A program made the translations under genes and the position numbers. The notes beneath the pieces were generated by a model. The model was given only the letters and a program-made list of their open reading frames with translations. It did not search any database and was not told the origin of the DNA. DNA of 64,000 nt, taken from NCBI RefSeq assembly GCF_964188315.1, contig NC_135667.1, positions 12,462,001-12,526,000 on the forward strand. The letters run 5' to 3'. Origin of the DNA: Podarcis muralis. Lineage: Eukaryota. Shown piece after piece: positions 1 to 64,000 of the stretch (position 1 is the stretch's first letter; every line of letters starts with the position of its first letter).

Positions 1-11560: not shown

Positions 11561-12458
11561 GGAGAAAGGGGAACTGCTTTAGTGATAGTAGAATGTTCAC
11601 CCTCACCCAAACATAAAATAAAAACCCTGCAGGTTGAAAGGAGGAGAAGGAGGAAGGAGGTCTAAGTGAGCCTTTCCAATTGGATAGATGGAGCCATAAT
11701 CTTTTGGGAGAAATCTATTGGGCACCACACATGGTGTCTGCTGACAAAAGTAGGTGGAACTGCCCCACACCACCACTCTGATTTCCCACCTCTCCCCATT
11801 TTCCTCTCATTCTCACCTCTCAAATTACCTCATCTCTCCACTGGAAACAATTGTTGGGGGAGGGAAATCACAAAATGTGGGAAACAGAAGGTTAACCCTT
11901 CTCTCCTCAGCCGCACCCCATGCCATCTGTCTCAGGAGACAATGGAGGAGTGTGCCTTTGCAGGTGTGGTCAAATGCTTGGAAGGTTACAGTGCCTGTTG
12001 TGGCTGTACAGAAAGATACAGAAGAGACATGTTTGGTTGCAGATGCTGCAAATAGACATAAAAAAGCTTCCATTGGCACCATGAAGAGCTGGTTGTTTAA
12101 AGCCCCAATTGCTATATGGGGAGTGATGGCGGGGGGATGTTAAAGACCTCTTCTCGTGTTGCCGTCCTCCAAATGTCTCAGGGAGGCACACAAAGAAAGT
12201 CCTCTGAAGCCGGAATCAATAATATGCTAAACGTTTAAAGTTGGGTTTTTAACGTTGCATAGAAGTGTCTGTGCATACTTTCCAAATAAGTGACATTCAC
12301 ATGACAAATGTCCTGGTCAAAGTGCCAGTGTTCCATCAAACTTCCTGGAACTGAGGGCAATAAAATATATTTTAGTTCACTATATGAGTGAAACATCTAT
12401 TGCTGCTGGCATATTCTGCAGCAAAAATATTCTGAGAGTTTATTTAAATACCTTGCAG

Positions 12459-12750
12459 ATTTATGACACAGATATACCAGCACATCGTGGCCCTCACATT
12501 TGCTGTAACGGAGATCAACGAAAGTGGCCAGATCTTATCCAACCTCACCCTGGGTTTCCACATTATTAACAGTCAATTCTTGGCAAGTAGGATGTATCTG
12601 GCCTCTATGGAGCTTCTCTCTACATGGAGCAGATTCATCCCAAACTACAGCTGTGATCTCCAGGGTAATGCAGTAGCTGTCATTGGGGGTCCTAACTCAG
12701 ACGTGTGTTTCTTCATGGCAGACATTCTCTCCATCTACAAGATTCCACAG
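12459..12750 (+). CDS. V2R-B exon 2
   Basis: ttgcag|ATTTATG...CCACAG|gtacg; 292 nt. YQHIVALTFAVTEINESGQILSNLTLGFHI...PNYSC...VIGG...IYKIPQ. Confidence 0.93.
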
Positions 12751-13179
12751 GTACGTTTTGCGCATGGAGCATAAGACTTTAACAAACCAGCTGTGCTTCC
12801 CTTGCCTTTTAGCCAGGCTTTGGAGACAGAAAGTAGCAAACTAGAGGCAGTTCTGACCTGCCACTTATAAGAGGCTGCTGCAGAAGAAGTACTACGAGCC
12901 ACATTATGGAAGGGGTGCTTCTAGGACAAAGGTGAATTTGTGAAGCTCCCTTGTTCTGGATACTGCCTGGTGTTTAACAAATCTTGTTGTCTTTAATGCG
13001 TTGAAATGTAAGGGGGGAGGAGTTGTTTGTTACCATATTTCTGTTTTGGTATGTTATGTTGTATTATGACATAGTTTCTGTAATGTTTGTTTGAAATGCA
13101 TCCCTGTTTCCTTTTTTATGCCACTTTGAGCATGATGTGAGTGTGTGGAAAAGCAGAATACAAATAAAATTTTAGAACA

Positions 13180-14030
13180 CTGTCTATGATGAATTTTAAA
13201 AAATGTTAAGACAAACATTCAGGGGAAAACCCTGAAGCCTTTCTGTTGGGCATTCTGACAATCAGTATCCGCAGCGATAAGGAAAAGGTGTTCTGGTATG
13301 CCACAACTGCCGCTAGAATGTTGATCGCTAGGAATTGGAAAGGGGATAAGATACCAACAAAGGAAGAATGGCAAAACAAGCTGTGTGAGTATATGGAATT
13401 GGCAAAAAATGACAGCGGCAATTAGACAACAACCAAACCAAAAACTTTTAAAAAGAGTGGGAAAAGTGCAAAAGAATACAGTGGTACCTCAGGTTACATA
13501 CGCTTCAGGTTACATACACTTCAGGTTACAGACTCCACTAACCCAGAAATAGTGCTTCAGGTTAAGAACTTTGCTTCAGGATGAGAACAGAAATCATGCT
13601 CTGGCGGCGCAGCAGCAGTAGGAGGCCCCATTAGCTAAAGTGGTGCTTCAGGTTAAGAACAGTTTCAGGTTAAGTAGGGACCTCCGGAACGAATTAAGTA
13701 CTTAACCTGAGGTACCACTGTATTTGGAAAAACATTGTTCGCAAATCAAACCCTTGATATGCTTCGAATAAATTTCACAAAGTCAAAATTCACACAGATA
13801 AGTTTTATATTATGTAATAAAAAGATAATAAAGATAAACAACACAATTGAATAGAAAAATAAGAGAGAAGAAGCTGTTATGAGGTGGTGGGAAGTCACTG
13901 GTGAAGAATTATGGATATTGTTTGGTTTAACTATGTATACAGTATATGTAAAAATAAAGATAAGGATTGGAATATGTAAATGATTAAGAAATGAAAAATC
14001 AAATAAAAGCATTAAACAAAAAACAAAAAA
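13180..14030 (+). mobile_element. L1-clade LINE 3' end (ORF2 C-terminus, AT-rich 3' UTR, A-rich tail), interrupted by a MITE
   Basis: KPEAFLLGIL...YATTAARMLIARNWKGDKIPTKEEWQNKLCEYMELAK; AATAAAAGC followed by an A-rich run at about 14000-14030. Confidence 0.65.
13479..13720. mobile_element. Tc1/mariner (Tigger/pogo-like) MITE
   Basis: TIRs CAGTGGTACCTC / GAGGTACCACTG, TA TSD, internal TTCAGGTTA repeats. Confidence 0.88.
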
Positions 14031-14087
14031 AATGAATGAACTTTGGAAATAGATTGTTGCTATTTTCTCTGGTTATTTCCCATGTAG

Positions 14088-14949
14088 CTTGGATATGGCT
14101 CTGCTTCAGTGACGAATGATCAAAAACAAGGAGCGTTCTTCCTGCAATTGTTCCCTGATTGGTACCACCAGTATTTCGGGATTCTCCAGTTGCTGCTGTT
14201 TTTCAAATGGACCTGGATTGGGATAGTTACTTTACATGCTGACAGTGGAGAAAGGGTTGTCCAGGCCATTCTTCCCAAGTTTTCCCAGAGCGGCATCTGC
14301 TTTGCATTTATTGAATTTTATCACAAACTGGCACATTTTGCAACTGACTTTGGAGAAATTCTGGAGAATACGATGGAAACATACGTGGTTATTTTGAGGA
14401 GCACTGCCACTGTTGTCCTTGTACATGGTGAAATTCAAACCATGATATTTCTGAGAATGTTTCCTGTTATTTCAGGCATTGCGGACACCAATGAAGACAG
14501 CAGCTAAAATCTGGATTATGATAGGTCGCATGGAGTTCGTTTCACTTTCCTATCAAAGAGGTTTTGACATAGACATAATCCACGGTGCTATGTCCTTGGC
14601 AATTCACTCAAAGGAGGTGTCAGGATTCCAGACATTCCTTCAGTTGAAAAATCCCAATTTGGAAAAAGGAGATGGTTTTCTCAAGATCTTTTGGCAGAAG
14701 GCATTCAACTGTGAGCTCCCCACCTCTGATGGAGATCATGCTAGTGGGGAGGTCTGCACCGGGGATGAGAAACTGGAAGCACTTCCTGGATCTGTTTTTG
14801 ACATGAGCATGACTGGCCACAGTTACAGCATGTACAATGCAGTCTATGCTGTGGCACATGCTTTGCAATCCATGCGGTCCTCCAAATTAAAAAACAGAGT
14901 GACAGTGGAAAGAAGGAGATGGAAGCTTCCGAATCAACAACCATGGCAG
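14088..14949 (+). CDS. V2R-B exon 3 (frameshifted near 14459-14462)
   Basis: tgtag|CTTGGATATGGC...CCATGGCAG|gtaatg. The first frame (LFFKWTWIGIV) stops at 14505-14507; the +1 frame continues KIWIMIG...MYNAVYAVAHALQSM...QPWQ. Confidence 0.9.
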
Positions 14950-15620
14950 GTAATGTCTGCAGCAAAAAATATAGGAGTGCTCATTCTCTTGCTTTGCTTC
15001 ATTCTGTACATTGTAGAACATGATATAAAAAGCATTGGTCAAAGCAGCTGCAGTAATAAGTTTAAGTTCCACTGAGTGCTTATGGACCCCAACGTTTTCT
15101 TGAAAAATTAAGATGGTGTTGACTACTTCATCGGTGTCTTAACAGTGCTGTTCTACTTCCCATTTAACATGCACAGCAAATCTGCTAACCTTGTGGGACA
15201 CCAACCAGGATGATGCTGCAGATACCCTAGGTCATGCTGCTCAGAGCCCTTTCAAAGCTATCTGTGTGAGGAACAACAGCCATGCAGACACTGTGTGTGT
15301 GTTTGTGTTGAGAGAGAGAGAAAAAATATGGGGGGGGGAGTGTATAAGATTTTTTGTGTGTATGACCTTCATTTCTTTTAAATTCCCTCCTTACATTATG
15401 AATTCATAGATAAATGGGGAGAAACCAACAGGTTGTAGTTGTGAAGAAAAGGTGAATTCTATTTTAGGCATCTAGATGGAAAATAAACATTCGCAATGTC
15501 GTGCACAGTTACAGTCATCCCACCTCAAAAAGCATATTGCTCAACTGGAGAAGGCTTAGAAAAGGACGGCCAAAATGGTCAAGGGACTGGAGCAACATCC
15601 CTATGAGTAAAGATTACAAG

Positions 15621-15756
15621 CAGGGTGTTTCTTCAGGGGGAACTCACAGGAACTCAGTTCTGGTACCTCTCAGGTGGGCGTCATTGCCATTCTAAGAGAA
15701 TGATGGAGGTGTTCATGGTGAGTTCTGGCACCTCTTTTTCTAGAAAAATAGCACTG
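15621..15756. mobile_element. hAT-type MITE
   Basis: CAGGGTGTTT...AAATAGCACTG, degenerate 8-bp TSD ATTACAAG / GTTACAGG. Same family as 58771-59183. Confidence 0.6.
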
Positions 15757-16199
15757 GTTACAGGATCTGGTGCTGGTCAGGTGAGGCAAGCAAAGTGGGG
15801 ACATGGTATGTGTGCGTAAAATTATGTTTGGTGTTGGCAGGGGCAGCCCTCCAATAAGGCTCTCTGAAGGCACCTCCCTGTTTCCTACATACTTGCCCGT
15901 GGCAGTGAAGCCTAGTGGAATGCTCCCCCATCAGAAAGCCATGGTGCAAAGGCAAGAGAGAGATCACCCATTGGCTGTGATGATGACAACACAAATTAGG
16001 ATAAATTAAAGATTGTACAACAAAATGGCAGAGGGAAGTTAAAATATATATTTTTGAAAGGCAGAACCCCCCACAACTCTGGGCAAAATGGTTCTTGGCT
16101 AAGCAGTGTCTGTGTTGGCTGCAGGAGTAGCAACACCATGACTTTTAAAGAGACTTTTGTGGGGGGGGGGATGGTATTCTCTTTATTCTTTTGATTCAG

Positions 16200-16427
16200 C
16201 TTCAGCACTATCTGAAAGGAGTCTCATTTAACAACAGTGCCGGGGATGAAGTTTCCTTTGACCAAAATGGATACTTGGCCACTGGATTTGATATTATCAG
16301 CTGGGTCACATTTCCAAACCTGTCCTTCTTGAGAGTCAAGGTTGCAGAGATAGACCCCATTGCTTCCAAAGAGAAAGAATTGAACGTTTCTGTGAATAGC
16401 ATCAGATGGCCCAGTGCTTTTAATCAG
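16200..16427 (+). CDS. V2R-B exon 4
   Basis: attcag|CTTCAG...AATCAG|gtac; 228 nt. [40 protein letters not shown]. Confidence 0.93.
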
Positions 16428-16721
16428 GTACAGATGATTCATGGTTTGGGACCACATGCTGGTGGGTGGTTCTAAACATGGGTGGGGTCCGTGCTCGTTC
16501 ACACACAGTCATTTGTTTGCGCATATTCATGCACACTTTTGAAGAGGACAAGAACATGGAGGTGAGCACTAGGCTAACTACTAGTTCGCCGCTTCCTCCT
16601 CCTTCATATTCTATTACAATTATATAATCCTCCTCCACATGCACTCAAGGTGATGTACAAGGAAACTGTTGTGGTTTTTTTTAAGAGTTTAAAACAGCAC
16701 ACAGAAATAACAGAAATAATA

Positions 16722-17080
16722 AAAGGTAAAGGTACCCCTGCCCATACGGGCCAGTCTTGACAGACTCTAGGGTTGGGCACCCATCTCACTCAAGAGGCCG
16801 GGAGCCAGCGCTGTCCGCAGACACTTCCGGGTCACGTGGCCAGCATGACAAAGCTGCATCTGGCAAGCCAGCGCAGCACACGGAAACGCCGTTTACCTTC
16901 CCACCAGTAAGAGGTCCCTATTTATCTACTTGCATCCCAGGGTGCTTTCGAACTGCTAGGTTGGCAGGCGCTGGGACCGAGCAATGGGAGCGCACCCCGC
17001 CACGGGGATTCGAACCGCCAACCTTTCAATCGGCAAGCCCTAGGCGCTGAGGCTTTTACCCACAGCGCCACCCGCGTCCC
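16722..17080 (-). mobile_element. Full-length Sauria SINE
   Basis: GGGACGCGGGTGGCGCTGTGGG head, (ACCTTT)n tail, 13-bp TSD AACAGAAATAATA. Confidence 0.93.
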
Positions 17081-18017
17081 AACAGAAATAATAGCTACAT
17101 TTAAAAACAGTACAAAGTGGACACCCCTGGCAGAACTATTCATCCAGCTTGGAAAGTTTGGAAAGCTTGTTGGAACATAAATATCTTCAATTGTTTCCAG
17201 AAAATGCAGGTAGTTGGTGCTAGTCATGTCTTGACAGAAAGGCTGTTCTACAGAACATGGGAAGCCACACTAAAAGGCATGTTCTGAGTTTCTGACTGGT
17301 GGGCTCTGCTATTTTTGGAACTTCTTTCTTTCCATTTGCCATCTCCCCCATCACAAACCGTGAGGAACACTGTTTCTGTGAGGTGCAAGATATCTGCAAT
17401 GAATCTCACTATGTGTTTCCTCAGCACACCCCCTTTGGGGGAGGGAGCAAAGTTTGACAACATGCTGGGAGGAATGAAGTAGGAGACAGCCTTGGTGTGT
17501 GCCCATATATATGTCACACTGAAGACCTCCAAGGGTCATGTGAAGTCTGTAGGCCCAGGGTGACACACATGTTCTGTAATTTTATGCAGAGGTGAGTAGG
17601 AGGATGCCCTATTGAATATTGCACACTTTACTTCCAAGAAAGCATGTGTAAAAATGGGGAAACCAACAACATGGTAAAGAATAAGCAACATATAATGAAG
17701 CAAACATGAGGGATTTTTTCAAGCTGTCAGAAATTAGTCAAGTGAGGTTTAAAGTGTTCTGATGGAAAGACACTGGCCAAATCACAGAGGGAGTGGAAAT
17801 ATTTCCTTGAGAACTATTTTCATATACAGGCTGAGACCATTTCATTAGGCCCCCTTGTGCTTCAGTGGAGCGCATATAAGTGTGCCCTGCCCCATTACGT
17901 CCCCAGTTCTGCCCCAGTCCTGCCTTCTTCTGGGTCCAAAAGGATCTGTGCATCATCAATCACACATCAATTAGACGTGGCTAAAATGATTGCCATTTGT
18001 ACTAAAGACTGTGATTA

Positions 18018-18242
18018 CAGTGGTACCTCGGTTAAGAACTTAATTGGTTCTGGAGGTCTGTTCTTAACCTGAAACTGTTCTTAACCTGAGGTACCACTTT
18101 AGCTAATGGGGCCTCCTGCTGCTGCTGCGCCACCGCAGCACGATTTCTGTTCTCACCCTGAAGCAAAGTTCTTAACCCAAGGTACTATTTTTGGGTTAGC
18201 AGAGTCTGTAACCTGAAGTGTCTGTAACCCGAGGTACCACCG
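18018..18242. mobile_element. Tc1/mariner (Tigger/pogo-like) MITE, inverted relative to 13479-13720
   Basis: TA|CAGTGGTACCTC...GAGGTACCACCG|TA. The internal sequence is the reverse complement of the 13.5-kb copy. Confidence 0.88.
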
Positions 18243-18480
18243 TATAGGCATTCTAGGGTTGTCATGTTTTGAAGAGCAAAAAAGGGGACACATTTGCCGA
18301 CTTCTGCTTGTAACTATGGATCACTATGACGACTCTTATCATGAAAAAGAGGACATGTCCTGGGGAAAGAGGGCATATGGAAACTCTAGACAGCACCATC
18401 TTGATATGTGGACATGATTTAATGAAAGCTTTGTCAGGAGGCAAAGTATTACCAGTTTGCCATGCCAGTACCAAACAAAT

Positions 18481-18744
18481 CGTGAAGTTGAGGCTCCAAT
18501 ACTTTGGCCATCTCATGAGAAGAGAAGACTCCCTGGAAAAGTCCCTGATGTTGGGAAAGATGGAGGGCGCAAGGAAAAGGGGACGACAGAGGATGAGATG
18601 GTTGGACAGTGTTCTCGAAGCTACAAACATGAGCCTAACCAAACTGCGGGAGGCGGTGGAAGACAGGAGTGCCTGGCGTGCTCTGGTCCATGGGGTCACG
18701 AAGAGTCGGACACGACTAAACGACTAAACAACAACAACAACAAC
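18481..18744 (+). mobile_element. 5'-truncated RTE-BovB-type LINE 3' end
   Basis: [41 protein letters not shown]...[12 protein letters not shown], (CAA)n tail, 11-bp TSD ACCAAACAAAT. Confidence 0.92.
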
Positions 18745-18801
18745 ACCAAACAAATACATGGCCTAAATGCTGAGACATTAACCAATTTCACTTCTATACA
18801 G

Positions 18802-18928
18802 GTACAACCCATTTCATGGTGTAATGATGTCTGTCAACCAGGTTATAGCAAGAGAAAGAAGGAAGGGAAGCCATTTTGCTGCTATGATTGCCTTCTATGT
18901 CCAGAAGGGAAGATTTCAAACCAGACAG
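18802..18928 (+). CDS. V2R-B exon 5 (cysteine-rich domain)
   Basis: atacag|GTACAA...CAGACAG|gtaag; 127 nt. [42 protein letters not shown]. Confidence 0.94.
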
Positions 18929-19469
18929 GTAAGAGAAGTCATGCCCATATTATTTTTCCCTCTAGGACATAGTTTTACATTCATGTTTACAGACCCCCAT
19001 TTCCTTCATATTTAAAAGGAATAGTTCACATGAGTGGATAGAGTATAATATGGCAAGTGAATATGGCAAGTGTGCTCTCATGCACAGCACCCAATTTCAC
19101 CAGGACAAAATGAAATCAAATGAAAATAATTGCAAAAAATCCAAACATCAGAATGGAGGTTATGCTAATTCTTTTTGTAATGTTTAATAAAAGTTTGGTG
19201 AAAAACTAGATTTTTTTTTAAAAAAAATTAACCAAAATCCAGACATCTACTGAGCTTCAGGTTACCTTTCCTGTCTTCATACCCCTAAATTCTGGATTCT
19301 TCTTAAATCATTGCTTTGTGTAGATATTTAAAAAAAGAAAAAGTAACATTGCTTGAAAATTATGTGAACTGATTTTGAGCTAGCAGTTCTCTTTCAGTTT
19401 TAAAGAGATATTTCTGTAGTGCACTGAATGCAAACTTCACTGCAATGAAAAAAATGTTTCTTTCTTTAG

Positions 19470-20386
19470 ACATGGAGTACTGTTTGATGTGTTCAGATGG
19501 TCAATATCCAAACAAAGGCCAAGATTTATGCATTCAAAAGAATATCAGCTTCTTGTCCTTTGAAGAACCTTTGGGGATCGCTTTAGCTGCTTTTACTCTT
19601 TCCCTTTCTTCCATCACAGCTTTGGTGCTGGCAATCTTCATTCAGCACAAAGACACTCCCATAGTCAAAGCCAACAACCGGAGCCTCACCTACACTCTCC
19701 TCATCTCCCTCCTGTTCTCCTTCCTCTGTGCTCTGCTATTCATTGGCCGACCTGAGAAAGTGATATGTCTGCTTCGACAAACCACTTTTGGCATAGTCTT
19801 CTCCGTTGCAATTTCATGTCTTTTGGCCAAAACCATTATTGTGGTTCTAGCTTTCATGGCCACCAAGCCAGGGTCCACTATGAGGAAATGGATAGGGAAA
19901 AGACTGGCTGCTTCTGTTGTTCTTTCCTGCTCCCTCATTCAAGCCACTCTTTGCACTGTGTGGCTAACAACCTCTCCTCCATTCCTAGATGTAGATATGC
20001 ACACAATGGCTGAAGAGATTGTTTTGGAATGTAATGAAGGATCTGCCATCTTGTTTTACTCTGTCCTAGGCTACATGGGTTTCTTGGCCACTGTCAGTTT
20101 CACAATAGCTTTCTTAGCCAGGAAGTTACCTGACAGTTTTAATGAAGCCAAGTTTATCACCTTCAGCATGTTGGTCTTTTGCAGTGTTTGGGTGACCTTT
20201 GTCCCAACTTACCTTAGCACAAAAGGGAAATACATGGTGGCTGTGGAGATCTTCTCCATCTTGGCCTCTGGCGCTGGGTTACTGGGCTGCATTTTTGCCC
20301 CTAAATGCTATATCATTTTGGTTAAACCTGAGTTGAACAACAGGGAGCTACTGGTAAGAAGAAATAATTCAGGCATTAGAAACTAA
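19470..20386 (+). CDS. V2R-B exon 6 (7TM domain), intact
   Basis: ctttag|ACATGGAG. Motifs [38 protein letters not shown]; TAA stop at 20384-20386. Confidence 0.96.
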
Positions 20387-22479
20387 TAACCCCTAATTGT
20401 GATATTAGTTATTCCTGGGCTTGAAATGCCTCCTGAACTTTGTAGCCCTATTCTGTTGATGTTAAAGGTTTTGAAGGAGAACCACTTCTTCTTTTCATCA
20501 TGTACACAGTAAAGATAAAGATAGATTGTGTTAGCTGTGCTTTATTGAATCTACATGCAATGTTTAAATCTTGGTAATGCACCCCATTTTTTTCCAATCC
20601 AATTCAAATCATTGTTTCACATTATCATTTATAGCTGCCAATTAGTCCTTTAAATTTTTTTGATTTGTATTAGATTTTACAAAAATGAGTTTATAACAAT
20701 ACCAAATACATATCCATATAAAGAGATTTCTCTGAGTCTCTGAGTCCCCATCTCTTCCATGGGTCCTAATGTGAACATTTTCAACTACATATTATTACAT
20801 AATTGATATTTTATATCCATCCATATTGTCCATATTACCAGCTTCAAATTAGTCCTGATCTGCTGATAGGCACTGACTTCAAGCTTGCTGGTATTGGCTG
20901 AACTGCTGAGTTTTTGTTGGGGAGTTTTTGTTGGGGAGTTCCACATTGCGGTCGACCCCTGCTGGAAGCAAAACTAACACTGAGAAATGGAGCAAGTGTC
21001 CCCATATATTTTAATGTAGAGAGAGAGATCCTCTTGTCTCATCATGCCTTGGGTGCATGATTACCACTTTCAAGGTGCCTAGCACCACTCGCTATGATGA
21101 GTAGGAAGCACAGCCTGATTTCATTCAGCCAGTCTCCTGTGGTTTATTTTACGAAAGGATCAAGAGGGACAAACTTCCTCCAAGCACCTTATCCTTGTTC
21201 TCACACTACAGAAGCTGAAATCAATTTCTCTAGCAGTGTAGATTTTCCAGGGAATATTTACTCATACTTCCCCTGTTTACCACTGGAGCTACTGGTGGGC
21301 ACATTTGTACTAACAGGCACCACACTTGGAGGTTCCTTTTGTCACTCTCAGCCCTGGGTGAGAAGTTGGGTGCTTCTAAGGATGTGTAGGTGCTACTGGA
21401 CACATGGACATGCATTACAGATGGGGTTTTTTTAAAAAAGCAAGACATGGTTTAGCATGACATCTTCATGAAGACCCTGTTTTGCCTTTCCCCGTAAAAG
21501 TACTATGGTGTGGAGTTTGCCAAGATAGTTGGCTAGCCACCAGGAAGGATACCAACTTACAACTTTATTCCACAAAGCTGAAGAAAAGCACGCCACCTTT
21601 TTCAGTTGGCAATACAAGATGGGGGAAATGTTGACTACTCTATGGAACTGGAAGCTTCTGTCTGCTTTTTGAACCTCCTTCTTTTGTCAACAGCCTGATG
21701 TAGAAATTCTGCCCAGTTTCATGCCATGTATAGAGGTAGAAACTATGCAAAACTTTTCTTCTTTTATGCCAGTGTCTTCCTTACTTTAAGGCCTCCTTGA
21801 CTTGATGGCTTCTTCTTGATGGCCATTAAATAAGAGGCTGCCCTATACCAAGCCAGAACATTGGTTCATCAGACTCTGTACCGTCTACACTAACTGGTAA
21901 TGGCTCTCCATTGTTTCAGATGGGGATCCTTCATAGCCCAGCTTTGAGATAAAGGTGTTGGGACCAATGACATTGTGCACCCCTCCCTCTAAGTCTCTTG
22001 TTATTACAAATAATTTGCTATAAAAAAACTTTTTATGCAATATTATAAAACTTTTTTTCTTATTCCACCAAGTCTGATCATTTATCTATCTGTCATCTGC
22101 ACAAGGTTTCCCAAACCTGGTATTCTCCAGATGTTTTGGACTTAAACAGCCATCATTCCTAATCATCAGCCATTCTGGCTGAGGCTGATGGGAGTTGGAT
22201 TCCAAAACACCATTGGGGAAGGCTCTCTACACGATACTGGCAGTAGCAATCCATGGTTCCAGCCAAGAACCCAGCTGTAACTGGAAATACCAGCGACTGA
22301 ACCTGCGACCTTGTGTATGCAAAACATGAACTACTATCTTTCCCTTCTTTGCCCAACAGACCACTAATTGGATTTCAAGGCTGAACAGAGAATTGATATG
22401 ACATGTGAATGCCAGACGTAAAAATCAATCCCTCTCAGCCCTTGGATAACATCCAAGCCAACATGCAGGATGGCAACAT

Positions 22480-23437
22480 TCATCCTTTCTTCTTCCAAGA
22501 CACTCTTTGTAGCAATTTGGCCACTGCCCCATGGACATCCTTGTTCCTCAAGGTATAAATGATAGGGTTGAGAAGTGGGGTGACCACAATGTAGAAAAAA
22601 GCAATTTTCTTGTCACTGTCTGGAGTTGTCCCCGACCTGGGTCTCATATACATAGAAATAACAGTGCCGTAGAACAAGGTGACCACTGCCAGGTGGGAAG
22701 CACATGTAGAGAAAGCTTTGCTCCGACCTGCAGCTGACTTCATTTGTAACACAGAAGACAGAATGAGTCCGTAAGAGGTCAGGATAACAGAAAGGGGCAC
22801 TAGAAGGATAATCACAGCTGCTCCAAAAACGACAGCCTCCGTAACACGGGTGTCAGCACATGCAAGTTTCAACACTACTGGCATCTCGCAAAAGAAGTGG
22901 TTAATGAGGTTGGGGCCACAGAAGGGGAAGCGAAGAGTGCAGGCCACATTCATCAGGGAGAGCAGGAAGCCGCCTGCCCAGGAGCCTGAGGAAAGCTGCA
23001 ACTGGTGCCACTTATCCATGGCAACAGCGTAGACCAAGGGCTGGCAGATGGCCACATAGCGGTCATAAGCCATGGCACCAAGCAGAAGAGCTTCGGTGCT
23101 CCCCAGGGACAGCCCAAGGTACATCTGGGTCACACAACGGGCAAAGGAGATAGCTCCATTCCCAGACAAGAGATGAGCCAACATCTGGGGCACAGTGCAG
23201 GTGACATAACATATCTCCAGGCCAGAGAGTTGAGTCAGGAAGAAGTACATAGGTGTATGGAGGCGGGGGTCGGCCAGCACCAGCATGATGATAACCAGGT
23301 TCCCCAAAAAGGTAAATGAGTAGAATATGAGGATGACCACAAAGAGGAGAATCTGTGTCTTGCGGTGGTTGGAGAGCCCCACCAAGATGAACTCTGTGAC
23401 GGAGGTGATGTTCTCAAATTCCATTCTAGCCTCCTCC
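22480..23437 (-). CDS. OR-1 class II olfactory receptor, main exon (classical ATG 23424, 314 aa)
   Basis: [52 protein letters not shown]; acceptor tctctacag|G at 23437. Confidence 0.96.
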
Positions 23438-36619: not shown

Positions 36620-37270
36620 GCTCTCAGGGGTTAACCAAACTATTGAGTCCCTGGATTTCTTTAACAGAATAACCTTCACATAGGAATGGCGAGAGTGTTC
36701 TCCCATCCCTATCACCTGAACCAGAGCCTATCTGCCACATGAGCACCACGCTCGCCACCAACCACTCACACCTGCAACCAAACCCTGCTGACATGGAGGT
36801 CAGCCACAAATCATTCCCAATTACAGACAGATGAACCCCATCAAACCTGTAAAGGGACGCATCACAGAAGGTAATGCCCAGGTGACGGATCACCGTCCCG
36901 CCCAAGGCCAGAACCTTCTTGACCACAATGCTCTGGAAGCGCCTCCTGGCCCTCTCGGTGGCAGCTGGGCATTGGCTACCACACCACACATGTCGCTTCA
37001 ACAACTGCCACCAAAAAGTTTTGAGTCCAGGAAGAGCTGCCTTCAACTCTTCCAAGTCCTCCTGCATGCGGGTCCACAGGCTCAAGTGGGAGCTTCCGGC
37101 AAATCGTTCTCGCCCAGCTGCACCACCATCGTGAATTTATTTAGGGGGGAGGTCTCTGGGTCTGAGCACGCAAAAGCTGGGTTTTCCCAGCTTTTCAAGA
37201 AAACCAATAGCTCCTTGGAGGGCCTCATCCATCGCCCATGCATGTGGGTCACCAATGCTGTACTCTAGTC
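36620..37270 (-). mobile_element. Degenerate SGNH/GDSL hydrolase remnant, probably from a Ngaro/DIRS-type retrotransposon
   Basis: MVVQLGENDL (block III GxND), then after a frameshift LYRFDGVHLSVIGNDLWL (block V DxxH). Confidence 0.6.
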
Positions 37271-38069
37271 TTCTGCTGTACTTATGAACTTCTTACCTAC
37301 TGTCCCCCCAGCCACATCCTGAAATCTCCCTCCTTTGCTGATTCCCCTACTTCACTCCACTGAACCACAAGACTGAAGTCAGCTTGTTAACTCTTTTGCT
37401 AGTCTGTGTCAAAGAATCAGTTTTAATGGGTGGCAGAGGTAGATGCCTCTTTACTTAATGAGTGCAACTCACACAACATTCACCTGTAACTAGAAAAATC
37501 TCCAGTGTTTCATACAGGAGACAACTGGCTAAATAAAGTATGTGACCAATTGACCAATATGATTCAAGTGAGAGAAGGCAGACAGGATTATGATCAGTTT
37601 GTTGAAAAAAATATTATTATTGTTGTATATTGGGGTAGTAAGGTGCAGGAAAATATAGATCCATATGCATTGCTGGGAGGCTTTGAGATTGCATGCAACA
37701 CTCAATTTATTGAACTTCATTAGAAAACAAATGATAACAGTATTTTTCTTTTCCCTCTTTTTTCCTCCCATCCCCCCACCTTATTTTATTGTGATCTTTC
37801 CTAATATATTATGTTGTGTTATTGTTGTATAATATCAAAAACATTAAATATTCTTGTATTATGCAATATAAAACCTTGTATTCTTTGGAGGAAAGTCAGG
37901 GTAGAAATATAATAAAAAAGTTATATAAACTTGTTTTAGAACTCTCTTGCCTGTTCGTGAACCAGAAGCAGCTCTTCGTCATAGACAAAAAAGTAACTTT
38001 TTGCAGACAATGCAAAAAATCATGAAGTTTGAGCAACATTTGCACATTATTCACACGAGTAGGCAACTC

Positions 38070-39027
38070 TCAACTCTTTTTCAAAATGGCCAGTCTTCTC
38101 AGCGCCTTGGCTGTTGCACCATGAATATCCTTGTTCCGCAGAGTATAAATGATAGGATTAAGCAAAGGGGTGACCACAATGTAAAAGACAGCAATTTTCT
38201 TGTCACGATCAGAAGTTGAACCCGACTGTGGAATCATGTACATAGAGATGACGGTGCTATAGAACAAGGTGACCACGATCAGGTGGGAGCCGCATGTGGA
38301 GAGGGCCTTGCGCAGTCCAGTGGTGGATCTCATTTGCAATACTGAGGAGAGAACAAGCCCATAGGATATAAGGATAATTGTCAGAGGAATTAATAGCAAT
38401 GCTACTGATGCCAAGAATATGAAAGCCTCCGTGAGGTGTGTGTCGGCACATGAAAGTTTCAGCACCACCGGCAGCTCACAAAAGAAGTGGTTGATGTGGT
38501 TGGCATGGCAGAAGGGGAGGCCAAGGGTGCTCCCCACGTTTATTGAAGCAAGGAGGAAGCCACCTGCCCAACAGACCGAGGCAAGCAGGACTTGACGCCC
38601 CCAGCCCATGATACTGACATATAATAGAGGATGGCAGATAGCTAAGCAGCGGTCATAGGCCATGGCACTGAGAAGAAGACATTCAGTGCCACCCAGGGCC
38701 AATGTGATGTACATCTGTGTCATACAGCATATGAAGGAGATGGCACCATTGCCAGACAGGAGGTGAGCCAGCATCTGGGGCAACGTGGTGGTGACATAAC
38801 AGATCTCCAGGCCTGAAAGGTTTGTCAGGAAGAAGTACATGGGTGTGTGGAGGGAAGAGTCGGCCCACACAAGCATAATGATCACCAGGTTCCCCATAAT
38901 GGTGAGGGAGTAGATGATGAAGATGACCACAAAGAGTAGAATCTGTGTCCTTCGGTCATTGGTGAATCCCATCAATATAAAATATTTGATAGAGGTCAAG
39001 TTCTCATCACCTATTCTGACCTCTTCC
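38070..39027 (-). CDS. OR-3 class II olfactory receptor main exon; classical start is ATA (39014)
   Basis: ctctgcag|G GAA GAG GTC AGA ATA GGT GAT GAG AAC. Open 7TM frame with [44 protein letters not shown]. Confidence 0.9.
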
Positions 39028-39429
39028 CTGCAGAGAAAGGGAAACAGTGAAAGAGCAGCGGCACGCTCAGGAAACGGGGCATGTCTCAAACAAGCTGTGT
39101 TCCACTCATCGCAATATCGGATTGATCCCAGAACAAGCTAATCCAAGAGTGCAAGTGCACAATTGTCTCATTCCAAACTGATGAAAAGCTTCCCACAGGG
39201 CATGAATAGAGAGATATTCACTCCATTTGTGTGTCACTTTCAAATAAGAAAGGCTACCAGGTAACACACACTGCTTATCATTGAGTCATACAGGCCATAG
39301 TTGGCAAATATACTTCAAACCATGGTGTCACATCAGAGTTTTTGTGGTTTATATTTTGATTTTGTCCTGTGAATTGGCCCTGAGACCTCCAGGTATAGGG
39401 CAGTATATAAATTCATTAAAAAAATAAAT

Positions 39430-39749
39430 CATAGGCGCCAACTCCTAGGGGCCGAGGCCCCTTTGGCTCCCCCAATAAAATATTTGAGGGGACTGGGACC
39501 CCCTAAGTCAGTCATAGGCAAACTCGGTCCTCCAGATGTTTTGGGACTACAACTCCCATCGTCCCTGACCACTGGTCCTTTTAGCTAGGGATGATGGGAG
39601 TTGTAGTCCCAAAACATCTGGAGGGCTGAGTTTGCCTATGCCTACCCTAAGTTGATTCAAATAGTGTGTATACACAACGTCATGTGATGAATTATGAAGG
39701 GTAGAGCTTACCTCCCCTCCCCAATATTTTATTCCAGTTGGCACCCCTG
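39430..39749. mobile_element. hAT-type MITE containing a nested palindromic MITE (39509-39644)
   Basis: Outer TIRs CATAGGCGCCAACT / AGTTGGCACCCCTG. The inner element is a near-perfect hairpin with exact 8-bp TSD CCCTAAGT. Confidence 0.8.
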
Positions 39750-39922
39750 GAGATCATAGTTTACTGGGATAAAATAGATGTTTTAAGGGAGACCACCATT
39801 GTATGTATGTAGCCCATCTTCACAATATCCATTAAAATAAGAACATAGGCTGCATTCACACACACGCGCACACACACACACACACACAAATCCCATTTCC
39901 AAATTGAAGAACACGATCTTAC

Positions 39923-39972
39923 CACTGCTCTTCTCTTTGTTGTTTTTCAGCAACCCCCAAATAGTTATCCAT
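39923..39972 (-). CDS. Predicted OR-3 upstream coding mini-exon (MDNYLGVAEKQQREEQ-W)
   Basis: GACATGG start context; 16 codons plus 2 nt; donor GTG|GTAAGATCGTGTTCTTCAA; in frame with the acceptor at 39027. Confidence 0.7.
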
Positions 39973-41479
39973 GTCACTGGTATGTGTAACTGTAAATGAT
40001 AGCTGAGGGGGTTCCAGTCAGCTGTCTTAGCGTGAGACGTTGAACAATCAAAGGAATTGTCAGTAATCTCAAGGAGGAACTTGCTGCATCTCTCTTTAAG
40101 GGGCTTCTGCTGAGGGAAGGCAGCTCTGTGCTGCTTGGAAAGACTGCCTGTTGCAGGGCACTCGGTAGTCTAATGCCTTGTGGTTTACTTGCAGTTTGCT
40201 TCTGCTAACCTTTCTGAAATCAAATTGGTTGTGAGGGAAATTGATCAACACATGGCCCAGCCAATCAGTGCTGTGCCTCCCTGCTCTGAGCAAGTGGGGC
40301 AGGTTAGTCTAGGACTGACACAAGGTCCAAACAATCAGTGCTATGAACATCTAGATTCATCTCAAACAGGAAAATGCATGTTTTCCCTGCCTCCCATCCT
40401 AAAGAAAAAGTTATATGTATGTTTGCAGGTCATCAGGTGGTTGTCCTTCTCTCTCCTGTGAACTGGGATCCTTTAACTGGAGATGGACCACAGATAGACC
40501 ACAGAAAAAATCTTGCTCTCCTTCTGATATGCTTCTACCTGGCCAGATACTTGATGAACCTCCAACCTAGTTTTAATGCCTACTAAGATGGGGCTCAACA
40601 CAACCTGGCTTGCTCAGCTGCCTATTCCCAACAATAGAAATTGGACAGCACACCAGTATTTGTATTCTCCCTATGACATTTTGCATTCTTTCCCCCTTGC
40701 TTGCTATTCATTATGATAATGAGGACAGTGCATCTACTCCACAGGGACTCCCTTAGTGCCTTTTCTCTTCAGCCATTAATAGGTGTTTATTTCCTGAACC
40801 TCATGGGGCTTCATGTTCTTAACATACCACAGATATGGAAGAATAATTCTATGCTGACTTTGAATCAGAATTGTATGCATTGTAATAAAAACAAATAAGC
40901 ACATCTCACATTCTCTTATCTGAATGTATGCAAACTGAGCATATTTGAATTCGTCTCTGTGGGTTTCATGTTTTCCTTAGCATTCAGGGCGCATGGTATG
41001 CTCTTGGGAAGTTGCCTTATACTGAGTCAGATTATTGGCCCAACTAGCTCAGGGTCGCCTATGCTGAGTAGCAACTGCTCTCCAGAATTTCAGAAAGGGG
41101 ACATTTTCAGAGATTTTTAGTTTGCAGGTTGCAATCCGGATTTGGCTCTGGGGTGAACTGGAATGGGTGCACACCAGACCAGACTTATGAATTATGCTGT
41201 GCCCACTTGCAATTCCCAAGCAACTGGTATCCAGAGGAACAGTGACTCTGACAATGGAGATGTAATACAGACATTATTGATATCCTTATCCTCTATGAAT
41301 CTGTCCAATCCTCCTTTAAAACCATTCTGGGAGCATGTTCCATTATGAGCTGCTGCTACCAGCTATAACTCCCTGTCGGCCTTGCAAGCATTTGTGCCAG
41401 ACAAGGATGCCATGAGTACCTGACCTGCCTTCACATTCACCCACTTCTAATTTAGGAGGGTCCAGAATTCCTCCTAAAA

Positions 41480-41841
41480 GGGACGCGGGTGGCACTGTGG
41501 GTTAAAGCCTCAGAGCCTAGGACTTGCCGATCGAAAGGTCGGAGGTTCGAATCCCCGCGGCGGGGTGCGCTCCCGTTGCTCGGTCCCAGCGCCTGCCAAC
41601 CTAGCAGTTCGAAAGCACCTTTGGGTGCAAGTAGATAAATAGGGACCGCTTACTAGCGGGAAGGTAAACGGCGTTCCGTGTGCTGCGCTGGCTCGCCAGA
41701 TGCAGCTTGTCACGCTGGCCACGTGACCCGGAAGTGTCTGCGGACAGCGCTGGCCCCCGGCCTATAGAGTGAGATGGGCGCACAACCCTAGAGTCTGTCA
41801 AGACTGGCCCGTATGGGCAGGGGTACCTTTACCTTTACCTT
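41480..41841 (+). mobile_element. Full-length Sauria SINE
   Basis: Head GGGACGCGGGTGG, (ACCTTT)n tail, 15-bp TSD AGAATTCCTCCTAAA. Confidence 0.94.
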
Positions 41842-41915
41842 AGAATTCCTCCTAAAGCATCTGTGAAGGTAGATTCTGCCACTGTGTAAGCATTCTCCTT
41901 CAACCCAATCCCCCT

Positions 41916-42270
41916 AAAGGTAAAGGTAAAGGCACCCCTGACAGTTAAGTCCAGTCACGAATGACTCTGGGGTTGCGGCGCTCATCTCGCTTTACAGGCT
42001 GAGGGAGCTGGTGTTTGTCCGCAGGCAGTTTTTTCTGGGTCATCTGGCCAGCATGACTAAGTGAAACCAGAGCAGTGCATGGAAATGCTGTTTACCTTCC
42101 CACTGGAGCGGTACCTATTTATCTACTTGCACTTTGACGTGCTTTCGAACTGCTAGGTTGGCAGGAGCTGGGACCGAGCAACGGGAGCTCACCCCGTCAC
42201 GAGGATTCGAACCGCCAACCTTCTGATCGGCAAGACTCAGTGGTTTAGACCACAGCTCCACCCGCATCCC
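41916..42270 (-). mobile_element. Sauria SINE (different subfamily), tail-to-tail with 41480-41841
   Basis: AAAGGTAAAGGTAAAGG tail on the + strand; head CACCCGCATCCC at the right end. Confidence 0.9.
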
Positions 42271-43089
42271 TCAATCTCCCTAGATGACTTCAGAAATTTG
42301 ACGTTCTCCTTGTCAGTGCCACTCTCCAAAAACAAATATTTTATTAATATTCTGAGCCATTTCTGTTCTCCATAAATTCCCTTTCTATGCAAGCACTTAT
42401 AGTTGAAATTCTCCCTTTGGGAGGGTCAAACTATTTTCTTGAGCTCCATCCACAATGTCCCATCTGGCATGGCATCTGTGACTGATATTGCCCTTTTCCA
42501 GGTAAAACTTTAAGAGGACCTTTTATGTATCAAACCTTTGGTTCAATCTTAGATTATCCCAGAACCCATCTACCATATGGGGGGGGGGGTGTCTATGGTC
42601 ACCCTCCATATCAGCACACATAATATTGAGGGTTTAGCGAAGAGTCTCAGTATCTTATTTTTAGCCAATGTATTTCTTTACTTCAGCCAATATAGTTCAG
42701 GGTTACAGAAGAGGAAAAAAATAAGGTTAATCAATCACATATAGAATATATCACCTGACAAGGGAATACAAAAATAAGGCAATATAATCAAGTGTATTCA
42801 ATTGTAGAGTTGAAGCAAATATATTTAATTATCTGGGAATACAAGAGTGAGGTTATTTTTTTAAGAGAAGACTGAGTTGGTACCAAAAGGGAGCAATGTC
42901 TATACCTCATCTCTCCTTTGAAGAGACAAAACTTAAGATACACACCTAAATTCAATTGCTAACTTCACCACTGTGAAGGGAAGATGTAGCTTGGCCCTAA
43001 AATACTTGAATTTCTGCAGGTGCTGCTGGTAAGATCGCCTAGTGCCCTAAACCCATTAGGGCAGAAGTGATGGTATACTGGGATGTCAA

Positions 43090-43700
43090 ATTCCAAAGTT
43101 CCACAGAACGCACAGAATCCACTGGGTTCCAGCTCCCAGAATAGCTCCATCAGAAACCAAGAGAGGGCATCAGCAATGCAATTCTGCAGGCCTGGGATGT
43201 GGTGGGTCACAAACAAGATATTAAAGCATGCCTTAATAACTCTCCAAACCTGTGCTTTGTAGGCATGGGACATGCAGAAGTGTGGGTAAGCCCTGAGTGG
43301 GTATATCATTGCAAATGAAATCTGAAAACAGCCCTCTATCTTGGCTACTGTACCTTGGCTTTGGTGTTCCAATAAAGAGAAAATTATTTTCGTTGTAGGG
43401 GGGGGAGAAAAATATTGAAGTCAGAAGGAGGATCTGGTGGGAATTCCCAGCATCCCTGTCTCCCTTCCATGAGGCTTTGGTGCTCAGATCTCCCCAGCAG
43501 CAGTGTTGGCTCCAGAAAAGAGAGAAGTTATCAAGATTTGGCTGTGAACAATGACCCGTGAAAGGACTAGCAAGTCGAGGAGCTGGCACTGAGGACAGAA
43601 GCTGTTCAGTTCTCCTTGATTTTTCTTGGCCTAAGAGTTCCATGCTAGCTAGAGTTTTCTTGGGTTGGTCCTTTAGGGCATGGGAAGACAATATGGTGCT
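43090..43700 (-). mobile_element. Degenerate DIRS/Ngaro-type RNase H remnant
   Basis: CFNILFVTHHIPGLQNCIADALSWFLMELF resembles the HIPGxxNxxADALSR RNase H motif of tyrosine-recombinase and LTR retroelements. Confidence 0.55.
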
Positions 43701-43964
43701 CTGCAGAGGACGCTGAGTTGTTCTGAATGGGGAATGAAAGAACCATCTATGCCACCTTGACTTCTTTGGAGGAAAAATTGGGCATAAAATAAATAAATCA
43801 ATGGCATAAACTTGCTCTACAACTTTCTTAGAAGCTCCTGCTCCAGAAACAGCTCCTGGTCATTGACAAAGAGACAGCTCCATGTCCCAGGAGATATGCC
43901 TCTCCTGTGCCAAAACCTGATGCTCAAGCAACATTTCCATATTATTCATACTAGAAGGCAATGA

Positions 43965-44915
43965 TCAACTCTTTTGCTTAATGTCCAGTCTTTGCAACAC
44001 CTTGGCTATTGCATCATGGATATCCTTGTTCCGAAGAGTATAAATGATAGGGTTGAGTAAAGGGGTGACTACAAGGTAGAAAATGGCAATTTTCTTGTCA
44101 CGATCAGAAGTTGAACCCGACCGGGGAATCAAGTACATAGAGATGACAGTGCCATAGAACAAGGTGACCACAATCAGATGGGAGCCACACGTGGAGAAGG
44201 CCTTGCGCCATCCAGCAGTTGACCTCATTTTCAATACTGAGGAGATAACAAACCCATAGGAGGTCATGATAATTGAAAGAGGAAGTAGGACCCCAAGTGA
44301 AGCTGCCAAAAAGATGGCGGCCTCTGTAATGTAGGTGTCAGTGCATGAAAGTTTAATCACCATTGCCATCTCACAGATGAAGTGGTCAATACGGTTCAGG
44401 CCACAGAAGTAGAGAGAAGTGGCGCTGCCAACCATTAGAGAACCAAGGAGGAAGCCACCAACCCAAGTGACTGAGGCAAGCAGAAATTGTCGCCACCAGC
44501 CCATGACACTAGTATATATTAGAGGATGACAGATAGCTAGGTAGCGATCATAGGCCATTACACCTAGAAGAAGGCATTCACAGGATCCAAGGGACAGTGT
44601 GATGTACATCTGTGCCATACAACGGGTGAAGGAGATGGCTCCATTGCCAGACACGAGGCTTGCCATCGTTTGAGGCAAGGTGGTGGTGACATAGCAGATC
44701 TCTAGGCCTGCTAAGTTGCTCAAGAAGAAGTACATTGGTATGTGAAGTGAAGACTCAACCCACACAAGCATGATGATCAACAGGTTCCCCACAATGGTCA
44801 GGGAGTATATGATGAGGACTACCACAAAGAGAAGAATCTGTGTCCTTCGATCACTGGAGAATCCCACCAATATAAACTCTTTCACAAAAGTGACGTTTTC
44901 TTCCCCCATCCTCAT
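43965..44915 (-). CDS. OR-4 class II olfactory receptor (ATG 44915 or 44909)
   Basis: [53 protein letters not shown]; acceptor ctgcag|G at 44922. Confidence 0.96.
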   Translation of the reverse strand: MRMGEENVTFVKEFILVGFSSDRRTQILLFVVVLIIYSLTIVGNLLIIMLVWVESSLHIPMYFFLSNLAGLEICYVTTTLPQTMASLVSGNGAISFTRCMAQMYITLSLGSCECLLLGVMAYDRYLAICHPLIYTSVMGWWRQFLLASVTWVGGFLLGSLMVGSATSLYFCGLNRIDHFICEMAMVIKLSCTDTYITEAAIFLAASLGVLLPLSIIMTSYGFVISSVLKMRSTAGWRKAFSTCGSHLIVVTLFYGTVISMYLIPRSGSTSDRDKKIAIFYLVVTPLLNPIIYTLRNKDIHDAIAKVLQRLDIKQKS

Positions 44916-45298
44916 CTCCTTCCTGCAGAGAAAGGGCGACAGGGGAGACCAGAGAAATTATCTGAAAACCATAAGTATAGCCTTGTTTGGGGCCCTACAA
45001 GACTGGGGTCAAACCATGAACAACCATGAGCCTCAATTTCATTTTTTTAAAAATCCCAGCAAGTGTCTTTAGTTTCCCATTAATTGAAATTTCCTTCACT
45101 ACTGCATGTCTTTGAGTCATTGTGATTGTGAGAACAGCTTGTTTATTCTTTATTTAACAATCTATTGAAGTATAGATAATTGTTTTATTTTTTTTGGTAA
45201 ACCACTTTGGGTTTTCTTACAATAAATGCTATATGAATTTATATGAATGTATATATTTCTTGATGTTCATGGTTTTATTTACTTATTTATGTTAGAGC

Positions 45299-45654
45299 GG
45301 GTGGTGCTGTGGGTAAAACCTCAGCGCCTAGGACTTGCCGATCGCATGGTCGGCAGTTCAAATCCCCGCGGCGGGGTGAGCTCCCGTCGTTCGGTCCCAG
45401 CTCCTGCCCACCTAGCAGTTCGAAAGCACCCCCGGGTGCAAGTAGATAAATGGGGACCGCTTACTAGCGGGAAGGTAAACGGCATTTCCGTGTGCTGCGC
45501 TGGTGCTGGCTCACCAGAGCAGCTTCGTCATGCTGGCCACGTGACCCGGAAGTGTCTGCGGACAGCGCTGGCTCCCGGCCTCTAGAGTGAGATGAGCGCA
45601 CAACCCTAGAGTCTGTCAAGACTGGCCCGTACGGGCAGGGGTACCTTTACCTTT
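45299..45654 (+). mobile_element. Sauria SINE
   Basis: 13-bp TSD TTTATGTTAGAGC. Confidence 0.92.
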
Positions 45655-45666
45655 TTTATGTTAGAG

Positions 45667-45788
45667 CAGGCATCCCCAATGTTTTGGGATTACAGTTCCC
45701 ATCATCCCTGACCACTGGTCCGGTTAGCTAGGGATGATGGGAGTTGTAGTCCCAAAACATCTGGAGGGCTGATTTTGGGGGGTTCCTG
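45667..45788. mobile_element. hAT-type palindromic MITE
   Basis: CAGGCATCCCC...GGGGGTTCCTG with TSD TGTTAGAG / TGTTACAG; same family as 39509-39644. Confidence 0.72.
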
Positions 45789-46839
45789 TGTTACAGGAAT
45801 CATAGTGCTGGGACACCATCTTGTTTAGTGACATAAACACCCCGCTGATATGTTGAGTTTAGTTCTGTGCATTCATTATTTTTTGTGGTATATGGTTGCA
45901 AGAACTGCCCTGGGATTCATTTATTTATTTTATATTTTTAAGAAAAGAACTGTGCAAATGAGATGATAAAGAAACACATGAGAGTTTTATTTTCTTTGAG
46001 GGTCTATTTGGGCTATGTGGAAGGGTATGAGTGGAAAGAAAATGGTTCCTCATTCATAGTAGTGGTGATTTGGTCTAATAAGGTAGAAGGCAGGGGAACC
46101 AGGAATAGGAGACCAACTGATTCGAGTTTTGTCCCCAACCTCCTCTTAGATAAGTTTTACAAGGGCAACATTAAGACTAACCAAGGGGGAGGAAGAATAA
46201 AACAATAGAAATACTCAGCTAACTGACCAGTCTTCATGGCTGCTGTTCTCCCAAACACAGCATAAATGAATTTCAGAGTGAGGCCTTTGAGAAATTTAAA
46301 AAAGAAATAAAAAAGATAGAGGAACCCCTTTAAAGAAGAAACTACAGACCCAAAACTACATATAATTCTCTGCATACAGCAGAGTAACTTTTCAAGAATG
46401 GATAGTGCCCACAAACGTTAGGGGTTTCCTCCATACCCAACCACCAATTGACTTACAAATTACTCAATATTATCTGACCTTTGTATGCTGCACAGGGTTC
46501 ACCAGCAGCTGTTAAGAAATTTCTCTTGCAGCAGTGTTTTCTTAAGGCATATGAAAGCTGAATAGCTTTCTCTTGAGGGCTGCAAAAAAACGGCAAGGAC
46601 GTTCACTGTAATACTGGTGACTTCATAGGAAAGCTGCTTGCAGCATCTGGTATTTGCATGCAGAAAAAAAACAAAAACGAGAGCCAGTGAAAGGATTCTT
46701 GCTTTGGAGTAAGATCTGCTTCTCTCTGCCTTCTCTCTTTTACAGGTGATATCCAGTTCTACCTCTCCTTTAAAACAGAACCAATGAAGGTCCTATGTGA
46801 GTGTCTGTAGGCGGTTTGAGGATGAATGGTGGTTAATGG

Positions 46840-47040
46840 GCTTTGAAGACACTCAAACTCAGGACGCAAGGGAGAAACATGCCAAGAGGAAGGCACGCTT
46901 GGCAAATCCACACCGTGATCAACTCCCACCCGGAAACCAATGTCCCCACTGTGGAAGGACGTATGGATCCAGAATTGGCCTCCACAGTCACTTACGGACT
47001 CATGGTTAAAACCGTGTTTATGGAAGACAATCTTACTCAG
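46840..47040 (+). mobile_element. RTE-clade LINE 3' end with C2H2 motif
   Basis: FEDTQTQDAREKHAKRKAR...NQCPHCGRTYGSRIGLHSHLRTHG*. Confidence 0.8.
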
Positions 47041-49318
47041 CTGGGGCTGCATGCAGACGAACAAAGAAACGAGAGCCAGTGAAAGGGCTCTTGCTTTGGA
47101 GTAAGATCTGCCTCTCCCTGCCTTCTCCCTTTTACAGAAACACAGATTCTGGAACGGCAGCTGCTTGCGTCTCTTCTCTGATATACTTCCAATAGTCTTC
47201 TCTCTATGCACACAAGTGCTTGTTATGGTTATCTGATTAAATGTTCATTGGGCACTTTAGAGATAAAGATTCCCCCCACCTCTCATTTGCACATTTACAT
47301 TGTCTTGGGGAAGTGGAGAAACGTGGGGAATATGAGGTGGCTTACTAGCCAGCTCAAAGGCCTGGCCAATCAGTCATTCAACCCTGCAAAAATCCAGCTT
47401 CTCCTGAGGCAAGCGATTAAGACAGCTTAATCAATTATGGTGGAAAGAATATAAATATGCTCAGTGCTTTTCTTGGGTGCTGCCCCAACAAGTTTTGAAA
47501 GTCTTCCAAAATGAGGGTTAATCACAGCCTAGCTTATTCCACTACCTAACTCTTCTCAGCTTTAAAACAGAGACAGCAGTGGTGAATGATTTCTCCCTGC
47601 CATTTTACAAAGGCATGGTGATTCATTAAGTTAATAAAGACTGTGAGTTCCCACACTGGATCTGCTCCAATTCCTTTTGTATCTCTGGTCCCTCAGCTCA
47701 TTAACAATTCTTTACCTTTACCTTCAGCCACTTGGGCCTGAGACTTTTGACATAGCTATTAACAATACACAAGGGAAAGATTTTCCAAGAAATGAATGGA
47801 ATGGAGTATTCTAGTAACCTAGCTATGACATGTGCTCTACTAGAATACTCCATTCCACCTAATCTTTTCTCTCCTGCCACCAACAAATACTCAGTAGTCT
47901 GTGAAAACTGAGCATGCTCTCTCAGTTTTCTCTCTCTTAGGTTCTTTTAGGGTTTATGTCCGTCCGTCCCCTTAGTTTCCCTTCCACACACAAAAAGATG
48001 TAGATTCCTGGAAGAGCTGGATTTTCCACAAGCTGGTCAATAGCTCCCTCATGTTCACTGGAGACAACATTTTGCGTAAATAATTATTGGCATTCATACC
48101 CAAAACATTGGTAATGTAGAAAATGATACTGCACCCACCATCAAAGGTGAACAAAGTAGGTATAGAACTGCAAATGTGGTTTGAAAACAACCCTATACCA
48201 GGACTCCATATTATGTGTTGATTTTTAAAGACTTATTTGCAGCTTTCTTGCAAAATATCAGAGTTGTGTACAGCACTATAAGGCAAGGAGGATGTTGGAT
48301 CACACTTTAAGGATGCATTCCAGCCTGGAAAGGGAAGTATAGGAGGGTGCAGAGTAGGGCCAGTGAAGGAGGAGGCCTTGGGAAATTAGCCTATGAGCTG
48401 GTGAAATAGGCCTGCAGGTGCCTGAGTGGGGTCTGGGGAGCTCACTGCATCCCGCTGTGTCACTCAAGCCCGTGTCTGCCAACTTGAAAGGCAGAGCAGG
48501 TGTGACCTGGGAGTGTGTCCCTCCCATGGACGAGCTTCTGTCTCTGGCATGATTTGCGGTTGGTTGCTCCATAATTTGGACAATTGGCATTAATCAAGAG
48601 GCGCTCCTGAACCAACATATGCTAATGGGCTGCAATCAGTCAGCTGCCGATAGGACTGGGCTTGGCTCCTTGAAGGTATCTGAATGTTTTTCCTTGAAGC
48701 TTGAGAATCCGTACAATAGACAGGAAAGGAAGGGGAAGGGGAAGGTGCTTTGTGCTTTCTTGTGGTTTTCAAATGGTCTCCCTTTTTTCCTGTCCTCTCC
48801 TGTTATTCTGTTTCTTACTTCGGAGAAGAGAGGGAAGGCTTTTGATTTATGCTCAACAATGAATTTAACAAGGTTTTACTATGCCCTCCCCCTTTGACTG
48901 AGGCTGAATGGACTTTATTTAAAATTATTCCTGGGCTGGACTAGGAGTGCTGTTGGAGAAATACTGTTTAAAAAGTATGAACTGCTGCTGATCTGGTACA
49001 GAACAGATCTGGCAAAGAGGCTGAATTTGAGAAAAGATCTTGTTTTTAACTGTGTGCTGAGGAAGAACTCCAGAGCGGAATTTTCATAGTGGAGTTTGGA
49101 TATTCACTCTGTCAGTTATTTACAGCTGCAGCTCATACGCCGGTCTGTAAGCAGCGGGGGGAATCGAATGTGACCTTGTACCATCCAGAAAAAGACTGCA
49201 AAGAACTGAACAATGGAAGATAGCAATTACCTCTCCCAGCACACCAGGTCCGGTATAATGATGTATATGAAGGACTACACACGTGAAAAGTATTATTTAT
49301 AACATGTAACGGAGGTGC

Positions 49319-49558
49319 CAACCTAGCAGTTCGAAAGCACGTCAAAGTGCAAGCAGATAAATAGGTACCGCTCCAGCGGGAAGGTAAATGGCGTTTCCGT
49401 GCGCTGCTCTGGTTCGCCAGAAGCGGCTTAGTCATGCTGGCCACATGAACCGGAAGCTGTACGCTGGCTCCCTTGGCCAATAAAGCGAGATGAGCGCCGC
49501 AACCCCAGAATCGGTCACGACTGGACCTAATGGTCAGGGGTCCCTTTACCTTTACCTT
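49319..49558 (+). mobile_element. 5'-truncated Sauria SINE
   Basis: 12-bp TSD TAACGGAGGTGC; (ACCTTT)n tail. Confidence 0.92.
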
Positions 49559-50418
49559 TAACGGAGGTGCTGTCTGTAAGGTGAAAAAAGCAGCTAGCTG
49601 GAAGAATGGTTTAACAGCAAGTGAAGGATGTCAACTGGACTCTAAATAAGAAATGATGTGGTTATGAGAGGAGAGGATGGTCATATGTTTGGAACCGGAT
49701 TTTTTTAAAAAATATTTAAATAATTTAATTTGGTTTGATTTTTAATAATTTGGAAAATTAATTTAAAAATAAATTGGGGGGGGGGAACAATGCAAACCAA
49801 CAACAACAACAACACGCGAAATGTTGGGGGTTTTTGTATATAATTTTATTAAGCTTTCTGTTTTACAATTTAAAATACTCATTTTACATCCTTATGTCAG
49901 TGACTTCCCTTCTCTTTCCATGGCTCATTTTACATATCATAAATCCCTGCATATTTTACAAAAACGATATCATTCCCTCCCCCTCTTCTGTTTTCCTTTC
50001 TCCTCCTGTGATGGAACTCCTATTTGGGGACTTCCCAGGCTTCTTCTGGACCATGTAGGACCAGTCTGGATAGTTAGCCTTGGTGAAGATTTGACGTTTT
50101 CATCCCCAAAAAGGTGTTTGATTTGTGTTTCCATTGAAATGAGGCTGTATTTTAATGTTTTGATGTTGTATTTTAATCTTTTTTTAAAGTTTTATTTCAA
50201 TCTATTTGTTTTTATATCGGGTATTAGTCGCCCTGAGTCCGGTCTTGGCTGGGGAAGGAGGGGTATAAATAAAATTTTATTATTATTATTAGTATTATTC
50301 AGTATTCCATTATTACATCCATCAAAACATGTGTACACTGTTGAACTTATCTTAATGCTGGCAGCGTTTTCAGCTACAACACACATAATGTTAGGGCAAC
50401 ATTTGCATATTATTCATA

Positions 50419-51388
50419 CTAGTAGGCAACTCTCAACTTTTGCAAAATGGCCAGTCTTCTCAGCGCCTTGGCTGCTGCACCATGGATATCCTTGTTCCGC
50501 AGAGTATAAATGATAGGATTAAGCAAAGGGGTGACCACAATGTAAAAGACAGCAATTTTCTTGTCACGATCAGAGGTTGAACCCGACCGTGGAATCATGT
50601 ACATAGAGATGACAGTGCTATAGAACAAGGTGACCACGATCAGGTGGGACCCACATGTGGAGAAGGCCTTGCGCAGTCCAGTGGTGGATCTCATTTGCAA
50701 TACTGAGGAGAGAACAAGCCCATAGGATATAAAGATAATTGTCAGAGGAATTATAAGCAATAGTACGGATGCCACGAATATGAAAGCCTCCGTGAGGTGC
50801 GTGTCAGCACATGAAAGCTTCAGCACTATCGGGAGCTCACAAAAGAAGTGGTTGATGCGGTTGGGGCCGCAGAAGGGGAGGCGAACGGTGCTACCTGCAT
50901 TTATAGAACCTAGGAGGAAGCCACCTGCCCAACAGAGTGAAGTAAGCAGGACCTGGCGCCCCCAGCCCATGATGCTAGCATATAATAGAGGGTGGCAGAT
51001 AGCCAAGTAGCGGTCATAGGCCATGGCACTGAGAAGAAGGCATTCGGTACCACCTAGGGACAACGAAATATACATCTGGAGAGTGCAGTGGGTGAAAGAA
51101 ATGACTCCATTTCCAGACAGGAGGTGAGCCAGCATCTGGGGCAAAGTGCTGGTGACAAAGCAGATCTCCAAACTTGACAGGTGTGTCAGGAAGAAATACA
51201 TGGGTGTGTGGAGGGAAGAGTCAAGTCGGACAAGGATGATGATCACCAGGTTCCCCATAATGCTGAGGGAGTAGATGATGAAGACCACCACAAAGAGTAG
51301 AATCTGTGTCCTTCGGTCATTTGACAGTCCCACCAATACAAAATATTTGATCGAAGTAAAGTTCTCGTCCCCCATCCTAACCTTTTCC
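50419..51388 (-). CDS. OR-5 class II olfactory receptor main exon (classical ATG 51375, 318 aa)
   Basis: ctctgtag|[68 protein letters not shown]. Confidence 0.96.
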
Positions 51389-52487
51389 CTACAGAGAAAG
51401 GGCAACAGTGAGTCTAAGGCAAGCCATGTGTTACACATCACAATGTCAGTTAATCCCCAAACCAACCAATCCAACGCTGCGTGTGCATACTTATCTCATT
51501 TCAAATAAATGCAGAACTTTCTGCAAGGCATGAATTGGGTGACACATGCTCCATCTGCTTGTCACCTTCCAAGGCAATAAAATTGTGTCAACCAATTAAC
51601 ATGCAATGCTTAAACCAGGTTCATGCAAAGCTTGAGCAGAGGGTTGGTCCACTGTCCCTCAGACCTTGTGAGGGGCTGGACTATATTTTTTTGGGGGGGG
51701 GAGGGAGAATGAATTCCTATGTCCCACAAATTCCTACGTCCCACAAATAATGCATTTTAAATAAAAGGACACATTCTACTCATGTAAAAACATGCTGATT
51801 CCCGGACCATCTGCAGGCCGGATTTAGAAGGCGGTTGGGCCTTAGTTTGCCTACCCATGATAAATATAGTCTAAATCATGAGTTCACATTAGAGTTAACA
51901 GCCCAACATTGGTGCTGTTTTAGTTTTTTGTTGACCAATGAAACCCATGAGCCTAACTTGGCCATGTTCATTAATATCAATATAGGTACTCAGAACAAAA
52001 GTTAATTGAATTTCAACCATAATGTGCAATCAGGGTTAAGATAAGTAAAGCATGATTACACAGGTTTTATATCTGTAAATTTTCACCTCATCCAGTCAAC
52101 CCTCTTTACTTGGGTGTCATCAGTTCAATAGACAACTTTGTCAATTCCTGACTGTGACCATTTTCTTTTTATCAAATTATGGATCAAATATGACTGAGGC
52201 CAAACAGTGATTTTGAGAGGTGTGGATCATTACTTACTTCCTTAAAGCTAGTAGTGCTGCTTTCTTTGTCCAGATTTCTAACCAAATTTTATTGTGTGGT
52301 GTGTGTTTTTCTGTTCTCACATTTTATTATTTATCATACATTGCCACACATTCATTTTGATTTTAGTTATTGATATGGGGATAAATTTTAGCAGAGAGAT
52401 AGATGATAGATAGAGATGATAGATAGATATGCGCAACATTCACACACAGGCAAAATCCCAATTCCAAGTTGAAGAATATGATCTTAC

Positions 52488-52537
52488 CTTTGCACTTCAC
52501 TTTGTTGCTCCTCAGCAACCTCAAAGGAGTTTTTCAT
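52488..52537 (-). CDS. Predicted OR-5 upstream coding mini-exon (MKNSFEVAEEQQSEVQ-R)
   Basis: AGAATGA start context; 16 codons plus 2 nt; donor AAG|GTAAGATCATATTCTTCAA; in frame with the acceptor at 51388. Confidence 0.7.
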
Positions 52538-53852
52538 TCTTGTGCAACTGTGAATTATAGCTGAGTGGGTTCCAATCAGCTTTCTCATGTGAGACGTTGA
52601 ACAACCAAATGAACTTTCAGTGATCTCAAGGAAAAACCTGCTCTCCCTCTCCCTAAGGGGCTTCCACTGAGGAAGAGCTGCTTTGAAAAACAGGGTACTC
52701 AGTAGACTAATGCCTTGCGGTTTACTTCCTCCCAGAATTATGAACAAGGAGGTAGATTTTCCTAGATAAGGCAAGGTACAGGCTGAAAAAGAACAGGAGC
52801 CACTGTGTGCATTCTTGCCTTCTGCCAAAATCTGCTGCTCCCTGCTTTTGCTCCTATGCTGACAATTGACTCCCAAGTTAAAGCTGTTTCCCCTCTCCAC
52901 CTGGCTTTCCTGCTGGGCCACAGAATTTTCCCACTCTCCTGCTCTCTGTCTCTCTCACACATGCAATCTTCTGGCCTTAGTTAGCACTTGTTTGTTAAAG
53001 ATTTCTCCCACTTTTAAAGAATCAAATTGGTTGGTCAACACAAGGCCCAACCAATCAGTGCTGTGCCTCCCTGTTCTGGGCAAGTGGGGCAGGTTGATCT
53101 ATGACTGATACAAAGTCCAATCAGTACTGTGAACATCTAGATTCATCTCAAACAGGAAAATTCATCTTCTCCCTGCCTCCCATCCTGAAGAGAAAGCTGT
53201 GTGTATGTTGGCAGGACATCAGGTGGTTGTCCTTCCCTGTCCTATGAACTGGGATCCTTTAACTGGAGATAGCAGGGACCACAGACAAAGGTCTAGCTTG
53301 CTTTACCCGATTGTGGATGATTCTCCAACCAAGTTTCAATGCCTTCTAAGGTGAGGTTCACCACAACCTGGTTTGCCCAACTGCCTGCCTAATCCCAACA
53401 TTAAAAGCTAGACAGCATAGCATCCTTTTTATTGTCTCTAGGATTTTTTGCATTGTTTTTCTGTTGCTTGAGATTCATTAAGATGAAGCAACTACACCGC
53501 AGGGACTCCCTTGGTGCCTTTCTCCGAGCCATGAATAGTTGTTTATTTCCTGAACCTCATGGGGATTCAAGCTCTTAGCATAGAAATATGGAAAGATAAT
53601 GCTGGATTCAACATAGAGTTCTATGCATTCTAATCTAAAAAACAAAACAAAATACATTCCTCATTCTATTATTTGAATGCATGCAAACTGGGTATATCTG
53701 AATGCACATCCATAGGTTTCATCTTTTACTTAGCTTTTATGATGCAAGGTATTCTCATAGGAACACGGGGACCTGTCTTATAGTGAGTTAGACCAGTGGT
53801 CCATCTAGGTCAATTCTGTCTACACTGAGAAGCAGAAGCTCTCCAGAATTTC

Positions 53853-54127
53853 AGAAGAAGAAGAAGAAGAAGAAGAAGAGTAGTAGTAGTAGTAGTTTGG
53901 ATTTGATATCCCGCTTTATCACTACCCGAAGGAGTCTCAAAGCGGCTAACATTCTCATTTCCCTTCCTCCCCCACAACAAACACTCTGTGAGGTGAGTGG
54001 GGCTGAGAGACTTCAGAGAAGTGTGACTGGCCCAAGGTCACCCAGCAGCTGCATGTGGAGGAGCGGAGACACGAACCCGGTTCACCAGATTACGAGTCTA
54101 CCGCTCTTAACCACTACACCACACTGG
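53853..54127 (-). mobile_element. tRNA-derived squamate SINE (Squam3-like) with (CTA)n(CTT)n tail
   Basis: Minus-strand head GTGTGGTGTAGTGGTTAAGAGCGG...GGGTTCG (pol III A and B boxes); near-identical to 58836-59112. Confidence 0.85.
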
Positions 54128-55230
54128 CTGGACTTCTGATGCAGAGCAGAAGCTATAGCCTTTCATAGCCAACAGTTTATTGATGACAGTGAAGAATGGG
54201 AGAAGATTAATTTTGGTGTTTATTTAAGAATTTTGGTATTTCTTCATTGTCTGATCCTGTGTGTCCCGTCCCCCCCCCATCACTCCCCATTGCCTGATCC
54301 CACTGCCTGCTACCTGTTGGAGTCCGAAGATCTTCACCATGGAGCTTGCTCCATGCGCAAAGACTCCCTGCACAATTTAGAATGCTGATAGTGTAAGTGT
54401 TCTGAATTCTACAGTTCTTAATCTTGTGGGTTAAGCTGATTTATTCTGATCTAACTGCTACAATCTGCATTAATAAGGTAGTATCAGAGAAGTAAGGTCA
54501 TGGACTATCCTTCATTGGGGGTTTTCAGACATAGGTTGGAAGGCCATTCTTTAGCAATAATGCCTGCATTGCAGGGGTTTGGACTGAGCCTTTTGGGACC
54601 CTCCCAACTCTGCAATTCTACAATTCTCAGTTGGAGCTATGTTTGTGAGGCACAAAGCAAGGATTCCCATGGTTTCCCCATGGTACTTTCTGGCTTCTCA
54701 CCAAATCCACCTGCAGAAGCAATTAGAAAAGAACAGAAAACTCTAGGGGTGGAAGTGTATGTGAAAATGATGTATTCATACTAAAGGATCCTGGTAAGCC
54801 ATTTGAAATTGCTTTAAATTTACTTAAATTATTTTGCCAAATTTGAAGGTTATAAAATAAAATTACAACAATCAGAATGGATTTGATACCACATACCAAA
54901 ATAATAATAATCAAAATGACATAATAGGGTGGGGTGGAATTTCCATAGAGAATTCCCATAACATATCAGATATACGAATTGCTCTCATCACTGGAGAATA
55001 AAAATTCAAATTCCATGGACAGAAGTCCCTAAAAGGTATATGGACCACTCAAAATTTGGAGGAGCTAATTCAATTTAATCATTTAAAATCAATGTGAGAT
55101 GTTAAGAAAGGTCTAACCACTGCTTAGGGGGTGGGGGTGGGAGAAATATCTGCCACCTCTTTGTGTAACTATGTGGTGAAGACTAACACTTGAGCCATCC
55201 CATTCATGTCACAGGCAACATTTAGTTTCG

Positions 55231-56179
55231 CTACTCAAAGCTCCATCTTCCCAGCACCTTGGCTGCTGCCCCATGAACGTCCTTATTCCGCAGAGTATAA
55301 ATGATGGGGTTGAGCAATGGAGTGACCACAACATAAAAGACTGCAATTTGCTTGTCCCGGTCAGGAGCTGACCCTGACTGGGGGATCATGTACATAGACA
55401 TGACAGTGCCATAGAACAAGGTGACCACCACCAGGTGAGAGGCGCAGGTGGAGAAGGCCTTGTGCCGTCGGGCAGTTGACTGCATTCGCAACACTGAGGA
55501 GAGAATGAGTCCATAAGACGTTAGGATAACAGAAACGGGAATTAGCAGGGCCAGCACAGATGCAACAAAAAGAATGGCTTGTGTAATGTGTGTGTCGGCA
55601 CATGCAAGTTTCAGCACCACGGGCAGCTCACAGAAGAAGTGGTTGATGCGGTTTGGACCGCAAAAGGGGAGCCTGAAGGTGCAGGCCACGTTTATCGAAC
55701 CCAGGAGGAAGCCACCCATCCAGCAGACTAAGGCGAGCTGCAATTGACGCCACCTGCCCATGGCAGTAGTGTACAGCAGGGGGTGGCAGATGGCCAGGTA
55801 GCGGTCATAGGCCATGGCAGCTAGGAGAAGGCATTCCGTGCCGCCCATGCCCAGTGCAATGTACATCTGGATAGCACAATGGGCAAAGGAGATGGTCCCA
55901 TTGCCAGAAAGGAGGTGAGCTAACATTTGAGGCAAGGTGCTGGTGACGTAACAGATCTCCAGGCCCGAAAGGTTTGTCAGGAAGAAGTACATGGGCGTGT
56001 GGAGGGAAGAGTCAGCCCACACAAGCATAATGATCACTAGGTTCCCCATAATGGTGAGGGAGTAGATGATGAGGATGACCACAAAGAGTAGAATCTGTGT
56101 CTTGCAGTGACTGGTTAGTCCAACCAAGATGAACTCTGTGATAGTGGTGAGGTTCGCCAACCCCATCCCAGTCTCCTGC
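55231..56179 (-). CDS. OR-6 class II olfactory receptor main exon (classical ATG 56166, 311 aa)
   Basis: ctcttcag|[68 protein letters not shown]. Confidence 0.96.
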
Positions 56180-58234
56180 CTGAAGAGAAAGAGCAACATT
56201 GAGAAACCAATGATGTTCTCTGGGAATGGGACAACCTTAAAAACAGGTGATGTTTCACTTCCTGCAACACTAGGACAAATCCCAAACCAATCAACTTTGC
56301 ACAATCATCTCAGCAGCAAGATACTGATGGACTACAACTCCCAACACCCCTGACCATTTGCTAGGCTGGCTGGAACTACAACTTCTGGAAGGTTTTATCT
56401 CAAAGCACATAAGCCCTGCTTATTTCAATTGTTCCATTTATAACCTGCCTTTCTTCCATTATTCAGCCCAAGGTGATGGAACATGGTTCCCATGTGATCA
56501 CTCATGCAGGCACAGGCCTGACCCAGACCTTCTTGGCTTCAGCAAGGTAGTGGTCTAGTCTGCCTGCAGACCCTACAAGCCATGGCTAGAGAGAGTCAAC
56601 AGCTCCATCTGCTTCTCACCTTACAAGCCAAGAAGCAGAAAATGGCAAGGAAACTGCCTTTGCCACGTTTACTTCAATAATATGCAATTCTTAAACCAGG
56701 ATTGGGGAACCTCCAGCAGCAAGAGACCCCATGACAAACAGGGCTATTTCTGGTTGCTTTTGTTAAGTATAGTTGTTTAACTGATGCTGAAATGGGAATG
56801 CCTATGTGTGTGTAAACAAAGGTTTAACATGGAGAATGGTGAGATGTGTATTGCTAACATTGTGGTTTTTCCACAGTAGTTTTCTAAGTGGTCTCTGAAT
56901 TTCTTAATTGGTTGATAATTAACTGTTGGTTGTTCTCTTAAACTGAATGCAACCTTTGATCATGTGATGAGGCTATTGAGTTGCCAAATCACCATCTTGG
57001 AAGGGTGGTGGCCGGATTCTTTGCTCTCCAAGGGCACACAGTCTTGGGGGCTGGAATGCAGGCCATGAAGCCTGTGTGTGAGAAACAGAGCTGTGTTTGT
57101 CAGCTTTGATTATAAGTTTGCTTAATTTCTAAGATGCTGAGCCTGTGCTGGACAGCACAAGATATTGTATGGATACTGTGGAGGTATCATTTATGCTTTT
57201 GTTCTGTTTTTGAAGAATGTTCTGCAAGTAAACTTTGAATAATATTTTAATGGGTCTCGACAATGTTTCATTCCAAAAGAACCCAATTTTTTATGCATCC
57301 AGTTGTTTCAAACTGCACAGCATTAATATCTGCAATAGTTCTGCCCAGGTTTCTAAGCTGTGGTAGGAAGCCATTTAAACCAGTTTTGGCATTGTCTCTC
57401 CAGAAGCGTCTCAGGAGCAAATGTTTTGAGCAAAAAGGAAATGAACTTTAACAGGACTCCCTGTTCATAGCAACTGTTGAATGGACAGGTGTGTGCACAG
57501 CATGAGATATAAGGATTTAACCCACCAGAGAAGGTGACAATGGCTGGGTTGAAAAGAGGTGCTGAGGGACATGACAGAAGACCTGAAATCTATAGAATAA
57601 AATATTGCCTTTATAAAAAACAACCCAAAACCCCAATGAGGCAACTTGTCAACTTGGACAGGATACCAAGCAGGTTTAGCTACACAATATATATTTAAGA
57701 TCTACACTGAAACTAAATATTGCAGTTATGCCAATAGGAGTTTCTTTTCTCTTCTCCACACTCTCCCACATCACAAGCAGCACTGTGTACAGCCAGGTTT
57801 TACTGTAGGCCAGGTGCGGGGAGCCTTTGGTCCTCCAGACCTTGCTGAACTACAACTCCTTGGCCATTGACCATGCATATTGAGGCTGATGGACTTTGAA
57901 ATTCAACATTTAGAGGGTCAAATCCCTGCTGTAGACCAACAGAACTGGTCTTCCCTAAGCTTCCCTGGGGAGGATTAGATACAGTACATCAGGCAAGAAA
58001 CTAGTAACAAATTAAAAGGAAAGAGGCAGAATTGCTGATATTCTCCACATGTGACCAAATATGTTAAAATCTGTAACTTTTCAAAATAGCAAATGTCCAC
58101 AATGTCAGTGACTGGAAGGTGAGGATGAACACAATTCAGAGAACTATGAATTTTGAAGGAAATTGGTTTGGGAAGTGCAAATTGGGTGGATTAGAGCTCC
58201 TGTCTAACACCCTTATTACAGAATATCATCTTAC

Positions 58235-58278
58235 CTTCGTGCCTCTCCAAAATGTTCCTGCTTGATTGTTTCCTGCAT
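58235..58278 (-). CDS. Predicted OR-6 upstream coding mini-exon (MQETIKQEHFGEAR-R)
   Basis: GCCATG start context; 14 codons plus 2 nt; donor AAG|GTAAGATGATATTCTGTAA; in frame with the acceptor at 56179. Confidence 0.65.
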
Positions 58279-58770
58279 GGCACTGCCTTATAGGAAGGTG
58301 TGCATCAGGAGTTGGATTAGTTAAGGCAGTTCTCTAATGCAAAATGTGGGGAAATCATACAGAAGGTTCCTAGAGACTGTCAGTGACTTCAGGAGAAAAC
58401 CTGTATTTCAAATGAGGGCAGCTGATGGAATGTTGCTCTACGCAGTTTAGGAAAGCTCCACAACCAAAGCAGGGTCTTCATAGTCAAATGTCTAATGGCT
58501 TCTTCCTTGAAGTTGAAATCTGGAACCATGTAACTTTTCCAAGCTGTGAAATGTCCAGGTCTGAATATCATCCAGAACTAATTATAGACTTTGCATGGGC
58601 ACAGACACAATGAGCCATTGTAGTATTGGTTGGAAATGGACATCTTAGCTGGTTATTTTTGCCCATTATAGTCTCAATTAGGAAGAGTCTGGAAGGAAAT
58701 AATCGTGCCTGGCATCTTCCAGTGAAGTCCCTGGATGTTAGTATAGCATAGGGATGGGAGCTAGTTTACT

Positions 58771-59183
58771 CAGTGCTATTTTTCTAGAAAATGAGGTGCT
58801 GGAACTCACTATAAACACCTCCCTTGTTCTCTTATTGGTGTAGTGGTTAAGAGCGGTAGTCTCGTAATCTGCGGAACCGGGTTCGCGTCTCCGCTCCTCC
58901 ACATGCAGCTGCTGGGTGACCTTGGGCCAGTCACACTTCTTTGAAGTCTCTCAGCCCCACTCACCTCACAGAGTGTTTGTTGTGGGGGAGGAAGGGAAAG
59001 GAGAATGTTAGCCGCTTTGAGACTCCTTAAAGGGAGTGAAAGGCGGGATATCAAATCCAAACTCCTCTTCTTCTTCTTCTTCTTCTTCTTCTTCTTCTTC
59101 TTCTTCTTCTTCTGGCAATGGCACCCACCTGAGAGGTGCCAGAACTGAGTTCTGGTGAATTCTGGCTGGGGGGAAAAGCCCTG
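58771..59183. mobile_element. hAT-type MITE interrupted by a SINE
   Basis: CAGTGCTATTTTTCTAGAAAA...AAAAGCCCTG with TSD AGTTTACT / AGCTTACT. Confidence 0.7.
58836..59112 (+). mobile_element. tRNA-derived squamate SINE (Squam3-like) with (TTC)n tail
   Basis: TGGTGTAGTGGTTAAGAGCGG...GGGTTCGCG head; body matches the reverse complement of 53895-54127. Confidence 0.87.
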
Positions 59184-59759
59184 AGCTTACTCTTAGTTAA
59201 AAAGCCCTTTGTGTCTAGCGCTATAGATCTTGCTTTCTGGAGCCTCACATAGATGCCCTTCCAAGTTTGTTCATGCAGGTCCTTTAACTATAGATATTGG
59301 AGATATTTTGCATGCAATGCTAGTACACTGTCACTATGTGCTGGTTCTTCAACCACCTTGACATAAGCGCTACCAAGCAAATCTATAAAGCTTTCAAAGC
59401 AACCATTCTTTCTATTCTTATCAAAAGAAGATAAACAACAGATTGGGTTTTGCTTTCTCCCCCTATAACTTGCCAAAGCTCTGAGGGTCAGTAAGACCAT
59501 GAAGAGTTTGGATACACTCCATAGGGATTACTTTCATCTCTTCGGAGTTTACCTCTGGATCATTATCAGTTTGTTGCCAGTTACCTCATCATCTTGGCTC
59601 TCGAGAGGTTAACTTAGGAAAATTGCAAGAACTTTCCAGCAACAAAGGAGCATAACTTGCCAAACATCATTCTGGCCTGCAGCCAATACCAGGTGCATTC
59701 TAAAGTTTGGATGGCATGTATATTTATGGTACAATAAAGGGAAGGTACATAAAGGATTT

Positions 59760-60420
59760 CATAATCATATAATTAGGAGATCATTAATTAAAGTATGGGA
59801 AAGATATGAAGACCTATTAGAACAAAAAAATGCCATGGTGAGTGGCCCCAACAGAAATAATTTCAATTAAAAGGACAAATATAGAAGGAAAATGGCCTAC
59901 TTATCGAGAGCTTTTGGTAGAAAGAGAAGGCAAATTAAAACTTAAGGATTATGCTCAGATAAGAGGATATGTTTATGATTGGCTGCAACATTGTCAGTTA
60001 AATGTGGTTTTTAAAGAAGACAAAAATAAATGATTTGGCTATACCATATCTACATTCCAAAGAGAAATTGTAGATGATAATAATAAACTCTTAAAGAAAA
60101 TGTATAATCTATTGTTAGAATGGGAGACCAAAGATGAAGAGGTTAAATCTGTAATGATTAAATGGGCACAAGATATAGGACACAACATACAAATGGAAGA
60201 CTGGGAAAAACTATGGAAAGTAAATTTAAAATTTACTGACTGTTTTTGTGAAAAGAGAATTATATGAAGATGATGTACCGATGGTATATTACACCTGTAA
60301 AAATGGCAAAGATGTATAGCACAAGCTCTAATAAGTGTTGGAAATGTAAAGAAAAGGAAGGTACATTTTTTTCATAAGTGGTGGAATTGTAAAATAATTA
60401 AAAACTACTGGAAAATTGTG
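59760..60420 (+). mobile_element. Degenerate L1-clade ORF2 C-terminal fragment
   Basis: MIKWAQDIGHNIQMEDWEKLWK...[16 protein letters not shown]...[18 protein letters not shown] (CCHC knuckle). Confidence 0.75.
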
Positions 60421-60958
60421 TTAAATATAATGTAAAATCCAATAAAAACTATTGAAAAAAGGTGCATTCTAAAATTTGGTGTAGATACCTGTGTTTCAGG
60501 CAAACATCACAAAACACATTACATTTAAAAGAGAGAGAGAGAATAATAACAATTATATAATACGATGGTAAAGACATGATTCCAACTAGGAATTTCTTCT
60601 GCTGCTTCTTCTTTTGAAAGCCAGTTCTTTTCTCTGCTTAAGGCAGGTCAGTTTTTAAGAAACCCTCTGATGCTAGTCTGGAATGAGGACCCACCTCAAT
60701 TGGAACACCAGTAGCTAAATAGTAGGCAGCTCTTCGTGCAACTCTTACCACCACCACCCCAAGCCCTGCTCCTCCCCTCAGGTCCTTGAATGATTCTGTC
60801 ATTGCTAAATATAGGAGATCAAGAGATACTTTTTATCAGATTTTCTGAGGTCCTATAAATCTATGAGCTTCAGTGAGTTCCCTCACTCCGTCCTGTTCGT
60901 CCTTCAACATCATAGATTTGTTTGGACAACCACAGTTTGCTAAACACAATGCTGCCTC

Positions 60959-61924
60959 TCAAGACCACTCAGGTCTTGTGTTTATCAGCTCTATCCTGAA
61001 GACTTTAGCCACTGCGGCATGGACATCCTTATTTCGCAACGTGTAGATGATTGGGTTGAGGAGAGGGGTGATGACAACATAAAAGATGGAAACGTGTTTG
61101 TCATGGCTGGGGTCTGTCCCTGACCGAGGCCTCATGTACAGGCCAATGAGGCAGCCATAAAACATGGTGACCACCATCAGGTGGGAAGCACACGTGGAGA
61201 AAGCCTTGCTCCGGCTCTCCCCTGAGCTCATGCACACGACAGTCGCCATGATGAGTCCGTAAGAGATCAAGATGGTGGCCAGAGGGACAATTAGTATGAA
61301 AACCCCCACCCCCAAGATGATGGCCTCTGTGAAGCTCGTGTTGGTGCATCCCAGCCTTATCACCATGACAAACTCGCAGTTGAAATGGTTGATCTCATTG
61401 GGGCCGCAGAAAGGGAGCTGCATGATAAAAGCTGTGATGAGCCCAGAGAGAAGGAAGGCTCCTACCCACGAGATGGCAGCCAGCATCAAACAGCGTGCCC
61501 GGCTCATGGCTACAGCATACACCAGGGGGCAGCAGATCGCCATGTAACGGTCGTAGGCCATGGCCCCCAGCAAGAGGCCTTCGGTGCAACCCAGAGAGCA
61601 GGCCATGTACATCTGGAAGGCGCAGCGCCCAAACGAAAGCCTCCCATCCCCGGCGAGCAGGTGAGCCAACATCTGGGGCACAACGGTGCTGGTGAAGCAC
61701 ATCTCCAAGAGTGAGAGGTTGGTGAGGAAGAAGTACATCGGGGTATGGAGGCGGAAGTCCATTTGGACCAGCAGGATGATGAGGAGGTTGCTCGCCATGG
61801 AGATCAGATAGGCAACGAGGATAATCACAAAGAGGGCAAGCTGTGTTCTCCGGTGGCTGGTGAGTCCCACCAGGTAGACCTGGGTGATCATGGTGTAGTT
61901 CCCAGGCACTGTTCTGTCTTGCAT
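60959..61924 (-). CDS. OR-7 class II olfactory receptor (321 aa), more divergent paralog
   Basis: ctctttag|[59 protein letters not shown]. Confidence 0.96.
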   Translation of the reverse strand: MQDRTVPGNYTMITQVYLVGLTSHRRTQLALFVIILVAYLISMASNLLIILLVQMDFRLHTPMYFFLTNLSLLEMCFTSTVVPQMLAHLLAGDGRLSFGRCAFQMYMACSLGCTEGLLLGAMAYDRYMAICCPLVYAVAMSRARCLMLAAISWVGAFLLSGLITAFIMQLPFCGPNEINHFNCEFVMVIRLGCTNTSFTEAIILGVGVFILIVPLATILISYGLIMATVVCMSSGESRSKAFSTCASHLMVVTMFYGCLIGLYMRPRSGTDPSHDKHVSIFYVVITPLLNPIIYTLRNKDVHAAVAKVFRIELINTRPEWS

Positions 61925-62806
61925 CCTAAAGAGAAAAGAGGAACGGGGAGGGTTAACAAACAAGTTCCCAGATGCCATAACTGGACAGGATTGGCTGGTA
62001 TATTTGTCTTGTATTTGGTTGATTTTGCCCCTCCACGTTCCACCAGCTTTGAGGGCAGCCTTCCTCCATGGCAGGGCCCCAAGTGTGCTGTTAAAGGACA
62101 AGAAAAATGACACCCACAAAGTAGGATGCTCTAAAGCAACAAAATCTACTTTACAAAATAAAAATAGATTTTTTGTGATTAGGAAAGTGAAGAAGAAATG
62201 CGCTGAAAATTATACATGGCATGAATGAAGTGGGTATAGAAAAGTTTTTCTCCATCTTTCATAACTCTAGATCCAAGGAAGCTACATGTTGGAAGATCCA
62301 GGACAGATAAAAGTACTTCTTCATGCAATGCATAGGGCTCATCTACACTTCTGCTTGTCCTTAGTGGTTTTTCATTTGTCCCATGCTTTGGGGGCCCTGG
62401 GTCCGAGCGGTTTTCCATTTGCCCTGCTGCGCCCCCATGGGAAACCCACTATTTAGCACTAAATTGGAGCAAACATCAGTCTGGAGCAAAACCCACTTGA
62501 CAGTGGTAAACAGTAGGCTTTCCCAGGGTTAAGTGTAGACAAGCCCTTAGTTAAACAGGAGGCATGACAGCTTGCAGTGAAATTTGAAATTCCACAGAAA
62601 CCACTCAGCATCGGAAGTTAGGGCTTTTATGATGTGTGTAAAATTTGAAAAGCAACCTTTTTGCCCCCAAATCCATGACCATTCGTGGTTCCAATAGGGC
62701 AGATCATTTAATCAAGCTGAGATAAAAATATGGGCTTTTATAGTTAACAGAAGTTACAGGGACATGGGAAGCTGTGTTACACCGAATCAGAGTTTGGGTC
62801 CACCTA

Positions 62807-63157
62807 GGTGGCGCTGTGGGTAAAAGCCTCAGCACCTAGGGCTTGCCGATCGAAAGGTCGGCGGTTCGAATCCCCGCGGCGGGGTGCGCTCCCGTCGTTC
62901 GGTCCCAACACCTGCCAACCTAGCAGTTCGAAAGCACCCCCGGGTGCAAGTAGATAAATAGGGACCGCTTACTAGCGGGAAGGTAAACGGTGTTCCGTGT
63001 GCGGCTCTGGCTCGCCAGAGCAGCGATGTCACGCTGGCCACGTGACCTGGAAGTGTCTCCAGACAGCACTGGCCCCCGGCCTCTTGAGTGAGATGGGCGC
63101 ACAACCCTAGAGTCTGTCAAGACTGGCCCGTACGGGCAGGGGTACCTTTACCTTTAC
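62807..63157 (+). mobile_element. Sauria SINE (slightly 5'-clipped)
   Basis: GGTGGCGCTGTGGGTAAAAGCC...GGGGTACCTTTACCTTTAC. Confidence 0.9.
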
Positions 63158-64000
63158 TAACTCAGTGCTGCCTGCAGTGACTGACAGCAGCTCTCCTGCC
63201 CAAAAGAGGTGGGATTGAGCCGGGGACCTTCTGCATGCAAAGCACATGGAGTCATGGTCCTTCTCCATAAGGGAAGGTTCTTCATCCATGATGTGAATCT
63301 AGCATTTCCAGGTTTTGCAGCTTCTATGGCAGACAAACAAATCAGTTAAACTCAACTGAAATCAGTTAAAGTCAACTTCCTTACCATGTTAATTCAGAGC
63401 AGCAGGAGAAAGCCAGAGGCATTCGTTGCTTGTTGGCTTTAAATTGCAGAACTGCTCCAGAACAAGGAAGCCATGAATGTTTAGTTGACGTCATGGGAGC
63501 TAGCCCAGCAGTGCCCTTCATAGGATATGCTGCAAATTTGTAGGGCTGTAGGGTATTTTCCCCGTCCCTGCCGCCCCCACCCCCTGATGCTCATTTCTAG
63601 AGTTCGGTTCTACTGGGGAGGAAAAGGTATTGTTGTAAGACTGCGCATCTGGACAGCAGAAGCATAACACAGCCAGATGGAACTTCGTTAATTGTATGTT
63701 GCCAAGTTGCCAAGTACATCTGTTGCTAAGGAAGCTGCTGGTGATTGATCTCAATAGCAAGGACTTCCCCAAATCTCCTGAATGGGACATAAAGGCATAT
63801 GTTCCTCTTTCAAGTATGACATAGTCGAAAGGGTGGCATAATCTAGGTCTCTCTCTCTCTCTTTAAAGAAACAGCTGTTTGAATGGGGAAGTGAGACTGA
63901 GGGCATTCCCAGGCCATTGCCGTTTCTGGCAAATTCAGGTTGCTCACATAAAGATGATTTATCACCAGTGCAACAAAGCTGCTTCACTGCAAAACGGACT

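Follow-up and report, generated by a model that had tools for sequence, protein, structure and literature searches.

We analysed a 64,000-nt stretch of Podarcis muralis DNA, referred to here as the window, in which no N was counted. A cluster of seven tandem olfactory receptor (OR) genes lies on its minus strand, and V2R 7TM exons lie on the plus strand of the same window. One of the receptors, here denoted OR-3, has its entire 7TM body in a single exon (exon 2, 38070..39027, minus strand), with 318 sense codons and a stop codon at 38070-38072. In the canonical start column, all five of the paralogs OR-1, OR-2, OR-4, OR-5 and OR-6 have ATG; OR-3 has ATA (Ile) at 39012..39014 on the minus strand.

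Upstream of this body, and on the same strand, we predicted a short first coding exon (39923..39972), which begins with an ATG at 39970-39972 and comprises 16 codons plus 2 nt (MDNYLGVAEKQQREEQ followed by TG). It is bordered by the splice donor GTAAGA at 39917..39922 (minus strand; GT at 39921-39922), found within GTAAGATC. The predicted phase-2 intron of 895 nt (39028..39922, minus strand) ends with a polypyrimidine tract and a CAG acceptor (TTTCCCTTTCTCTGCAG, 39028..39047, minus strand), in which AG occupies 39028-39029. Joining G39923 of exon 1 to G39027 of exon 2 completes a split TGG codon, and the frame runs unbroken into the receptor body. A strong acceptor at exactly this place, 13 nt upstream of the canonical start codon column, is present in OR-1 to OR-6. 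The OR-3 intron has a (GT)n run close to its 5′ end, and at 39510-39643 it contains a palindromic MITE-like element. On the other side of the exon-1 ATG, a conserved stretch at 39973..40125 (minus strand) is presumed to hold the 5′UTR and the promoter.

Exon 2 alone matched Pfam 7tm_4 with E=1e-49 and 170 bits (cut-off 27), covering profile positions 3-277 of 280, and Pfam 7tm_1 with E=2.6e-34. By its 7TM profile and its signature motifs, OR-3 is a vertebrate class II olfactory receptor. The motifs NLT, PMYFFL and NPIIY are present, and MAYDRC and KALSTC are variants: TM3 ends in DRC rather than DRY (38646..38654, minus strand), and KALSTC replaces KAFSTC (38292..38309, minus strand). The original prediction had listed both changes as possible signs of decay. 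The changes are there, but the worry is largely resolved, as DRC is old and shared and KAL is found in other ORs too. DRC is common to 4/4 OR-3 orthologs from lacertids, and of the 129 proteins compared, four further intact squamate ORs have it as well. KAL is confined, within OR-3, to Podarcis, with Lacerta agilis and Zootoca vivipara retaining KAF, but the P. raffonei ortholog of OR-5 has it too, as do further squamate ORs annotated as intact. The N-terminal tail has kept its N-L-T glycosylation sequon (38994..39002, minus strand) in 4/4 orthologs. An AlphaFold2 prediction made from an 11-row alignment had a mean pLDDT of 35.7 and was unusable for structural reading.

The lost start codon and the candidate start that remains

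The OR-3 loci of P. muralis (the window), P. raffonei, L. agilis and Z. vivipara were compared with their exons handled separately; for full-length protein comparisons, the RefSeq 335-aa model was used in place of the window's two joined exons. The starting point of the original prediction was that OR-3 reads AGA ATA GGT GAT GAG AAC, against AGG ATG GGG GAC GAG AAC in OR-5, which we confirmed. It was equally right that the next in-frame ATG lies 14 codons past the ATA, at 38970..38972 on the minus strand and thus beyond the N-L-T sequon, which a protein started there would lose. The listed ORF start at 39089 is, as had been stated, a TTG inside the intron, and the stretch from the upstream stop to the ATA has no ATG in frame.

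At the old start codon, Z. vivipara reads ACA, and the three other species read ATA. The RefSeq protein XP_028560523.1, which represents a second individual of P. muralis, has Ile at the same place in the protein comparison. Since the ATA recurs in the orthologs and the Ile in the second individual, a sequencing error, which had been named as what could overturn the prediction, is excluded. As the start loss is common to three genera, it is older than the split of Podarcis, Lacerta and Zootoca. In addition, with ACA at this codon in Zootoca, near-cognate initiation there is ruled out.

We then considered which starts are left. In none of the four species did the intronic stretch upstream of OR-3 exon 2 contain an in-frame ATG. 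Zootoca and the two Podarcis species have the downstream ATG; in L. agilis the codon is GTG (Val), and the first Met of exon 2 sits inside TM1. Since the intron offers no in-frame ATG and the downstream one is lost in L. agilis, the exon-1 ATG is, as judged from the aligned loci, the sole start common to the four species that would give a complete receptor. In its Kozak context, 4/4 species have G at both -3 and +4.

Conservation of the mini-exon and its relatives

The exon-1 ATG, the 50-nt length, the open frame, the donor and the acceptor are kept in 4/4 OR-3 orthologs, and the donor sequence given above is identical in four OR-3 and four OR-5 orthologs. The splice sites stay constant over intron lengths of 865, 895, 1798 and 4161 nt across the four OR-3 orthologs. 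The paralogous mini-exon of OR-5 (52488..52537, minus strand; MKNSFEVAEEQQSEVQ followed by AG) is in frame with OR-5. The reported indel-free alignment of the two mini-exons over 50 nt, in which the pattern MxNxxxVAExQQxExQ is common to both, was reproduced, and it contains 13 differences, mostly non-synonymous. Between L. agilis and Z. vivipara, the OR-3 mini-exon has 0 synonymous and 6 non-synonymous changes. On these counts, the predicted peptide evolves at about the neutral rate and is not conserved beyond it. Peptide conservation was for this reason dropped as evidence that the mini-exon is coding, and the coding case rests on necessity and on the keeping of the frame. The kept ATG, frame and openness are, over so short a divergence, weakly significant by themselves.

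The pattern of indels changes at the ATG. The 7-nt indel that had been placed immediately upstream of the mini-exon ATG was recovered in the OR-3/OR-5 alignment, and two deletions were found at the corresponding place in Zootoca OR-5; none of these is a multiple of three. The sole indel seen within a mini-exon, in OR-6 between P. muralis and L. agilis, is of 6 nt and keeps the frame. The stretch upstream of the ATG shows about 78-82% identity between OR-3 and OR-5 (extending to about 52642 on the OR-5 side) and is conserved in 8/8 ortholog and paralog copies.

Open ATG...GT candidates in phase with the receptor are numerous: the 6 kb upstream of an OR contain 7 to 21 of them, with 8 in the case of OR-3. 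Because such candidates are common by chance, the existence of one is no evidence, and it is by conservation that the mini-exon stands out: among the 8 within 6 kb of OR-3, the exon starting at 39972 alone is conserved in orthologs and paralogs. The N-terminal extensions that these exons would encode are hydrophilic, with a net charge of -1 to -3. By the positive-inside rule, such an acidic and hydrophilic extension would fit a tail that is translocated outside.

A BLAST search of the window with the OR-3 mini-exon matched OR-5 only, and the wider exon-1 family surfaced through the donor motif. The window has 5 copies of the motif GTAAGAT..TATTCT..AA where 0.12 would be expected, and they lie 0.9-2.7 kb upstream of OR-1, OR-3, OR-4, OR-5 and OR-6. 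The exon-1 sequences of the cluster align mutually and with a gecko exon 1. The OR-5 mini-exon has retained its ATG, its length of 50 nt and its donor in four species, and OR-5 also has the canonical ATG. The exon-1 ATG of OR-6, examined in two species, is open and in frame, at a distance from the donor of 44 nt (P. muralis) or 50 nt (L. agilis). In OR-1, the homologous ATG at -50 is closed by a stop two codons on, and in OR-4 the upstream ATG is out of frame only; exon 1 is thus not coding throughout the cluster. We read it as an old 5′ exon that is predicted to be coding in some of the paralogs only. The exon-1 ATGs of OR-5 and OR-6 may be used too, giving either the long form or both forms.

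Outside the lacertids, the close database relatives include gecko models that lack the canonical Met and start upstream, from Eublepharis, Euleptes and Sphaerodactylus. The Eublepharis locus has the same acceptor at -13, a homologous 38-nt in-frame exon-1 ORF, and GTA at the old start. Perhaps, then, a squamate OR subfamily has anciently carried a homologous 5′ exon with the GTAAGAT donor, the -13 acceptor and an in-frame exon-1 ATG 50, 44 or 38 nt from the donor, so that many of its receptors would normally have an extended acidic tail and the internal ATG would be dispensable and repeatedly lost (in lacertid OR-3 and in the three geckos just named). We put this forward tentatively, as a possibility that falls slightly short of even chances. 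If it is true, pipelines that treat ORs as single-exon genes miscount squamate repertoires.

Selection on the receptor body and the reading of OR-3

The reading frame of OR-3 exon 2 (318 codons) is intact in 4/4 species, and the 16 codons of exon 1 are open. Over exon 2, pairwise dN/dS between genera was 0.20-0.36 (Fisher p from 1e-3 to 6e-8), and between P. muralis and P. raffonei it was 0.45 (p=0.09). The dN/dS of OR-3 against its lacertid orthologs had been named as a check on the original prediction; a codon model of exon 2 on the four-species tree gave omega 0.325 and rejected neutral evolution (omega=1; 2dlnL=24.4, p=8e-7). The OR-3 body is therefore under purifying selection across the tree. 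For OR-5, which keeps the canonical ATG, dN/dS was 0.12-0.22 in the same species, and the non-synonymous rate of OR-3 is about 2x that of OR-5. In a neutral simulation of substitutions only, with indels not counted, all four copies remained stop-free in about 1% of runs.

The two paralogs differ by a dS of 0.31-0.35 in every species, about 2.5- to 3-fold the value between genera, which places the OR-3/OR-5 duplication, by this measure, well before the three genera. Gene conversion of OR-3 from OR-5 was considered and rejected, since the dS of 0.31-0.35 throughout, together with OR-3-specific residues common to the species, means that there was no recent conversion.

We consider it likely that OR-3 is a selectively maintained olfactory receptor gene with two exons. 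The claim of the original prediction, that OR-3 is probably functional by way of the upstream mini-exon, gains support in the compared sequences from the shared start loss, from omega, from the kept ATG and splice sites, and from the failure of the alternatives. Transcription would begin somewhere upstream of 39972, and exon 1 would be spliced from G39923 to G39027 with removal of the 895-nt phase-2 intron. Translation from the exon-1 AUG (39970-39972) would then yield a receptor of 335 residues, at which the extracellular N-terminal tail would be 21 residues longer than usual, hydrophilic and net acidic. We infer the splicing, the position of the transcription start, the use of the exon-1 AUG and the receptor function from the genomic comparison. 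As to history, the internal Met would have changed from ATG to ATA before the split of Podarcis, Lacerta and Zootoca, in a gene that had a pre-existing exon-1 AUG common to the paralogs OR-5 and OR-6. We propose that the loss of the internal start was tolerated because this in-frame AUG was already there. Since the internal start was gone before the three genera split and the body is still constrained, we argue that initiation in the upstream exon would be sufficient.

Other accounts of the same locus have to be weighed against this one. It could be that OR-3 was long functional with two exons and that constraint is now relaxed in Podarcis, with the gene in early decay. On the terminal branches of the two Podarcis species, 5 synonymous changes stand against 10 non-synonymous ones, the omega of 0.45 between P. 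muralis and P. raffonei is not significantly below 1, the change from KAF to KAL took place in Podarcis alone, and the window allele and that of the second P. muralis individual (XP_028560523.1) differ at 5 residues. All of these would fit a relaxed gene. On the other side, the counts are too few to separate an omega of 0.45 from one of 0.3, two P. muralis individuals and P. raffonei have an undisrupted ORF with the exon-1 ATG and splice sites kept, and KAL is not peculiar to OR-3. We regard such relaxation as unlikely. To take OR-3 instead for a start-loss pseudogene, in which chance or gene conversion from OR-5 has preserved the frame, would agree with the missing canonical ATG, the DRC and KAL variants and the presence of a close paralog 12 kb away. 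This is disfavoured, and we consider it extremely improbable, given the rejection of omega=1, the rarity of four stop-free copies in neutral simulations even before indels are counted, and a dS from OR-5 of 0.31-0.35 in every species, with OR-3-specific residues that are shared.

The remaining alternatives concern the place at which translation starts. Initiation at the downstream ATG (38970-38972), giving a 300-aa protein, is what the annotation of the window's own genome holds, and this ATG is found in both Podarcis species and in Zootoca. However, L. agilis has GTG there and its first exon-2 Met lies in TM1, the N-L-T sequon would be dropped even though 4/4 species keep it, and a ribosome scanning the spliced mRNA would reach the strong exon-1 AUG earlier; we judge this start to be highly improbable. 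Some other start, either non-AUG initiation at the AUA or an ATG in an undetected upstream exon, would be in line with the several 5′ exons that are frequent in OR genes (PMC7055050), but Zootoca has ACA, two positions off AUG, at the old site, and the 39972 exon was the sole conserved candidate of the 8 within 6 kb. It is thus very unlikely.

With the two-exon reading of OR-3, the gene becomes a natural experiment on the loss of a start codon, and a target for studying the effect of an extended tail on OR trafficking or ligand access.

Database models and known split receptors

The split structure of OR-3 is not new to databases, as RefSeq has it for four lacertids. A word search with exon 2 alone yielded, at 98% identity, a P. 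muralis protein of 335 aa from RefSeq. The 335-aa models XP_028560523.1 (P. muralis), XP_053216219.1 (P. raffonei), XP_033024149.1 (L. agilis) and XP_034992739.1 (Z. vivipara) fall in one 90% cluster, and are named 'olfactory receptor 2D2-like' or '2J3-like'. All four begin with MDNY... and have DRC; in place of the canonical Met, three of them show Ile and the Zootoca model shows Thr, and their exon structure is exactly the one proposed here for OR-3. They are automatic and uncommented, and the RefSeq gene ranges for the OR-3 orthologs run exactly from ATG to stop, so that these models need not rest on RNA. The same cluster holds a 300-aa protein that starts at the ATG at 38970-38972, and it is this protein, instead of a 335-aa one, that stands in the annotation of the window's assembly. 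In Ensembl/UniProt, the locus is modelled as a chimera with OR-2. The original prediction had expected pipelines to call OR-3 a pseudogene, which is not uniformly so: RefSeq holds a split 335-aa gene, against that expectation, and the two other annotations give the truncated 300-aa protein and the chimera. One locus has thus received three discordant automatic annotations. Surveys of squamate OR repertoires take coding regions as intronless (e.g. PMC3342882), and under this assumption OR-3 would be scored as truncated or as a pseudogene.

Split ORs of squamates were not found described in the literature that we searched; the layout is known from mammals. Barnes et al. 2020 (BMC Genomics 21:196, PMC7055050) described OR genes with a split CDS in mouse and human, with RNA-seq support, and took the expression of one such receptor alone in a mature olfactory neuron as their criterion of function. 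One class, here class 1, consists of former 'pseudogenes' that lack the conserved ATG and regain a start in an adjacent exon, conserved across mammals, such as mouse Olfr1174-ps, Olfr1175-ps and Olfr1177-ps. Their class 2 (e.g. Olfr55) takes in ORs that have an in-frame upstream ATG or make alternative N-terminal isoforms.

OR-5 and OR-6 resemble class 2, in that both ATGs are kept, and OR-3 differs from it, as its internal start option is gone. OR-3 also shares with unprocessed start-loss OR pseudogenes the absence of an ATG at the conserved start, and single-exon finders would make of it a truncated gene or a pseudogene. It differs from them in its ORF, intact in four species with an omega of 0.33, and in the conservation of the replacement start and the splice sites.

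The closest likeness is to class 1. As in the mammalian cases, the conserved ATG is gone and an in-frame ATG in an upstream exon would restore the ORF (~320-335 aa), with the start Met and the splice junction conserved among orthologs. On the other hand, OR-3 belongs to a squamate and is known from comparison of sequences, whereas the mammalian cases have RNA-seq; its start loss is dated by sharing among three lacertid genera only; and its exon 1 comes from a homologous 5′-exon family common to the paralogs and a gecko. On its sequence features, OR-3 would fit class 1 of the mammalian split-CDS receptors, and its predicted organisation is a known gene structure rather than a new one.

Donor motif copies upstream of the receptor genes

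Five copies of the donor motif GTAAGAT..TATTCT..AA were observed in the window, compared with 0.12 expected, all on the minus strand and each located 0.9–2.7 kb upstream of its olfactory receptor gene. They were found for OR-1 (26088–26106), OR-3 (39904–39922), OR-4 (47018–47036), OR-5 (52469–52487) and OR-6 (58216–58234). These copies mark a homologous 5′ exon family which was duplicated along with the receptor genes. In the region upstream of OR-2, the exon-1 donor motif was not found.

The conserved acceptor position of OR-2 is preceded by a (CCAT)n microsatellite (31427–31480, minus strand) in place of a polypyrimidine tract. On the plus strand, opposite to that of the receptor cluster, two long ORFs (5364–6239 and 19445–20386) resemble the 7TM exons of V2R-type vomeronasal receptors.

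Coding potential of exon 1 in the other receptors

The mini-exon of OR-6 is in frame and measures 44 nt in P. muralis (58235–58278, minus strand) and 50 nt in L. agilis (L008, the L. agilis OR-6 locus, 2135–2184), the 6-nt indel between the two leaving the frame unchanged. The flanks, over about 150 nt, carry no indel between the two species and fewer substitutions than the mini-exon ORF itself. In OR-5, an additional in-frame ATG is present 51 nt upstream of the shared exon-1 ATG (52538–52588, minus strand), at which the Ensembl model A0A670J8Z0 starts. Since both L. agilis and Z. vivipara have ATT at this position, and since Zootoca OR-5 has deletions in the region, the extra ATG is restricted to Podarcis and the stretch that it opens is probably not coding.

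Exon 1 of OR-1 (26107–26156, minus strand) has kept the ATG 50 nt from the donor, with a stop two codons later (MT-stop), and a second in-frame ATG at 26111 lies just 5 nt before the donor; thus, it is not a long coding exon. For the candidate exon 1 of OR-4 (47037–47052 and 44909–44922, minus strand), the sole ATG is out of frame, and once spliced it would form a short upstream ORF whose predicted end lies immediately ahead of the canonical start. In addition, OR-4 contains two ATGs that are in frame (M-R-M).

Intron, partial copy and protein model of OR-3

The OR-3 intron spans 4161 nt in P. raffonei (L003, the OR-3 locus of this species, 3051–7211), and its counterparts in L. agilis, P. muralis and Z. 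vivipara measure 865, 895 and 1798 nt, respectively, a comparison which indicates that large insertions are tolerated with the splice sites unaltered. Within the P. muralis intron, a palindromic MITE-like element was detected (39510–39643), with arms of 57 nt that are 93% complementary; additional copies are present between the receptor genes (45686–45753, 35192–35214 and 56328–56350).

About 1 kb downstream of L. agilis OR-3, at 5850–6389 of its locus (L001), a partial copy of exon 2, from its 3′ half, was identified, with 92% identity over 548 nt, which is probably a truncated duplicate. The Ensembl-derived P. muralis protein model P0011 (UniProt A0A670JAD5), which begins with LNDKIGDENL and has no Met, fuses the OR-3 N-terminus to the OR-2 body and is an annotation chimera spanning about 8 kb.
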